This document shows positions 1 to 63,553 of a stretch of DNA of 63,553 nucleotides, one piece after another. The notes under the pieces were generated by a model. That model was not told the DNA's origin, made no database searches, and saw only the letters and a program-made list of their open reading frames with translations. Position numbers and translations under genes: made by a program. Position 1 is the first letter of the stretch; every line of letters starts with the position of its first letter. This stretch comes from Verrucomicrobiota bacterium (lineage in GTDB: Bacteria > Verrucomicrobiota > Verrucomicrobiia > Limisphaerales > UBA8199): positions 1-63,553 of the forward strand of contig JBDHQH010000006.1 in NCBI GenBank assembly GCA_039806935.1, in the 5' to 3' direction.

Positions 1-89
1 CCCCTGCCCGTTTGCGGAGCGCGGGAGCTCCGCCCGCCGCCTTTGAAAAGACGTGCGCGGCACTCTGGTTCGATTATGCTAACCAACGA

Positions 90-875
90 ATGCCGCCTGA
101 ACTATCAGTGGTTGTTCCATTCTTTAACGAGGCTGAGAACGTCGGTCCCCTAATCGAACGTGTGTTCGAAGCACTGCGGAGCCAATCCGGCGGACTCGAG
201 CTGTTGCTCGTGGATGACGGCAGCACCGACGACACTTGGGTTCGCATCCGCGAGGCCGCCACGAGGGATCCCCGCGTGCGGCCATTGCGGCATCCCAGCA
301 ATCAAGGGCAGAGCGCCGCCCTGTGGACCGGCTTTAGAGCCAGCCGCGGCCGCGTGATCGCCACCCTGGACGGAGATTTGCAAAATGATCCGGCGGATTT
401 CCCGATGATGCTGGCGGAACTGGCGGGCTGCGATCTGGTCTGCGGGGTTCGCACCAGGCGCGCGGATAATCTCTTGCGACGCGCCTCAACCCGCGTCGCG
501 CGCTGGGCCCGACGGACGGCGCTGCGCGTCGATTTCGCGGATACCGGCTGCAATTTGCGTGTTTTCAAGGCGGAACTTATCCATGCGCTTCCGGCTTTTG
601 ATGGAATCCACCGGTTCATGCCCGTGCTGGCGCACGGCGCCGGCGCGGTGGTGCGCGAGGTGCCAGTTCGCCATCATCCCCGCATCGCGGGAGTTTCCAA
701 ATACGGAGTCTGGAATCGGCTGGGCCGCGGCATCCGCGATCTCATCATGGTCGGGCTGTTTCTTCGCCGGCAACTGAGGTTGCTCGACCCGGACAGACTG
801 CGGCATTCAGCCATGCCCGCCACAACCTCGTCTGGAGCACCCGAAGTTCGCGCGGATAAGCCGCTTGGCAAATGA
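90..875 (+). CDS. Glycosyltransferase family 2 (polyprenol-phosphate glycosyltransferase, ArnC/Dpm1-like)
   Basis: LSVVVPFFNE, LLVDDGSTD, TLDGDLQNDP, HHPRIAGVSKY motifs; start moved to in-frame ATG at 90. Confidence 0.9.
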   Translation: MPPELSVVVPFFNEAENVGPLIERVFEALRSQSGGLELLLVDDGSTDDTWVRIREAATRDPRVRPLRHPSNQGQSAALWTGFRASRGRVIATLDGDLQNDPADFPMMLAELAGCDLVCGVRTRRADNLLRRASTRVARWARRTALRVDFADTGCNLRVFKAELIHALPAFDGIHRFMPVLAHGAGAVVREVPVRHHPRIAGVSKYGVWNRLGRGIRDLIMVGLFLRRQLRLLDPDRLRHSAMPATTSSGAPEVRADKPLGK

Positions 876-903
876 GGCCCGGCGGGCTTAACTCCCAAGG
901 CGC

Positions 904-1827
904 ATGACAAATCAATCTCTGAAAGCGGCCCTGGCCGAGCGCGTGCTCGTCTGTGATGGAGCCATGGGAACGCAACTGATGCTGGCCGGTTTGGAATCCG
1001 GCGGCTGTGGGGAGGCCTGGAACCTGTCGCATCCGGACCGGGTGCTGGCGATCCAAAAGCGTTACGTCGAAGCCGGCGCCGATTGCCTGATCACCAACAC
1101 CTTCGGAGGGAACCGGCTGATGCTGACCCGCCACGGTCACGCGGAGGATTTGGCCGAGCTGAACCGCGCCGGCGCCCGGATCGCCCGAGCGGCTTTTGGC
1201 GGCCGGCCGGGATTTGTGCTGGGGGACATGGGGCCCGTGGGAGGCGTCCTCGAGCCGTATGGTGATTTGAGAATCGAGGAAGTGCGGCCTGCCCTGGAGG
1301 AGCAAGCCGCAGCCCTGGTCGAAGGCGGTGTGGACGCCATCATTTTAGAGACACAGACAGCCTTGGAGGAGTTGGAATTGGGGATCGCCGCGGCTAAGGC
1401 CGCCGGGGCGCCTTGCATCATCGCCTCCCTGGCCTACGATCGCTCGTTGGACGGCACGTTCTTCAAAACGATGATGGGTATTTCGCCCGGACAAGCCGCG
1501 GAGTTTGCCCAGAAACAGGGCGCGGATATCGTGGCGCTGAACTGCGGCACCGGCATGGATATGAAGGCGGCGGCGCAGCTTATCCCCTTGTACCGCGGCG
1601 CCTGCACGCTGTTCACGATGGCCCAGCCGAACGCGGGCTTGCCCGTCCTGGAAAACCTCCAAGCGGTTTACAAGCAAACACCGGCGCAAATGGTGGCGGA
1701 TTTGCCCCTCCTGCTTGCCGCCGGAGTGAATATTGTGGGCTCGTGCTGTGGTAGCACACCCGAGCATACCCGGGCTATTCGGGCCACGGTGGACGCGTGG
1801 CGGCCAGACCTCACCGCCAGAGACTAA
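904..1827 (+). CDS. Stand-alone homocysteine S-methyltransferase domain (MetH N-terminal-like)
   Basis: DGAMGTQL, AGADCLITNTFG, Zn ligands ALNCG and GSCCGSTPEH, PNAGLP; no pterin- or cobalamin-binding domain follows. Confidence 0.9.
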   Translation: MTNQSLKAALAERVLVCDGAMGTQLMLAGLESGGCGEAWNLSHPDRVLAIQKRYVEAGADCLITNTFGGNRLMLTRHGHAEDLAELNRAGARIARAAFGGRPGFVLGDMGPVGGVLEPYGDLRIEEVRPALEEQAAALVEGGVDAIILETQTALEELELGIAAAKAAGAPCIIASLAYDRSLDGTFFKTMMGISPGQAAEFAQKQGADIVALNCGTGMDMKAAAQLIPLYRGACTLFTMAQPNAGLPVLENLQAVYKQTPAQMVADLPLLLAAGVNIVGSCCGSTPEHTRAIRATVDAWRPDLTARD

Positions 1828-2159
1828 GGCCGCGCCAGGACAATCTCATTCCCGTCGAAGCTCAGCTCCACGCCGGCGGCCCGGGCGGCTTCACGCAACG
1901 CCGCCTCGAGCATGACCACGGGATCTTTGCTCACGTCCAGACGGCGCATAATCCCCTCTCCCTTGCGATCGCCGATCGTCAGCGTCACCTTCAGCCCTTT
2001 GCGTTTGCAGATGATCCGGGATCCGTCAGGCAACGTGGTATTTAATGGTTTGATGAAGGCGTCCACATAATGGACGCCAATGCCTGACTTGTCGCGCACT
2101 CCGGGTGCTAGTTGGTCGCGAACCGCGGGATTCACCTCGCAGATTTTTTGTCGTGTCAT
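1824..2159 (-). CDS. Hypothetical protein (111 aa), last gene of corrinoid-activator operon
   Basis: ATGA overlap with upstream stop at 2156-2159; globular-looking composition; no recognised motif. Confidence 0.75.
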   Translation of the reverse strand: MTRQKICEVNPAVRDQLAPGVRDKSGIGVHYVDAFIKPLNTTLPDGSRIICKRKGLKVTLTIGDRKGEGIMRRLDVSKDPVVMLEAALREAARAAGVELSFDGNEIVLARP

Positions 2160-3424
2160 ATCGTTTGAATCGGTCCACAGGCCGGCCAGGCCGCGGATGG
2201 TTGACTGAGAGCAAAGTGGATTACCTCAAACACGAGACCCCATTTGTGGTCGCGCGAACTGCGGTCGCAATAGCAGCCCGCCGGTTGACTCGCCCGCTTC
2301 CAGGACAACGCCTCCGCGAGCGGCCGGCCCAGGAGCGGTTTCTCGGCGGCCACCTCGGCCAGCAGCCGCTCTCCGGCGCGCAGATAACCGCACATCGAGC
2401 GATGCCCCTCATCTCCAGGCGCGGGAGCGCAAGCCAGTCCCATTACCTTCCGTCCTTCCTCCCGCGGGCCGAGCCGGACAACATATTGAAATTCCAGCGG
2501 CCGGCCCAGATTGGAGCAGGTGGTGCCGTGATAGCGGAAGACCGCGGTGGTCTCGCCCGCCGGCGAGGTCGTCAGCCGCAGGTGTTCGCCGGCCCATTTG
2601 CGCAAAGTTTTTTCGCGAAACGAATATGGCCACGGCCCGACTGGCGTTACCATGGCTGGACTTGGATTCCGGACTTGCGGATCCGGATTCCAGGCATCAT
2701 GGCGATAAGGCGCACGCCGATACCGGCAGGCGGGAAAAGCGCAAGCTTCGCACGGAATCAGATCCGGGATAGCACGAGCCAAATCAATGCGCGGGGTGAT
2801 CCCCACGAGGGCCAACTGCGATTTAGCCGGCGCCAACATCCCGCTGGCGAGCAATTCCAGAGGCCCAGGGAACCCGCCGGGGGCGCGGTCCGAAGCCAGC
2901 TCGAAGAGCGGGTGTTGGTCCTCGATTCTCCATCCGGTATAGCCGGGGCTGTAATGCGCCAATGCCGCCATCCCCCGCCCTTCGGCCCAGGCGCAGATCC
3001 GCGCGCCCGCATCGGCGATCAAGCGCTCGACTGCCGCCGCGCCGAGGGTCTGAAGGAAGAAGTATTCGTCGGACTTTCCCGCCCGCCACAATTCCCCGGC
3101 CTGCTGCTCGCATTCCACGCCGGCGCTCGCCGCCACCAACACACCGGCGTTCACCTCCGCCCGAAGCCATAAATTTCGCAAGCGCGAGGAATGCAGAGTC
3201 CGGCCGGCGATCTCCAAATCATCCACGGTCAGCCGGAGCCGTTCCAATTCCCATGCGCAAAGCCAGGGCCGCCCGTGAGCCGCGTACCAGACCCTGGCCT
3301 GAAGACTCAACTCCCGCGCTCGCCCCTCCAGCCGCCGCCCCGGCGGATAGCCAAGCAGGCGGCCATACTCTCCCTCGTGGATTTGCACCGCCGGGGCAGG
3401 ATCAATGAATGCAAAACCGTTCAT
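2156..3424 (-). CDS. Methionine synthase reactivation (AdoMet-binding) domain-like protein with additional Cys-rich C-terminal domain
   Basis: HYSPGYTGWRIEDQ...LLASGMLAPAKSQLALVG then CEACAFPACRYR, resembling stand-alone B12 activation domains; start at ATG 3424 (ATGA overlap with upstream stop). Confidence 0.7.
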   Translation of the reverse strand: MNGFAFIDPAPAVQIHEGEYGRLLGYPPGRRLEGRARELSLQARVWYAAHGRPWLCAWELERLRLTVDDLEIAGRTLHSSRLRNLWLRAEVNAGVLVAASAGVECEQQAGELWRAGKSDEYFFLQTLGAAAVERLIADAGARICAWAEGRGMAALAHYSPGYTGWRIEDQHPLFELASDRAPGGFPGPLELLASGMLAPAKSQLALVGITPRIDLARAIPDLIPCEACAFPACRYRRAPYRHDAWNPDPQVRNPSPAMVTPVGPWPYSFREKTLRKWAGEHLRLTTSPAGETTAVFRYHGTTCSNLGRPLEFQYVVRLGPREEGRKVMGLACAPAPGDEGHRSMCGYLRAGERLLAEVAAEKPLLGRPLAEALSWKRASQPAGCYCDRSSRDHKWGLVFEVIHFALSQPSAAWPACGPIQTI

Positions 3425-5076
3425 GCCTGCCGGGCCGTCGCGCCGGCCATTGGTTCCAAGGGCAGGAACTGACAGCCATCGACAAAACAGTTGAAGAACT
3501 CGGGATGTGTTTCCAGCCGGCAATGCGAGATCCGCTGGACCAGCGACTCCAATTCACGGCGCCGGGTGACGGAGAGCAGCGCCAGACAGGCGCCCTCGAT
3601 CGCCGCGTTTCCCACACGGATAATTTTCTCGAGCGGGAGGTTGGGAATGAGTCCAACGCGCTGGGCGGCTTCCGGGTCGAGGTGGCGGCCAAAACCACCC
3701 GCCAAATAGAAGCACTCCAGATCCTCGAAGCGCGCGCCGAACCGATCAAAGAGGATTTGCAGACCGGCTGCGTTCGCGCCTTTCGCCTGCGCCAACTCGT
3801 TGATATCCGCCTCGCTTAAATAGATTTCCCCATCCGCGTTTTTTGAGAGCACCACCCGCTCCAGGCCGTCCTGAAGACGCCCCAGAGAGTTCATTTGCCC
3901 AGTGCGCCGCAACTCGCTGAGCGTTTCCACCAATCCTGAGCCACAAATTCCCGAAGGCGGGCCGCCTCCGATCACCTCGACCCTCCAGCCGCTCTCATTC
4001 CAACGCACCCTCTCAATGGCCCCCGGCAGCCCCGGCATCCCGCGCGCAATCCGCCCACCCTCAAAGGCCGGGCCAGCGGGACACGAAGCGGCCATTACTT
4101 TGTGGCGATTGCCCAGAAGAAGCTCGGTGTTCGTGCCGATATCCATCAAGGCCACCAGCCGATCTTCCTCCGCCAGATTGATTGCCAATGCGCAGGCAGC
4201 GGCATCTGCCCCCACATGCCCGCTAATTATCGGACAGCCGTAAGCTCGCGCCTGTGGGTGAATAGGCAAGCCGAGGCGCCTGGCGTTGGCTGTGACGCTG
4301 GTGCAAGGTCGGCGTCCCTCGGCCTGCTCCACCTCAGTGATGGATTGGTAGGGGCTTTGGCCAATCGAAAAAACGTTTAACCTGAAAAAAAGATCGCGCA
4401 TCGTGGTGTTGCCCACCACAACCGCCTCATAAATGTTCTCTGGCGGGATCGGAAGCTCCTCAATGGCGTGCGCCAGATAACCCGCCAGCGTTCTTTGTAA
4501 CAGGCCCTTGCCCTCCACCGTATCGTAACTGATCCGCGCCATGATGTCCGACCCGCCAAATCGTTGCGGATTTTCAAAGGCGCAATCGGCGACCCTCTCG
4601 CCAGTCTCGAGGTTCAGCAAGCGCACCACGACGGTGGTGGTGCCAATATCGATCGCTATTCCATGCGCTGGAACCGAGCTTTCCCCAATCTTAATTTCGT
4701 CCAGAAACACGCGGCTTCCCACACGATGCACCGCTGGATCCAGGGTGGCTTGACCGGGGCGGGCAGGCAGGCCGGACGCCTGTCGTTCGATCCGCATTTC
4801 GCCGCGCCGCATGGTGCGAGCGCGCACTCGCGACGCCTCCGGCGCCAATCGCGCGCAGCAAGCAAGCCGGAAAGTATCTTTCAGGTGGTTTTCGGCGGGA
4901 TCCGGCGAGGAAAGGAACTCCAGTCCCTCGGTTACCTCGACAATGCATTCCTTGCAGCGCCCGTTCTTATGGCAGGAGGTCGGAATCCTTACCCCCAGCG
5001 CGTCCGCGCATTCGAAAAGGGACAGTCCCGGGGCGAACTCACCCGTTTTTTGGTTCAAATGCACTTCGGTGCTCAT
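3421..5076 (-). CDS. ASKHA-type ATP-dependent reductive activator of corrinoid proteins (RACo/DUF4445) with N-terminal 2Fe-2S ferredoxin
   Basis: SCHKNGRCKEC...RLACC ferredoxin motif; IAIDIGTTTVV, NPQRFGGSDIMARI, VVGNTTM, MDIGTNTE, SCPAGPAFEG, GICGSG, LAGGFG, VGNAAIEGA. Confidence 0.9.
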   Translation of the reverse strand: MSTEVHLNQKTGEFAPGLSLFECADALGVRIPTSCHKNGRCKECIVEVTEGLEFLSSPDPAENHLKDTFRLACCARLAPEASRVRARTMRRGEMRIERQASGLPARPGQATLDPAVHRVGSRVFLDEIKIGESSVPAHGIAIDIGTTTVVVRLLNLETGERVADCAFENPQRFGGSDIMARISYDTVEGKGLLQRTLAGYLAHAIEELPIPPENIYEAVVVGNTTMRDLFFRLNVFSIGQSPYQSITEVEQAEGRRPCTSVTANARRLGLPIHPQARAYGCPIISGHVGADAAACALAINLAEEDRLVALMDIGTNTELLLGNRHKVMAASCPAGPAFEGGRIARGMPGLPGAIERVRWNESGWRVEVIGGGPPSGICGSGLVETLSELRRTGQMNSLGRLQDGLERVVLSKNADGEIYLSEADINELAQAKGANAAGLQILFDRFGARFEDLECFYLAGGFGRHLDPEAAQRVGLIPNLPLEKIIRVGNAAIEGACLALLSVTRRRELESLVQRISHCRLETHPEFFNCFVDGCQFLPLEPMAGATARQA

Positions 5077-5137
5077 GCGACCAGCAGCCTTAAGGTTGAT
5101 AGGATGTTATGCCAGCCGACCACAAACGCAATTGGGA

Positions 5138-5503
5138 TCAGCGCGCCTTTGAAGCCGGCGCCCGTGAGGCGCGCCAGCGTTGCACGCGCCAGAAGAAACC
5201 GCCGAAGAAGAGGGCGCCGCAAAGATTTACTCCCAAGGTGTAGCCAAGCTTGTATGGAACTCCGCTATTCTCGCGCGCGTAAATGGCAATATCCCGCCCC
5301 AGGAGCAGATTGGGCATCGCCATGGGCATCACCGCGCCTTGGGCCATTCCGCTGAAAAAGCCCGCCGGCTGCTTCTTCTCATCTACCAGAGCCGCCAGCC
5401 GGCCACCCCCCCGCCCCACGAGCAACGCCAGGGCGATGACGAGCACGAGTCTGCCAAACAACCGCGCCACGCGAGCGGCCCCGACCAAATCACCTCGTCG
5501 CAT
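5138..5503 (-). CDS. Small membrane protein, hypothetical
   Basis: Hydrophobic segments; PAGFFSGMAQG...IYARENSGVPYKLGY pattern; ATG 5503 overlaps end of upstream GT2. Confidence 0.6.
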   Translation of the reverse strand: MRRGDLVGAARVARLFGRLVLVIALALLVGRGGGRLAALVDEKKQPAGFFSGMAQGAVMPMAMPNLLLGRDIAIYARENSGVPYKLGYTLGVNLCGALFFGGFFWRVQRWRASRAPASKAR

Positions 5504-6263
5504 AGCCGTCGTGGAGAGCGTCCCTCGCCGTTGAACCGCGAGGGAGACCGGAGTTGGAGCCTCCCAATCTGCGGTTGGCCTGCTCGCGGTACTGCTCCCG
5601 GCGGGCCCGGAAATACCATCGAAACCACCGAGCCGAGTCGCGCACGGGACGTATTTTAGAGCGTTCGGCGGCATAAATCACGCGGATGGGGACGAATTCG
5701 ATGCGCAGTTTTGCCCGGGCAAAACGCCAGATCAGATCGGATTCCACCTCGAAATGATTGGCGGCAACCATCGCTTCCGCCCACCGCGGCAGTTCGATCA
5801 AACGAAAGCCGCATTGGGAGTCCGGTAACGGTTGCCCCGCCAGAGCGGAAATGCGCCGGCTCATCCACGAATTGATCATTCGCCGGAGCCGGGGCATGGC
5901 GTCCGGATTCCCAGTGCGGTTGCCGACGACCAAAGCAGCTCCAGTGCGATTCCGACACTCGAAAAATGCCGGGATGTCCTCGGGCGCGTGCTGACCGTCG
6001 CCATCCAGACATAAAGCCCATTGGAAACCCCGCTGGAAGGCCCACTCCCACCCGTGGCGCAGAGCCGAGCCTTTCCCAAGATTTGAGGGTCGCCGGAGCA
6101 CCTCGGCTCCGGCTGCACGCGCTCGCGCGGAGGTGGAGTCGGATGAACCATCATCCACGACGAGAACTTCGGGCGCGAATCTCCGGATTCGCCTCACGAG
6201 CACGGCGATCGAGTCTTCCTCGTTGAAGCACGGGATGATGGCGACAGCCAACGGATCAGCCAT
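5490..6263 (-). CDS. Glycosyltransferase family 2 (Dpm1-like)
   Basis: IIPCFNEE, VVDDGSSD, NLGKGSAL, LDGDGQH, DSQCGFRL. Confidence 0.9.
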   Translation of the reverse strand: MADPLAVAIIPCFNEEDSIAVLVRRIRRFAPEVLVVDDGSSDSTSARARAAGAEVLRRPSNLGKGSALRHGWEWAFQRGFQWALCLDGDGQHAPEDIPAFFECRNRTGAALVVGNRTGNPDAMPRLRRMINSWMSRRISALAGQPLPDSQCGFRLIELPRWAEAMVAANHFEVESDLIWRFARAKLRIEFVPIRVIYAAERSKIRPVRDSARWFRWYFRARREQYREQANRRLGGSNSGLPRGSTARDALHDGYATR

Positions 6264-6456
6264 ACGGATAAACGATTTTCGCTTTCACGCGGCGAATATA
6301 GGCGGATCGGCGATGGTGACAAGAGTGCGGGAACACTATTCTGCTCCCTGTGCGAGTGAACCGAACGTCGCCCTCCCACGGGCAAGGTATCCAACCATCT
6401 CCAGAGTAGGTCATTACCCACTTCCGCCGGCACTGGTTCAAGATTCAGGTTGTCGA

Positions 6457-6993
6457 ATGGGAAACACCGAAACGCAAACCAAAGAGCGCGGCCGAAGCTC
6501 CACCTCGGATATCCTCGGCATCGGCAAGCCTCCAAGCGTGCATCATCAATGGGCGGAGCAGCTCGAAAAACTGACGGACCTGCGCGACCGCCTGCTGCGT
6601 GAGCGTCATTATCAAACCGACACTGCCCGGGAGGAACTGGCCATCTTCGGCGAACACATAGCCGAAGCAGGGACGGACTCATTTGAAAAGGACTGTGCCC
6701 TGGCGCTGCTCTCCTCGACCCAGGACGCACTGTACGAGATCGATCTGGCGCTCACCCGGATTCACAACGGAACGTATGGAACCTGCGAATTGACGGGCGA
6801 GCGGATCGAAGCCGCCAGGCTTCAGGCGATCCCGTGGACACGATTTTCTCTTGCCGCCCAAGCCAGGTTGGAAGAACGAGGGGCGGGGCGGATCCGACTC
6901 GGCCAACTCGGAAGCTTGGAGCATGGCCAGCGTGGTGATTCAGGAGCGGAAGCCGGAGAAGAGGCCGAAGAAGGCCGGATGGCGACCGCCTGA
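6457..6993 (+). CDS. TraR/DksA family transcription factor
   Basis: Coiled coil then LYEIDLALTRIHNGTYGTCELTGERIEAARLQAIPWTRF; start moved to ATG 6457. Confidence 0.85.
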   Translation: MGNTETQTKERGRSSTSDILGIGKPPSVHHQWAEQLEKLTDLRDRLLRERHYQTDTAREELAIFGEHIAEAGTDSFEKDCALALLSSTQDALYEIDLALTRIHNGTYGTCELTGERIEAARLQAIPWTRFSLAAQARLEERGAGRIRLGQLGSLEHGQRGDSGAEAGEEAEEGRMATA

Positions 6994-7122
6994 TTCGACC
7001 CGTTCAGCCGGGCCGCCTGACGGCAGGATAGTCAGGGCAACCCATCGACAACGGACATTTGAAGTAGAACTCGGGCAGGCCCGCATCGCGCGCCTGCCCA
7101 GTGGAAGCGTTAGGCTGGGATT

Positions 7123-7563
7123 CTATTTTTCGCCAGACTGGGCGTTGCTGCCTGTGCTGGCGCCGCCGGCCCCTTGCTCCGCGCCACCCATCATCCGCTG
7201 CCCCCGCTGCCCTCGCGAGACCATTCGTTGGTAAGCTTCCCGCATCTGATCACGAATGAGGTTGTGCTGTTTGACCAAATTATTGATCACCGCCTCCATC
7301 GCATCCACCTTCGCGTTGCCTTGGGCTTGGTTCATTCGCTGCACATCCTGATCCAGCGCGGCGTCCATTTCCTCCAGTTGAGACATCGTTTTCTGATGCT
7401 CCCGCATCATCTGCTGACGCCATTCCATCCGGTTCGGGTTGCCTTTTTGTGTCGGGGTCGCCGAACCGCTGGAATCCGCTTGAGCCCAAAGAGAGGGTGC
7501 TGCGCTGACCGTGCTGGCAGCCGAGATAATTACCAACCATTTGCTGATATTTTTGATCTTCAT
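7123..7563 (-). CDS. Secreted Met/Gln-rich helical protein, hypothetical
   Basis: Signal peptide MKIKNISKWLVIISAASTVSAAPSLWA; coiled-coil-like Met-rich body. Confidence 0.7.
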   Translation of the reverse strand: MKIKNISKWLVIISAASTVSAAPSLWAQADSSGSATPTQKGNPNRMEWRQQMMREHQKTMSQLEEMDAALDQDVQRMNQAQGNAKVDAMEAVINNLVKQHNLIRDQMREAYQRMVSRGQRGQRMMGGAEQGAGGASTGSNAQSGEK

Positions 7564-7676
7564 AAAATCAATGCGTAGATTTTTCTTTCAGGACAATCTC
7601 GCGGCCAGTCCCTCGGTCCACAATGGGCAGCCCGCCCCGGAAAGAACCGGGCGCTGCCCCACGGCAGAAAAATTTG

Positions 7677-7705
7677 TTGACCGCCGCATCGCCTTGGAGC
7701 AAAAT
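7677..7705 (+). promoter_or_regulatory. Putative sigma70 promoter of ilv leader/ilvBN
   Basis: TTGACC-17 nt-CAAAAT just upstream of leader ATG. Confidence 0.4.
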
Positions 7706-7716
7706 ACGGGACTGTG

Positions 7717-7803
7717 ATGCAATACTCACATAAACCTTATACCGTATCACTGCTGGTTTGCGCGGCGGTGGTCGTAGTCGTCGTTAGCCACGGCGCCTGG
7801 TAG
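7717..7803 (+). CDS. ilvBN attenuator leader peptide (28 aa, MQYSHKPYTVSLLVCAAVVVVVVSHGAW)
   Basis: Hand-translated: six tandem Val codons (GTG GTC GTA GTC GTC GTT) plus two Leu, directly before a terminator and ilvB; analogous to E. coli ivbL. Confidence 0.85.
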   Translation: MQYSHKPYTVSLLVCAAVVVVVVSHGAW

Positions 7804-7819
7804 AGGTTTCGTTTTTACC

Positions 7820-7853
7820 AAACCCTGCCGGCGCGAGCCGGCGGGGTTTTTTT
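7820..7853 (+). terminator. Attenuator intrinsic terminator upstream of ilvB
   Basis: CCCTGCCGGC-GCGA-GCCGGCGGGG stem (one G-U pair), GNRA loop, then T7; 5' arm can alternatively pair with GGTAGAGGTTT at 7799-7809. Confidence 0.9.
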
Positions 7854-7898
7854 ATCCTCTCCGCCCGCTCGTTTCGGCGCATCCAAGAAAGCACGAAA

Positions 7899-9566
7899 AT
7901 GAAAATGACAGGCGCGGAACTTATCATCACCCTGCTCGAGCGGCAGGGCATCGAGATCATCACGGGCATGCCGGGCGGAGCGAACCTTCCGCTCTACGAC
8001 GCCCTGACGCGTAATCCGCGGATTCGGCATGTCCTGGCCCGGCACGAGCAAGCAGCGGGTTTCATCGCACAAGGGATGGCCCGGGTCACCGGGCGCCCGC
8101 AGGTCTGCTTTGCGACCTCCGGCCCAGGGGCGACCAACCTCCTGACGGCTGTGGCGGACGCCAAACTTGACAGCATCCCGCTGATTTGCATTACGGGCCA
8201 GGTGCCCACGGCCCTCATCGGCACCGACGCCTTTCAAGAAATTGACACGTACGGCCTGAGCATTCCGATCACCAAGCATAATTATTTGGTGCGCGACGTC
8301 CGGGATTTGCCTCGAATTATTCCTGAAGCTTTTCGCATCGCGTCGTCTGGCCGCCCAGGGCCGGTGCTGATCGACGTGCCAAAAGATGTCCAACTAGCGC
8401 CTATCGAAATGGCGGCTTTGCCGGAGCCCGGGCGGCCGGAAGCCTCTACGCCGCCTGATCCAGGCCAGATCGAGAAAGCCGCCGAAATGATCCGCGCCTC
8501 GCGCCGTCCGATTCTGTACATTGGCGGCGGCATCACCGCCAGCGGCGCGGCGGAGGATTTGCTGCGCTTGGCGGAACAGGCATCGATCCCCGTGGCGCCC
8601 ACCCTCATGGGACTGGATGCCCTGCCAACCGCGCACCCGCTGAATCTGGGCATGCTGGGCATGCACGGCGCCCAATTCACGAATCTGGCGCTCGACGCTT
8701 GCGATCTGCTGATCGCGGTGGGGGTCCGGTTCGACGATCGGGCCACGGGCAAAGTGGATGCCTTTTGCCCTCACGCGAGGATCATTCACATCGACATCGA
8801 CCCGAGCGAAATCGAAAAAATCAAACCCACGGCGGTGGGGATTGCGGCGGATGCCCGGGCTGCGCTCCGTCAACTGCTGCCTCTGGTCGGGAATGGCTCC
8901 CGACGGGAGTGGCTGGAAGAAATCGCCCGGCTTCGCTCAACCTTCCCGCTGGAATTTGAGAGCGAGAACGATCCCGGAACGGCCTACGGGCTCATCCGGC
9001 GCACGGCCGCCTGCCTGCCGCCGGAGACGATCATCACCACCGACGTGGGGCAGCATCAAATGAAAGCGGCACAGGCTTATCGCTTTCATTTCCCGCGCAC
9101 CTGGCTGACCTCGGGCGGCCTGGGCACCATGGGTTTTGGTTTCCCCGCCGCCATCGGCGCCGCCCTGGCCGCGCCCGAGCGCACCGTGGTCTGTTTCTCC
9201 GGCGATGGCAGTTTCCTCATGAACCTGCAGGAGTTGGCCACCCTGGCGGAGGAAAATCTCGAGGTGAAAATCGTCCTGCTCGATAACCGGTCGCTGGGTC
9301 TGGTGCATCAGATTCAGGATCTTTTTTATGGCGGCCGTTTTATCGGTGTGAATTATCCGAAACCAATTGATTTCGCGGGGATTGCCGAATGTTTCGGAAT
9401 CCCCTCCACCCGCCTGGGAACGGCGGGCGACCCCGTCCAGGCGCTCGAGGCGGCGCTCCGCAGCCGCGGACCTCATCTCATTCATGCGCCGGTGGACGTG
9501 TATGACAAGGTGTTTCCCATGGTGCAACCCGGCGCTTCAAACGCCCAAATGCTCACGCGCTCATGA
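7899..9566 (+). CDS. ilvB: Acetolactate synthase large subunit
   Basis: PGGANLPLYD, RHEQAAGF, TSGPGATN, GTDAFQE, TDVGQHQM, SGGLGTMGFG, ThDP motif GDGSFLMN...LDN. Confidence 0.95.
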   Translation: MKMTGAELIITLLERQGIEIITGMPGGANLPLYDALTRNPRIRHVLARHEQAAGFIAQGMARVTGRPQVCFATSGPGATNLLTAVADAKLDSIPLICITGQVPTALIGTDAFQEIDTYGLSIPITKHNYLVRDVRDLPRIIPEAFRIASSGRPGPVLIDVPKDVQLAPIEMAALPEPGRPEASTPPDPGQIEKAAEMIRASRRPILYIGGGITASGAAEDLLRLAEQASIPVAPTLMGLDALPTAHPLNLGMLGMHGAQFTNLALDACDLLIAVGVRFDDRATGKVDAFCPHARIIHIDIDPSEIEKIKPTAVGIAADARAALRQLLPLVGNGSRREWLEEIARLRSTFPLEFESENDPGTAYGLIRRTAACLPPETIITTDVGQHQMKAAQAYRFHFPRTWLTSGGLGTMGFGFPAAIGAALAAPERTVVCFSGDGSFLMNLQELATLAEENLEVKIVLLDNRSLGLVHQIQDLFYGGRFIGVNYPKPIDFAGIAECFGIPSTRLGTAGDPVQALEAALRSRGPHLIHAPVDVYDKVFPMVQPGASNAQMLTRS

Positions 9567-9898
9567 ACTCGACGACTTCGGACTCGTTTTCACCGAACCA
9601 CAACCACGCGAACATGAATACCGTCCTGCAACTGACCGTGTCCAATCACCCCGGAGTCATGTCCCATGTGATGGGGCTCTTCGCCCGGCGCGCGTTTAAT
9701 GTCGATGGCATCCTCTGTCTGCCTTTGCCCGACACCTCACGCAGCAGCATCTGGCTGCGCGTGCGCGAGGATCACCGCCTGGAACAAGTCCTTCGCCAGA
9801 TCGAAAAACTCGCCGACGTCCATGAGGTCTGCCGGCATCCGGCGGAACGTTCCGTATTTCGGGAACTGGAGAAATTTTTTGGCGAACTGACCGCCTAA
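9563..9898 (+). CDS. ilvN: Acetolactate synthase small subunit (short AHAS I type)
   Basis: ACT domain LTVSNHPGVMSHVMGLFARRAFNVDGILCLP...SSIWL...LEQVLRQIEKLADV; ATGA overlap with ilvB. Confidence 0.9.
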   Translation: MNSTTSDSFSPNHNHANMNTVLQLTVSNHPGVMSHVMGLFARRAFNVDGILCLPLPDTSRSSIWLRVREDHRLEQVLRQIEKLADVHEVCRHPAERSVFRELEKFFGELTA

Positions 9899-10303
9899 GC
9901 GGACGCCTGGCGGGTGGAGCCTAAGTTGCATTTGCAAACAGGGTTCCGCCTGCTTATGTTCAGTATCCAATGGTTTTTGTGACACCTGAAATGGCGATGG
10001 GGAATTCTGGGCGTTTTGCGCGGTCAGGCGGATTTGGCAATCGAGAACTCAAGCGTGCCGGCGCTGGCGCCGCGCATCGGCGGATCAGGGTTTCAGCGAA
10101 TGGTTTTGGCGCGTTCGCCGGCGACTCGCGCTCATCCATTAACCAGAGGAACAACTCACTGGCCGCAACCGCCGTTTAGGCGGAGGGCGCCGGATTATTT
10201 GTTCCATGCCAGCACGTACGATTATTTGGCGCACGGCCGGTTGCGCGAATGACCCGCCCGGCGGGACCTTCCGCGTCGGTCCCGCGATGATGGAGGCGCC
10301 GCC

Positions 10304-13367
<3,064 letters not shown>

Positions 13368-13433
13368 TCCCGCAGCGCCGATCCGTGCTATTTTGAAAGG
13401 CGGCGCAAGGATTAATCATCAGTTCCGACAAAC

Positions 13434-13892
13434 ATGAAAACTCGAATGGATTATAAGACGGTGGCGCCCGACGCCATCAAGGCGATGTGGGGGTTGGAAC
13501 ATTACGTCCACCACTGCGGCCTCGAGCCATCGTTGCTCGAATTGGTCAAAACGCGCGCTTCCCAGATCAACGGTTGCGCCTACTGCCTCGACATGCATAC
13601 CAAGGATGCGCGTGCCCACGGCGAAACCGAGCAGCGGCTCTACACGCTCCCTGCCTGGGAGGAGACTCCCTTTTTCACCGAGCGCGAGCGCGCCGCCCTG
13701 GCGTGGACGGAAGCGGTCACGCTCGTGGCCGCGACCCGAGTCCCCGACGCAGTATTCGAAACTGCGCGACGGCACTTCACCGAAAAAGAACTGGCGGACC
13801 TCACCTTGGCAATCGTCGCCATTAATGGTTGGAACCGTCTGGCGATTGCTTTTCGCGCCGAAGCGGGAACCTATCAGCGGCCCGCCGCTTGA
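13434..13892 (+). CDS. Carboxymuconolactone decarboxylase/AhpD-like protein
   Basis: ELVKTRASQINGCAYCLDMH (CxxC), WTEAVT, INGWNRLA. Confidence 0.9.
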   Translation: MKTRMDYKTVAPDAIKAMWGLEHYVHHCGLEPSLLELVKTRASQINGCAYCLDMHTKDARAHGETEQRLYTLPAWEETPFFTERERAALAWTEAVTLVAATRVPDAVFETARRHFTEKELADLTLAIVAINGWNRLAIAFRAEAGTYQRPAA

Positions 13893-13902
13893 GCCGTGAA
13901 GG

Positions 13903-15684
13903 CTATCGCCGTTCGTAATACTCGCGAACGGCATCCATCGCTTTATCGGGGAAGTCCGTGGCGAAACTGGCCACGCCGAGATCCATCAACCGATGGAAAA
14001 TTCGCGGATCCGATTGCTTCCAGGGCAGCGTTTGGAAGAGAACTCCGTGGGCCCGCAGTTCGTTCCCCACTTTGCGGAGGAACGCTTCACTGGGATAGAA
14101 GGTTCCGTCCGAGCTGGTATTCACATGAATTTGCAAGTGATCGATGCTGGCGAAGTTGGCGGCGCGCAACTCAGCAATCCGCTGTGCCAGTTTCGCCTCG
14201 GGCCCGGCGGGGTCGTCCGGCGATCCGCTCATCCAACCGGCCGGCCCGCCCATCCAGTGCAGCGTCCGCGAGCGCGGCGCGACCTGCCGCCACAGCTTGA
14301 TCTCCTCGTATTTGGTGCTGGCCAGAATCAGTTGCGGATGCACCGCCTCGGTCTCCCTGGCCAGTTGGTGGAAGTCCACTTTCTTGATATCGATATAGAG
14401 CGAGCGTTCCGGGTGGGTTTGCAATAAACGCACCATCTCGACCAGGCTGATCATGCGCTGGCCGGCGAATTCCTTATCGCGGAAGCTGCCCACATCAAGC
14501 TTGCGCACCTCCTCAAAGGTCAGATCCGCGACACCCTTCTTTTTTAGCTCCTCCGGCGCGTTGGGTAGAATGCGCGCGAAATTGTTATCGTGGAACGAGA
14601 CGATCACCCCATCCTTGGTGCGGCGCAGATCCGCTTCAGGAACGCAGCCGAGTTTCCAGCCCAACTGAAAGGCCTCCAAGGAACCCTCAGGCGCGAGATC
14701 GCCCGCGCCCCGGTGCGCCTGCACCGTGAACTCACGCAGCGGGATATGATCGCGCACATTCCAGTTCCCCGCGTCCCGCTGGTAGTATTCGCGCAAAGCA
14801 CTCATCGCCACATCAGGCCGGTCAGTGCCAAACCCCGCGGTGCCCAAGTCCAAAAGTCGGAAATAGGCCTCCGGGCGCTCCGGGACATTCCAAGGCATGG
14901 TTTGAAACTCAATTCCATGGCTTCGCACCTCGATCGCGGCCCGGCGGATGAAGTCGTCGCTGGGGACCATGGCGCCGGTATTGGTGTTGAAATGGCAATG
15001 GACCTGCAAACGATCGATGTGCGCAAAACCGCTCTGCCGCAGCCGGGCGAACCGCTTCTCCACATTGACGTCATTCGTGTCCCCCCAGGTGCCCACCCAC
15101 AGGAAGGCGTCGCTCCGCGGGGCTGCCGCCTTCCAGCGCGCGCAGTCCGCTTCCGAGCCGGTGGCTAAAATCACCTGTTCTTGCACCTCCGCCGTCTCCC
15201 GCGCCATTTGGGCGAAATCCACCTTTTTAACGTCGAGGTAGGCGCATCGCTTGCGATCCAGCTTAAGCGCGGCGACAATCTCAGCGAGACTGACAACGCG
15301 CTGGCCCGCAAACTGCGGCCCCCGAAACGCCCCGATATCCAACTGTTTCGCCTCCTCGTAGGTCAAATCCTCCAACCGCTTTTTCCTCATGGCCGCGGAA
15401 GCATGAGGCAGGATACGTTCGAAATTCGCGTCGTGGAACATCATCACATGTCCGTCTTTGGTGGTGCGCACGTCCAACTCGGGGATGCAGCCCATGCTCC
15501 AGGACAGTTCCAGAGCCTCCATGGTGTTTTCAGGGGCTAAAAAACCCGCGCCGCGATGCGCCACCACGGATACCCGTTCGAGAGGGATCCTTCGGACATT
15601 CCAGGCTGGATCAGCAGATCGCGCCGCGAAAGCCAGCGACCCAACCGCCGCAAAAACACAAACCCGCTTAAGAAGTATCTTCAT
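13903..15684 (-). CDS. Secreted glycerophosphodiester phosphodiesterase with two tandem GDPD domains
   Basis: Signal peptide; two copies of AHRGAG..APE, E-x-D (ELDVR/EADLR), TKDG, FHD, G..TD. Confidence 0.85.
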   Translation of the reverse strand: MKILLKRVCVFAAVGSLAFAARSADPAWNVRRIPLERVSVVAHRGAGFLAPENTMEALELSWSMGCIPELDVRTTKDGHVMMFHDANFERILPHASAAMRKKRLEDLTYEEAKQLDIGAFRGPQFAGQRVVSLAEIVAALKLDRKRCAYLDVKKVDFAQMARETAEVQEQVILATGSEADCARWKAAAPRSDAFLWVGTWGDTNDVNVEKRFARLRQSGFAHIDRLQVHCHFNTNTGAMVPSDDFIRRAAIEVRSHGIEFQTMPWNVPERPEAYFRLLDLGTAGFGTDRPDVAMSALREYYQRDAGNWNVRDHIPLREFTVQAHRGAGDLAPEGSLEAFQLGWKLGCVPEADLRRTKDGVIVSFHDNNFARILPNAPEELKKKGVADLTFEEVRKLDVGSFRDKEFAGQRMISLVEMVRLLQTHPERSLYIDIKKVDFHQLARETEAVHPQLILASTKYEEIKLWRQVAPRSRTLHWMGGPAGWMSGSPDDPAGPEAKLAQRIAELRAANFASIDHLQIHVNTSSDGTFYPSEAFLRKVGNELRAHGVLFQTLPWKQSDPRIFHRLMDLGVASFATDFPDKAMDAVREYYERR

Positions 15685-15740
15685 TTGCTTAACTCTCGGT
15701 TCAGAGGCTCGCGCAACGGCCTCCCTAAATTATCCCGTCA

Positions 15741-15770
15741 ATCATAAATCTTCGTTTTCGCCCGAGTCAA
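15741..15770 (-). promoter_or_regulatory. Putative sigma70 promoter of the tandem GDPD gene
   Basis: Minus strand TTGACT-18 nt-TATGAT. Confidence 0.5.
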
Positions 15771-15919
15771 CCGGCAAAACATTGGATTCGCGTGAAATTT
15801 CTTGGCATTCAGGAATGATCCCGCTATAGCTCTTTCACTCGCGGGAGAGACATTTTGAAAACCGGGGCCGCGTTTCAGGCACCCGGGAATGACTTCCGCC
15901 AAAAGCAACGAATCTATCC

Positions 15920-16981
15920 ATGGCAAATGTAACGATTTTGGGCGCCGGGTTTATGGGATCGGCGATGGCTTGGCCCCTAAGCGACAACGGCCACCAGGTG
16001 CGCCTGGTGGGAACGCCGTACGACAGAGAAATCATTGATTCCTGCATCGAAAAACGGTTTCACCCGAAACTGAGGCGGCCACTGCCCGAGGGCGTGCAGC
16101 CTTACCATGCCGGGAGACTCGGGGAGGCCCTGGCCGGCGCCAGTGTGGTCGTGAGTGGTGTAAGTTCACCGGGCGTGCATTGGGCTGGCGGTGCTCTGGG
16201 GCCGCACCTGAAAGCGGGGATGAAGGTGATCGCGATCACCAAGGGGTTGGAGGCCACCGAAAACGGTGAGTTGAAAATTCTTCCGGATGTGTTGGCGGAT
16301 GAATTTCCCGCCGCGGTGCGAGGCCAGGTGAGCGTGGCCGCCATTGGCGGCCCCTGCATCGCGGGCGAATTGGCCGCGCGCCGGCAGACCTGTGTCTATT
16401 TCACTTCGCGCGACGCGGGGGCGCTCCCCGGGTTGCGCGACCTTTTCAAGACGTCTTATTACCACATTTTTCTCACCACCGACATCATCGGCGTCGAGGT
16501 CTGCGTGGCGCTCAAGAACGCCTACACGCTGGCGGTAGGGTTGGCAGAGGGGATGCTGGACCAGTTGCCGCCGGATGAGGCGGGGATGAGGAACCACAAC
16601 CCCGCCGCCGCCATTTTCGGCGTGACCGCCAAGGAGATGGCCCGCCTGGTCTCGGTGCTTGGCGGAGATCCGTCGAAAGTCACTTCCCTGCCCGGGGTCG
16701 GCGATCAGTATGTAACCTGCATGGGAGGACGCACCGTACGTTTGGGCCGCCTGCTCGGCAAAGGATTGAGCTACGATCAAGCCCGGGAAGAGATGGCTGG
16801 TGAGACCCTGGAAAGCGCCTTCGTGGTGGCGCAGATTGCCCGGGCGTTGCCGCAAATGGAGGCTCGTGGTTTAATCGGGCGAGATGAACTCCCGATTACC
16901 CGCGCGCTCTGCCGCTCGATTAGCGAAGGCGGCAAGATCGAACTCGATTTCAGCCGGCTGCTCCCGGACGAGCTTCCGTAA
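15920..16981 (+). CDS. NAD(P)-dependent glycerol-3-phosphate dehydrogenase-like protein (GpsA family, divergent)
   Basis: ILGAGFMGSAMA Rossmann motif, ITKGLE, GGPCIAGELA, ALKNAY, GVGDQYVTC. Confidence 0.8.
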   Translation: MANVTILGAGFMGSAMAWPLSDNGHQVRLVGTPYDREIIDSCIEKRFHPKLRRPLPEGVQPYHAGRLGEALAGASVVVSGVSSPGVHWAGGALGPHLKAGMKVIAITKGLEATENGELKILPDVLADEFPAAVRGQVSVAAIGGPCIAGELAARRQTCVYFTSRDAGALPGLRDLFKTSYYHIFLTTDIIGVEVCVALKNAYTLAVGLAEGMLDQLPPDEAGMRNHNPAAAIFGVTAKEMARLVSVLGGDPSKVTSLPGVGDQYVTCMGGRTVRLGRLLGKGLSYDQAREEMAGETLESAFVVAQIARALPQMEARGLIGRDELPITRALCRSISEGGKIELDFSRLLPDELP

Positions 16982-17000
16982 AGCCTGCGAGGCCGGCGCC

Positions 17001-17984
17001 TCAAGCGCCGACCTCCGCGCGCGCTTCGGCCGCCAGTGGCGTGCTCAGGTAGCGTTCCCCGGTCGAGCAGGCAATCGTGACAATCGTTTTGCCCTGGTTC
17101 TCGGGTCGTTTGGCCACCTGAATCGCCGCCCAGACATTCGCCCCCGTGGAGATGCCCGCCAGGATTCCTTCCTCCTTTGCCAATCGGCGTGCCATCGCGA
17201 AGGCATCCTCATTAGTCACCTCGATGCATTCGAGGATTTGCGGATGACCGCTCGAATCCTTGAGATGCAGATTCCGCGGGATAAACCCGCCGCCTAACCC
17301 CTGGATTTTGTGCGGGCCGGGTTTGAGCGGTTCGCCGGCGAGCGCCTGTGAGATGACCGGCGAGTCTTTCGGTTCCACTGCGATGGCTTGAAAGGAGGGC
17401 TTCCGAGGTTTAATCGCCTCGACGCAGCCGGTGATCGTTCCGCCGGTGCCCACCCCGGAGACCACAATATCCACCTTCCCGTCCGTGTCGGCCCAAATTT
17501 CCTCTGCCGTCGTCCGCTGATGGATTCCCGGGTTCGCGGGATTGTCAAATTGTCTGGGGATCCATGAGTGCGGAGTCTCTTTAGCAAGCTGCTCGGCCCG
17601 GGCGATGGCGCCCTTCATCCCTTCGGGGCCTGGGGTGAGCACCAGTCGGGCGCCCAACATCGCCAGCAAGGTGCGTCTTTCCATCGACATGGTTTCAGGC
17701 ATCGTTAGCATCAACCGGTAGCCTTTCGCGGCGGCGACAAACGCCAATGCAATGCCGGTGTTGCCGCTGGTGGCCTCGATGATCACGGAATCCTTTTGCA
17801 AAATCCCCTCTTTCTCCGCGGCCTCGATCATGGACATGCCGATCCGGTCTTTCACACTGCCCAGAGGATTAAAAAACTCGCACTTCAACAAAACCGCAGC
17901 TTCGAGGCCGGCGGTGACCCGATTCAACCGAACCAGCGGGGTGCGCCCCACTGTTTCCACAATGTTATTATAGATCCGTGACAT
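17001..17984 (-). CDS. cysK: Cysteine synthase A
   Basis: [18 protein letters not shown] (PLP Lys), [31 protein letters not shown]. Confidence 0.95.
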
Positions 17985-18038
17985 AAAATGAGACCCCTTC
18001 GTTGTGCCCAGGCAAGTGACTGCGCCCGCTCACGGCTA

Positions 18039-18067
18039 AGAATAAATCGGCATCTAAAGTATGTCAA
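18039..18067 (-). promoter_or_regulatory. sigma70 promoter of cysK
   Basis: Minus strand TTGACA-17 nt-TATTCT, near consensus. Confidence 0.7.
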
Positions 18068-18137
18068 AAAATTTTAGTCGCGTGGGCGGGTGTGACGCGC
18101 CCTCCCAAGACGGGGAGAGGGATGGCGCGGAAGACCG

Positions 18138-19085
18138 TTAGATTTGGAAAGTCGCGCCGACGTCGCGCCAGCCGATTCGTTCGGGCTCCATGGCCGCCTC
18201 CAGGCGCCATAACGGCTCCAGGCTGCCCTCGCGGCCTAACGGGAAGGTTTGGAAATGGATCGGCAGCAGAAAACGAGCGCCCGCGTCATTCGTCATCCGC
18301 ACTGCCTGCTCGGGATTGCAGTGCGAATTGATCCAGGGATCGTAGGCGCCGATCGGCATGAGGGCCAGATCATAAGGCCCACCTCCGCGCAGGCCACGAA
18401 AAGTGTCAATAAACGCCGTGTCGCCGCCAAAAATGATCCGCCGCCCCTCGCGGGAAAGCACGTAACCGTTGTACCCGTGATAGCGGTCATAGCGCCAGCG
18501 CGCACCCCAGTGCTTCACCTCGAAAGCGCGCGCCTCCAGGTTTCCTTTGGCGGTTTTGAAAAGGTGCTTCTCGCCCCAGGCGAGCGTCTTCGCCCCGCGC
18601 AGTCGGGTGCCTTTCAGCAGGTCGTCCGTAGCGTGCGCCGCCACCGCCTGCGGTTTTCCCGGCAAGGCTGCCAGGGTGGAAAAATCCAGGTGGTCCATGT
18701 GTGAATGCGACAACACGACCAGATCAATGGGTGGCAAGCCATCTGGCGGCAACGCGGGCGCCACCAGCCGTTTCGCCCCGATATTCCCCAGGAAGGTGCT
18801 GGCGCCGGCGCGCTTGCCGAGCACCGGATCGGTCAAAATCGTGAGCCCGTAAAAGTTGATGAGCACCGTCGAGTGGCCCAGCCAGGCGGCGGTGATCGCG
18901 TTATCGCGCCACGTCAACGGTTCCGGCCGCATCACGGGGTCGAGAATCGGCCGCCGGGTTTCGGCGACCAACTCTCGAAAGGCGCGAGCGCCCGCCTGGT
19001 TCGAGCAACCGGCCCAAACACCGGCCAATCCCACCGAACCCAAGGTTAAAAACCTCCTCCGGGAAAACTTCCTGTCGTACTTCAA
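18138..19085 (-). CDS. MBL-fold metallo-hydrolase (NAPE-PLD/RomA-like), probable Tat lipoprotein
   Basis: WLGHST, LTDPV, SHSHMDHLD, GGDTA, PIGAY, HCNPEQA, PIHFQTF; SRRRFL and VWAG-C; TTG start. Confidence 0.85.
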   Translation of the reverse strand: MKYDRKFSRRRFLTLGSVGLAGVWAGCSNQAGARAFRELVAETRRPILDPVMRPEPLTWRDNAITAAWLGHSTVLINFYGLTILTDPVLGKRAGASTFLGNIGAKRLVAPALPPDGLPPIDLVVLSHSHMDHLDFSTLAALPGKPQAVAAHATDDLLKGTRLRGAKTLAWGEKHLFKTAKGNLEARAFEVKHWGARWRYDRYHGYNGYVLSREGRRIIFGGDTAFIDTFRGLRGGGPYDLALMPIGAYDPWINSHCNPEQAVRMTNDAGARFLLPIHFQTFPLGREGSLEPLWRLEAAMEPERIGWRDVGATFQI

Positions 19086-19245
19086 CTACTTTCTGCGATT
19101 GCTGGTTTCAGCCGCTTTGCTCCGGCGCGGGCAAAGGCCGACCCCGCGAGAGCGCCGGGATATTCACCCTTCCCCGGCGAGGATCATGCCTGGGGAAAAC
19201 GCCAAAGTCGAGTCCGCGCCGCCAGGAAGTTCCCAGGAATACCGC

Positions 19246-20709
19246 CTAGCTTGCGGCTCGCTCCGGCGCGCCCTTCCATTTGAGGATCAGGGCCATTTTG
19301 CGTTCGTGCAGCGTCTGCTCAAGGCCAGCGGGGTACTGATGAGGGTTGAGCAAACGTTTGATGGTGGGATGCAACCGCGCGAGTTGCCTTCGGGCCCGCG
19401 CGCGAATCTCCGGGAGAGCGGGAGGTTCATAGACCAGCTCTCCGCGCCGAAAAATGGGGACCAGCAGATCCTCAAATTCGGCGGCGGGGTCAAACTGCTT
19501 GCGCCGGGTAATGTCCGCCGGATCGATGATCGTGAAGCGTTGGGGAATGGGTTGACTGAGATCGTGGATGGCATCGCCGTCGAAGAGTTCGCCCGCGAAA
19601 AACCGGCGGACCTGCAGCAGCCCGGGGTTGCTGGTCTTGGCGGCTTGATCCGAAAGCTTTAGCCGCGGTTCCCAGTTCCCGCCGGGGCGACGCCAGGCGG
19701 CCAGTTTGTAAACACCTCCCAGAGCCGGCTGGCGGTCTGCCGTGACGAGCCGGGTGCCGACGCCCCAAAGGTTGATCCGCGCGCCTTGTTGCTTGAGGCT
19801 GGCGATCAGGTGCTCATCCAGGTCGTTGCTCGCGACAATCGCGGTGGCGGCGAAGCCCGCCTGATCGAGCAACCGCCGCGCTTCAATGCTGAGAAACGCA
19901 AGGTCACCGGAGTCGAGCCGGATCCCGGCGAGCTGAAAGCCGCACTGGTTCAATCGTCGGCCGGCGGCGATGGCATGGTGGACACCCTGAATCGAGTTGT
20001 ACGTATCGACGAGCAAAACGCAATTATTGGGCAGGGCGCCGGCATAAGCGTGAAACGCCTCGACCTCGGATTCAAAGAGCATCACCCAGCTATGGGCCAT
20101 CGTGCCGGACACGGGAATGCCAAAGCGTTTTCCAGCCAGCACATTGGACGTGGCCGCGCAGCCGCCGATATACGCCGAGCGGGAGGCAGTGAGTCCGCCA
20201 TCCGGCCCCTGCGCCCGGCGCAGGCCGAACTCGACCACGGGATCGCCCCCGGCCGCCAGACACACCCGAGCGGCTTTGGTGGCAATCAACGATTGAAAAT
20301 TGACGCAATTCAGCAGCGCGGTTTCGACGAGTTGGGCCTGGATGACCGGCCCTTGCACGCGCACCAGCGGCTCGTGGGGGAATACCACCGTGCCCTCGGG
20401 CACCGCATCGACATCGCAGGTAAACTCGAAACGCTTCAGAAAATCGAGAAAATCGCGATCGAACAAAGGCTGGCCGTCGTTGCCCGGCAGGGTCGCTAGG
20501 TAAGCCAAATCATCATCCGTGAAGCGGAGGCCGCGGAGGTAATCGATTACTCCCGCCAGGCCGCCGGCCAGGGTGAAGCCGCCGCCAAAAGGCGGCGCGC
20601 GAAAGCTCAGGACGAAAGCCGCCTCCTGGCCGGCGAACGCGGCGCCGGCTTTCCAATAGCCGTACGCCATGGTCAGTTCATAGAGATCGGTGAATAAGGC
20701 CGGCAACAT
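19246..20709 (-). CDS. pncB: Nicotinate phosphoribosyltransferase
   Basis: [64 protein letters not shown]. Confidence 0.93.
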
Positions 20710-20791
20710 CGGAGGAGGGTAACCCACCGGGCGGGGAATTGCATCCACGCACCAGCGCCCGAACCCGGGCCCGTCTCCCCAGGCGCCGAAA

Positions 20792-23134
20792 TCAGACCGG
20801 CGCCTCGGCGGGGAGAATCGCCTCGCGACGCCCGAAAAGCAGACGGAGGCTGTTCACCACCACCACCACCGTGCTGCCCTCATGACCCACAACGCCTATG
20901 GTAAGGGGGATCTCGCCGAGCAACGCGAACGTGACCAGGATCGCCACCGTGCCGAGAGAAATCACCAGATTTTGACGAATGATCCGCCGAGCGCGCCGGC
21001 TGAGTCGGAAAGCGGCCAGGAAATTTTCGAGCCGGTCGTGCATCAACACCACGTCCGCTTGTTCGAGAGCCGCATCAGCGCCGCGGGCGCCCATGGCGAC
21101 GCCAATGTGAGCGGCAGCGAGGCTGGGGGCGTCGTTCACGCCATCGCCCACCATGGCCACAACCTGCCCCGCCCCCGTCAGCGAGCGAATGGCCTCGAGT
21201 TTTTCCTCGGGCTTGAGCTCGGCCCGGACATCATCGACCGGCAAGCTGGCCCGGATATGCGCCGCCGCCGCCTGGCGATCGCCGGTAAGCACCAGCGTGG
21301 CGAGCCCTTCCTCCCGCATCTCCCGCAAAACCCGCGCGGCTTGCGGGCGAAGGTCATCGCGCAGAATCAACCGGCCGAGCAGATCGCCGGCGGCCAGCCA
21401 GATTTCGGCAGCGCCCGGCTCGGTGGCGGGCACCCCGGACATGGCCGGAGGCTCGGGGCCAGCGGTGATCCAGTCGCGCTTGCCGAGGCGGCATTCACGT
21501 CCTTGATAGCGCGCCTTGAGACCGTGGCCGGTCACCGACTCGAATTGACTCAATGCGCGGCCCTCGAGTCCCGCCTGCTTCCCGTGGCGCGTGACGGCCC
21601 GGGCGAGCGGATGCGTCGAAAGCCGCTCCAGCGAATACGCCAGACGGGCCACTTCAACCTCGCGTCCGGCAGGAAAACTCTCAATCCGCTCGACCGTCAA
21701 TTCGCCGGTGGTCAGGGTGCCGGTCTTATCAAGGGCAACCGTGGTGATCGCCGCGAGCTTCTCGACCGCCGCGCCGCCGCGAAACAGGATCCCCTGGCGG
21801 GCGCCCCAGGCGATCGCGGCCAGCACCGCGGAAGGGATCGATAACACCAACGCGCACGGAGAGGCCACCACCAACAGAATCATCGTATGATAGAAGGCGC
21901 TTCGTTGCGGTCCCGCCGAAACAAACGGAGCGCGTCCGAAACCCAGCCACCAGACGAAAAACATGGCCAGTGACAGGCCCAAAACCAGGTAGGTGTAATA
22001 GGCGCTGAACCGGTCGGCGAACAACTGCGCGGGCGCCTTCTGAAGCTGCGCCTCCCGGATGAGGCGAATGATTTTTTGGAGCGCGCTTTGCTCCACACCC
22101 CGCAAGGCGCTGGCCTCGACGGCCCCCCACAAATTGAGAGTGCCGGACAGGACCGTGTCCCCGGGCCGCTTTTCCACCGGGGTCGCCTCGCCAGTGAGGT
22201 TCGATTCGTCGGCGGCGGTCTCGCCTTTCACGATTTCGGCATCGACTGGAAAATAGGCGCCGGGCCGGATGAGCAACCGCATGCCGCGGACGACGGCCTC
22301 GACCTTGGTCGCGCGCTCGCGGCCCTCCGCATCAAGCACGGCGGCAAACTTGGGAGCTTCGCGGAAAAGCGCCCTGATTTCGCGCTGCGTGCGCCCCAGC
22401 GCGAAATGCTCCAGCGCGCCGGAGAGGGAAAATAGAAACAACAACGCCGCACCCTCGCCCCAGGCGCCGATGCTGGCGCTGCCCGCCGCGACGGCCAGCA
22501 TCAGCAGATGAACGTCGATGGCGCGTTTCCGCAAGCGCTCCCAAACTTCGATCGCCGGATACCAACCGCCCGCCACGTAAGCGGCCAGAAACAACCAGAT
22601 GGAAAACGGCTGCGCGCGAAAAAACCATGCGCCCAGCCCGAACCAGCCGCAGAGCACCGCCGCTCCGAGTTGCGCCTTCCATTCGTCCACCTCATTTGCG
22701 TGCTCGATGAACTCGACATCACGCTGAACCACTTTGGGCCAGGGAAGATCCCGCCAGCGCCAAAGCAAGGGCGAGGTCGGACAGGTCACCCGGGCGATCA
22801 TCGTGCGATCGCCTTCATGGCTGACACGGATCCTTGCTCTTTGCGGATCGGGCAGGGGTGTCTCACAGGTGGCGCAATCGCCCTGGCCGCTCAGGAGCGC
22901 GCAGCCGCGCTCCGCCTCGCCGGCGCGCGCTTCCTGGAAGGTCTCGGAAATGCGCCGGGCCACGCGCGAGGCATCCGTTCGGCCCAGCGTAGCCACTGAG
23001 ATCGTCTTGCGACCACGATCGATCGTCACCGCCTCAATCGTCGGGTCCTCCACCAGGGCGCCCGCCACCGACCGCGCGAGGCAGGCAGCGTGCTTTCCGC
23101 GCGTGTCTTCGTCCCTCTGGGGTCCGAATTTCAT
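20792..23134 (-). CDS. Heavy-metal P1B-type ATPase, subgroup P1B-4 (Co/Zn/Fe)
   Basis: [36 protein letters not shown]. Confidence 0.9.
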
Positions 23135-23224
23135 GTTGCCGTCCTGCCAAGAAGCTTAGCTCCGGAGACCCGGTGGCGCCACAGAAGAAAAGGGCGCCTC
23201 GCTCCCGGGCGCTGCCATCCCAGT

Positions 23225-23956
23225 CTAGTCTCTCAATTCCAACACGAGGGCGCCTGGTTCGATCCGCAGACTCTTGATGCCTTGCAGCAACGGCCGGCCC
23301 GACGCTTTCGCTCCCAGAGCGTCCGAGAGCAAGTTTTCACCTTTCAACCCGGCCAACCACGCCTGGGGAAGGCTCACCCCAAAAACCGTTATGTCCTCGA
23401 GGACTGCCAGCGGTTGGCTCCCATTCCCGATCGAAACGCGAAAACGCCCGCGCGCCCGGAACATCTTCCCGCCGCCCAACGGAAAATCCTGGGGGATCGG
23501 CACCGCCAGATAGGCATTGATCGCATCGCGTTCGAATTGCAGGCGAACGGTTCGGCCCAGGTCGGTGTTCACGTTCAGCAAGCCATTGATTTCGCGTTCG
23601 GTAAGCCGGAGCTCTTTGCCTCCAGCCGCGTAGGATTCCGGCGGCGCGGGTGGCAAATCGATGGATCCAGGGAGCTCCACCAAATCGCGCCTGGCCGTGC
23701 CGGAAGGTGGGGTTGGATTCTTTTGCCGAGTCATCTCGGGCGATTCGACGGACTCCAATTTTTGGTCCAACACCGTCTTTTCCTTGCGCGACAAGACCAC
23801 TGGTTTGATTGGCCGTTGTATCCACCAAACCGTAAAAACAGCCGTGCCCGCCATCAGCAGCAGCAAAGCGAGCAAACCGCCCAAGCCGTACCACAGCCAC
23901 GCTCGCTGCCGAGCGGGCCGGGCGGCACCGTCCGGAGATGGAGAATCTGATGCCAT
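23225..23956 (-). CDS. Membrane-anchored hypothetical protein
   Basis: Single N-terminal TM helix, then soluble domain ([10 protein letters not shown]...DFPLGGGK...[14 protein letters not shown]). Confidence 0.7.
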
Positions 23957-24072
23957 GGTATTCAGCACGAGTTTTGCTCAACCCTACTCGAAACCGCGCC
24001 AGGGCAAAAGAGTTTTATCCTTGGCGTTTCGACGGCGTTGACCATCCCGGCGGTTTGGCTCAAGCTGGAGGC

Positions 24073-25152
24073 ATGGCCAATAGTTTCGGACATCTGTTTC
24101 GCATCACCACCTGGGGCGAGTCCCATGGTGGCGGCGTCGGCGTCGTCGTGGACGGTTGCCCGCCGCGACTGCAACTGACCGAGGCGGATATCCAACCGGA
24201 TCTCGATCGCCGGCGGCCGGGTCAATCCAGGATTGTCACACCCCGGAAGGAGACCGACACGGTTCAGATTTTTTCCGGCACCTTCGAGGGCAAGACGCTG
24301 GGAACCCCGATCAGCATGTGGGTCAAAAATGAGGATGCGCGCCCGGAAGCGTATTCGGAAATGGCGACCAAGTTTCGCCCCTCGCACGCGGACTACACCT
24401 ATCAGGCCAAATATGGCATTCGCAATTGGCAGGGCGGCGGCCGCAGCAGCGCGCGCGAGACCATCGGGCGCGTCGCGGCGGGGGCCGTTGCCAAAAAACT
24501 GCTGCGCGAGCGTTTCGGCGTGGAGGTGCTCGCCTACGTCAAGCAAGTCCACCGCCTCCGGGCGGAGGCGGATCCGGCCTCCGTCCAAGTGACCGAAATC
24601 GAGTCCAACATCGTGCGCTGCCCCGATCCCGCCACCGCCGAAAAAATGATCCGGCTCATCGATCGCGTCCGCCGCCAGGGAGACACCGTGGGTGGGATCG
24701 TGGAGGGGGTCGCCCGCGGCGTGCCGCCCGGCTGGGGCGAACCCGTGTTTGATAAACTGGAGGCGGATCTCGCCAAAGCGATGCTGAGCCTGCCCGCTTC
24801 GAAGGGCTTCGAGGTCGGCTCGGGCTTCGGCGGCATTCTGCTGACCGGCCGCGCGCATAATGATCCGTTTCGCGCCCGCGCGGGCAAGGTCCACGCTGTC
24901 TCGAACCGCTCCGGCGGCATTCAGGGCGGCATCAGCAACGGCGAGATCATTCATTTTCGAGTGGCGTTCAAACCGGTGGCCACCATCATGCTGGAGCAGG
25001 AGACCGTGGACACCCGGCATAAAAACACCACCCTCAAGGGCCGCGGTCGCCATGACCCCTGTGTGCTGCCCCGCGCCGTTCCGATGGTCGAGGCGATGAC
25101 CGCGCTGGTGCTGGTGGATCACGCGCTGCGCCATCAGGCGCAGTGCGGCTGA
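24073..25152 (+). CDS. aroC: Chorismate synthase
   Basis: [47 protein letters not shown]; GGAGG RBS. Confidence 0.96.
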
Positions 25153-25257
25153 GCATCCCTGACGCGGAGCAAGGCAGGGGCAGCCAAAGCCAAAAAAGCG
25201 GTGGTGCCGGGTGTTGGGCCATGTTACAACAGCTATGGATTGGGAAGCGAGCAGCCG

Positions 25258-25734
25258 ATGAAAATCACCGAAGCATTAATGGCCGAGCATCTGGTCTTCC
25301 ACAACATGTTCGATTGTCTGGAGGCGGCGGTGCCCAGGCTCAAGACTCTGGCCGAAGTCAAAACTTTAGCGGGGCTGATGGAAACCATGCTCCGGGCGCA
25401 TTCGGATACCGAAGACGAACTCTTCCTCGGGCCCCTCGAGCATTGTTTCGAGGAAATCGGCCAGCGGGAGAGTTTCCACGAGGAGCATGTGGAAATTGAT
25501 GAGAGCCTCAAGCGCGTCCGCCACGCGCGGCAACTGAAATCCGCGCGCGAATTGCTCCTGGCCGCCGTTGCCTACTCGCGGCGGCACTTTGATCGCGAGG
25601 AGCGGATCGTTTTCCCGATGGCTGAGCGCGTGCTCAAGGCCAAGACCCTCTCGGGCCTGGGCCAGGCCTGGATGAACCAGCGTAATGACGCCGTCCCGGT
25701 CGCAGCCGCGCAGCGCCCCGCAATCGGGAGCTGA
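25258..25734 (+). CDS. Hemerythrin-like (HHE) domain protein
   Basis: LMAEH, HSDTEDELF, EEH, HFDREERIVFP pattern. Confidence 0.8.
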   Translation: MKITEALMAEHLVFHNMFDCLEAAVPRLKTLAEVKTLAGLMETMLRAHSDTEDELFLGPLEHCFEEIGQRESFHEEHVEIDESLKRVRHARQLKSARELLLAAVAYSRRHFDREERIVFPMAERVLKAKTLSGLGQAWMNQRNDAVPVAAAQRPAIGS

Positions 25735-25772
25735 TCCCACACTTCTGTTTTGCCGGCCAACGTCCGTCCCGC

Positions 25773-26582
25773 TTATAACTGATCCAGCGCCGCCCGCACA
25801 CCCGCGACCAGCGCCGCCACGCGCACGGAGAGTGGAAAATCCGATGGCGCTTCGAGAGTGTAACTCCGCCGCGTTTTGTGGGTCAGCAAATAAAACGCCT
25901 CTGGCCAATCCGGGCGGGAGCGCGGGTCTGACAGGGGGCGAATCAGACCGCTTTGGGCCGCCATCCCCTCGATCACTTCCGAAGGATCAAGCGGACAAAC
26001 CCGCTCCACGCGCGCCAGCATTTCCGGGGCGAGCGAAGGGAGATTGTCAGGATTCAATTCATACAGGTAAAAGCCTTGCGACTCCCAGTCTTCATGCAGG
26101 CATAAAGCCAGGTCAAACCGGGGTTGACGCTCGAGCCAACGAATGTGCGCGACGATCTCCGGCGCGGCCGGCTTCCGGTATTGGCGGTTCAAATCCAGGC
26201 CCGAGGCGCATTCGCGGGTTCCCCGCGCGAGTCCGGTGGGATTGAGGCAAGGGACCATCCACAAGTTGAGGTCGGAGCGCCAGGCGTTGGCGCGGATCAA
26301 CTCGCGCGCGGCCAAAGGTCCCGCCGGTTCGTCGCCATGGATGCCGGTGGAAATATACACCGCGGGCCCTCCGGTTCGCGCCGCGGCGCGGTGGAGCGCC
26401 ACCAACTCCGGCGCGGGAAGAAAAACCTCCGCTGACCAGCCGGATTGGGCGGCGGCCCGGCGGAGATCGGCCATGACGGCCTGAAGCTCGATTCGCTCGC
26501 CGAAATAACCGTTTACGTTTTTTCCCAGCCGCTGCGCCAGGGCGGCCGGACGCTCCCAAGGTTCCCTTTCCGAGTAACGCAC
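25773..26582 (-). CDS. M14-family metallopeptidase / succinylglutamate desuccinylase-like
   Basis: GIHGDEPAG, LNPTG...DLNR, LHEDWES, TLEAPS; start uncertain (GTG 26582); the longer called ORF overlaps bioB. Confidence 0.8.
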   Translation of the reverse strand: MRYSEREPWERPAALAQRLGKNVNGYFGERIELQAVMADLRRAAAQSGWSAEVFLPAPELVALHRAAARTGGPAVYISTGIHGDEPAGPLAARELIRANAWRSDLNLWMVPCLNPTGLARGTRECASGLDLNRQYRKPAAPEIVAHIRWLERQPRFDLALCLHEDWESQGFYLYELNPDNLPSLAPEMLARVERVCPLDPSEVIEGMAAQSGLIRPLSDPRSRPDWPEAFYLLTHKTRRSYTLEAPSDFPLSVRVAALVAGVRAALDQL

Positions 26583-26590
26583 GCGGTAAT

Positions 26591-27655
26591 CTACGCGGTC
26601 TGCGGCTGGTCGCAAAAACCGTGTTTGTCCCATCCCGGATCCAAACCGAGATCTTTGAGCATCTGCAAATCCTTCTCGACCGGTTCGTTGATGGTTGTGA
26701 GATAATTGCCCACCATCAACCCGCTGGCGCCGGCCATGAAAATCATGCTCTGCAGCCCGCGCAAATTGACGCTGCGCCCGCCGGCGACGGAAATTTCCTG
26801 GCGCGGCAAAATCAAGCGGAAACAGGCGATCGACTTCAAAATTTCCATCGGGCTCAGCGGCTCCTGGTTGGCGAAGGGTGTGCCCGCGACGGGATTCAAA
26901 AAATTCATGGGCACCATGTGCGCGCCCACCTCTTTCAGACTGAAGGCCAGGTCGCAACGGTCTTCGCGGGTCTCTCCCATGCCTAAAATCCCACCGGAGC
27001 AAATCTTCACTCCCGCCTGCTTCAAATACTTGATCGTCTGGACTCGTTCCTCGTAGGTATGCGTGGAGCAAACTTCCGGAAAATGCCTCCGCGAGGTCTC
27101 CAAATTGTGATTGTAGCATTCCAGGCCGGAGGCGCGCAACCGGTCCGCCACCGCCTGCCGCGTGATGATGCCGAGCGAGGCATCCGGACGCGCTTTGCCG
27201 CTGTCCCGCATCGCCTCCAACTGGGCGCAAATGTCATCCAGCACCGGCCCCTCCTCCAGGCCCTTCCAGGCCGCCACCACGCTCAGCGCGGTAACTCCGT
27301 ATTCGTCGGCTTCCTCGAGCGCGCGATTGAGCGCCTCGGGCTCCACCAACCCGTAGCGCGGCGCGTCAGTTTGATAAACCGCTGATTGTGAGCAAAATTT
27401 GCAGTTTTCCGAACACCCGCCCGCCTTGACGTTCACAATCGAGCATAGATGAATCTTGTTCCCCTTGTAATGTTCCCGGATCCGGTTCGCCCACGACATC
27501 AGATCGTAGATGTCCACCGTAGCCTCCAGATGGAAGAGCCAAAGCGCATCCTCCCGGGACAGCTCGGCTCCGCCGAGCACCGCCCGCCCCAGGGCGGCGA
27601 TCCGCTCGTGGTTGGTTGCGTCAAACAGTTCACTCATGATAGTTGACGCAAACAT
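26591..27655 (-). CDS. bioB: Biotin synthase
   Basis: CSENCKFCSQS radical SAM motif, YNHNLETS, THTYEER, CSGGILGMGE, VPMNFL, GNYLTT; start may be 27637. Confidence 0.92.
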   Translation of the reverse strand: MFASTIMSELFDATNHERIAALGRAVLGGAELSREDALWLFHLEATVDIYDLMSWANRIREHYKGNKIHLCSIVNVKAGGCSENCKFCSQSAVYQTDAPRYGLVEPEALNRALEEADEYGVTALSVVAAWKGLEEGPVLDDICAQLEAMRDSGKARPDASLGIITRQAVADRLRASGLECYNHNLETSRRHFPEVCSTHTYEERVQTIKYLKQAGVKICSGGILGMGETREDRCDLAFSLKEVGAHMVPMNFLNPVAGTPFANQEPLSPMEILKSIACFRLILPRQEISVAGGRSVNLRGLQSMIFMAGASGLMVGNYLTTINEPVEKDLQMLKDLGLDPGWDKHGFCDQPQTA

Positions 27656-27686
27656 AGCGCCCAGCAGAGTGTCTGCAAAGGGGAAA

Positions 27687-27953
27687 TCAATGCGCTATGC
27701 CGCCGCCGGCGCCTCTGCCCAGTGGAGGCGCGGTGCGGGCGGTTGGTTCCTCCGTGTCCAACGGCATGACGATATCGCATTTCTGCTCATCGAATTTGAG
27801 GACGATGTGCAGATCATTGAGATGGTTGGCCACGCAGAATTCGATCGCCGCGGAGGAACTGAGAAAATCCGCGGCCTCCGCACTGTCCCGCGTCCATGTC
27901 CCCACATCCTTGAGGTAAAGCCCTGTGTTCCTTTGCTGGAGAACAATTCGCAT
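27687..27953 (-). CDS. Small hypothetical protein (88 aa)
   Basis: MRIVLQQRNTGLYL...WT...DF...AIEFC...IVLKF; GAAGGA upstream of ATG. Confidence 0.65.
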   Translation of the reverse strand: MRIVLQQRNTGLYLKDVGTWTRDSAEAADFLSSSAAIEFCVANHLNDLHIVLKFDEQKCDIVMPLDTEEPTARTAPPLGRGAGGGIAH

Positions 27954-28109
27954 AAATTCCTTCAGCGGCGACTGTCGAACCTTACGCGCTCGCGGTGAAT
28001 TCTACAATGAGAATTATCCTCCGCCGAACGTAAGCGCAATCTCCTTCCGGTCACCCCGCGCTCAAGAAAGATTGCGGCGAGAGCGGGGGTGCAGTACTAA
28101 AGGACAGGA

Positions 28110-29198
28110 ATGCGATTTATCGGGAGCATCATCGAGAAACTGCAGCGGCATCCGAAGCGAATTGTCTTCCCGGAAGGACATGAGCCGCGGATTTTGCAGG
28201 CGGCGCGGCAATTCTATTCGCTGCGCCTTGGCGCGCCGATTCTGCTGGGAGATCGCGCGCGGATCAAGGAAACCGCCGAGGCCCTGAACATTTCCATCGA
28301 AGGGATCCGGATCATCAATCCGCAACAGAGCGAGGAATTGGAGAACTTCGCGCGCCGGTTCGAGATTTTGCGGCGCGGGAGAGGATTGAAGGGACTCGAG
28401 GCGCGCGAGGCGATGGCGCAGCCGAATTACTTCGGAGCGATGATGGTGGCGATGCGCCAGGCGGATGGTTTTGTCTCCGGCGCCAATCAAAACACGGGCA
28501 GTGTGCTCCGTCCGCTCTTTCAAATCATCAAAGTGGCGCCGCAGGCATCAACTGCGTCAAGCTGTCTGTTGATGGAAGTCGAAGATTCGGGCTATGGCCA
28601 GAATGGGGTACTGTTCATGGCTGACTGCGGAGTAATTCCGGAGCCTTCGGTCGAGCAATTGGCGGATATTGCCGTTTCCACGGCGCAACTTGCGCGGCAT
28701 TTGCTGGGAGTGCGGCCGCGCGCCGCCCTGTTGTCGTTTTCGACTAAAGGCAGCTCGAACCACCCCTCGCTGGGCCGCATTCAAGCGGCCGCCGCGCTGG
28801 CCGGGAAGCAAGCCGCGGAAAAGGGTCTCGACGCGGATTTCGAAGGTGAGCTGCAGGTCGATGCCGCCCTAGTCCGAGAGAGCGCCGAGGCCAAGAACCC
28901 CGGCGGGCGCATTCCCGGGAACGCCAACGTGCTGATTTTTCCCGACCTCAACTCCGGGCACATCGCCAGCACTCTAGTGCGGCATATCACCCGGGCCAAC
29001 GCTTACGGCCACATCCTTCTCGGTCTGGACCACCCCGCCGCCGACGTGACGCGCGACTCGAACGCGCATGACATCCTCGGGGTAGCCGCCATTGTCGGCC
29101 TCCAAGCCATCGATTACCAACTGCTCTGGCCCGGCTCTGGACAAAAGCTGCCGGGCGAGGAGGCGGGCAAAGACACGCCCGCCGCGATTCCGAACTGA
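28110..29198 (+). CDS. pta: Phosphate acetyltransferase (PTA/PTB family, short form)
   Basis: RIVFPEG, NYFGAMMV...ADGFVSGA, MADCGVIPEP, LSFSTKGS, GELQVDAAL, ANVLIFPDLNSG. Confidence 0.8.
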   Translation: MRFIGSIIEKLQRHPKRIVFPEGHEPRILQAARQFYSLRLGAPILLGDRARIKETAEALNISIEGIRIINPQQSEELENFARRFEILRRGRGLKGLEAREAMAQPNYFGAMMVAMRQADGFVSGANQNTGSVLRPLFQIIKVAPQASTASSCLLMEVEDSGYGQNGVLFMADCGVIPEPSVEQLADIAVSTAQLARHLLGVRPRAALLSFSTKGSSNHPSLGRIQAAAALAGKQAAEKGLDADFEGELQVDAALVRESAEAKNPGGRIPGNANVLIFPDLNSGHIASTLVRHITRANAYGHILLGLDHPAADVTRDSNAHDILGVAAIVGLQAIDYQLLWPGSGQKLPGEEAGKDTPAAIPN

Positions 29199-29206
29199 AA
29201 GCCGCC

Positions 29207-30319
29207 ATGACATTACCCTTCCCCACCAACCCGGCGCTGGCTTCGCTGCCGGTGTATCAACCGGGCCGCCCGATCGAAGAGGTCGCGCGCGAGTTGGGCC
29301 TCGCGCCCGACAGCATTATCAAACTCGCCTCGAACGAGAACCCGCTAGGCCCCTCGCGCCTGGCGGTGAAGGCGATGAAAACCGCTCTGGCGCAGGCTCA
29401 TTTGTACCCGGACGGCAGCGCGTTCTACTTGAAGCAAAAGCTCGCGGCCAGGCTGGGGCTGCGGCCGGAGAACCTGGTGCTGGGGAATGGCTCAAACGAA
29501 ATTCTGGAGATGCTCGGCCACGCCTTGCTGCACCCCGAGGCTGAAGTCGTCGTGGCGCAGTATTGCTTCGCTGTGTACCCGATCGTCACCGCCCTGTTCG
29601 GCGCAAAATTGGTGACGGTTCCCGCGAAGAACTACGGGCACGACCTGGACGCCATGCTGGCGGCGATCACCCCCGCAACCCGGCTGGTATTCGTGGCCAA
29701 TCCTAACAACCCAACCGGCACAACCATCCGGCCCGAGAAACTCGTCGAATTCGTGAAGGCCGTGCCCCGGAACGTGGTACTGGCGATGGATGAGGCCTAT
29801 CTCGAGTTTCTGGACGAGCCGCCCGACCTTGTGCCCGGGATCCGCGACGGCGGGCAGCCCAATGTGATTCTGCTGCGAACCTTCTCCAAAATCCATGGAC
29901 TGGCTGGCCTCCGGCTTGGTTACGGCATCGCCCAGCCGGAATTCATCGGAGCGCTCGAAAAGATCCGGCAGCCCTTCAACGTCAACGCCATCGCCCAGGC
30001 GGGCGCTCTGGCGGCGCTCGACGACGATCGCCACGCGGAAAGAACCCGACGTCTCAACGGGCGCGGCCTGAGGTTGTTCATGCGTGAATTCAAGAAGCTC
30101 GGACTGGAGTTTTTGAAATCCGGCGGCAATTTCATTCTGGTCCGGGTCGGCGAGGGCCAGCGGGTGTTTGCGGAACTGCAAAAACAAGGCGTGATCGCGC
30201 GTCCCATGGGGGGCTACCAGTTGCCGGAGTGGATCCGGATTTCAGTGGGCGCTCCCAAAGAAAACCGGCGCTGCCTGACGGCCCTGAAAGTCGCGCTGGG
30301 CCGGGCCGCGGCCGAATGA
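29207..30319 (+). CDS. hisC: Histidinol-phosphate aminotransferase
   Basis: YQPG, KLASNENPLG, YPD, GNGSNE, NPNNPTG, DEAY, RTFSKIHGLAGLRLGY. Confidence 0.93.
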   Translation: MTLPFPTNPALASLPVYQPGRPIEEVARELGLAPDSIIKLASNENPLGPSRLAVKAMKTALAQAHLYPDGSAFYLKQKLAARLGLRPENLVLGNGSNEILEMLGHALLHPEAEVVVAQYCFAVYPIVTALFGAKLVTVPAKNYGHDLDAMLAAITPATRLVFVANPNNPTGTTIRPEKLVEFVKAVPRNVVLAMDEAYLEFLDEPPDLVPGIRDGGQPNVILLRTFSKIHGLAGLRLGYGIAQPEFIGALEKIRQPFNVNAIAQAGALAALDDDRHAERTRRLNGRGLRLFMREFKKLGLEFLKSGGNFILVRVGEGQRVFAELQKQGVIARPMGGYQLPEWIRISVGAPKENRRCLTALKVALGRAAAE

Positions 30320-30374
30320 ATCCGCTGCCGTTCCACACCAGGCAAGCCCCATTTACTCTCGCGCGTTTACCCAA

Positions 30375-31655
30375 GTGAAACTCACGGATCTTCGAGGCAT
30401 TTTGCGCTACATCCCGCAATTTCGGGAGAAGGCCTTCGTGATCGCCGTCGATGGCGCGGTGGTTACCAACGAAAACTTCGGCAATATCCTGATGGATATC
30501 GCGGTGCTGCGCTCGCTCAACATTCGCGTGGTGCTGGGCCACGGCGCGTCGGCGCAAATCCGCGCGCTGGCCTCGGATCAAAACGTCGCCGCCTCAGATC
30601 TCGAGGGCAGCGGGATCACGGATGAAGCCACCCTCAAGCTGGCCCTGACGGCTGCCAACCGGCTGACGCATGAAATTCTGGAGGGATTGGCCGCCAACGA
30701 CCTCCGCGCCGCCTCGACCAACGCCATCATCGCCCACCCTCAGGGCATCCTCCACGGCGTGGACCACCTCTACACCGGCAAGGTTGAGCGGGTGGATGTT
30801 GAGTTTCTGCATAAATTGCTCGATGATGGCATCATCCCCGTGCTGCCGCCGCTCGGTTTCGACGGCGAGGGCAAAACCTACCGCGTGAATTCCGACTCGG
30901 TCGCGGTCTCTGTGGCCGAGGCGCTCAAGGCCGTGAAGCTGATCTACATCACTACTGAGGACGGTATCCGGGTCGGGGACAAGGTCATCCGGCAAATGCC
31001 TCTGGCGGATTTGGAGTCCGTGCTGGCCATCGAAAAAAACCAGGTTCATCCCGGCTTGCTCTCGAAAGCCGTGCATGCGGCGGCCGCCTGCCAGGCGGGA
31101 GTGCCGCGCGTGCATGTCATTAACGGGGCGGTGCAGGAAGGCTTACTCGCGGAAGTCTTCACCAACGAAGGGGTGGGCACCTTGATTTACGGAAACGAAT
31201 TCCAGCAAATTCGCCGCGCTCTCAAAAAGGACATCCGCCATATCCTCAATCTCACAAAATCCTCCGTGGCCAGTGAGGAACTGGTCAAGCGCACCCGCCC
31301 GGGCATCGAGCGCCAGTTGGGGGATTACTTTATTTTCGAGATCGATCGCAACCCGGTGGCTTGCGTGGCGTTGCACGTCTATCCCGAGCAGAAAAAAGGA
31401 GAACTTGCCTGTCTTTACGTCAGCCCGGCTCACGAAAACCACGGCATTGGCCGCAAACTGATCCAGTTCGTGGACACGAAGGCCCGCGAAATGGGTTTGT
31501 CCGACCTGGTCGCGCTCTCGACCCAGTCTTTCACCTATTTCCAGTCCAAGGGCGGCTATACCGAGGGCACCCCCGAGGATCTCCCGCCCGCCCGCCGCGA
31601 GCGGTACGAGCAAAGCGGTCGGCGATCGAAAATCCTGGTTAAAAAATTAAAATAA
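30375..31655 (+). CDS. argA: Amino-acid N-acetyltransferase (kinase-like plus GNAT domains)
   Basis: YIPQFREKAFVIAVDG, GVDHLYTGKV, GVPRVHVI, EVFTNEGVGT, GELACLYV, RRSKIL. Confidence 0.9.
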   Translation: MKLTDLRGILRYIPQFREKAFVIAVDGAVVTNENFGNILMDIAVLRSLNIRVVLGHGASAQIRALASDQNVAASDLEGSGITDEATLKLALTAANRLTHEILEGLAANDLRAASTNAIIAHPQGILHGVDHLYTGKVERVDVEFLHKLLDDGIIPVLPPLGFDGEGKTYRVNSDSVAVSVAEALKAVKLIYITTEDGIRVGDKVIRQMPLADLESVLAIEKNQVHPGLLSKAVHAAAACQAGVPRVHVINGAVQEGLLAEVFTNEGVGTLIYGNEFQQIRRALKKDIRHILNLTKSSVASEELVKRTRPGIERQLGDYFIFEIDRNPVACVALHVYPEQKKGELACLYVSPAHENHGIGRKLIQFVDTKAREMGLSDLVALSTQSFTYFQSKGGYTEGTPEDLPPARRERYEQSGRRSKILVKKLK

Positions 31656-31680
31656 GATGGCGCCCTTCATCCCCGCTGAG

Positions 31681-32523
31681 TCACTCGCTCGTCCGTAAGC
31701 GGTGCGTTTCGCGGCGCGCGGCCCACCGTGCAGCGGCAGGCACAAATGCCTCCAGTCCCGGAGTTTGCTCGGGATGCGGACTGACGCAGACCACGCGGCC
31801 TTGCTCATACGCCGCGGAAAAAATGGCGGGGGTGTTGCTCATCACCCCGGCGGGGGAGTCGTGCTTTGCCAATTCCGTGCGGAACCATGCCCAAACCTCA
31901 TAGGGGGGCAGCGTCGCGGTTTGCGCCGGTCCAACGACCGGCCCATTGGCGTAGAGGACCTGGAGGTCGTTTCTCGCTTCCCCGAGGATGCGGCGTCCGC
32001 TCCCGGCCAGTTCGATTGCAACCTGGCCGCGGCCACGCCTCCATCTGGGGGAGACCGTTTTGGCGTCGATAAGACCCAGACTCCAGGCGAAGCCGCTGGT
32101 GGCCAGATAGGCGCCGGCGCAAATGCCAATATATCCGCCTCCGCGAGCGATGAATCGCCGCACTGCTTCGCGTCCGCCCGCGCCGATCGCCGCCGCTTGC
32201 CCGCTGCCGCTGCCGCCGGGAAAAATCACCACGTCGAAATTCGTCAAGGCGCCGGCGCGGATTTCCTCGGGAGAAATACGGCGGGCGGCAAACCCCGGGT
32301 CACGGCTGAACTCCCGTATCAGGCTCGAGGGACCTTTCCCGCCCGCCCCGGGCCCTTGATAGAGCGCCACCCGCAAGGCTCCGCTCTGGTCCGGCTGGCT
32401 GTCCGCGCGCGCCGCGGGACCATTCGCGAATGGAGCGCCGGCGAGAGGGGCAACGGACCACGCGATCGCCAGCAGGACAGCTGCCGGCAGGCGGCGGCGT
32501 GAGTGCTCCGGGGCGCTGCTCAT
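31681..32523 (-). CDS. Secreted class I glutamine amidotransferase-like (BPL_N-type) protein
   Basis: Signal peptide; IFPGGSG, GYIGICAGAY (nucleophile elbow), YANGP, SPHPE. Confidence 0.75.
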   Translation of the reverse strand: MSSAPEHSRRRLPAAVLLAIAWSVAPLAGAPFANGPAARADSQPDQSGALRVALYQGPGAGGKGPSSLIREFSRDPGFAARRISPEEIRAGALTNFDVVIFPGGSGSGQAAAIGAGGREAVRRFIARGGGYIGICAGAYLATSGFAWSLGLIDAKTVSPRWRRGRGQVAIELAGSGRRILGEARNDLQVLYANGPVVGPAQTATLPPYEVWAWFRTELAKHDSPAGVMSNTPAIFSAAYEQGRVVCVSPHPEQTPGLEAFVPAAARWAARRETHRLRTSE

Positions 32524-32526
32524 GCG

Positions 32527-33300
32527 TCAGGCGGGCGCTCCCGCTTCCCGCTGCAGCCAGTCGTAACCTTTTTCCTCCAATTCCATGGCCAGGCGCTTGT
32601 CGCCGCTGCGTAGAATTCTTCCATCCATCAAAACATGCACGTAATCCGGCACAATATAGTTCAGGAGCCGTTGGTAATGAGTGATGACGAGTTGCGCGTT
32701 TTCGGGCCCCCGCAATTTGTTCACTCCGTTGGACACCACCTTGAGCGCGTCGATATCCAAGCCGGAGTCGGTCTCATCCAACACCGCCAGCCGGGGTTCC
32801 AGCACCGCCATTTGGAAGATTTCGTTGCGCTTTTTTTCGCCGCCGGAGAAGCCCTCGTTCACCGAACGCCGCAGCAAGTCCTCCTTCAGCTCGAGGATCT
32901 TCATTTTGCCGCGAACGAGTTCAAGGAACTCCATGGCGTCCAATTCCGGCAGGCCCTTGTGCTTGCGCAATTCATTCACGGCCGCCTTGAGGAAAACGGT
33001 GCTATTCACGCCGGGAATTTCCACCGGGTATTGGAACGCCAGAAACAGGCCCTCGCGGGCGCGCTCCTCGGGACCCAAATCCAGCAGATCCTGGCCGTTG
33101 TATAACACCTCGCCGCCAGTGATCTCGTAGCCGTCCCGGCCCGCCAAAATGGCCGCCAGGGTGCTCTTGCCGCTGCCGTTCGGGCCCATCACCGCATGCA
33201 CCTCGCCCAGGCGCATGGTCAGATTCACGCCTTTGAGGATTGCTTTTCCCTCCACGCCGGCGTGGAGGTTTCGAATTTCCAAAATGGGAGTCGTTGCCAT
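32527..33300 (-). CDS. sufC: Fe-S cluster assembly ATPase
   Basis: MGPNGSGKST, LAFQYPVEIPGV, NEGFSGGEKKRNE, LDETDSGLDIDAL, ITHYQRLL. Confidence 0.96.
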   Translation of the reverse strand: MATTPILEIRNLHAGVEGKAILKGVNLTMRLGEVHAVMGPNGSGKSTLAAILAGRDGYEITGGEVLYNGQDLLDLGPEERAREGLFLAFQYPVEIPGVNSTVFLKAAVNELRKHKGLPELDAMEFLELVRGKMKILELKEDLLRRSVNEGFSGGEKKRNEIFQMAVLEPRLAVLDETDSGLDIDALKVVSNGVNKLRGPENAQLVITHYQRLLNYIVPDYVHVLMDGRILRSGDKRLAMELEEKGYDWLQREAGAPA

Positions 33301-33317
33301 AAATCCAATGTATGCCT

Positions 33318-34766
33318 TTAACCGACGCTGCCTTCCAGGCTGACGTTCAGCAGCTTTTGAGCCTCGACCGCGAACTCCATCGGGAGCTCGCGGAAAACCT
33401 CTTTGCAAAACCCGTTCACGATCAGATTCACCGCGTCCTGCGTCTCGAGTCCGCGTTGATTGCAGTAGAAGATCTGGTCCTCGCCGATTTTCGATGTCGA
33501 AGCCTCGTGCTCGAGGCGGGCGGTGGGGTTTTTGACTTCAATGTAGGGAAAGGTGTGGGCCCCGCATTGGTCACCCAACAGCAGAGAATCGCACTGCGAA
33601 AAATTGCGGGCGTTGGCCGCACCCTTCTGGATCTTCACCTGGCCGCGGTAGCTGTTCTGGCCGCGCCCGGCGGAGATGCCCTTGGAAATGATGGTGCTGC
33701 GGGTATTCCTGCCCACATGAATCATCTTTGTGCCGGTATCAGCTTGCTGGAAGTGATTGGTGACCGCGACGGAGTAAAATTCACCCGCCGAGCCATCGCC
33801 CAGCAGCACGCAACTGGGATACTTCCAAGTGATCGCCGAGCCCGTCTCGACTTGGGTCCAGCAAATTTTCGAGTTTTTGCCTTTGCAAAGCCCGCGTTTG
33901 GTCACGAAATTGTAAATGCCTCCCCGGCCCTGCTCGTCCCCCGGGTACCAGTTTTGGACGGTCGAGTATTTGATCTGCGCATTGTCCATCGCGATCAACT
34001 CCACCACCGCGGCGTGCAATTGGTGCTCGTCGCGCATGGGCGCGGTGCAACCCTCGAGGTAGCTCACGTGCGCCCCCTCCTCGGCAATGATCAGCGTGCG
34101 CTCAAACTGCCCGGTGTTCGCGGCGTTGATCCGGAAGTAGGTGGAGAGTTCCATCGGGCAGCGCACGCCTTTGGGGATATAACAAAACGATCCGTCGCTG
34201 AAAACTGCGGAATTCAGCGCCGCGAAAAAATTATCCGCCGGCGGCACCACCGTGCCCAGGTATTTCCTTACCAGTTCGGGGTGGGTTTGGACCGCCTCGC
34301 TGAACGAGCAGAAGATGATGCCTTTTTCCGCCAGCTTTTCCTTGAACGTAGTGCCCACGGAAACACTATCGAATACTGCGTCCACCGCCACCCCCGCCAG
34401 CCGCTCGCGCTCGCGGAGGGGAATCCCGAGTTTCTCGTAGGTTTCCAGCAGCTTGGGATCCACCTCGTCCAGGCTTTTGGGGCCGTCGCCCTTTTTTTTG
34501 GGCGCGGAGTAATAACTGGATTCCTGGTAGGGGATCGGCGGGTACTTGACCTTCGCCCAGGCGGGCTCCCTCAGCGTCAGCCAATGACGAAACGCCTTCA
34601 GCCGCCATTCCAGCAGGAAAGGCGGTTCGTTCTTCCGAGCGGAAATGAACCGCACGGTGTCCTCATTCAAACCCGGCGGCGCGGATTCGGCCTCCACGTC
34701 CGTGTAAAAGCCGTACTTGTATTCCTGTTTGACCAGCCCTTCGATGGTCGCGTTGGCGGTGCTCAT
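33318..34766 (-). CDS. sufB: Fe-S cluster assembly scaffold
   Basis: [64 protein letters not shown]. Confidence 0.96.
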
Positions 34767-34804
34767 GTGTTTAAAGATTTAAAATGTCCGCAATTCCGGG
34801 AATT

Positions 34805-35248
34805 TCACCCCCGGCGCGCGCCGCCTTTGGCGCACGCCGCGCAGAGGCCGTGGATGGTCACCTCGGTGCTCCGCGCCAGGTAGCCCGGAGCCAGTTTTAC
34901 GCCGCCGGCCTCGGGCAGCGTAACGTCCTCAATCCGGCCGCAACGATCACAGCAAAAATGCCCGTGTTCGCGCATATTCGGGCAGTAACGCGCCGCGCCG
35001 CGCTCGAGCGCCAACTGCCGGACCAAACCGCAGGCCACGAGGGCTTCAAGACTGTTATAGACAGTCGCCATCGAGATCTCCGGCAGATGCCGTTTGGCCC
35101 GCATAAACAATTCTTCGGCCGTGGGATGATCCCGCTTGCGCAATAGTTCCGCGTACACTTCCTCGCGCCGCGGAGTGGGCCGCAGCCCGCTCGTCGCCAG
35201 CCGCTTCGTCAGCCGCGTGTGCGCGGGGGATTGGCTTTCCGATTCCAT
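34805..35248 (-). CDS. Fur-family transcriptional regulator (PerR/Irr-like)
   Basis: GLRPTPRR, DHPTAEEL, ISMATVYNSL, HGHFCCDRCG, HGLCAAC. Confidence 0.9.
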   Translation of the reverse strand: MESESQSPAHTRLTKRLATSGLRPTPRREEVYAELLRKRDHPTAEELFMRAKRHLPEISMATVYNSLEALVACGLVRQLALERGAARYCPNMREHGHFCCDRCGRIEDVTLPEAGGVKLAPGYLARSTEVTIHGLCAACAKGGARRG

Positions 35249-35275
35249 GCCTGGCCGGACGTTTCCAGCCGGGGC

Positions 35276-35303
35276 AAACTACTCGATCCGAGACGTCTGT
35301 CAA
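35276..35303 (-). promoter_or_regulatory. Putative sigma70 promoter of fur-sufB-sufC
   Basis: Minus strand TTGACA-16 nt-TAGTTT. Confidence 0.55.
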
Positions 35304-35306
35304 TAC

Positions 35307-35321
35307 TTAGAATTATTCTAA
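35307..35321. promoter_or_regulatory. Fur-family operator (perfect 7-1-7 inverted repeat)
   Basis: TTAGAAT-T-ATTCTAA, AT-rich island abutting the -35 of the Fur-family gene. Confidence 0.75.
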
Positions 35322-35324
35322 ATA

Positions 35325-36653
35325 TTACCCGCCCAGCGAACCGGGATCCGAGACATCGCCCTGATTGAATTCCACATATTCCGCAGTCAGATCCGCCGCG
35401 TAAATCAACGCCGCCGCCCGGCCCAGGTTTAACCGGATATGCAGGTCAAATTCCGGCGGCGCCACCGCCGCGCAGAGGTCGCGAAAGCTCGCCGCGGCGG
35501 GCTGCCCTCGCCGCAAACTCCAGACGATCTCCCGGGAGCCGGGCGCGCTGTAGCCCACATCGACCTTTGCTTCCACCACGCGCGCCGAACTGTAGCCTAG
35601 CGCGTCCATGATCCGGCCCCAATTCGGATCGCCGCCGTGCCAACTCGTTTTGACCAGCGCGCTGTTCGCCACCGCGCGAGCGGCGGCATCGGCTTCCGCT
35701 GGATTCCGGGCGCCGCTCAGGCGCACGGTGACAAAGCGCGACACGCCTTCGCCGTCGCGGACGATCATTTTCGCCAGGTCGAGGCAGACTTGGTTGAGCG
35801 CCGCTTGAAATTCACTGAAACCGGAGGACTGGGGGGTTGTCAGCACCGCGTTTTCCGCCGCGCCGTTCGCCAGCGCGAGCACCGTGTCGTTGGTGCTCAT
35901 ATCCCCGTCCACGGTGATGCGGTTGAAGCTCAGGGCGACGGCTTGGGCGAGAGCCCGCTGCAGCGGGCGCGGACGGATCGCCGCGTCCGTGGTGAGGAAG
36001 CAAAGCATGGTAGCGTGCAAAGGGGTGGCGGCCGGGCGTTTGCCGGTGGCGCTCATGCCGGGATGGATCATCCCCGCGCCCTTGCAGATGCCTCCGAGAC
36101 GGACTGGCTTGCCGCCAATGCGAAATTCGACCGCTGCGGCTTTGGGACGCGTGTCGCTGGTCATGATAGCTTCGGCCGCCCAGGCCGCATGTTCCGCTGT
36201 CGAGCCAAGCATCGTGGCCGCCTCGATGATCCCGGCCCGCACCTGATCCATCGGCATCGGCACCCCGATGCGTCCGGTGGAACCGACCAGGGCCGTCCCC
36301 GGCGGGAAATCGAGGGCCTGCTCGGCGAAGCGCGCCATTTCCAGGGCGTCTTTCATCCCCCGCCGTCCGGTGCAGGCGTTCGCATTTCCGGAATTGGCCA
36401 CCACCATTCGCGCGCCCGGCCGCCCCACGCGTTCCAGGCACACCTTCACGGGCGCGGCGCAAACCTGGTTGGTGGTAAACAAGCCTGCCACGCTCGCCGG
36501 GCGGTCACTGACGATCAGGGCCAGATCCCGCTTGTCGCCCTTCTCCGAGCCTTTGCCCGTGCCCAGGCGTTTGATATCGCAAAACACCCCCGCCGCGCGG
36601 AATCCCCGAGCCGCGACCACCGAGCCTTCCACCGTCTTGAATGGTTTCCTCAT
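35325..36653 (-). CDS. argJ: Ornithine acetyltransferase / N-acetylglutamate synthase
   Basis: FTTNQVCAAPV, NSGNANACTG, STGRIG, IMTSDT, KGAGMIHP, ATMLCF, DGDMSTND, DGEG, GGDPNWGR. Confidence 0.95.
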   Translation of the reverse strand: MRKPFKTVEGSVVAARGFRAAGVFCDIKRLGTGKGSEKGDKRDLALIVSDRPASVAGLFTTNQVCAAPVKVCLERVGRPGARMVVANSGNANACTGRRGMKDALEMARFAEQALDFPPGTALVGSTGRIGVPMPMDQVRAGIIEAATMLGSTAEHAAWAAEAIMTSDTRPKAAAVEFRIGGKPVRLGGICKGAGMIHPGMSATGKRPAATPLHATMLCFLTTDAAIRPRPLQRALAQAVALSFNRITVDGDMSTNDTVLALANGAAENAVLTTPQSSGFSEFQAALNQVCLDLAKMIVRDGEGVSRFVTVRLSGARNPAEADAAARAVANSALVKTSWHGGDPNWGRIMDALGYSSARVVEAKVDVGYSAPGSREIVWSLRRGQPAAASFRDLCAAVAPPEFDLHIRLNLGRAAALIYAADLTAEYVEFNQGDVSDPGSLGG

Positions 36654-36798
36654 CTCAGCAACATCGGATAGCGCAAAGCCCGGCTTCGAACAATCCGAAA
36701 ACGATTCCCGCGGTTGCGCATTGACTTCCGCCGCTGGTGCTCTACGGTTGCGCGCGCTTTAGAACTCAGTTATTATCAGCTTGCTTGAGATTTTAATT

Positions 36799-37062
36799 AT
36801 GCCGAATACCAAATCAGCGGAACGACGGATGAGAGGCAACGCCCGGAAACAGGCGCGCAATCGCGGAGTGAAATCGCGCCTGCGCACCCTGGAGAAAAAT
36901 TATCTGACTCTGGTGGCCGCAGGGAAGAAGGAGGAAGCCACCCAGAGCATCCGTGAAATGAGCTCCGCCTACGACCGCGCCGCCAAGGCCGGAGTCGTCC
37001 ATCGTGCAACGGCCAACCGCAAAAAATCGCGCCTGGCGTTGCGCCTGGCCGCCGTGAAGTAA
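36799..37062 (+). CDS. rpsT: 30S ribosomal protein S20
   Basis: MPNTKSAERR...N...KSRLRT...DRAAKAGVVHRATANRKKSRL. Confidence 0.95.
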   Translation: MPNTKSAERRMRGNARKQARNRGVKSRLRTLEKNYLTLVAAGKKEEATQSIREMSSAYDRAAKAGVVHRATANRKKSRLALRLAAVK

Positions 37063-37127
37063 CTCCCTTCCCCGCGGGAAGCGACTCGTCGTCGTTTGCA
37101 GTCGCCCGCCAAAACACCACTGCCCGC

Positions 37128-39809
37128 TTACGGCCCCGCTATAATCCGGTAATAGCGGGCGCCTGATTGTACTGAATCACTGACCACGCAAGTGCTGTTC
37201 GTGGCAGTGATTTGTCCGGGCAATTCGTGCCATTCCGCGGCTTCCAGGCCAGCCTTGAACTGCACCCGGTAGGTTTGTCCGGGGACGGCATTCCAGCCGA
37301 GAATGATGTCGGGACCGGCCCACGTCACCGTGGCTCGAATGCTCTCCGGCAACACCAGGACCTGGAAGGTGCGTAGATCACTAAGCGGAGGCGTGCCGTC
37401 GTCGGTAACGCGCACCTTGAAACCGTTTGTGGTGTTGGCCGCGGCCAACGGCGCCAGCCAACTGAGCACGCCCGAAACCGGGTCCAGCACCGCCCCGGCG
37501 GGACTCCCCGGATCAAGACTAAACCGGAGGGTATTGGCTGGAAGGTCGGGATCCGACGCCGAATTGGTCACCCATAAGACCTCGCCGACAACCATGGTCT
37601 GGTCCGGAATGGCCGCCAGAATCGGTGGACGGTTGCTCTCCAACACGGTGACTGAAAAGGCCCTTGTCGCGCTCAGTTGCTTGCGGTTGACCGCCTCGGG
37701 GCTGTCGTCTGTCACGCGCGCGGTGATGGTATAGATGCCCGGCCCCTGCTCTTCCGAGGGCACCCAGAGAAAAGCCCCAGTCACCGGGTCCACTTCCGCC
37801 CCGGCGGGAGCGCCAGGATCCAGGCTGAAGGTGAGTTGGTTGGCCGGCAGATCCGGATCGCTTGCGGTCAGGAAAAAGGCAAGCGGTAGTCCTTCGGTGA
37901 TCGTCTGATCGGAGATCGCGGCCAGCACCGGCGGCAGGTTCGATTCCAGCACGGCCACCTGAATGGTCTCGAGGTCGCTCAAAGGCGGTGTGCCATTGTC
38001 GCTTGCTCGAAAAGTCAAAGCAAAGACTCCGGGGCCTTGCGCTTCGGTGGGGGTCCACGAGAACGCACCCGAGCGGGCATCGATTGTCGCCCCCGCGGGG
38101 GCGCCCGCGGCGAGGCTGAAGGTGAGGACGTTGGAGTTTACGACAGCAAAGTTGTCCAGGTAGAGATTATAGACACCGCCGGCGCTCGACACCGGCACGA
38201 TCGCGAGATGCTCCAACACTCCCAGACCTGAGGGCGTCGAGAGGACATCGTTGCCGCCGACGAAATTCCGAATCGATTCGTAAGGCAGGTCAAAAGTGAC
38301 CGTTTGCCAACTGCCCGCCGGGATGATCCGCGACGGCACGGGCGCGCCCGTGCCCGTGACATTGGTAACTCCCGCCCACTCGAGACTCCCGGTTCCCCCG
38401 CCATTCGAGCCGATGGCGGCGCCAGCGGCAACCGTGGTCTCCCGCAGCCCGATGCCCAGACGGATTGGTTTATCGCAAAAAACATCAAACCGCAGCACCT
38501 GGGTGAAATCGATGACCGGATTGGGGAGGACCGGCGCGCTGGCGGTGGTCAAGCGCAGCCAGGGCTCCGTCGCGGCGGCGGCGAAACCCCAGGTGGCCTT
38601 GAGCACCCGGGCGCTCGCGTGTCCCGCCGGGAAACTGCCGACCACGGTCGTGCTGGCCGCCACGGCCGAGTCCACCCCGCGACTGGAACCCGAGTAGCCG
38701 GGTGAACGAAATAACACCTCGCTGGCGCCGGAGGCGAAGGACTCGAAATCGGTGATCAACGCCGCCTGCCCCACCGCGGAGTCGGAAGCGGAGACCGTGA
38801 ACTGCAACGGCGTGGTTTCCACCACCGTTTTATCTCCGATTACCGCCAGGACCGGCGGACTGTTGGCGGTGGTCGCGCTCTGAATCTCGGTGTAAGCGGA
38901 ATCGCCGTTCGCATTATAGGCGCGGATCCGATAATAATAAGTGGTCGAAGGAGCGAGGCCGCCGCTCACGTAGGCAGCCACGTTCACTCCGACAATGGCG
39001 ATCTGCGACCAGGGACCGTTGAGGCTCAGGGCGCGCTCGATTTTGAACCCGGTTTCGTTGGTCGCATTGTCCCGCCACGTAAGGCGGATTTGAGTGGTGC
39101 TCAAAGATGCCGCCGCGAGATTGGAGGGCGCTCCGGGCGCGTCCAGGATCAAGGCCATGAAATAATCCCAATTCCAGTAAACTCCAGGATCAGTATGCGA
39201 CTGGCTGGGATTGCTGCAAGTGCCGCTCATGCCGATGCCGCTGCCGGCCAGCCAACTCAGCCAGGCGGCATTCTGCCATTCGCCGTGCCCGATGATGTGA
39301 TTCCGGTCCTTTGGAATTCCCCAGGTTTCACACAGGTGCCGTTGCAACGCCGCCGAAGCGCGGTACATCGCATCCGAGTACCAGGCTGGATTGCCGGCAA
39401 ACCCCTCATGCTCGGTGCCTAAACTATATTGATTCCAACACAGCGCGTGCCAGGCGTAATATTGCTCCCGCACCATCTGGGTAATCTGTCCCGCGGGCGG
39501 ATCATTCGGCCGGTTTTCGGCGTGCCCCTGGGAGTCACTGCCGTTCTGCAGACTGTTCACACAATAATGGATGCTCACCTGCGTTCCGGACTGTTGAATG
39601 TAGGAAATCGTGCTCAGGTAATAACCTTCCATGTCGTGGATGACGCAAAACTTATGCCCATACCCCGTGGTGTACCAATGTCCCGAGGCAGCCGGCGCCC
39701 ATAGTGCGGGGGCGTAATCCGGTTGGGCCAGACAGAATATCGGCGTGAGCAAAATCAAACCTGAGAAAACCCGGAGGCCAGAGGCAACACTGAACAACCG
39801 CATAACCAA
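37128..39809 (-). CDS. Secreted multidomain N-acetylmuramoyl-L-alanine amidase (Amidase_2, FN3, cadherin-like/He_PIG repeats, C-terminal beta domain)
   Basis: VIHDMEG, SIHY, QMVREQYYAWHA, GTEHEG, IIGH, HTDPG; FN3 APSNL..LTWRD..YYYRIRAYN; three NxPPxLAxI...GAxxDxxxGxxxW repeats. Confidence 0.85.
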   Translation of the reverse strand: MVMRLFSVASGLRVFSGLILLTPIFCLAQPDYAPALWAPAASGHWYTTGYGHKFCVIHDMEGYYLSTISYIQQSGTQVSIHYCVNSLQNGSDSQGHAENRPNDPPAGQITQMVREQYYAWHALCWNQYSLGTEHEGFAGNPAWYSDAMYRASAALQRHLCETWGIPKDRNHIIGHGEWQNAAWLSWLAGSGIGMSGTCSNPSQSHTDPGVYWNWDYFMALILDAPGAPSNLAAASLSTTQIRLTWRDNATNETGFKIERALSLNGPWSQIAIVGVNVAAYVSGGLAPSTTYYYRIRAYNANGDSAYTEIQSATTANSPPVLAVIGDKTVVETTPLQFTVSASDSAVGQAALITDFESFASGASEVLFRSPGYSGSSRGVDSAVAASTTVVGSFPAGHASARVLKATWGFAAAATEPWLRLTTASAPVLPNPVIDFTQVLRFDVFCDKPIRLGIGLRETTVAAGAAIGSNGGGTGSLEWAGVTNVTGTGAPVPSRIIPAGSWQTVTFDLPYESIRNFVGGNDVLSTPSGLGVLEHLAIVPVSSAGGVYNLYLDNFAVVNSNVLTFSLAAGAPAGATIDARSGAFSWTPTEAQGPGVFALTFRASDNGTPPLSDLETIQVAVLESNLPPVLAAISDQTITEGLPLAFFLTASDPDLPANQLTFSLDPGAPAGAEVDPVTGAFLWVPSEEQGPGIYTITARVTDDSPEAVNRKQLSATRAFSVTVLESNRPPILAAIPDQTMVVGEVLWVTNSASDPDLPANTLRFSLDPGSPAGAVLDPVSGVLSWLAPLAAANTTNGFKVRVTDDGTPPLSDLRTFQVLVLPESIRATVTWAGPDIILGWNAVPGQTYRVQFKAGLEAAEWHELPGQITATNSTCVVSDSVQSGARYYRIIAGP

Positions 39810-40159
39810 TGAATATCAACAGAAACACATGGGCCGCCCGCTCAGGCGTGAACGTCGCGCTGAAGCCCGGCAACCATCCCGTTAAGGATGGCTGATGGTT
39901 TAAGTTATGTCAAATGACTTGAAAAGCCGCGGATGATCACGCCCGAATTCCGCCATTCCATTTGAACCGGCTCCTCTCCGGAGCACAACTCGCTCATGGA
40001 GGTGCTGAACGAGCCGGCGTTTACCGTCGCTGGGAGGGGAACGAGGCGGCGTGATATCCACGCGCGCCGCCCCGGACCGGCGCCGGGGACCCGGCGCCCG
40101 CCGCTAAAACAGCGCAAGTGCTGCCGTCCTGAACCGAGACCAGATGCCCGGAGAATCGC

Positions 40160-40942
40160 TCAAACCCGGATGGGATGGGCGGTTGAGGCCCTCGAGGAAT
40201 TTGGAAACCGCGCGGATTTCAATAATCCCCATTTCGCCAACCGAAAGCGCAGGCCCGTGCCGAGGCAGCCAAAGCCGTAACGAATGCTGCGCGGCAGGTT
40301 GATCGAAGAGGCCTCCGGGAAGTATTTTGTGGGGCAGCTCACCTCGCCGATCGTAAACCCGTGCCATAGAATTTGCGCCAGCATTTGGTTGTCGAAGACG
40401 AAATCATCCGAATTCCGCGAGAGATCCAGACCTTCGAGCAGCGTCCGGGCGAAGGCCCGGTAGCCGGTGTGATACTCGGAAAGTTTCGCCCCCAACAGCA
40501 GATTCTCCACCGCGGTAAGAAAACGATTGGAAACGTATTTCCAGAGCGGCATGCCTCCGGCCAGGGCATACCCCCCAAGAATCCGGCTCGCCAGCACGCA
40601 GGGGTGCAGGCCATTGGCGATGATCGAGACCATGGCGGGAATCAGCCTGGGTGTGTACTGGTAGTCCGGGTGAATCATGATCACGATGTCCGCCCCCGCG
40701 GCAAGCGCCAGCCGATAGCAGGTCTTCTGATTCCCGCCGTAACCCTTGTTCACCTCGTGAACATACACTCGGACGCCGGGCAATCCGCGCGCCACCGCCA
40801 CGGTCTCATCGTGGCTCCCGTCATCCACCAGAATGATTTCGTCCACGATCCTTTGATCGCGGACCTCCTCATAAGTCCGGCGGAGGGTCCTGGCGGCGTT
40901 GTAGGCCGGCATAACCACAACGATTTTCTGGCCCAGGTACAT
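40160..40942 (-). CDS. Glycosyltransferase family 2
   Basis: VVMPAYNAA, LVDDGSHD, NKGYGGNQK, IHPDYQY, EYHTGYRAF, DFVFDNQ. Confidence 0.9.
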   Translation of the reverse strand: MYLGQKIVVVMPAYNAARTLRRTYEEVRDQRIVDEIILVDDGSHDETVAVARGLPGVRVYVHEVNKGYGGNQKTCYRLALAAGADIVIMIHPDYQYTPRLIPAMVSIIANGLHPCVLASRILGGYALAGGMPLWKYVSNRFLTAVENLLLGAKLSEYHTGYRAFARTLLEGLDLSRNSDDFVFDNQMLAQILWHGFTIGEVSCPTKYFPEASSINLPRSIRYGFGCLGTGLRFRLAKWGLLKSARFPNSSRASTAHPIRV

Positions 40943-41050
40943 TGAAAGCGCGGCCTGATTAAACCCCAGGCTGCCGCCGCACGGCAACCGTAATGTGCCG
41001 CCCGCGCCGGGAGAGTGGGCAAGCGACCTCGACTCCGTCGGCCAGGCGCG

Positions 41051-41617
<567 letters not shown>

Positions 41618-41669
41618 GCGATACTCCGGGCAGCGTAACCCATTGAGGCGGATTTGAAAACCGCCCTTC

Positions 41670-44459
41670 CTAAAGTCCGCTGGTGAAGAAATACTCTCCG
41701 GGGGCCAACTCGGCCTTTTCGCCGTGCGCGGCGCCCCTGTTCATTCCCGTTTTGCGCGATCCCGGCGGGGGCTTTTCGGTGACCTTCCCGCCCGCGGGAA
41801 AATAGACCGTGGCGGTGGTATTGGGCGGCACGATAAAGTGATAGTTGATTTGTCCCTCGCGGATGCTCCAATCGCTCTGGATGCGCCCATAAGGCGAATC
41901 GAAATGACTCTCGACCGATCGCAGCGGAGCGTTTTTCCAAACGCCAGGACGAAGGACAAACTTCTGGTAACCCTGCCCGTCGGCGCCGGGGCGGATGCCG
42001 CCCAGGCCCTCGATAAACCAGGCACCGATATGCAGGTAGGAGCTGTGGGACAGAGAGAGCGTGCCTTCCCAGTCCTCCCAGATGGTGGTGGCGCCCCGCT
42101 TCAGCATGTCGCCCCAACCCGGGTAATCCGTTTTGCTCGCCATGGCATAGACCAAGTCCGGACGATTGGAATCAATGAGTTGGCGAATCACGAACGAGCC
42201 GCCGGTGATTCCGCCCCAGAAGTGGCCCCCGCGGTTGACGAGGATTTCATCCTCCAAACGTTTTTCCACGCGCGCGCGCTCCGCGGCGGGCGGAATGTCG
42301 CTCACCAGCGCGATGGCGAGATAGGCCTGGAAGCCGTTGACGTAGCTGGCATCCGCCGCGTGGTAGAACTCCCGGTGAATCGCCGCGCGAACCGCCTCGG
42401 CCCGGGCCCGCCATTTCCGCTCCAGTTCGGGATGTCCCGCCGCTTGGGCGAGACGGGCCGCATTTCTCAGATTCCACACCCAAAAGCAGTTATTAAAAAA
42501 GAGGGTTTCACGGGTATCGCCGTTGACGCCTTCCGCGCCGGGCCAGAGCCAGTCGCCAAGGAAATCCCATTGTCCTCCATATCGGCGCAGCAAATTGTCC
42601 GCCGTTTTGGATTCCAAAAACCCCAACCAGGCCTCGATGGTCGGAAGCATCTCCCGGGCGGCGCGGACATCACCCAGGCGCTGCCACATTTCCCATGGCA
42701 AAGTCACACAATAGCCGCTCCAGCCGGGGCCGCCTCCGCCCCAGTAGGTGGGCGCGGTATAGGGCAAATTGCCGGGTTCGACCTTCTTGCCCGAGCCCGG
42801 CTCGTCGCCGGTTTTGCCAACTCCCCAGGAGGCGCTTTTTCCCTGCACATCGCGCCAATCCTGCCCCCACTTGTAGTAGAGCGCAGCCGTTTGGAAATTG
42901 TCCAGGCTGGTTCCGGTGGTGGCGTGGGCGTCGCCGCCATAGCCCATGCGCTCGCGTTGCGCGCAATCGACCACGTATCCGCCCAGGCTAAGGTTTTCGT
43001 AGGTCCAGAGCGTCGTGTCATAAATACGATTCAGCAGATCATCCGAGCAGCGGAACGAAGCTGCCGGTTGATAATCGGTGCGAATCAGCCAGCCTTTGAC
43101 GCTATCCAGATCAGGCTTCTCCGCCAGGCCTTCGATCTGGATCCAGCGGCCAACGCCGTAGTTGAAACGGTTGCGAAACAGCCCCTGCCCGGAGGAACCG
43201 ATGATATACTCACTCCGCAAAGCGTGCGTGATTTCCTGGTCGGGACGTTCGGACCATTTGATCTGGACGCGGTCGCCAGGCTTCCCTTTTACAGGGATTT
43301 GGATCCAGCCGGTGAAGACCCGGCCCATGTCGATTCGCCACACCCCAGGGCGACGTTCCTCAAGACCGACGGGCCGCAATTCCTTGACGAGCTTGTCCGC
43401 CTGCACATTTTGCGCGGAAAGGGCAAGCGCGGGCTGAAAGATCTTCACCGGTTTCCACGGTTCGCCCGCCACCTCTCCCGCCGCGCACCATTGCGGGTCT
43501 TCGAGGCGGGCGTCGTAACGCTCGCCGCCAAAGTGACGAAAATCCCAAAGCCCCAACAACGTGTTCGGACTCGGGCGCCAGCGCCAGGTGCCGTCGGTGC
43601 CCCAACGCACGGACTTGCCGTTCGGGAACTCCACCACCGCCAATCCGATCACGATCGGGCTGGCCGGCTTGTCGGGAGTTTGATAGGGTGGAAAAATCGA
43701 CCACGAGGCGCCCAACCAGAGTCCGATCACGTTTTTTCCCGGCTTGAGGATGGATCCAAGATCATAGGCCACATAACGCGCTCGCTTCGTGTGATCGCTC
43801 ACGCAGGGGCCAAGTACTCCATCTCCGATTTTCTCCCCGTTCACATAAAGCTCATGATAGCCGACGGAAGCGACGTACATCATGGCCCGCGAGGGCGGCT
43901 CCGACAGCTCAAATTCCTTCCGCAGCCATGGATCGGGAATCGGGTTGGCCGCGCCAGCCGACCCTGGCTTTCGTTCAAAGACAAGATCAGAGCCAATCCA
44001 TTGCGCTTGCCAATCCGACGTCTCCAGCAAGCCCATCGACCAAGTGTTCGCGTCGCTCCAGCCAGATCCCTTTCCGCGCTCATCCCTGACCCGCACCTTC
44101 CACCAGCAGCCCTGCCCGGAGCGCAAGGGCTTCCCCTGGTACTCCACCTGTTGCGACTGACCAGATTTTACCCAACCGCTGTCCCAAAGGTCACCTCGAT
44201 CTTCCGCCAGCAATTCCGAACGGGAGGCGGCCAGAATCTGGAATGCCGTCTGCCGCTGTCCGCGCTCGAGCGGTTCCGTGGCGGCCAGTTTCCACGCCAG
44301 ACGAGGAACGCGGGCATCAATGCCGTCGGGATTTTTCAGGTATTCGCACGAGAGATCGACCACCCGAACCGAACAGGGCGAGGCGGCTGACGCGCGCAAC
44401 TCCGCCAGCCCAAGCGAACAACCGATCAGGGCGGCCAACAACCACGAGGACATTTTCAT
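41670..44459 (-). CDS. Glycoside hydrolase family 78 (alpha-L-rhamnosidase-like), secreted
   Basis: Signal peptide; [49 protein letters not shown]...GATTIWE, SPYGRI. Confidence 0.9.
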
Positions 44460-44502
44460 CTCGCGGGCAGGATAACACGAAGAGGTGTCTCTTAAAGACA
44501 AA

Positions 44503-45609
44503 TTAATGCGTGACCGACGCCGGCTCGAGATTGTCCAGCACCCGTTCCAGGAGCGCGGAAGGGACCTTGCAGCCGGGCTGGGCGGAGCCGATACTTTTGG
44601 CCAGCACGAATTTGATTTCTCCGCCGCTGACCTTTTTGTCCAGTTTCATGGCGTCGAGGAGGCGCCGCCTCGCTGTTCGGCCCAGCGCCACTGTGGTGGG
44701 GAGGCCCGCGCGGAAGAAGAGGTCCCGCACTCGGTTGACGTCTCCTTTGGAAAAGCCCAGCAGGTCTGATGAAAGTTGGGCCGCGGCCACCTGGCCAATC
44801 GAGATGGCCTCGCCATGCAAGTAGCGGCCGTAGTGCGAAATGGCTTCGAGCCCATGGCCAATAGTGTGGCCAAAGTTGAGGATGGCCCGCAACCCGCTCT
44901 CGGTCTCATCCTGGCGGACCACCTCGGCTTTGATCGCGCAACAGCGGGCCACCACCGCGCCGAGAAAGTCGCTGTCTCGGCGAAGCAACCGCGGCAAGCC
45001 GCGCTCCAACTGGCGAAAGAATGAGGCGTCGGAAATAATCCCGTACTTGACGACTTCCGCGAGGCCGGAACGATACTCGCGCTCGGGCAGCGTAGCCATT
45101 AAGTCCAGATCGCACAAGACGAGCCTTGGTTGATGGAACGCGCCGACCAGATTTTTTCCCCGCTTGAGATTGACTCCCACCTTGCCGCCGACGGAACTAT
45201 CGACCTGCGCCAGGAGGGTGGTGGGCACTTGCACAAAGGAAACGCCGCGCAGGAACGTGGCTGCCACAAAACCAGCCAGATCGCCCACCACCCCGCCCCC
45301 CAGAGCGACCAGGAAGGATTTTCGCTCCAGGCGATGGCTGGCAAGCTGGTCGTAACAGGTCGAAACAGTTCGGATGGTTTTCGATTGTTCGCCCGCTCGC
45401 ACGGCGATGACCACCGGTTCAAAACCGGCCGTTTCGAGTGATTTCCGGGCGGCGGCGGAAAAAAGCGGTCCCACATTGGAATCGGTCACAATCGCGCAAC
45501 GACGGCCCAGTTTGAGACGCGCGCATTCGCGTCCCAACCGGGCGAGGAAGCCGCCGCCGATTTTGATGTCGTAACCGCGGGAACCGAGTGATACGCGGAC
45601 GTCAGGCAC
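44503..45609 (-). CDS. aroB: 3-dehydroquinate synthase
   Basis: GEQSK, LGGGVVGDLAGF, PTTLLAQVDSSVGGK, KNLVGAFHQP, LNFGHTIGH, HGEA, DKK; start uncertain (GTG 45609). Confidence 0.95.
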   Translation of the reverse strand: MPDVRVSLGSRGYDIKIGGGFLARLGRECARLKLGRRCAIVTDSNVGPLFSAAARKSLETAGFEPVVIAVRAGEQSKTIRTVSTCYDQLASHRLERKSFLVALGGGVVGDLAGFVAATFLRGVSFVQVPTTLLAQVDSSVGGKVGVNLKRGKNLVGAFHQPRLVLCDLDLMATLPEREYRSGLAEVVKYGIISDASFFRQLERGLPRLLRRDSDFLGAVVARCCAIKAEVVRQDETESGLRAILNFGHTIGHGLEAISHYGRYLHGEAISIGQVAAAQLSSDLLGFSKGDVNRVRDLFFRAGLPTTVALGRTARRRLLDAMKLDKKVSGGEIKFVLAKSIGSAQPGCKVPSALLERVLDNLEPASVTH

Positions 45610-45721
45610 GCGCCAAAGGATACGGGTTTTGCCCCGCCTGTAAAGCGGCCGGGATTTGCCTCCGGCGGTTCCACCCGTTTGCAATTGGCAGAAGGCGGCT
45701 TTCGTGATTCATTGAGCGTTC

Positions 45722-47176
45722 ATGGGCATGGATGAGAGCAATTCACTGATCGAGCAGCGGAAAGCCAAATTGGCAGCGTTGCGGGCCAAAGGCATCGATC
45801 CGTTTCAAAACAAGTTTTCCCCGACGGAAAGCTGCGCGGCGGCCAGCGCTCGGTACGCCGAAGGCCGGGAGGTGGCGATTGCCGGCCGGATCACGGCGCA
45901 TCGGGACATGGGCAAGAGCATGTTCATCGATGTGCGCGATCAAAGCGGGCGTTTGCAGGTGTACACCCAAAAAAATACCCTCGGAGAGGAACTCTTCGAT
46001 CAGTTCCGGCATTTGGATTTGGGAGATTTCATTGGCGTTCGGGGGACGTTGTTCACCACCAGGACCGGCGAAATTTCCGTGAAACTGGCTTCCTTCGCGC
46101 TTCTGGCCAAGGCACTGCGGCCGCCGCCGGAAAAATGGCACGGGCTCGCGGACACAGAAGTTCGCTACCGCCAGCGTTATCTGGACCTGATGGCTAACCC
46201 GGAGATTCGCGAGGTGTTTCTCAAACGCAGCCAAATCGTGCGCGAGATTCGTAATTTTTTACATCAGCGCGGGTATGTCGAGGTGGAAACCCCGATGATG
46301 CAGGCCATCCCGGGAGGCGCGGCGGCGCAGCCGTTCATCACTCATCACAACGCGCTGGGCTGTAATTTCCATCTGCGCATCGCCCTGGAGTTGTATTTGA
46401 AGCGGCTGCTGGTGGGCGGAATGGAAAAGGTATTTGAGCTGGGCCGCAACTTTCGCAACGAGGGATTATCGCGACGCCATAATCCGGAATTCACGATGCT
46501 CGAGGCGTATGAGGCGTATGGGGATTACGAGACCATGATGGAGTTGGTGCAATCCATGGTCTGCCACGTGGCCCAAACCGTCCTGGGCACCTTGCGGATC
46601 GAGCATAAGGACGCCGCTGGAAAAGTGACCAGGACCATCGATCTGACCCCCCCTTGGCGGCGGATCCGGTACAAGGACATCGTCCGGGAGCGGGCCGGCG
46701 CCGATTGGTTTGCGATTTCCCCCGGCGAACGCCGGGATAGAGCCGTCAGGCTGGGCGCCGAAATCGGCGGGAACTACGAGGACTTCGAGGTGACCCAGGC
46801 GGTGTTTGAAAAATGGATCGAGCCAACCCTGATCGACCCCGTCTTTGTCACCCACGCGCTCCGGCAAATGATTCCACTGGCGAAGCTCTCCCCGGAGGAT
46901 CCCGATACGGTGGAGGTCTTCGAGTGCTGCATCAACGGCCAGGAAATCGCGCCCGCCTACAGTGAGCAGAACGATCCGCTCGAGCAGCGCGAACGACTCG
47001 AGCATCAGGCTGGCGGCGAGCAACAAAAACTGGATGAGGATTTTCTGACCGCGCTGGAGCACGGCATGCCGCCGGCAGGCGGGATGGGGATGGGCATCGA
47101 CCGCCTCTGCATGATGCTCCTGGGCCAGGAAAGCATCCGGGATGTCATCCTGTTCCCGCAGTTGAAACCCAAATAA
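45722..47176 (+). CDS. lysS: Lysine--tRNA ligase (class II)
   Basis: RYRQRYLDL, VETPMM, GGAAAQPFITHHN, FRNEG...HNPEFTMLE, GMPPAGGMGMGIDRL. Confidence 0.97.
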   Translation: MGMDESNSLIEQRKAKLAALRAKGIDPFQNKFSPTESCAAASARYAEGREVAIAGRITAHRDMGKSMFIDVRDQSGRLQVYTQKNTLGEELFDQFRHLDLGDFIGVRGTLFTTRTGEISVKLASFALLAKALRPPPEKWHGLADTEVRYRQRYLDLMANPEIREVFLKRSQIVREIRNFLHQRGYVEVETPMMQAIPGGAAAQPFITHHNALGCNFHLRIALELYLKRLLVGGMEKVFELGRNFRNEGLSRRHNPEFTMLEAYEAYGDYETMMELVQSMVCHVAQTVLGTLRIEHKDAAGKVTRTIDLTPPWRRIRYKDIVRERAGADWFAISPGERRDRAVRLGAEIGGNYEDFEVTQAVFEKWIEPTLIDPVFVTHALRQMIPLAKLSPEDPDTVEVFECCINGQEIAPAYSEQNDPLEQRERLEHQAGGEQQKLDEDFLTALEHGMPPAGGMGMGIDRLCMMLLGQESIRDVILFPQLKPK

Positions 47177-47188
47177 TCCCGGTCGCAA

Positions 47189-48994
47189 ATGCCTGCTTTT
47201 ATGTCCTCCGAGCCAGCCGAAAACCGCCCCTCCGACTTCATCCGCGACATCGTCGCCGCGGACGTGGCCGCGGGGAAGCACCCGCGCATCCACACCCGAT
47301 TTCCGCCCGAGCCGAACGGCTACCTGCATATCGGGCACGCCAAATCCATTTGCTTGAATTTCGGAATTGCCCGGGAATTTGGCGGCATCTGCAACCTGCG
47401 CATGGATGACACCAATCCGGCCAAGGAAGAGGTGGAGTATGTGGATTCCATCACCGCGGACGTGCGCTGGCTGATCAGCGCCTGGGCGGATGACCAACTC
47501 GCGCTAAAGCGCAAAGGCGAGCTCCCGGAAGCGACGCCGGGCCAGGGCGGCATGGACTTCTTCATGCCGCCCTTGGTGAACCCCGATCTCGCCAAAACCG
47601 AAGCCGAGCCATTCTATGCCAGCGATTATTTTGACCAGCTCTATGAATACGCCACGCGTTTGATCCGCAAGGGGGTCGCGTATGTATGCGATTTATCTCC
47701 CGAGGACACGGACGCTTTTCGCGGCGCCCCGGATCGTCCAGGCAAGGAGAGTCCGTTCCGGAGCCGGAGCGTGGGGGAGAGCCTGGATTTGTTCGCGCGG
47801 ATGAAGGCGGGCGAATTTCGGGATGGCCAGCGAACATTGAAGGCGAGGTTGGACATGGCTTCGCCCAACATCTGGCTCCGCGACCCGGTGCTCTACCGGA
47901 TCCGGCACGCGGATCATCACCACACCGGGAACCGCTGGTGCATCTACCCGATGTATGACTTCGCTCATTGCCTGAGCGATTATCTCGAGGGAATTACGCA
48001 CTCCATTTGCACGCTGGAATTCGAGGTGCATCGCCCGCTGTATGACTGGATCCTCGAACAACTGGAACTGCCGCGTCCCCTGCCCCGCCAATACGAGTTT
48101 GCGCGCTTGAGCCTGGGCTACACGATCATGAGCAAACGCAAGCTCATGCAATTGGTGAACGAAGGCCGGGTCTCCGGCTGGGACGACCCCCGCCTGCCGA
48201 CGATCTCCGGGCTCCGCCGGCGGGGGGTGACGCCCGAAGCCCTGCGCAATTTCGCCTATAACATCGGCATCACCAAGTACAACGCCGTGACGGATGTCGC
48301 GGTGTTGGAATTCGCGATTCGCGAGGACCTGAACCGGCGCGCTCAACGGCGGCTAGCGGTGTTGCGGCCCCTCCGCGTCGTGATCACCAATTACCCGGAG
48401 GATCGGGCAGAGGAAGTCGAAGCGGTCAACAATCCGGAGGAACCCGCGGCCGGCACGCGCCGGGTGCCGTTCAGCCGCGAGTTATTCATTGAGCAGGATG
48501 ATTTCATGGAATCACCTCCGCCGAAGTATCACCGATTGCGTCCCGGCAGCGAAGCGCGGCTGAAATACGCTTACATCATCCGATGCGACGAGGTCATCAA
48601 AAACGCGGCGGGCGAAGTGGTTGAACTGCGATGCACCGCGGACCTCGACAGCAAAACCGGAGGCGCCACCGCCGGACGCAAGGTAAAGGGAACGATTCAT
48701 TGGGTAAGCGCGAGACATGCTGTGGAAGCCGAGGCGCGGTTGTATGACCGGTTGTTTAGCGTGGCCGAACCGGATGCGGAAGAGGATTTTAAAAGCCACC
48801 TCAACCCGCATTCGATCGAGGTGATAACCGCAAAGTGCGAGCCGTCGCTGGCGCGCGCCTCGCGTGATGCGCGGTATCAATTTGAGCGTCTGGGCTATTT
48901 TGCCCTGGATCCGGACTCAGTCCCGGGCAAATTGGTGTTTAACCGCACCATCAGCCTGAAAGACGCCTGGGCGAAGTCTTCAAAAAAAGGCTGA
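47189..48994 (+). CDS. glnS: Glutamine--tRNA ligase
   Basis: [67 protein letters not shown]; start may be 47201. Confidence 0.96.
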
Positions 48995-49042
48995 GCCGGC
49001 GGCACGGCCGCGGTTCCGCGGCCATGCCCTGAACGGAGGGGT

Positions 49043-49672
49043 TTACTTCTTCGCGGCGGCGTACAACGAGGCCACCTCGCCCCAGTTCACGACGTTCCAG
49101 AACGCCTTGAGGTACTCGGCGCGTCGATTCTGGTATTTTAGATAGTACGCGTGCTCCCAGACATCGCATCCGAGGATCGGTTTGCCCTCGGCGCCGGCGA
49201 CGGTTTTGCCCATCAAAGGGTTGTCTTGATTGGCGGTGGAGGTGATCTCGAGCTTGCCGTGGTTCACGACCAGCCAAGCCCAACCGCTGCCGAAGCGCCC
49301 CGCTCCGGCCGCTTCAAACTTCTCTTTAAACGCCTCAAAGCTGCCAAAGGTGGATTTGAGGTCGTCGGCCAACGGACCGGCGGGAGTCCCTCCGGCGTGC
49401 GGAGCGAGCAGTTTCCAGAACATCGAGTGGTTGGCATGGCCGCCGCCGTTGTTCCGAACCGCTCCGCGGATCTCCGCCGGGAGCGCATCGATCTGGCTGA
49501 TCAATTGCTCGATGGACTGGTGCTCCCAAACGGGCTTGCCGGCGACGGCCTTGTTGAGATTGGCCACGTAAGCGCCGTGATGTTTATCGTGATGGATTTC
49601 CATCGTCATCGCGTCCAGATATGGTTCGAGCGCATTGTTCGCGTACGGAAGAGGAGGTAGTTCGTATCCCAT
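49043..49672 (-). CDS. sodA: Superoxide dismutase, probably Mn type
   Basis: [40 protein letters not shown]. Confidence 0.9.
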
Positions 49673-49774
49673 AAATCGTTTAATCGTGTTGTTTTAGTTA
49701 TCGATCAATCCCTGAGGAACTCCAGGTTGCGTCCCCGTTAACATACCACGATTTGGCCAGAGTCAAGCGGCGGA

Positions 49775-50398
49775 TCAAGCCTTCGCCACGATCCCGACGA
49801 AATTGGCGAGAATGCGCAAGCCGACTCGCTGGCTTTTTTCTGGATGAAATTGTGTGGCGAAAATGTTGCCGCGCCAGACCGAGGAAGCGTAGGTATCCCC
49901 GTAATCCGTTTCCGTCGCGATGAGGCTTGGGTCCTCCGGCCGGGGAAAAAAGCTATGCACAAAATAAACATAGCTGCCGGGGTCGATGCCGTGGTACAGA
50001 GGGCAGCGTGGTTGGCGGATGTGAAGCTGGTTCCAGCCAATCTGCGGCACCTTCAGGCCCTGTCGGGGTGTGAATCGCACCACGCTCCCGGCGAACACGC
50101 CGAGACCCGCCGCGCAACTGTTGAACTCCTCGCTGCGCTGGAAGAGGGCTTGGAAGCCGACGCAAATTCCGAGGAACGGGCGCCCCGAATCAATGAACTG
50201 GCGGCACGCCCCAAGCAATTGCCGCCGTTCAAGAGCATTCAGGCAATCGTCAAACGCGCCCACCCCCGGCAGCACCAGGCCGCGAGCGTCGCCAACCTGG
50301 TCCGGAGTGGCCGCCAGACGCACCCGGGCGCCGACCTGCCGCAGTGCCTGGTGGACGCTGCGCAGATTGCCTGCGCCGTAATCAATTAACGCAATCAC
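49775..50398 (-). CDS. hisH: Imidazole glycerol phosphate synthase glutaminase subunit
   Basis: IDYGAGNLRSV, LPGVGAF, GICVG, VPQIGWN, YFVHSF, QFHPEKS. Confidence 0.95.
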   Translation of the reverse strand: MIALIDYGAGNLRSVHQALRQVGARVRLAATPDQVGDARGLVLPGVGAFDDCLNALERRQLLGACRQFIDSGRPFLGICVGFQALFQRSEEFNSCAAGLGVFAGSVVRFTPRQGLKVPQIGWNQLHIRQPRCPLYHGIDPGSYVYFVHSFFPRPEDPSLIATETDYGDTYASSVWRGNIFATQFHPEKSQRVGLRILANFVGIVAKA

Positions 50399-50503
50399 CT
50401 GCGCAATGTACGAACGCGTCGAACGACTGGCAACGACCGCGCGCGGCCCCGAGCGGATGGGCTTTGACTTAACATTTCCGCCACGCTCCGGTATTTTTCA
50501 GTC

Positions 50504-51916
50504 ATGCAAGCCAGCGCGCGCCGTCTGGGAACCCGGGTCAGAAACTGGCCCCCGTGGCTGATTGTCGCCCTCGGGCTGGGCTACGAGATCCCGCTGTGCG
50601 CGGCGGATCGCGCCCTGCCAGGGGAGCTGAGTTTGACGCTCTTTTATTTGCTGGGCCCGGTGTTTGCGGCCTGGGCGGGCGGCGCCCGGCCGGGCCTGGC
50701 GCTGGCCGGATTGACCGCGTTGCTGGCCTTTACCGCCGATCTGGCACACCTGGGCAACGACCCGGAATTACGCTCGGTTTTAATTTGGAATGGGCTTACG
50801 CGATTGATTTTATTTTGCGCCGCCGTGTGGAGCGTGGCGCGCGCGGCTCAATTTACCCGCACCCTGGGGAAATTAGTGGATGCAGGCACCGCCGAATTAA
50901 AGCGGGAAGTCGAACGGCACAAGCTCACTTGGGAGCGGATCAGCATCCGGGAGGCTTACCTGCGCGCTCTCTTCGACCGCGCGCCAGTGTTGCTCATTTC
51001 GACCAACCCATCCGGAGTAGTGGCCGTGGAGGAAGGTTCCGGTTTCCGGGCGCTGGGGGTCCAGCCGGGTCAGAATCTCGAACGGAGATTGGACGACGCC
51101 TATCACGCCTACCCGGAGCTCCTGGCCAACTTGAAACGCGCGCTGGCCGGCGAGGAGTTCACCGCCATTACCAGCATCGGCTCGCTGGCATTTGACTGCG
51201 CGTTTACCGCTCCTCGCTCGCCGGCGGGAACGCCCAACGGATGCGTCGCGGTGGGCACCAACATCACGGAGCGGCGGCGGCTGGAGCGGGAAATCGTCGA
51301 AATCAGCGACCGCGAGCAGGCGCGAATAGGCCAGGATCTGCATGATGGGCTTTGCCAGCGCCTGGTTAGCCTGGCCTTCGACGCCAGCACGCTGCGGGAA
51401 AACCTGCGCCAACGGGGCGCGCTCGACCCGCGGCGCCTCGCAAACATTGAGGTGAATCTGGATGCGGCGATCACGGAAGCCCGCCAACTCTCGCGGGGTC
51501 TTTTCCCAATTCGCCTGGAGTTCGAGGGCCTGGCGCCGGCCCTTGACGATCTGGCCCGCAACACGCGCACCCGGTTTGGAATCGAATGCGACTTTGACTG
51601 CTCCCACCCGCCAACCATCAAAAACGCCGCGATCGCCACGCACTTGTACCGGATCGCGCAGGAGGCGGTCACGAATGCCATCAAGCACGCTCGCCCGACT
51701 CAAATCACCATCGAACTCGCCGCAACCGCGGGTGCCCTCTGCCTCAGGATTGGCGATAACGGCTGCGGCGCCACACCCGACCCAGACGGTCGGGAGAGCG
51801 GCCTGGGCCTGCATATTATGAAGTACCGCGCGAACGCGATTGGCGCTTCGCTGGCGGTCGATCGCGGAGCTGAAAACGGCACCGTGGTGGCGTGCGTTCT
51901 GCCGCTTTCCTCGTGA
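50504..51916 (+). CDS. Membrane sensor histidine kinase (PAS plus HisKA_3/NarX-type)
   Basis: N-terminal TM helices, PAS-like region, RIGQDLHDGLCQ, YRIAQEAVTNAIKHA, DNGCG, GLGLHIM. Confidence 0.9.
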   Translation: MQASARRLGTRVRNWPPWLIVALGLGYEIPLCAADRALPGELSLTLFYLLGPVFAAWAGGARPGLALAGLTALLAFTADLAHLGNDPELRSVLIWNGLTRLILFCAAVWSVARAAQFTRTLGKLVDAGTAELKREVERHKLTWERISIREAYLRALFDRAPVLLISTNPSGVVAVEEGSGFRALGVQPGQNLERRLDDAYHAYPELLANLKRALAGEEFTAITSIGSLAFDCAFTAPRSPAGTPNGCVAVGTNITERRRLEREIVEISDREQARIGQDLHDGLCQRLVSLAFDASTLRENLRQRGALDPRRLANIEVNLDAAITEARQLSRGLFPIRLEFEGLAPALDDLARNTRTRFGIECDFDCSHPPTIKNAAIATHLYRIAQEAVTNAIKHARPTQITIELAATAGALCLRIGDNGCGATPDPDGRESGLGLHIMKYRANAIGASLAVDRGAENGTVVACVLPLSS

Positions 51917-51965
51917 CTTTGGGCATCGACTGCGGCATCCTCCTCGGCACGAATTGGACAGCATC

Positions 51966-53543
51966 ATGACTAGCCGCATCAAAACTTGCACCGCCACCCC
52001 GATCCGCGCGTCCTTGATTTTTCTTCTCGCGTTGGGATTCGCTCTGGGCGCCACCCCGATCCACGCTCACGCCGCTTCGCGCCACCTTTCGCGCGCCGAG
52101 TTGCTCGACAAAATCAAAGGTGGTTGGGCGGGTCAAATGATCGGCGTGGCTTACGGCGCCCCCACCGAATTCCGCTCCAACGGTCAGATCAATGAGGCTC
52201 CCTTGCCCTGGGCGCCGGACCGTGTCTCCAACGCGATCGAGCAGGATGATTTGTACGTGGAGATGACGTTTGCCAAAGTGATGGACGATCTGGGGATCAA
52301 GGCCACTTGCGAGGATTATGGCGAGGCTTTCAAGACCTCCCAATACCGTCTTTGGCACGCGAACGCGGCCGCGCGCCGGGCCTTGAATCAAGGCGTCAAA
52401 GCCCCTTGGACCGGACATCCAAAATATAACTTTCACGCCAATGACATTGATTTCCAAATCGAGGCGGATTTCATCGGGATCATGTGTCCGGGACTGCCGC
52501 GGCAGGCCAACAAATTTTGCGAGGAGGTCGGACGAGTAATGAACTATGGGGATGGCCTTTACGGCGGCATGTTCATCTGCGGGATGTACTCCGCCGCTTT
52601 TTTTGAGAGCAACCCGCGGAAAATCGTCGAGGCCGGTTTGGCTTGCATCCCGGCGCGAAGCGAATACGCGATGCTGCTTCATGATCTGCTGCAATGGTCC
52701 GCGCAGCATCCGGACGACTGGCGCAAGGTATGGCAAATGATCGAGACAAAATGGGACCGGGATGACGCCTGTCCGGACGGCGCCCTGATGCCCTTCAATA
52801 TCGATGCCAAGTTGAACGGGGCCTACGTCGCCTTCGGCCTGCTCTTTGGCGGCGGAGACTTTGGCAAAACGATGGAAATCTCGACTCGGTGCGGCCAGGA
52901 TTCGGATTGCAACCCTTCGAGCGCCGCCGGCGTGCTGGGCGTGGTCCTCGGATACGACCGCATACCCGATTTATACAAAAGCGGCATCCCCGCGCTGGCC
53001 AACACAAAGTTCGAGTTCACCGATTATTCCTTTAACACCATCGTTCAGTCCACCGAACGCCGCGCGCTGGAGGTCATCCAACTGGCCGGCGGCCGGGTGA
53101 CCGAGACCGAAGTCCGAATCCGCACCCAGAAGCCCAAGCCGGCCAAACTCGAGCAGTGGAGTCCCGGAATCCCTGATCGACGAATTCACGTTAATGAGCC
53201 TGCCTGGCGATGGGAAGGTGGTTGGCAGTTGGAGCGCGGGGCCAAATCGGCGAACACTCCCGGCCACGCCGCGGAATTTGACTTTGACGGAGTGGCAGTC
53301 GCGATTCTGGGCGATCTCGACCAGGCCGGCGGGCGAGCAGAGGTTTTCGTGGACGGCAAACGCGCGGGAACCGCGGACGCCTACATTGTCGAGAACACTC
53401 ACGATAATGTTCTCTGGCATATTTACGGACTCCGGCCCGGGAAGCATACCATCCGGCTGGTGACCCTGGACAGCGCCGATCCGCGATCAAAAGGCAAACG
53501 CGTTTCCTTGCGCCTGGCGGTTACTTACAAGCCGGGAAAATAA
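51966..53543 (+). CDS. Secreted ADP-ribosylglycohydrolase-family protein with C-terminal beta-sandwich domain
   Basis: Signal peptide; DKIKGGWAGQMIG..G.P.E, QDDLY, IDFQIEAD, GQDSDCN. Confidence 0.8.
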   Translation: MTSRIKTCTATPIRASLIFLLALGFALGATPIHAHAASRHLSRAELLDKIKGGWAGQMIGVAYGAPTEFRSNGQINEAPLPWAPDRVSNAIEQDDLYVEMTFAKVMDDLGIKATCEDYGEAFKTSQYRLWHANAAARRALNQGVKAPWTGHPKYNFHANDIDFQIEADFIGIMCPGLPRQANKFCEEVGRVMNYGDGLYGGMFICGMYSAAFFESNPRKIVEAGLACIPARSEYAMLLHDLLQWSAQHPDDWRKVWQMIETKWDRDDACPDGALMPFNIDAKLNGAYVAFGLLFGGGDFGKTMEISTRCGQDSDCNPSSAAGVLGVVLGYDRIPDLYKSGIPALANTKFEFTDYSFNTIVQSTERRALEVIQLAGGRVTETEVRIRTQKPKPAKLEQWSPGIPDRRIHVNEPAWRWEGGWQLERGAKSANTPGHAAEFDFDGVAVAILGDLDQAGGRAEVFVDGKRAGTADAYIVENTHDNVLWHIYGLRPGKHTIRLVTLDSADPRSKGKRVSLRLAVTYKPGK

Positions 53544-53653
53544 CCAGGTGCGGCTCGGTCTGGCGCGAGCGAACGTGGATCTCTCGCGTGAAAAGGCCCG
53601 GCTGGCAGCATTAAGCTTTGCCATGCGCAAGTCGGATAATCTATCTTAAACTT

Positions 53654-54895
53654 ATGAGTTCTAAATTAGCATTACTGGGAGGGGAAAAGACCCGCACGCG
53701 TCCGTTCTCCACCTGGCCGATCTTCGGTTCTGAGGAGGAGAAACGTCTCCTGTCCGCCTTGCGCAGCGGCAAATGGGGAAAACTGCACGGCCCCGAGGTC
53801 GCCGAATTCGAGCGTCGGTTCGCCGCCATGCATGGCGCCCGGCATGGCATTGGCGTCGTCAACGGCACGGTCTCCCTGCGCCTGGCCCTCATGGCGGCGG
53901 GCATCGAGGCCGAAGCCGAGGTGATCGTCCCGCCCTATACCTTTCTGGCCACCGCCACCGCGGTCGTCGAGGCCAACGCCATCCCGGTCTTCGCGGATAT
54001 CGAATTGGACACCTTCAACCTCGACCCCCGGGCGGTCGAGGCAGCCATCACACCGCGCACCCGGGCGATTATTCCCGTCCACATCGCTGGCCAGCCGGCC
54101 AACATGGACGCCCTCCTGGAGATCGCCCGGCGTCATCAACTGATTGTGATCGAGGACGCCGCCCATGCGCACGCTGCGCAATATCAGGGCCGGCCGGTGG
54201 GTTCGCTCGGGCATCTTGGCTCCTTTTCCTTTCAATCCAGCAAGAATCTCACCTCCGGCGAGGGTGGGATCATCACCACCTCGGACGATGCGCTGGCCGA
54301 GGCCTGCCAGTCCGTCCACAACTGCGGTCGCCGCTCGGGCGGGTTATGGTACGAGCACTACGTCATTTCCGGCAACTACCGTCTGGGCGAGTTCCAGGGG
54401 GCGGTGCTCAACGCGCAGTTGGACCGGTTGGAGGCGCAGACCATGGCGCGCGACCGCAACGGCTCGGCCCTGGCGAAGCGCTTGAGCGCGATTCCGGGCG
54501 TTTACCCGCAGCGACGCACCGCCGAGTGCTCGCGCCACAGCTATCATTTGTTCCTCCTGCGTCTCGACGCGGCGCGGTTTGGCGCGCCCCGCGAGGCCGT
54601 GCTGCGGGCGCTCCACGCGGAAGGCATCCCCATTTGCGCCGGTTACGCCGTGCCGCTCTACCGGCAGCCGCTGTTTCTCAATAAAGCCTTTGGTCCATAT
54701 CTCCATCACGCCTCCGCGGCGCTGGATTACGGAAAAGTCCAATGCCCGAACTGCGAGAAAATCTGCGCCGAACAAGGCGCCTGGATGGAGCAAAGCTTGT
54801 TTTTGGGGCCGCCCGAGGACATGGAGGACATCGCCCGGGCGTTCGAAAAGGTGTACGAAGGGCGCGCCGCGCTGGGCGCGGTGGTTGCAGGGTAA
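53654..54895 (+). CDS. DegT/DnrJ/EryC1/StrS family PLP aminotransferase
   Basis: NGTVSL, VPPYTFLATA, IIPVH, IEDAAHAH, SFSFQSSKNLTSGEGG, GNYRL. Confidence 0.92.
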   Translation: MSSKLALLGGEKTRTRPFSTWPIFGSEEEKRLLSALRSGKWGKLHGPEVAEFERRFAAMHGARHGIGVVNGTVSLRLALMAAGIEAEAEVIVPPYTFLATATAVVEANAIPVFADIELDTFNLDPRAVEAAITPRTRAIIPVHIAGQPANMDALLEIARRHQLIVIEDAAHAHAAQYQGRPVGSLGHLGSFSFQSSKNLTSGEGGIITTSDDALAEACQSVHNCGRRSGGLWYEHYVISGNYRLGEFQGAVLNAQLDRLEAQTMARDRNGSALAKRLSAIPGVYPQRRTAECSRHSYHLFLLRLDAARFGAPREAVLRALHAEGIPICAGYAVPLYRQPLFLNKAFGPYLHHASAALDYGKVQCPNCEKICAEQGAWMEQSLFLGPPEDMEDIARAFEKVYEGRAALGAVVAG

Positions 54896-54922
54896 CACCC
54901 CGCCCCCGGTCATCCGCCCGTC

Positions 54923-54947
54923 AACTGGCGAAGGCAATTTACCAGTT
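54923..54947. promoter_or_regulatory. Putative operator, copy 1 (AACTGG-N13-CCAGTT) upstream of nanA
   Basis: AACTGGCGAAGGCAATTTACCAGTT; followed by TTGCCC-17 nt-TAGCGT (54956-54984). Confidence 0.7.
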
Positions 54948-54995
54948 CGGTTGGATTGCCCGCCCCCCGAGGGAGTCGTAGCGTGCTTCACGACG

Positions 54996-55970
54996 ATGAA
55001 ACCAAACGATTTTGGCGGCAACGGTGAAAATGGCATTCGAGGACTGGTCGCCGCTCCCTTCACGGCTTTTCAGCCAAATGGGGAGTTGAACCTCGATTTG
55101 ATCAAGCCTCAAGCCCGCTGGCTCGCGAGCAACCGCGTCAGCGGGGCATTCATCTGCGGCACCACCGGTGAGGGATTCTCACTCTCTACGGAGGAGCGCA
55201 TGCGGGTGGCCGAGCGGTGGGTGGAGGCGGCCCCCGCGGATTTGAGCGTGATCGTGCATGTGGCGCACAACAGCCTGGCCGAAAGCCAGAGGCTGGCGGC
55301 GCATGCGCAGGAACTCGGAGCCAGGGCGATCGCTTGCGTCGGCCCAACTTTTTTTAAACCGTCCAGCGTGGCGGAGTTAGTTGATTTCTGCGCCCCGGTG
55401 GCCGCCGCGGCCGCCACCCTGCCCTTCTATTACTATCACATGCCGGCCATGACGGGGGTTCAGGTGCCGATGCTCGATTTTTTGCGGGCCGGCGCCAGAC
55501 GCATTCCGAACCTGGCCGGCATCAAATTCACCGACGAAAACTTGATGAGCTATGCCCAGTGCCTGAATTTTGAGGATGGCCGGTTCAATCTTCTTTTCGG
55601 CCGCGACGAAATCCTTCTGGCGGCGTTAGCCTTGGGGGCGAAGGGCGCCGTGGGCAGCACGTACAATTACATGGCGGCCATTTATCATCGGTTGATCGAC
55701 GCTTTCCAGGCCGGAGATCTTTCCAACGCGCGCCGCTGGCAGATGCTGGCCATCCAAATCATCGCGATCATGGCGCGCCACGGGGGGTTGCCCGCGGGCA
55801 AGGCCATGATGAAAATCATCGGCCTGGACTGTGGCCCGGTTCGCCCTCCGTTAAGAATACTAACGACCGCGGAATTTGACAGTCTGCGACAAGATCTTGA
55901 CCGGGGAGGATTTCCCAACCAAGTGCCCGCCAGTCCCCGACCGGTGGGCGAAGCCAGCGTGGCAGGTTGA
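54996..55970 (+). CDS. nanA: N-acetylneuraminate lyase (DHDPS family)
   Basis: GTTGEG, VIVHV, FYYYHMP, GIKFT (Schiff-base Lys), FGRDE, GAVGSTYN; sialidase context; start moved to ATG 54996. Confidence 0.85.
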   Translation: MKPNDFGGNGENGIRGLVAAPFTAFQPNGELNLDLIKPQARWLASNRVSGAFICGTTGEGFSLSTEERMRVAERWVEAAPADLSVIVHVAHNSLAESQRLAAHAQELGARAIACVGPTFFKPSSVAELVDFCAPVAAAAATLPFYYYHMPAMTGVQVPMLDFLRAGARRIPNLAGIKFTDENLMSYAQCLNFEDGRFNLLFGRDEILLAALALGAKGAVGSTYNYMAAIYHRLIDAFQAGDLSNARRWQMLAIQIIAIMARHGGLPAGKAMMKIIGLDCGPVRPPLRILTTAEFDSLRQDLDRGGFPNQVPASPRPVGEASVAG

Positions 55971-57067
55971 TGAAAATCGGACCGCCAGGGAATTTTGCCC
56001 GCCCGGCTTTCCCCCGAAGCCTCGCCGCGAGACTCAGCCTTTTCTTTCTGATGAGCATGTTGACGGCATTGACGGCAGATCAACTTCAATTCTCCAAACT
56101 GGCCAGCCTTCCGGATCCGGAAGGCTTCGCCGGCGCTTTCGCCGGCGTGGCGAAAGACCGCCTGATCGTCGCCGGGGGAGCCAATTTCCCGGAAAAGAAG
56201 CCTTGGGAGGGTGGCGCCAAGGTGTGGCACGATGGCGTCTTCAGCCTCGACGACCCCCAGGCGCAATGGAAGCGGATAGGCAAGTTGCCTCGTGCCCTAG
56301 GCTATGGCATCGCCGTGACCACCCGTGAGGGTATCGTGTGTGTGGGCGGCAGTGATGCCGAGCGGCATCACCGAGAAGTCTTCCTGCTCGAAATGCGCGA
56401 CGGACAGCTTGAATTTAAGGATTTGCCCGCTCTGCCGATCCCCGTGGCAAATGGCGCCGGTGCTTTGCTTGAGGGGACCATTCTGGTTTTTGGCGGGTCG
56501 GATCAGCCTGGAGAGACATCGGCGCTGAATCGGTTATTTGCCTATGATTTGAAAGCCGCCGCTTCTGAATGGCGAGAACTGGAAGCCTGCCCGGGGCCGG
56601 GAAGGTTTCTTCCCGCAGCGGCCGTGGTGAACGGAGTTTTTTACGTCATGGGAGGAGCGGGTCTCGAGGCAAAGAACGGGCAAGCCATTCGCGCCTATCT
56701 GCATGATGCCTGGAGTTACCGTCCCGGCGAGGGCTGGCGGCGCTGCGCCGATCTGCCCAGGCCGGTCGTGGCGGCGCCCAGTCCCGCGCCGGTAAACAAC
56801 GGCCAGATCTACCTCATCGGAGGGGATGATGGGGCGCGGAAAGATTTCCAGCCGGTGTCCCGGCATCCCGGTTTCGCCAAATCAATCCTCCAGTACAACG
56901 CGAAGGCGGATGCCTGGTCCAGCGCGGGTGAGACACCGGCCCCGCGGGCGGTCCTGCCGGCAGTGCTCTGGCGCGGACGCTGGATCATGCCCAACGGAGA
57001 AGCCAGGCCCGGCGTCCGCTCGCCCGAGGTGTGGTCGTTCTCGCCGGCGGGCCGCCCCGCATCTTGA
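55967..57067 (+). CDS. nanM: Kelch-repeat protein, probable N-acetylneuraminate mutarotase
   Basis: GFAGAFAG...IVAGGANFP, repeated GG kelch blades, C-terminal GEARPGVRSP; start uncertain. Confidence 0.75.
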   Translation: MMKIGPPGNFARPAFPRSLAARLSLFFLMSMLTALTADQLQFSKLASLPDPEGFAGAFAGVAKDRLIVAGGANFPEKKPWEGGAKVWHDGVFSLDDPQAQWKRIGKLPRALGYGIAVTTREGIVCVGGSDAERHHREVFLLEMRDGQLEFKDLPALPIPVANGAGALLEGTILVFGGSDQPGETSALNRLFAYDLKAAASEWRELEACPGPGRFLPAAAVVNGVFYVMGGAGLEAKNGQAIRAYLHDAWSYRPGEGWRRCADLPRPVVAAPSPAPVNNGQIYLIGGDDGARKDFQPVSRHPGFAKSILQYNAKADAWSSAGETPAPRAVLPAVLWRGRWIMPNGEARPGVRSPEVWSFSPAGRPAS

Positions 57068-57079
57068 AAAGCTCGGTTT

Positions 57080-58258
57080 ATGTCGTTCGTGAAAACCCCT
57101 CCCCTCTATCACCCGGCGCGAACCGGGCTAATCGCGGTCTGGTGCCTGCTCGCCGCCGCGGCCGATGCGGCAACCCCTGCTCCGCCCCCGTCCCAGACGT
57201 TGTTCGCGCGAGGACAGGAGGGCTATCACACCTGCCGGATCCCCGCTCTGGCGGTCACTACCAACGGCACTGTGCTGGCCTTCGCAGAGGGGCGAAAACA
57301 CTCCGGGGGCGACGCCGGGAAAATTGACCTTCTGGTGAGGCGCTCCGTTGATAACGGGGAGACCTGGGGCAAAGTTCAAGTGGTTTGGGCAGATGAAGAA
57401 AACACCTGCGGCAATCCTGCCCCGGTGGTGGACCGGCAAACCGGCGCCGTATGGCTCCTCAGCACCTGGAACCGCGGCGAGGATCACGAAAGAAAAATCA
57501 TTGACCGAACCAGCCGGGATACGCGCCGTATCTTTGTTGCCAGCTCGAGCGACGACGGAATTACCTGGACCCAGCCGCGCGAGATTACCCCCGAGGTGAA
57601 ACTTGCCAACTGGACATGGTACGCCACCGGCCCGGGCGGCGGCATCCAAATGACGCGCGGTCCGCGTTCGGGCCGCCTGGTGATCCCCTGCGACCACATC
57701 GAGGCGGACACTAAACATTACTATTCGCACGTCATTTATTCAGACGATCACGGTCAAAACTGGAAGCTCGGCGGTTCCACCCCCCGCAGTCAGGTAAATG
57801 AGTGCGAGATTGTGGAATTAGCCGGGGGCCGACTCATGCTGAACATGCGAAACTACGATCGAACCCATCACCGACGCCAGGTAGCCATTAGCGACGATGG
57901 CGGATTGACCTGGGCGGATCAGCGCTTTGACGAGGCGCTCATTGAGCCCATCTGTCAGGCGGCGATCCGGCGATGGCGCTGGCCCGCTCAGGATCAAACC
58001 GGGGTGATTGCCTTCAGTAACCCCGCCAGCCAACATGCGCGTACCAACCTGACGCTGCGGGCCAGCTTTGACGACGGGCGCACGTGGCCGGCGGCTCGAG
58101 TATTGCATCCGGGCCCCAGCGCTTACTCAGATCTGGCGGTTCTGGCTGACGGCAGGATTGCGTGTTTGTTTGAGGCCGGCGCGACAAATTCGTACGAGAC
58201 AATTCGTCTGGTTCGTCTGCCTCTCGAAGCTCTGGCCCCCGATCACGCTTCGCGATAG
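57080..58258 (+). CDS. Exo-alpha-sialidase (GH33), secreted
   Basis: CRIP (FRIP-like), five Asp boxes ([40 protein letters not shown]), GPGGG, NEC, NMR, SAYS. Confidence 0.92.
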
Positions 58259-58263
58259 GCCGT

Positions 58264-59553
58264 ATGCAGCCTCACGCCTCCAACGCCAACCGCGAGCCAC
58301 CACTCCCGGCGTTCGAGGCGGGCACTCATCGGGGGGGTAGCTGGCAACCCTGGCTTGTCGTCGCTTTGCTTTGGCCGGTAGCCTGCTTGAATTATCTCGA
58401 CCGACTGATGATCACCACAATGCGTGATTCCATCAAAGCCGGCATTGAGATGACGGACGCACAATTTGGGCTGCTTACCTCGGCGTTTCTATGGGTGTAT
58501 GCGTTTCTGAGTCCGTTTGGCGGCTACCTGGCGGATCGTTTCAGCCGGACTCGGGTGATCATCGGCAGTCTTTTTGTCTGGTCGGCCGTCACCTGGCTGA
58601 CCGGGCACGCCAGCAACTTTCATCAGCTCCTGCTCGCCCGCTCGCTCATGGGCGTCAGCGAGGCTTGCTATATTCCGGCGGCGCTAGCCTTGATCGCGGA
58701 TTACCACCGGGGGCCCACTCGCTCGCTGGCCACGGGTCTGCACATGAGCGGCCTTTACGCCGGCGCCGCTCTCGGTGGCTTGGGCGGTGTCGTAGCCGAG
58801 CATCTGCGATGGCAAAGCGCCTTCTACGCCTTTGGCGCCATCGGCATCGCTTACAGTGCGATGTTGTTCTTGGCCCTGCGCGACGCACCCCAGCCCAAGC
58901 CGGAAATCTCCGGCTCCCGGCAAGCGGGAGGAGTGACGCTGCGTTCCGCGCTCGATTTCTTGCGTCGGCAAGAATCGTTTTGGGCGCTGGGCGCATTTTT
59001 TGGTTTCATGTCGATCGCGAATTGGGCGATCTACGGCTGGCTGCCCACCTACCTGGGACAGCAGTTCAAACTGGGCCAGGGCGCCGCCGGCATGTCGGCC
59101 ACCGCCTACATCCAGATCGCGTCCTTTGCCGGCGTACTGGTCGGAGGCGCCTGGGCGGACCGCTGGGCGCGGAAGCAGCCGCGCGGCCGGATTTTCGTGC
59201 CGGTGATCGGGTTTTGCGCCGCCGGTCCCGCCTTGTTCATGTCGGCCTCCACCGGGGCTCTCGTGGTGGCCATTGCCGGCCTGCTGATTTTCGGGTTGGC
59301 CCGGGGTTTCGCGGACGCCAATAACATGCCGATTTTGTGCCAAATCACACCCGGACGCTATCGCGCCACCGGCTACGGAGTGCTGAACTTCGTGGCCTGC
59401 GTTTTGGGGGGACTGATGACCTACGCTGGTGGCGCGCTGCTGGATGCGCGCGTGGGACTGGAAAAGGTATTTCAGTTTTGCGCCGCCGGCCTGGTTCTGG
59501 GCGGGCTGCTGCTGCTTCTGGTCAAGCCCCGGCCCGACCTGGAGCAAAGTTAA
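58264..59553 (+). CDS. MFS transporter, probable sialic acid transporter (NanT-like)
   Basis: LNYLDR, GGYLADRFSR, multiple TM helices, GGAWADRW; last gene of nan operon. Confidence 0.85.
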   Translation: MQPHASNANREPPLPAFEAGTHRGGSWQPWLVVALLWPVACLNYLDRLMITTMRDSIKAGIEMTDAQFGLLTSAFLWVYAFLSPFGGYLADRFSRTRVIIGSLFVWSAVTWLTGHASNFHQLLLARSLMGVSEACYIPAALALIADYHRGPTRSLATGLHMSGLYAGAALGGLGGVVAEHLRWQSAFYAFGAIGIAYSAMLFLALRDAPQPKPEISGSRQAGGVTLRSALDFLRRQESFWALGAFFGFMSIANWAIYGWLPTYLGQQFKLGQGAAGMSATAYIQIASFAGVLVGGAWADRWARKQPRGRIFVPVIGFCAAGPALFMSASTGALVVAIAGLLIFGLARGFADANNMPILCQITPGRYRATGYGVLNFVACVLGGLMTYAGGALLDARVGLEKVFQFCAAGLVLGGLLLLLVKPRPDLEQS

Positions 59554-59570
59554 ATTATTTCCCCGGCGCC

Positions 59571-60647
59571 TCAGCCAAAGGTTCGGCCCGGAATAAACCG
59601 CGGCATTAACAAACGCTGACGGACCGGCGGGTTTCCGCCAGAGGTAAGCTCCATCACGACCCGTGACAGCTTTTGGGCGAACGCCTCCGGATCCACCAGG
59701 TAACGGGCCACCGAGGGCACCACGTCCGCCAGAAACGAATCGTGATCGCGGGATATCAGGGCGGCGGTTTTGGGAAAGTGAAATCCACGTTGGACCAGGT
59801 AGCCCAAGGCCGTCAGCGCATGGCGGGCTTGGGCGACCAGAAACGCCGTCGGCCGCCGCTTTTCCCGGGCCAGCAACCGAGCGAGGGTCCCGCAGATCCC
59901 CTCCACGGTTCCATCGTGGTGAACCACCAACGTCTCCATTCCCACTCCGGCTCGGGCGCCACCCAGATGGAATCCTTCCTCGCCTTTAAGATCGCCAGCC
60001 GCAGCGACCCGCGGCGTGAGCAACGCCACACAGCGATGTCCCTTGGCGGCAAATTGACCGACCGCGTGCTGGCAGGCGGCGGCATGATCGCGATCCACCG
60101 AGGGTAGCCGGACGCCCTCATACGGCGAGCCCGCCAGAACCGCCGGCAGACGCCGGGCCACAAACCACTCCTGCATCGCGCGAGTCGAGAGCACCAGCAC
60201 CCAGGCTGCCGGTTGAACCTGGGCGACCAATTCCTCCAGCCGACGTTGCGGGCGCGCCAGATACAAACCCGGGCGGCAGAGAACTTCGAGTTGATGCTGC
60301 TCCTTGGCCAACGCCTGCCGGAGTTCGTCGATCCAGAATAGCAACCGGGGTTCAACCGCGGTCAGGGCCACCGGCAACACCAAACCCACCGCGCGCAGAG
60401 TCGGGCTGGCGCCCCCGCGTTCGACCCGCTCGCCGACTACGCGACCGCTGCATGGCCGGTTGCGCAATAAACCCTCCGCTTCCAGCAACGCCAGCGCGGA
60501 GCTGAGGGTGGGCCGGCTGATCCCCAATTGCCGCGCCAACTCCCGTTCTCCCGCCACTTTGTGGCCAGCCGGACGCGTGGAAAAATGGCGGCGCAGGATT
60601 TCGGCGGTTTGGGCGACGAGCGTCACCCGCCTCGGCAGATCAATCAT
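59571..60647 (-). CDS. Transcriptional regulator: GntR-type wHTH plus LacI-type ligand-binding domain
   Basis: GERELARQLGISRPTLSSALALLEAEG; LPSVDRDH, KGHR, PTAFL, ALISRD; start ATG 60647 (called ORF extends antisense to the prepilin gene). Confidence 0.85.
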   Translation of the reverse strand: MIDLPRRVTLVAQTAEILRRHFSTRPAGHKVAGERELARQLGISRPTLSSALALLEAEGLLRNRPCSGRVVGERVERGGASPTLRAVGLVLPVALTAVEPRLLFWIDELRQALAKEQHQLEVLCRPGLYLARPQRRLEELVAQVQPAAWVLVLSTRAMQEWFVARRLPAVLAGSPYEGVRLPSVDRDHAAACQHAVGQFAAKGHRCVALLTPRVAAAGDLKGEEGFHLGGARAGVGMETLVVHHDGTVEGICGTLARLLAREKRRPTAFLVAQARHALTALGYLVQRGFHFPKTAALISRDHDSFLADVVPSVARYLVDPEAFAQKLSRVVMELTSGGNPPVRQRLLMPRFIPGRTFG

Positions 60648-60688
60648 TGGCCGCAGCCTGCCCCGGAACGGCGCTCGGCGCAAGCAAT

Positions 60689-60713
60689 AACTGGCTATCT
60701 GTTTTGGCCAGTA
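60689..60713. promoter_or_regulatory. Putative operator, copy 2 (AACTGG-N13-CCAGTA) between regulator and prepilin gene
   Basis: AACTGGCTATCTGTTTTGGCCAGTA; followed by TCGCAA-16 nt-TAAATT (60722-60749). Confidence 0.7.
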
Positions 60714-60755
60714 TAAAACCGTCGCAACCGCGGGCTGCTCCGCTAAATTAGCCGC

Positions 60756-61598
60756 GTGAGCAACACGCTGTTTGGTTCCGTCAAAGCCGTCCCGCGGGAT
60801 CCCGGGCAGCCGAGGCGTTCCCCCGACCGAAACTTTTTTCCCCGCCACCGCCGGCCCGGATTTACCCTGATTGAGTTGCTCGTGGTGATCGCCATCATCG
60901 CGATTCTGGCCGCCATGCTCCTCCCCGCCCTGAGCAAGGCGAAAACCAAAGCCAGCGGAATCTCCTGCCTGAACAACCTGCGGCAAATGCAATTGGGGTG
61001 CGCGCTCTACGCGGACGACAATGCCGATCGCTGGGTCCCGAGCCTGGCCATCGCGGATCCGCGGCTGACCTGGGCCGCGGGGGATCTGCGCAACGCGATG
61101 GACGCGACGAATCTCCTCTTCACGACGGGCGCGCTGCTCGGCCAATACGTCAAATCCGCGGACGTTTTCCGCTGCCCGGCCGACACGGCGCGGGTCAACG
61201 GCCGGCCCCGAGTGCGGAGCCAATCCATGAACATTTTCTTCGGCGGCCGGGGCGACGGCGCCCCCGCCTCGTCGCGCGTGAACACCGCCACCCATTACTT
61301 TTTCAGCAAGACCGCCTCCGTCCTGCGGCCGGCCGGGCTTTGGGTGCTGTGGGATGAGAACCCGGCCACGATCGACGATTGTTACGGGGTGGTGGACGTC
61401 AGCCCGGCATACAAGGCCAGCCGAGTTCTGGTGAACACGCCAGCCAGCTACCACAATCGCGCTGGCGGCTTGTCGTTTGCCGACGGCCATGCGGAAATCA
61501 AACGCTGGGTTGGCCCCGGCGTATTTGAGGGGAGCTATAACGCCGATGGCGGCAAAGACTACGACTGGCTGGCCGAAAGGACGACCTATGAGAAATAA
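60756..61598 (+). CDS. Prepilin-type N-terminal cleavage/methylation protein with H-X9-DG domain (DUF1559-like)
   Basis: G|[52 protein letters not shown]. Confidence 0.92.
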
Positions 61599-61926
61599 GC
61601 GGGCACTGCTGTGCGCGGCCCTGATAGCCGCCGGGTTGGCCGTTGGATGCGGCAAAAAGAAGACCGGCGCCCTCTCGCCGGAGTTGGAACTCCAACCGAC
61701 GGCGTCGGCAGACGCGCTCAACCAACCGGTCGCAGTCCAGGAAGCCCCGTATCAGACGCGGGATCTGCAACTTTCCGTGGATGCTTACCAGAAAATCTAC
61801 CATCGCCAGCCCGCCAGCCTGGAGCAAATGGTTCAGGAAGGCTTTCTCGCCTCCTTGCCGCCGGCGCCTCCGGGCAAGCGCTTCGTCCTGGATTCCGCCA
61901 CTGGGCGGGTCCGGCTTGAGCCTTGA
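61588..61926 (+). CDS. Small lipoprotein with pseudopilin G-like C-terminal fold
   Basis: Lipobox LAVG-C; [40 protein letters not shown]; overlaps prepilin stop. Confidence 0.7.
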
Positions 61927-61977
61927 CATTTCCGAGACCAATTCTGCACGGCACCAACAAACGAAACCCCCAAGCCT

Positions 61978-63553
61978 ATGAAAAACCAAACCATCAAAGC
62001 TCGCTCCGCTCAGCGCCGGCGGTTTCTTCCGGCCGCGCTGCTCACTTTCGCCATAGCCGCCCAACCAGGCGAGGCGGCCACCTACTACTTTGACAACGAC
62101 TCGGCGTCCCCCGGCTTTGGAACCGCCGGCGGCACCTGGGCAGCGCCCACATCGGGGCCAATACCGGGCTGGAGCACCGATTCCACTGGCGCTTCCACGC
62201 CCGGCTCGGTGACCACGACGCTCTCCGATTGGTTAAATTTCGGTTCCGAGGCAGCCGGTCTGGGCGCGGGCACGATCACCCTGGAGGGCGCGTTGAGCGC
62301 CAGCAATATGACTTTCGCCGCCGGCTCCGGCCACATCACTCTGACCGGAGGATCACTTGCCCTGCCGGCAACCGCGGTGATCAGCGTGAACAATAGCGCG
62401 GATACCATCGCTTCGCCGCTGGCCGGGGCGGCAACCTCCCTCGCCAAGGAGGGTCCGGGAACGCTTCTCCTGTCCGGCCCCAATGCGGTAGCCGGAGCGG
62501 TGGCCATCAACCGCGGCGAACTGCAACTCAACTCGGGATCGTTGAATCTCGGCAATAACGCCGTGAGCATCGCCTCCGGCTCCGGCCGCACGGCGGTCCT
62601 CCATATTCTTAACGGCAACTTTACGAATGCGGCCACCAGCACGGTGGGATCTGGAACGGACAACGCCGTTGGCATAATCAAAATCAACGGCGGCAACTTT
62701 GTCAAAACCGCCGGCAATCTGAACTTAAGCGGAGGCGCCGCGGGGCGGGCGAATTACAGCGCCTTGCTCATGTCCGAAGGTTATGCCGCGGTTGCCGGCG
62801 AATTCAACATGACGTATAACTCCCTCGACGCGGCCAGTTACATTCAGTTAACGGGGGGGCTTTTGGTCACGAGCAATTACTGCACGGTGGGCCGTGAGGG
62901 ATCAGGGACCCTCGATATCGCCGGAGGGACTTTTTTCCGCCCCGCGACAGCCGCCAACAAGTTCTACATGAACCGCTCCGCCGGCAGCTTTTCGCAACTG
63001 GCAATTCGGAACGGAGGCGTCCTGGACATCGAGGACAGTTTTGGCCTGGCGTTCGCCAATAGCGCAAACAACGCCGGATCGGGGGTCGTGAATCTGTTGT
63101 CGGGAGGCCTGCTGATTAGCCGCGCGGGGGTGATTTGGAACGGGAAAGGCATTACCTACGGCTATTTTAATTTTAATGGCGGCGTTCTGCGGGCCAGCGG
63201 GGGGTCAGCCCGGTTTTGGACGAATAGCTGGACGGCCTGCTATGTGTTCGCTGGCGGAGCGACGATTGACTCGCAAGCCAATGATCTCACCATTGATCAG
63301 CCTCTTCTCGCACCATCCGGGAACGGGGTGACTTCCATCGCAGGAGGGGCAGGCGAAGGCTATCTGGCGCCACCCGTGGTTCAACTCCTGGGAGGTGGCG
63401 GCACGGGCGCCTCCGCGATCGCCCAACTCGATCCAATCGGCGTCATCACCAACATTCTGGTCACCAACCCCGGTGTGGATTACACCAGCGCGCCCACCGT
63501 TGCGTTGCTCGGCGGCGGCGGCGTCGCCCACGGCTGGACCGCCGTCATCGGGC
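61978..63553 (+). CDS. Large secreted autotransporter-associated beta-strand repeat protein (partial, runs off the window)
   Basis: Not in ORF track because no stop; hand-translated MKNQTIKARSAQRRRFLPAALLTFAIAAQPGEA..., repeat LAKEGPGTLLLSGPNAVAGAVAINRGELQL, FNFNGGVLRA...GGATIDS; Gly/Ala/Thr/Asn-rich. Confidence 0.88.
   Translation, partial: MKNQTIKARSAQRRRFLPAALLTFAIAAQPGEAATYYFDNDSASPGFGTAGGTWAAPTSGPIPGWSTDSTGASTPGSVTTTLSDWLNFGSEAAGLGAGTITLEGALSASNMTFAAGSGHITLTGGSLALPATAVISVNNSADTIASPLAGAATSLAKEGPGTLLLSGPNAVAGAVAINRGELQLNSGSLNLGNNAVSIASGSGRTAVLHILNGNFTNAATSTVGSGTDNAVGIIKINGGNFVKTAGNLNLSGGAAGRANYSALLMSEGYAAVAGEFNMTYNSLDAASYIQLTGGLLVTSNYCTVGREGSGTLDIAGGTFFRPATAANKFYMNRSAGSFSQLAIRNGGVLDIEDSFGLAFANSANNAGSGVVNLLSGGLLISRAGVIWNGKGITYGYFNFNGGVLRASGGSARFWTNSWTACYVFAGGATIDSQANDLTIDQPLLAPSGNGVTSIAGGAGEGYLAPPVVQLLGGGGTGASAIAQLDPIGVITNILVTNPGVDYTSAPTVALLGGGGVAHGWTAVIG

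Follow-up and report, generated by a model that had tools for sequence, protein, structure and literature searches.

A RACo-type activator, a MetH-type homocysteine methyltransferase and two undescribed protein families as the likely reactivation-and-acceptor half of a modular corrinoid methyltransferase system

Four-component O-demethylases of anaerobes are built from a methyltransferase I (MT I), a corrinoid protein, a methyltransferase II (MT II) and an activating enzyme. In the bacterial aryl O-demethylases, MT I belongs to the URO-D/MtaA family, and the activating enzyme is of the RACo type. A second route to corrinoid reactivation is represented by TM0269, which Huang et al. (2007) reportedly described as a separate activation subunit of the methionine synthase (MetH) of Thermotoga maritima. 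For the corrinoid O-demethylases of anaerobes, our comparison draws in part on PMC6739815. A related set in P. inhibens and R. pomeroyi comprises, in the sections of PMC5764234 and PMC12478193 used here, a PF02574 module, a corrinoid protein, a pterin-binding protein, a RamA-like protein and DUF1638.

The present study concerns four genes in a 63,553-nucleotide stretch of DNA (the window) from a Verrucomicrobiota bacterium. We consider it fairly likely that they supply reactivation and the methyl acceptor, one half of a modular corrinoid methyltransferase system whose other half, the donor side, lies on another contig (C164) of the same genome. The features are as follows.

3421-5076, minus strand: P0001, RACo-type activator, 551 aa (ORF and Pfam)
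2156-3424, minus strand: P0002, 422 aa (ORF, ATG start at 3424)
2765-3424, minus strand: P0002 N-terminal domain, residues 1-220, TM0269/MetH activation-domain fold
2639-2764, minus strand: P0002 linker, residues 221-262, invariant Cys motif and predicted disorder
2159-2638, minus strand: P0002 C-terminal domain, residues 263-422, conserved alpha/beta
1824-2159, minus strand: P0003, 111 aa (ORF)
904-1827, plus strand: P0004, MetH-type homocysteine methyltransferase (HcyMT), 307 aa (ORF and Pfam)
Contig C164: donor half, with an AraC-family regulator (upstream), a URO-D/MtaA-family methyltransferase and a corrinoid protein of about 214 aa

In the sequence itself, minus-strand ATGA overlaps link P0001 to P0002 (3421-3424) and P0002 to P0003 (2156-2159). 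The TAA of the convergent P0004 (1825-1827, plus) shares bases with the TAG of P0003 (1824-1826, minus). The original prediction had described exactly this joined trio and stop-stop overlap. It had named the products a RACo-type 2Fe-2S/ASKHA activator, a MetH reactivation-like protein, a 111-aa protein of no named family and a stand-alone homocysteine methyltransferase domain, and had placed the corrinoid protein and the methyl-donor transferase outside the window; each of these assignments holds in the searches described below.

Since the same gene set was found again in 80 related loci, the arrangement is not due to chance. These loci belong to at least six phyla (Acidobacteriota, Verrucomicrobiota, Planctomycetota, Ignavibacteriota, Bacteroidota and Chloroflexota). 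RACo was present in 78 of them and lay directly upstream of P0002 in 77, and P0003 was present in 79. HcyMT at 55% identity or more occurred in 56 loci, between P0002 and P0003 in 41, just past P0003 in 3, upstream on the opposite strand in 9 and elsewhere in 3; 8 more loci carried a PF02574-like gene (36-39% identical) at the operon end. The proteins also occur fused, namely RACo (residues 1-534) with a complete P0002 (residues 544-942, 35% identical) in a 948-aa protein, and the P0002 C-domain with HcyMT in a fragment. Numerous soil and water bacteria carry the module.

P0001 matched the Pfam models Fer2 (E 1.7e-8), Raco_middle (E 5.5e-35) and RACo_C_ter (E 4.7e-69), corresponding to a 2Fe-2S ferredoxin domain, a RACo middle domain and an ASKHA ATPase, and its residues 128-539 matched RACo itself (PDB 3zyy, E 1.9e-65). 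By this architecture it is a RACo-type ATP-dependent reductive activator for corrinoid proteins, and the single PF14574 match genome-wide makes it the sole RACo gene. P0004 matched S-methyl_trans (E 6.1e-56) and, in the PDB, the homocysteine domain of T. maritima MetH (1q7m, E 3.2e-45), compared with 5.2e-11 for BHMT and 1.8e-9 for 5dml. Its motifs NC(S/G)xG and (G/S)CCGxTPEH align with 1q7m, and the zinc cysteines C214, C281 and C282 are kept in 55, 54 and 54 of 57 homologues, respectively. By homology, P0004 is a stand-alone MetH-type homocysteine S-methyltransferase domain.

P0002 and P0003 belong to families that nobody has described so far. No Pfam model (even at E<=10), PF02965 included, and no NCBIfam model matched P0002, and a 'MetH reactivation-like' character is therefore invisible to family models; the fold alone confirms it. 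The N-terminal domain aligned with TM0269 (1j6r) at Z 19.1 (rmsd 2.5, 194 of 197 residues) and with MetH activation domains at Z 15.0-15.5 in VIA. All 19 Foldseek matches at E<=1e-3 were TM0269 (1j6r, E 3e-9) or MetH activation-domain entries. The P0002 profile matched 1j6r alone in the PDB, weakly (E 0.047), and hhalign found no match to the activation domain of the same genome's own MetH. An H-Y-S-P-G-Y motif is invariant in this domain; at the Arg position of the RxxxGY motif, the P0002 family has an invariant His. AdoMet use by P0002 is made uncertain by the missing PF02965 and hhalign matches and by this His; with it, both reactivation chemistries would be combined in one module.

The linker of P0002 carries P-C-x2-C-x4-C-x2-R-R-x-P (C225, C228 and C233), invariant in a 31-sequence alignment, which makes it a candidate for binding a metal or an Fe-S cluster; residues 223-262 have pLDDT below 50, and the linker is predicted to be disordered by itself. 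The C-terminal domain, with invariant C303, C332, C345, C384, C386 and H393, was modelled at pLDDT 88.3 and pTM 0.84, and its fold was not recognised: Foldseek against the PDB gave 0 matches at E<=1e-3, the profile search gave no PDB match below E 1, and the best VIA score was Z 6.5 (RnfG), with IscU at Z 4.6. In a search of 1.84 billion sequences, 314 representatives matched this domain at E<=1e-3. The P0002 of the window is divergent (end branch 1.24 versus a median of 0.25). P0003 belongs to a family of about 108 aa with invariant C7, H30, D33, D45, K52, R53, R72, R73 and D79. Its search returned 3137 homologues, with 0 Pfam domains among the 120 matches listed, and P0003 itself had no match to Pfam (even at E<=10), NCBIfam or PDB profiles. 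Among 31 genomes (that of the window and 30 relatives), P0002 occurs in 3, and P0003 in the same 3. One relative clusters HcyMT, RACo and URO-D genes without them, and 3 of the 6 genomes with a URO-D orthologue (at least 78% identity, the window's genome included) lack both. P0002 and P0003 are not obligatory for the system.

Corrinoid proteins are present in the genome: it has 7 B12-binding matches, and two of these are stand-alone corrinoid proteins with a URO-D-family methyltransferase next to each. The proteins on C164 are orthologues of those adjoining the module elsewhere (77-84% identity; median 77% for URO-D and 79-80% for the corrinoid protein). In this genome the donor half is unlinked to the window, and the association comes from other genomes: by tblastn, 61 of the 80 loci have URO-D, 62 have the corrinoid protein and 58 have a small PF13769 protein. 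In 15 of the 19 genomes whose locus lacks URO-D, an orthologue (at least 74% identity) lies elsewhere, so that 76 of 80 genomes carry one. PF13769 and the corrinoid protein form a single fusion protein in 12 of 13 mostly verrucomicrobial loci.

The C164 URO-D protein scored below cut-off with the NCBIfam models for methylcobalamin:CoM methyltransferase (102 bits) and MtaA/CmuA (100.7 bits), and reached 60 bits with hemE. Since UROD, CdmB and MtaA scored alike in the PDB, all near 1e-10, this similarity does not discriminate between them. Four Cys and seven His are conserved in the orthologues and could form a putative metal site. This site and the best NCBIfam scores (102 and 101 bits) would suit an MtaA/MtsA-type methyl-thiol transferase exchanging methyl groups between methanethiol, dimethylsulfide or methylmercaptopropionate and homocysteine. 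We regard such a function as very improbable, as sulfur-metabolism genes are not among the recurrent neighbours in the 80 loci, and the protein reads H-N-D at the presumed position of the MtaA H-x-C zinc motif.

The original prediction had left two options, a split MetH or a demethylase feeding methionine. If this were a split methionine synthase like that of Phaeobacter and Ruegeria, methyl-THF would be the donor through a separate pterin-binding subunit, P0004 the homocysteine module and the corrinoid protein the carrier, with RACo and P0002 serving reactivation only. The same parts list is known from P. inhibens and R. pomeroyi, within the sections of PMC5764234 and PMC12478193 used. Furthermore, genes for a pterin-binding protein and for MTHFR+DUF5981 each occur in 9 of the 80 loci and at 5 of the 13 mostly verrucomicrobial URO-D loci, the pterin-binding protein scoring best as a methyl-THF:corrinoid methyltransferase (99 bits, below cut-off). 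However, the window's genome has no orthologue of this pterin-binding gene and none of the module-linked MTHFR, its one other stand-alone pterin-binding protein (PF00809, contig C112) scores as a dihydropteroate synthase (DHPS), and a MetH of full length, activation domain included, is already encoded. Besides, the recurrent URO-D partner would have no role. We therefore consider the split MetH improbable. As the genome encodes a complete MetH but lacks a separate methyl-folate:corrinoid transferase, the genes are read as a putative O-demethylase-like system ending on homocysteine; the demethylase option thus stands, and, with the corrinoid protein and the activation fold both found, the original interpretation is largely supported.

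The domain identities, folds, linkage, co-occurrence and fusions are computed results, whereas methyl-flow direction, AdoMet use, metal binding and donor are inferred. The URO-D-family enzyme would methylate Co(I) of the corrinoid protein from a methyl ether or a similar donor, and P0004 would pass the methyl group from methyl-Co(III) to homocysteine, yielding methionine. If oxidation left the cofactor as Co(II), P0001 would reduce it, spending ATP. P0002 would dock on the corrinoid protein via its TM0269/MetH-activation-like domain and probably trap Co(I) as methyl-Co(III) using AdoMet, while its Cys-rich linker and C-domain and the 108-aa P0003 may assist in Co(I) capture. For bulk catabolism, it seems awkward that homocysteine should be the only methyl sink; in other carriers folate may take most of the methyl groups, since 9 of 80 loci carry the pterin-binding and MTHFR genes.

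The system probably strips methyl groups from a plant-derived compound. Ten of the 80 loci have a GH67 alpha-glucuronidase gene less than or equal to 8 kb away, as the sole GH67 copy in all 10 genomes, and CE15 glucuronyl esterase occurs in 6-7; these xylan-debranching neighbours hint at 4-O-methyl-glucuronate. GH67 was found in 42 of 60 module genomes searched (18 lacked it) versus 4 of 14 controls. CE15, GH43, GH28, AXE1 and feruloyl-esterase-like genes surround verrucomicrobial URO-D/corrinoid loci, and the uronate genes UxuA, KduI, PfkB and MR_MLE occur in 3 loci each. 4-O-methyl-glucuronate or another plant-wall methyl ether is our best guess for the donor; the GH67/CE15 hint does not apply to the present genome (completeness 95%), in which no GH67, CE15 orthologue or PF13769 was found. 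A methoxylated aromatic from lignin (such as vanillate, syringate or ferulate), handled by the same modular system as in acetogen and Desulfitobacterium four-component O-demethylases, is a doubtful alternative. CE15 esterases cleave lignin-carbohydrate esters, and CE15, BD-FAE feruloyl-esterase-like, FAA-hydrolase and aldehyde-dehydrogenase genes are among the neighbours. The AraC regulator, the URO-D/MtaA and RACo families of aryl O-demethylases, and Acetobacterium CdmB (9rui, E 1.9e-10) among the PDB relatives point the same way. However, UROD and MtaA are equally close, and the recurrent neighbours are mainly sugar/uronate enzymes (GH67, GH2, GH43, UxuA, KduI, PfkB) rather than ring-cleavage enzymes.

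P0001 shares its three-domain architecture with Carboxydothermus hydrogenoformans RACo (PDB 3zyy, 4c1n). In contrast to that protein, it falls far under the NCBIfam AcsV cut-off (275.6 versus 800 bits), no acetyl-CoA synthase genes adjoin it, and it is predicted to serve a small MtaC/MtgC-like corrinoid protein instead of CoFeSP. TM0269 superposes on the first 210 residues of P0002, and both have S-P-G-Y, preceded by His in P0002 and by Arg in TM0269. Unlike TM0269, P0002 has the extra Cys-x2-Cys-x4-Cys linker and a C-domain of 150 residues, and its gene sits with a RACo gene, not with a MetH.

In its overall plan the module resembles split MetH and MtgBCDE as the sections of PMC5764234 and PMC12478193 used here describe them: a stand-alone PF02574 homocysteine module is fed by a separate corrinoid protein, also loaded by a substrate-specific methyltransferase; a Fer2+DUF4445 (RamA/RACo-like) activator is needed, along with a second reactivation-linked protein; and the system works in aerobes and can exist alongside canonical MetH. 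By contrast, the loading enzyme is of the URO-D/MtaA family here and of the MttB (MtgB) or pterin-binding (MtgD) family there, neither PF06253 nor DUF1638 was found in the window's genome, the second reactivation protein here is the TM0269-fold P0002 with its new Cys-rich C-domain, joined by the 108-aa P0003, and the host phyla differ from those of Phaeobacter/Ruegeria. With the O-demethylases of anaerobes, as covered in part by PMC6739815, it shares an MT I, a corrinoid protein of small size and a RACo-type activator that uses ATP to reverse oxidation to Co(II). Where those systems use a pterin-binding MT II, the acceptor here is a MetH-type homocysteine domain, which fully replaces it in this genome, whereas 9 of 80 related loci have both. 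Moreover, the module adds P0002 and P0003, its hosts include Acidobacteriota, Verrucomicrobiota and Planctomycetota, and polysaccharide-degrading genes adjoin it.

The module under study comprises four genes:

904-1827, plus strand: HcyMT, a 307-aa stand-alone homocysteine methyltransferase domain
1824-2159, minus strand: P0003, a 111-aa member of a family of about 108 aa
2156-3424, minus strand: P0002, 422 aa
3421-5076, minus strand: RACo-type activator, 551 aa

The original prediction described three minus-strand genes joined by ATGA overlaps and converging on the HcyMT gene, and the ORF list and the sequence agree with it. On the minus strand, an ATGA at 3421-3424 links the 551-aa and 422-aa genes and a second at 2156-2159 links the 422-aa and 111-aa genes. 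The stop codon of the plus-strand gene (TAA, 1825-1827) overlaps that of the last minus-strand gene (TAG, 1824-1826). A promoter and terminator scan of 700-5600 gave nothing exceeding the shuffled expectation. Just upstream of the RACo gene lies a 178-aa ORF (5138-5674, minus strand) without a family match, which shares 185 nt with the end of a GT2 glycosyltransferase gene (5490-6263, minus strand) and whose true start is probably further downstream. This ORF was rejected as a module gene, being conserved in no related locus. Farther along the window, a 552-aa ORF (10304-11962, plus strand) carries a cytochrome b561-like membrane domain (Ni_hydr_CYTB) and a molybdopterin oxidoreductase domain (Oxidored_molyb), and looks like a single-chain fusion of MsrQ-like and MsrP-like proteins.

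Two of the four products are identified by Pfam and NCBIfam models. The 551-aa protein shows the RACo/RamA-type architecture of N-terminal 2Fe-2S ferredoxin, RACo middle and C-terminal ASKHA ATPase domains, with the Pfam models Fer2, Raco_middle and RACo_C_ter all over cut-off and a match to PDB entry 3zyy at E 1.9e-65. It is identified as a RACo-type activator, for which ATP-dependent reduction of a protein-bound Co(II) corrinoid is predicted. HcyMT matches PF02574 (E 6.1e-56) and, among solved structures, comes closest to the homocysteine domain of Thermotoga maritima MetH (1q7m, E 3.2e-45). Since this match is far ahead of those to betaine-homocysteine methyltransferase (BHMT; E 5.2e-11) and to the S-methylmethionine-type (SMM-type) enzyme 5dml (E 1.8e-9), HcyMT is assigned by sequence to the MetH type, not to the BHMT or SMM type. 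Its C214, C281 and C282, presumably the zinc ligands, line up with the NCS and GCCG motifs in 1q7m. Out of 57 homologues, 55, 54 and 54, respectively, retain them; the exceptions are one valine at C214 and otherwise alignment gaps.

The same gene set recurs widely. Scanning one genome per species for P0002 relatives gave at least 513 places, and the best 80 of these loci were studied. RACo is present in 78 of the 80, directly upstream of P0002 in 77, the two misses being contig ends, and P0003 is present in 79. An HcyMT of at least 55% identity occurs in 56/80 loci, between P0002 and P0003 (41), directly after P0003 (3), upstream on the opposite strand (9) or elsewhere (3), and a PF02574-like gene, 36-39% identical, ends 8 Ignavibacteriota or Bacteroidota loci. 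The convergent layout is also found in the two module-bearing family relatives of the window's genome, where the genes lie 2.6-3.8 kb apart. Phylum labels, taken for the 73 loci whose P0002 was recovered by the ORF caller, were Acidobacteriota (30), Verrucomicrobiota (18), Ignavibacteriota (8), Planctomycetota (6), Bacteroidota (3), Chloroflexota (2) and others. Culturable carriers include Fontivita pretiosa (locus L061) and Opitutus terrae, the latter with a P0003 homologue. Phyla cluster well in a quick P0002 tree, with 9 label changes against a minimum of 6.

The related loci also supply what the window does not hold. Neighbour clustering and tblastn placed a URO-D/MtaA-family methyltransferase (URO-D), the proposed methyl loader, in 61/80 loci and a corrinoid protein (B12-binding_2 plus B12-binding) in 62/80, and these two genes and RACo are adjacent in most related loci. 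By tblastn, a separate 86-aa PF13769 protein adjoins the corrinoid protein in 58/80 loci, in phyla other than Verrucomicrobiota. The usual acidobacterial order is URO-D, corrinoid protein, PF13769, RACo, P0002, HcyMT, P0003. Among the 19 genomes whose locus is without URO-D, 15 encode an orthologue of at least 74% identity elsewhere, often 10-26 kb off on the same contig. In the window's genome a corrinoid protein is paired with URO-D twice, on contigs C164 and C147. On C164, URO-D (PF01208, E 4.9e-43) adjoins a B12-binding_2 plus B12-binding protein behind an AraC regulator, and the median identities of this pair to the module-linked genes (77% and 79-80%) mark it as their orthologue. Thus, the expectation that the corrinoid protein and the methyl-donor transferase would lie outside the window proved correct. 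The C164 URO-D scores best against the MtaA/CmuA models (about 101 bits, below cut-off), with HemE at 60 bits.

The C147 pair (locus L012, 4833-6499, minus strand) consists of a 218-aa corrinoid protein and a 337-aa MtaA/CmuA-family methyltransferase (174 bits to TIGR01463), and is placed right at the edge of a contig of 6.6 kb, which cuts off its upstream side. We rejected it as module partner, as it is 44% (corrinoid protein) and 20% (URO-D) identical where the C164 pair reaches 77-84%; it is a paralogue of the module-linked pair. Since the genome holds exactly one RACo gene, the C147 and C164 systems presumably share it. In one verrucomicrobial genome (G183), some 1.2 kb separates a canonical full-length MetH gene (L111:3587-7825) from the URO-D gene linked to the module, with an AXE1 esterase adjoining.

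Whether this system is a split MetH or a demethylase feeding methionine had been left as alternatives in the original prediction. We read the module as not a split MetH, because the window's genome has its own MetH and is without an orthologous pterin-binding protein; the demethylase option appears to fit instead. Specifically, a 1257-codon open frame encodes the MetH B12-binding, pterin-binding and activation domains, and tblastn finds an HcyMT-like stretch just past it on the same contig. The pterin-binding and MTHFR+DUF5981 genes that accompany the module in 9/80 loci have no orthologues in the window's genome (tblastn; completeness 95%). In that genome, PF00809 hits MetH, a probable FolP and a stand-alone DHPS-like protein. 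Neither an MttB-family gene nor a DUF1638 (PF07796) match was found in this genome. With pterin-binding, MTHFR, MttB and DUF1638 partners missing, HcyMT would be the sole dedicated exit in this organism for the methyl group carried on the corrinoid. In carriers with pterin-binding and MTHFR genes, the methyl group probably also passes to folate, by analogy with MtgBCDE, where one corrinoid protein is common to glycine betaine demethylation and methionine synthesis (PMC12478193, PMC5764234).

P0002 and P0003 have no Pfam or NCBIfam match, and none even at E<=10. Specifically, P0002 gave no match to the MetH activation domain PF02965 at E<=10, its profile showed no relation in hhalign to the MetH activation domain of the window's own genome, and its single sequence found only a chance match in the PDB (E 1.2). 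The family has more than 1247 members, all named hypothetical where a source gives a name. In the AlphaFold model of P0002 (pLDDT 81.7), VIA superposes residues 1-220 on TM0269 (1j6r), the subunit that provides the activation domain of T. maritima MetH as a separate protein, with Z 19.1 and rmsd 2.5 over 194/197 residues. The MetH activation domains 8ssd, 6bdy and 3bul follow at Z 15.0-15.5, and the next unrelated fold at Z 6.3. Foldseek gave E 3e-9 for this domain, and 19/19 matches at E<=1e-3 were TM0269 or MetH activation-domain entries. The earlier description of P0002 as MetH reactivation-like is therefore borne out at the level of fold, the N-terminal domain having, in the predicted model, the MetH/TM0269 activation fold. 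At the level of sequence, the sole signal for an activation domain is the profile match to 1j6r (E 0.047). RxxxGY is the AdoMet-binding motif in MetH; where TM0269 reads R-I-S-P-G-Y, the P0002 family has H157-Y-S-P-G-Y162, invariant in an alignment of 31 sequences. Cysteines 144, 225, 228, 233, 303, 332, 345, 384 and 386 are likewise invariant there.

A linker (residues 223-262), predicted disordered and bearing a C-x2-C-x4-C motif, leads to a C-terminal domain that folds well alone (pLDDT 88.3, pTM 0.84) and has no Foldseek match at E<=1e-3. Its top VIA scores, Z 6.5 for the RnfG FMN-binding subunit and Z 4.6 for IscU, are both under the meaningful level; we therefore assign it no fold, and an IscU-like scaffold is not supported. 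Profiles of P0003 and of the P0002 C-terminal domain found nothing under E 1 in the PDB, and ESM Atlas gave no usable match for either. In a quick tree with 75 homologues, the terminal branch of the window's own P0002 measures 1.24, about five times the median of 0.25. This P0002 has its own, shorter linker, yet retains all invariant cysteines and the histidine. Fast evolution after transfer, or relaxed constraint, could be the reason for this long branch.

P0002 and P0003 are an accessory pair. Both occur in exactly the same 2 of 30 relatives of the window's genome, and P0002 was absent from all 150 further genomes sampled in the phylum. A URO-D orthologue (at least 78% identity) is found in those two relatives and three more, one of which (G162) clusters HcyMT, RACo and URO-D without P0002 and P0003. 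Complex prediction for the two proteins scored 0.00, a value that speaks neither for nor against contact. Fusions support physical cooperation of the module proteins. In P0464, a 948-aa protein of the representative library, a complete RACo (Fer2, middle and ASKHA; residues 1-534) is followed by a complete P0002 homologue (544-942, 35% identical), and a protein fragment joins the P0002 C-terminal domain to an HcyMT. Furthermore, the corrinoid protein is C-terminally fused to the PF13769 'Virulence factor' domain in 12/13 of the mostly verrucomicrobial loci L109-L121 (e.g., L110:10660-11649, 329 aa); this Pfam label seems ill-chosen for an accessory domain of corrinoid systems.

As to the methyl donor, the neighbouring genes suggest 4-O-methyl-glucuronate or some other methyl ether of plant walls. 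A GH67 alpha-glucuronidase lies within 8 kb in 10/80 loci from three phyla, being the sole GH67 copy in all 10 genomes, a CE15 glucuronyl esterase is present in 6-7/80, the uronate-catabolism genes UxuA, KduI, PfkB and MR_MLE appear in 3 loci each, and at least one such carbohydrate gene occurs in 31/80, all counts from related loci that are not independent samples. CE15 recurs several more times near verrucomicrobial URO-D/corrinoid loci, together with GH43, GH28, GH2, AXE1, GDSL, SASA and feruloyl-esterase-like genes. GH67 is encoded by 42 of the 60 module genomes searched, out of 80, versus 4/14 controls. In the window's genome (completeness 95%), GH67, a CE15 orthologue and PF13769 are all absent, and the C164 donor pair is flanked by GH97 and the AraC regulator. 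We therefore name this class of donor only tentatively, as a candidate with a rather low probability of being right. The fuller proposal, to which we also give little confidence, is a corrinoid O-demethylase for an aliphatic sugar methyl ether, 4-O-methyl-glucuronate from glucuronoxylan, that would pass the methyl group directly to homocysteine, the demethylation unlocking the uronic acid for catabolism. In this proposal, RACo would be coupled to a new apparatus, dependent on AdoMet and metal, made up of P0002, P0003 and, in Verrucomicrobiota, the PF13769 domain that is fused to the corrinoid protein; this apparatus may keep the Co(I) enzyme running in oxygen-exposed bacteria. We found neither a demethylase for 4-O-methyl-glucuronate, a sugar abundant in plant walls, nor corrinoid systems linked with xylan described in the open-access literature.

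In strict anaerobes, modular corrinoid methyltransferases belong to textbook chemistry, and a corrinoid system leading from demethylation to methionine in aerobic marine bacteria was shown only recently. The module carries this theme into soil and freshwater phyla, Acidobacteriota, Verrucomicrobiota, Planctomycetota and Ignavibacteriota among them, with at least 513 species-level genomes, and differs from the aerobic marine system in its loading enzyme and in two protein families without annotation. Should a plant-wall methyl ether be the donor, a gap in hemicellulose catabolism would be closed, polysaccharide degraders would gain a B12 requirement, and methyl groups of biomass would reach methionine and AdoMet by a direct route. 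Besides, the fusion of RACo to P0002 and the strict pairing of P0002 with P0003 offer a tractable entry to studying how ATP-driven reduction is joined with activation-domain chemistry.

In its architecture the module is a variant of modular corrinoid systems already known, and we found no description of the module itself in the open-access literature. New features are a URO-D-type loader combined with a MetH-type homocysteine module, a TM0269-fold protein that bears a Cys-rich extension and is encoded with RACo and sometimes fused to it, the P0003 family, the broad occurrence in Acidobacteriota, Verrucomicrobiota and Planctomycetota, and the association with hemicellulose genes. The split methionine synthase of P. 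inhibens has a separate pterin-binding (methyl-THF) subunit that works with the corrinoid protein, and a DUF1638 partner for its RamA-like protein; the window's genome has neither an orthologue of the module-linked pterin-binding gene nor a DUF1638 match. With the corrinoid O-demethylases (MT I, CP, MT II and AE), the present system shares URO-D, a small corrinoid protein and RACo. Their acceptor is a pterin-binding MT II, which the window's genome is without and only 9/80 related loci have; the conserved acceptor here is HcyMT.

Follow-up and report, generated by a model that had tools for sequence, protein, structure and literature searches.

A shared palindrome predicted to link sialic-acid breakdown to a prepilin-led sialidase cassette in a Verrucomicrobiota genome

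Two palindromes flanking a set of sialic-acid genes in a Verrucomicrobiota genome are probably bound as operators by a regulator whose single-copy gene lies between them, tying the nan operon to a surface cassette headed by a prepilin-like gene (Table 1). We put the probability of this reading at about 0.78, judging from sequence comparison within the window, the whole 63,553-nucleotide stretch of DNA analysed, and across related genomes. A dimer of the regulator would bind each palindrome and govern a regulon of three parts: the nanA–nanM–sialidase–MFS operon, the regulator's own gene and the divergent cassette, in which genes for a prepilin-like H-X9-DG protein, a small lipoprotein, a giant PATR protein and a sialidase–PATR fusion follow one another in that order. 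One sugar-sensing protein could in this way switch surface liberation, uptake and cleavage of sialic acid together, since sharing an operator and a regulator would place catabolism of the sugar and the sialidase apparatus at the surface under one control. Such co-control would be functionally coherent because the cassette includes a gene for a sialidase with fused PATR repeats.

Table 1 Features of the predicted sialic-acid regulon in the window
Feature	Position	Strand	Description
Operator 1 (predicted)	54924–54946		23-bp palindrome ACTGGCGAAGGCAATTTACCAGT; 28 bp past the stop of a DegT-type aminotransferase gene, 49 bp ahead of the nanA ATG
nanA promoter (predicted)	54956–54984	+	TTGCCC 54956–54961, 17-nt spacer, TAGCGT 54979–54984; read from sequence
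nanA-like lyase	54996–55970	+	DHDPS family; Pfam DHDPS 175 bits
NanM-type sialic-acid mutarotase	55967–57067	+	Kelch propeller; Pfam NANM PF24996 147 bits (cut-off 45)
BNR-repeat sialidase	57080–58258	+	Pfam BNR_2 128 bits
MFS transporter	58264–59553	+	Anion:cation symporter-like; Pfam MFS_1 184 bits
Regulator	59571–60647	−	N-terminal GntR-type winged HTH, C-terminal LacI/GalR-type sugar-binding domain (AraR-like architecture)
Regulator promoter (predicted)	60655–60683	−	Weak hexamers; TTGCGC 60683–60678, 17 nt, CAGGCT 60660–60655; 6 bp from operator
Operator 2 (predicted)	60690–60712		ACTGGCTATCTGTTTTGGCCAGT; central in the 108 bp that separate the divergent regulator and prepilin-like genes
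Prepilin-gene promoter (predicted)	60722–60749	+	TCGCAA 60722–60727, 16 nt, TAAATT 60744–60749; ends 6 nt before the GTG start
Prepilin-like protein	60756–61598	+	N-terminal cleavage/methylation motif; C-terminal H-X9-DG-type motif
Small conserved lipoprotein	61588–61926	+	Lipobox LAVGC; overlaps prepilin stop by 11 nt
Giant PATR-repeat protein, 5′ part	61978–63553	+	Pfam PATR, TIGR02601; contig ends within gene

The first-pass annotation had singled out two 25-mers, AACTGGCGAAGGCAATTTACCAGTT and AACTGGCTATCTGTTTTGGCCAGTA, which do lie at 54923–54947 and 60689–60713, and reading the sequence confirmed that both contain ACTGG-N13-CCAGT with the same spacing. Exact matches to this pattern number two in the window against a mean of 0.01 in 100 dinucleotide-preserving shuffles, none of which contained two or more. 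The proposed genome-wide scan gave a divided answer, with the bare core at background but both complete sites at the top of an externally trained ranking. Across the 3.88-Mb genome the 10-base core is not enriched (4 matches at N13 versus 1–5 at each other spacer length from 5 to 24), and with one mismatch allowed its counts in three related genomes approximate background (218, 192 and 370 versus 227, 179 and 423 for a reversed control), making the core alone weak evidence. Both sites are instead distinguished by an AT-rich centre, by an extended half-site ACTGG-Y-M-A-W (half-site consensus of the two palindromes approximately ACTGG-Y-M-A-A) and by position. A weight matrix built from seven sites outside the genome under study (G000) placed operator 2 first and operator 1 second in the whole genome (25.7 and 20.8 bits; next position 19.0 bits), a ranking that is not fully independent because the training sites were found with a motif derived from G000.

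These observations bear on whether the palindromes might be chance matches, or RNA hairpins acting as terminators or attenuators rather than protein-binding DNA. Background frequency of the core would fit such an origin, as would the position of operator 1 just past the stop codon of the preceding gene and the behaviour of one of the five sites tested, which folds better than its shuffles (60681–60721, plus strand, z = −2.98). The other four sites, however, show no folding advantage over their shuffles (z from −1.39 to +0.24). In L033 and L044 the predicted stem is not formed by the palindrome, and neither of the two G000 palindromes is followed by a run of T. Moreover, a variant of the element found in one regulator clade (clade B, below) is conserved even though its arms are not complementary, and the two sites both lead the genome-wide matrix ranking and persist at orthologous positions although the spacers around them have diverged. 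We therefore consider this explanation largely refuted and very improbable.

Phylogenetic footprinting bore out the expectation of a conserved operator. The palindrome or a clade-specific variant lies upstream of nanA in all nine distinct loci from Verrucomicrobiota genomes and metagenome contigs, a sample of about nine loci related by descent that spans few lineages and two regulator clades. Sites precede nanA in G000, G010, L045 and L047, and a conserved variant occupies the nanA/regulator spacer of L033, L050, L057, L063 and L064, the last two having been located from the prepilin gene rather than from the regulator. An exact orthologous site is present in the regulator/prepilin spacer of G035, and in L045 the regulator gene too is preceded by a site. 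The cassette and the regulator gene are about 20 kb apart in G010, where the prepilin gene is nonetheless preceded by a site of its own, with its centre about 58 bp ahead of the start. Conservation at orthologous positions, including before this prepilin gene that lacks an adjacent regulator, supports the predicted tie between the nan operon and the prepilin-led cassette. Clade B loci carry nanA, prepilin, PATR, PATR and sialidase genes in tandem on one strand behind a single site, with nanA immediately ahead of the cassette genes. In the clade of L045 the 21 kb fetched contain no orthologous prepilin cassette, so membership of the cassette in the regulon is not universal; a MazG-like gene and a DUF4861 gene follow the strongest site of this clade.

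An alternative is that a different protein binds the sites, for example a NarL/LuxR-type response regulator of a nearby HisKA_3 two-component system, with the GntR/LacI-type regulator a mere neighbour. A HisKA_3 kinase is encoded at 50504–51916, and in G010 a kinase gene and an apparent LuxR-type response-regulator gene lie immediately upstream of the regulator gene. G007 (L064) likewise retains the site and promoter with only about 25 codons of the adjoining regulator gene left. Against this, no kinase match was found in the fetched flanks of L031 or L033, and the regulator adjoins the site in eight of the nine distinct nan loci; L064 keeps a remnant of it and L063 probably a frameshifted copy. 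Two overlapping matches to the regulator in G065 point to a frameshift, and both G007 and G065 are incomplete MAGs (83% and 66%). Regulator homologues beside unrelated genes have palindromes of like build 40–65 bp before their own start codons, namely TGGTCA-N7-TGACCA (L013 and L025), CTGGCC..GGCCAG (L018) and GCTTGT..ACAAGC (L030), and the regulator is the sole gene that these loci have in common. The operator variant also covaries with the recognition helix of the regulator: GISRPTLSAAL accompanies ACTGG/TCTGG sites in clade A, and GVSRMTLRAAL accompanies ACTTGTAT/GGTCYA sites in clade B. We accordingly give little credence to another binder and retain the regulator as the probable ligand of both palindromes.

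The regulator gives one tblastn match in G000. Its N terminus matches Pfam GntR (PF00392, 31.7 bits, cut-off 27, residues 27–70) and, among PDB structures, the PdhR N-terminal domain (5kvr, E = 7.5e-7); its C terminus matches Peripla_BP_3 (61.3 bits, residues 196–356) and, in profile searches of the PDB, the LacI-family structure 3bbl and CcpA structures (E = 3e-11 to 8e-9). Both domains that characterize the AraR subfamily, a GntR-type winged HTH and a GalR/LacI-type effector domain, are present. A specific kinship with AraR is not supported: the AraR N-terminal domain (4egy, E = 0.0023, 20 bits) is outscored by PdhR, YvoA, FadR and E. coli NanR, and the best 60 of 98 PDB matches to the C-terminal domain include no arabinose-repressor chain. 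It is possible that the fusion arose independently of AraR. Three other identities were set aside. A FadR-type NanR is contradicted by the lack of an FCD family among the Pfam matches and by a site that is an inverted repeat; an RpiR-type NanR/SiaR by the lack of both HTH_6 and SIS among Pfam or NCBIfam matches; and a member of the LacI/GalR family proper by the lack of a LacI HTH (PF00356), the N-terminal Pfam matches being GntR, MarR_2, Crp-like, IclR and HTH_24. The Pfam domain architecture thus upholds the first-pass view that this regulator is unlike the FadR-type and RpiR-type NanR proteins.

Gene identities proposed for the window were broadly confirmed with Pfam and NCBIfam, and the nanA start is corrected to the ATG at 54996. 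The DHDPS-family lyase clusters with the mutarotase, BNR_2 sialidase and MFS transporter genes; neither nanK nor nanE is present in the nan locus. The best NCBIfam matches of the lyase are N-acetylneuraminate lyase models (NF003164, 149 bits versus a cut-off of 281; another model, 132 versus 382), and because these scores lie below the NanA equivalog cut-offs, Neu5Ac and related nonulosonic or keto-deoxy acids are all possible substrates. The transporter is closest in NCBIfam to a D-galactonate transporter subfamily, below cut-off.

Within the cassette, the prepilin-like protein matches Pfam N_methyl (PF07963, 38 bits) and TIGR02532. Its H-X9-DG-type motif was read by eye in the translation, and no H-X9-DG model was among the NCBIfam matches at E ≤ 0.001. 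Orthologues with 70–77% identity occur in 6 of 44 other genomes of the family, and G000 as a whole encodes about 55 prepilin-type N-terminal motifs. A small lipoprotein gene lies between the prepilin and PATR genes in all eight cassette loci examined by tblastn, and its L031 counterpart belongs to no Pfam family. The giant PATR gene continues on contig C164 of G000, where the sialidase–PATR fusion comes next: C164:2–2989 and C164:3037–6051 match, at 65% and 61%, the L031 PATR orthologue (1511 aa, with PATR repeats) and the protein that follows it (at least 1023 aa, BNR_2 plus PATR). The first-pass label of autotransporter was not supported, as the L031 orthologues show only PATR repeats and BNR domains (E ≤ 0.01), with no C-terminal beta-barrel translocator in the complete 1511-aa protein or in the visible part of the sialidase fusion, which runs off the locus end.

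Promoter geometry points to how the regulator might act. The layouts described earlier are present, with CCAGT followed after 9 bp by TTGCCC-17-TAGCGT before nanA and by TCGCAA-16-TAAATT before the prepilin-like gene; these hexamers are weak, and the prepilin −35 of G000 does not begin with TTG. The phasing of a 9-bp gap, TTGnnn, 17–18 nt and nAnnnT recurs at 7 of 7 nanA promoters, with two more (L063 and L064) recognized by eye, and at two of three prepilin promoters (G035, TTGCCC-17-CAAATT; G010, TTGCTG-17-GATAGT); it occurs at a frequency of 0.0014 at random positions and at none of six distal sides of the sites. With 9 bp separating the site from a weak −35-like TTGnnn downstream, the centre of the site would fall near −56, a typical activator position, and on this ground activation at the nanA and prepilin targets is the most likely mode and a plausible one, at slightly better than even odds. 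These promoters would then be activated in response to sialic acid or one of its breakdown products. At the regulator's own promoter, G035 and L045 show the same 6-bp gap as G000, followed in both of them by TTGACC, and in clade B a −10-like TAGnnT begins 14 bp past the site, which puts the −35 position inside an operator arm. A site 6 bp from the −35 in clade A, or overlapping it in clade B, suggests autoregulation.

Most sugar regulators of the GntR and LacI types act as repressors. The same protein and operators could accordingly form a classical repressor system released by sialic acid or ManNAc, in which the regulator either hinders RNA polymerase from upstream of the −35, for instance by keeping the alpha C-terminal domain from contacting the AT-rich region, or covers true promoters that overlap the palindrome. 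Among proteins with a GntR winged HTH or a LacI-type sugar domain, AraR is one such repressor (described in PMC4494728). The clade B arrangement at the regulator gene is itself a repressor geometry, and a scanner for consensus promoters found none over 54700–62100, so the assumed hexamers may not be real promoters. On the other hand, the site lies wholly upstream of the phased −35/−10-like pair at nine of nine nanA and two of three prepilin promoters, and the hexamers are as weak as expected of activator-dependent promoters. With one site per target promoter and 5.8 kb between the two sites of G000, a repression loop is also unlikely. The conserved spacing of 9 bp between site and −35 fits an activator better than a sugar-released repressor; we regard repression as the less probable mode, though a serious contender, and continue to favour activation.

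A broader interpretation, which we consider unlikely, is that the cassette is a substrate-dedicated surface module, each pseudopilin paralogue belonging to its own glycan-specific module, and that the switch is an AraR-independent chimera activating from near −56. The module would then be to Verrucomicrobiota what Sus-like surface machinery is to Bacteroidota, and in it a pseudopilus-type fibre might export or display the PATR-anchored enzyme, with the dozens of pseudopilin paralogues per genome in modules each under its own sugar-sensing regulator. If true, the fusion of a GntR winged HTH to a LacI-type domain would be a previously undescribed kind of sialic-acid regulator.

Among known systems, AraR of Bacillus subtilis is closest in architecture, sharing the N-terminal GntR-type winged HTH and C-terminal GalR/LacI-type sugar-binding domain by which its subfamily is defined in PMC4494728, together with palindromic operators, a sugar regulon that includes transporters and glycosidases, and apparent autoregulation. 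AraR serves arabinose in Firmicutes, whereas the present system would serve sialic acid in Verrucomicrobiota, with a longer operator of 23 bp. AraR is moreover a repressor, whereas the predicted sites here sit upstream of the −35 and not over the promoter, and the mode may therefore be activation. E. coli NanR, of the FadR type, likewise governs nanA-led catabolism and carries a winged helix of the GntR type, to which our regulator shows a weak match (6on4, E = 3.7e-4), but it has a helical FadR C-terminal domain in place of the LacI-type effector domain found here, and its sites are direct repeats of TGGTATAW (PMC4494728), in contrast to the inverted repeat described above. RpiR-type NanR/SiaR proteins, such as NanR of Streptococcus pneumoniae and of Clostridium perfringens, are likewise sialic-acid regulators acting on nan and sialidase genes, but have an entirely different fold built from HTH_6 and SIS domains, neither of which was detected in our regulator. 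Pneumococcal NanR is an activator that senses the catabolite ManNAc-6-P, according to the abstract of 10.64898/2025.12.10.693482, and activation of nan genes therefore has precedent.

For the cassette, the nearest parallel is Verruconatronum alginivorum, in which a pulG-like pseudopilin, one of 67 homologues, lies in an alginate-induced cluster and a pseudopilin is over-expressed on alginate by proteomics, according to the passages of PMC13274419 consulted. Both genomes hold many pseudopilin paralogues, and in G000 one of the approximately 55 proteins with prepilin-type motifs would belong to a sialic-acid regulon. Those passages of PMC13274419 establish induction and name no regulator or operator for the pseudopilin, whereas the analysis presented here proposes a cis-element and a candidate regulator.

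Both 25-mers bearing ACTGG-N13-CCAGT lie where the first-pass annotation had placed them, confirming that one palindrome is shared by the sialic-acid (nan) operon and the prepilin-like gene cassette. The 63.5-kb window holds two matches compared with a mean of 0.01 in 100 dinucleotide-preserving shuffles, none of which held two. Taken by itself, the 10-base core shows no genome-wide enrichment: the 3.88-Mb genome (63% G+C) contains four matches at spacer 13 versus one to five at each other spacer from 5 to 24, and a one-mismatch core scan of three related genomes was at background. The genome-wide scan proposed at first pass thus leaves the bare core as weak evidence. The window sites are set apart from the two other exact genome matches by their AT-rich centres and extended half-sites. 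Under a weight matrix trained on seven sites from metagenome contigs and genomes other than this one, they score 25.7 and 20.8 bits, the two highest values of any genome position, with the next at 19.0; the test is only partly independent because the training sites were obtained through the window-derived motif. Sorting the other genome-wide matches into coding and intergenic was non-discriminating: at 63% GC, even the true sites fall within stop-to-stop frames of 150 codons or more. A reading of the palindromes as RNA hairpins or terminators was rejected by a folding test.

Pfam and NCBIfam searches reproduce the gene neighbourhood described at first pass, and the regulator gene between the two sites is single-copy in the genome. 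Genes upstream of the nan operon may be tied to modified sialic-acid-like sugars. A run search with this DNA listed 14 sequencing runs from 6 studies, with no RNA run among them. Metagenomes of sludge or activated sludge (8 runs, 3 studies) contained 88–99% of sampled words from 54500–62000, and six of these 8 near-complete runs were flagged as possible assembly sources.

Coordinates and properties of features in the window and in related loci (G, genomes; C, contigs; L, fetched loci)
Sequence	Coordinates	Feature	Details
Window	50504-54895	Genes upstream of nan operon	HisKA_3 sensor kinase; hybrid of ADP-ribosylglycohydrolase domain and CE2-type esterase N-domain; DegT-type aminotransferase, best NCBIfam matches PseC/LegC (nonulosonic-acid pathways), all below cut-off
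Window	54924-54946	Site 1	Before nanA
Window	ATG 54996 (true start)	nanA, DHDPS-family lyase	Best matches N-acetylneuraminate lyase
Window		NanM mutarotase, BNR sialidase, MFS transporter	After lyase gene in nan operon
Window	59571-60647, minus	Regulator, 358 aa	Strand opposite to nan operon; GntR-type winged helix and LacI-type Peripla_BP_3 domain
Window	60690-60712	Site 2	Before prepilin-like gene
Window		Cassette gene 1, prepilin-like protein	Divergent from regulator gene; N-terminal methylation motif, C-terminal H-X9-DG-type motif
Window	61588-61926	Cassette gene 2, small conserved lipoprotein	Lipobox LAVGC, conserved C-terminal sequence; overlaps prepilin stop by 11 nt
Window	breaks off at 63553	Cassette gene 3, PATR-repeat protein, about 1500 aa	Divergent from regulator gene
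		Cassette gene 4, at least 1023 aa	BNR sialidase fused to PATR repeats
G000 (window genome), C164	2-7430	Cassette continuation	Opens with PATR residues 517-1511 of L031 orthologue, then sialidase-PATR fusion, then further sialidase-like stretch
L031 (G035)		nan-linked regulator orthologue	77% identity
L032 (G010)		nan-linked regulator orthologue	67% identity
L033 (G024)		nan-linked regulator orthologue	58% identity
L039 (G024:C4)	8865-8887	Exact ACTGG-N13-CCAGT, ACTGGTCTTTTCTTTGAACCAGT	About 199 bp before start of 45%-identity paralogue
L045	8050-8072	Strongest site of L045 clade (27.5 bits)	48 bp before MazG-like gene (113 aa), DUF4861 gene next; just after esterase plus SMP-30/gluconolactonase gene, divergent from regulator
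L061	3390-3560	Distant regulator homologue (34% identity, same two domains) divergent from nanA homologue (56%)	Metagenome contig; ACTGG-type site absent by matrix scan
L062	6960-7135	As L061	Metagenome contig; ACTGG-type site absent by matrix scan
L063 (G065:C40)	7687-8753	Regulator	Two overlapping tblastn matches (residues 1-62, 28-357)
L064 (G007:C11)	about 11390-11490	First ~25 regulator codons beside nanA	Operator and promoter module intact

Phylogenetic footprinting, also proposed at first pass, recovered a site in 9 of 9 distinct nanA upstream regions. The regulator family is present in 18 of 61 related genomes searched; the closest relative that bears a name is an uncultured Verrucomicrobiota metagenome-assembled genome (MAG). 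All 45 genomes of the taxonomic family together hold eight close regulator homologues besides that of the window; a same-family search of these 45 returned the same eight and no new orthologue, and a scan of assembled contigs returned one locus, identical to that of G035. Mapping of window proteins onto 12 fetched loci identified three nan-linked orthologues, and a metagenome scan added 18 further loci. Loci L045, L046, L048 and L059 are nan-linked and near-identical to each other; L047, L049, L050 and L057 are nan-linked as well, and the L049 spacer is identical to that of L033. Orthologues of the prepilin-like protein occur in 7 of the 45 genomes, G000 included, and two loci (L063 and L064) were picked through this protein without reference to the regulator. 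G035 carries the exact palindrome in its regulator/prepilin spacer; nanA was not found there with the query used, in a genome that is 89% complete and whose nan contig ends after nanM. One-mismatch or matrix-detected sites lie just upstream of nanA in G010, L045 and L047, and in L045 also upstream of the regulator gene. In L033, L050, L057, L063 and L064, which form the second of two nan-linked regulator clades (clade B; the window belongs to clade A), the nanA/regulator spacers keep the variant ACT(G/T)GTATTTT-N3-T(G/A)GACCA(A/G) and have otherwise diverged around it.

Three independent arrangements tie cassette and operator together. The first, seen in G000 and G035, has the site within the spacer from which the regulator and prepilin-like genes diverge. 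In G010 a two-component pair precedes the regulator, and the cassette lies ~20 kb from the regulator and 11.6 kb beyond the nanA site, with its own site, ACTGGTAAAAACAGTTGGCCAGC, in an 88-bp gap ~58 bp before the prepilin start; autoregulation does not explain this G010 site. Clade B has a single site, followed in tandem on one strand by nanA, prepilin, PATR, PATR and sialidase genes. The complete cassette comprises four genes. In 8 of 8 cassette loci the small lipoprotein gene, whose L031 counterpart matched no Pfam family, is flanked by the prepilin gene on one side and the PATR gene on the other. Contig C50, to which the window corresponds in full, ends inside the PATR gene; C50 and C164 are probably adjacent in the genome. 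No autotransporter barrel was detected in the cassette proteins, and the earlier label 'autotransporter cassette' is thus a misnomer. Because the cassette includes a sialidase of its own, joint control with sialic-acid catabolism is coherent. A rule that each regulator paralogue adjoins a prepilin gene was not supported: two of nine paralogue loci, L039 and L041, have the prepilin motif.

The arrangement of sites relative to predicted promoters is also conserved. On the gene-proximal side the order is site, exactly 9 bp, TTGnnn, 17–18 nt and nAnnnT. All 7 nanA promoters compared have this phased module, as do 2 of 3 prepilin promoters, and visual inspection adds L063 and L064; none of six gene-distal sides and 0.14% of random genome positions have it. 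The G000 prepilin promoter reads TCGCAA-16-TAAATT. The bases between site and hexamers are not conserved, and it is therefore the 9-bp phasing itself that appears to be under selection. If the hexamers are the −35 and −10 elements, the operator would span about −67 to −45, upstream of the RNA polymerase core contacts, and this position together with the weak hexamers fits an activator, as the first-pass annotation had suggested. GntR- and LacI-type proteins are usually repressors; CcpA activates ackA from a site near −56.5. A consensus promoter scan of 54700–62100 gave 0 matches versus 1.1 expected, a scan uninformative on weak promoters. Given this null result and the usual behaviour of both families, we hold activation at the target promoters to a probability of about 55%: it is plausible on the conserved geometry, and repression by the same regulator at the same operators remains a serious if somewhat less probable candidate. 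On the regulator side, a gap of 6 bp in clade A and a −35 position inside the operator arm in clade B suggest autoregulation, possibly negative. A sigma-54 reading of 'GG...TTGC' was rejected by eye, as the GG–GC spacing misfits. No recognisable Shine–Dalgarno sequence precedes any of nine gene starts examined in 50504–62000; because internal operon genes are among them, its absence was rejected as evidence of leaderless mRNAs. The predicted −10 hexamers of three prepilin genes end 6–8 nt before the start codon, and these transcripts may be leaderless.

Family-wide comparison points to the regulator as the protein that reads the operator. Homologues with 28–45% identity beside unrelated genes have palindromes of the same build 40–65 bp before their own start codons, and among the nan-linked proteins the operator variant tracks the recognition helix, with GISRPTLSAAL paired with ACTGG/TCTGG arms in clade A and GVSRMTLRAAL with ACTTGTAT/GGTCYA arms in clade B; a third clade that is not nan-linked has no such site. 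Against this assignment, G007, an 83% complete MAG, retains the site although no more than the first ~25 codons of the neighbouring regulator gene survive. The G007 locus would reflect either recent regulator loss or an assembly artefact; the other regulator homologue of this genome, L038, falls in clade C, which is not nan-linked. The two-component system found in both the window and G010 is an improbable alternative reader, with no counterpart in the flanks retrieved for L031 and L033. The L063 regulator has a stop within one translation, probably a frameshift or sequencing error. In G024, the nan-linked regulator uses the diverged operator variant, unlike the exact site at the L039 paralogue. 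Own palindromes of ~19–25 bp with AT-rich centres occur at L013, L025, L018, L030, L028, L029, L014, L023 and L024, and half-sites across the family vary around nCT(G/T)GTC/TGGTCA/GCTTGT, data from which a specificity code for these regulators might be worked out.

Taken together, comparative sequence evidence gives good support to a predicted regulon in which this regulator controls both the nan operon and the cassette. Regulon content varies among clades. Genomes of these bacteria each encode dozens of prepilin-like proteins, and G000 has about 55 prepilin N-terminal motifs. Through the cis-element, one such paralogue would be linked with both an established sugar pathway and a PATR-anchored sialidase, giving a concrete handle on what the pseudopilin and PATR families, expanded in PVC bacteria, do. 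To our knowledge there are almost no promoter data for Verrucomicrobiota, for which the conserved module of site, 9-bp gap and TTG provides an initial working model of how an activator-type promoter may be built.

Sialic-acid regulons in well-studied bacteria are known under FadR-type, RpiR-type and other regulators. In the literature searched, with most subscription journals outside its coverage, we found neither a description of a GntR-winged-helix/LacI-domain regulator for sialic acid nor an operator for one in Verrucomicrobiota. By domain content the regulator differs from FadR-type and RpiR-type NanR proteins, as anticipated at first pass, and is not a LacI-family protein proper. PMC13274419 reports that another, cultured member of the Verrucomicrobiota carries 67 pseudopilin homologues, of which a pulG-like one lies in an alginate-induced cluster, a precedent for substrate-specific induction of such paralogues. 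In architecture the regulator matches the definition of the AraR subfamily given in PMC4494728. The AraR DNA-binding domain is nonetheless a weaker match than those of PdhR, FadR, YvoA or E. coli NanR, and the best 60 of 98 matches to the C-terminal domain include no arabinose-repressor chain, compatible with a possible origin of this GntR/LacI-domain fusion independent of AraR.
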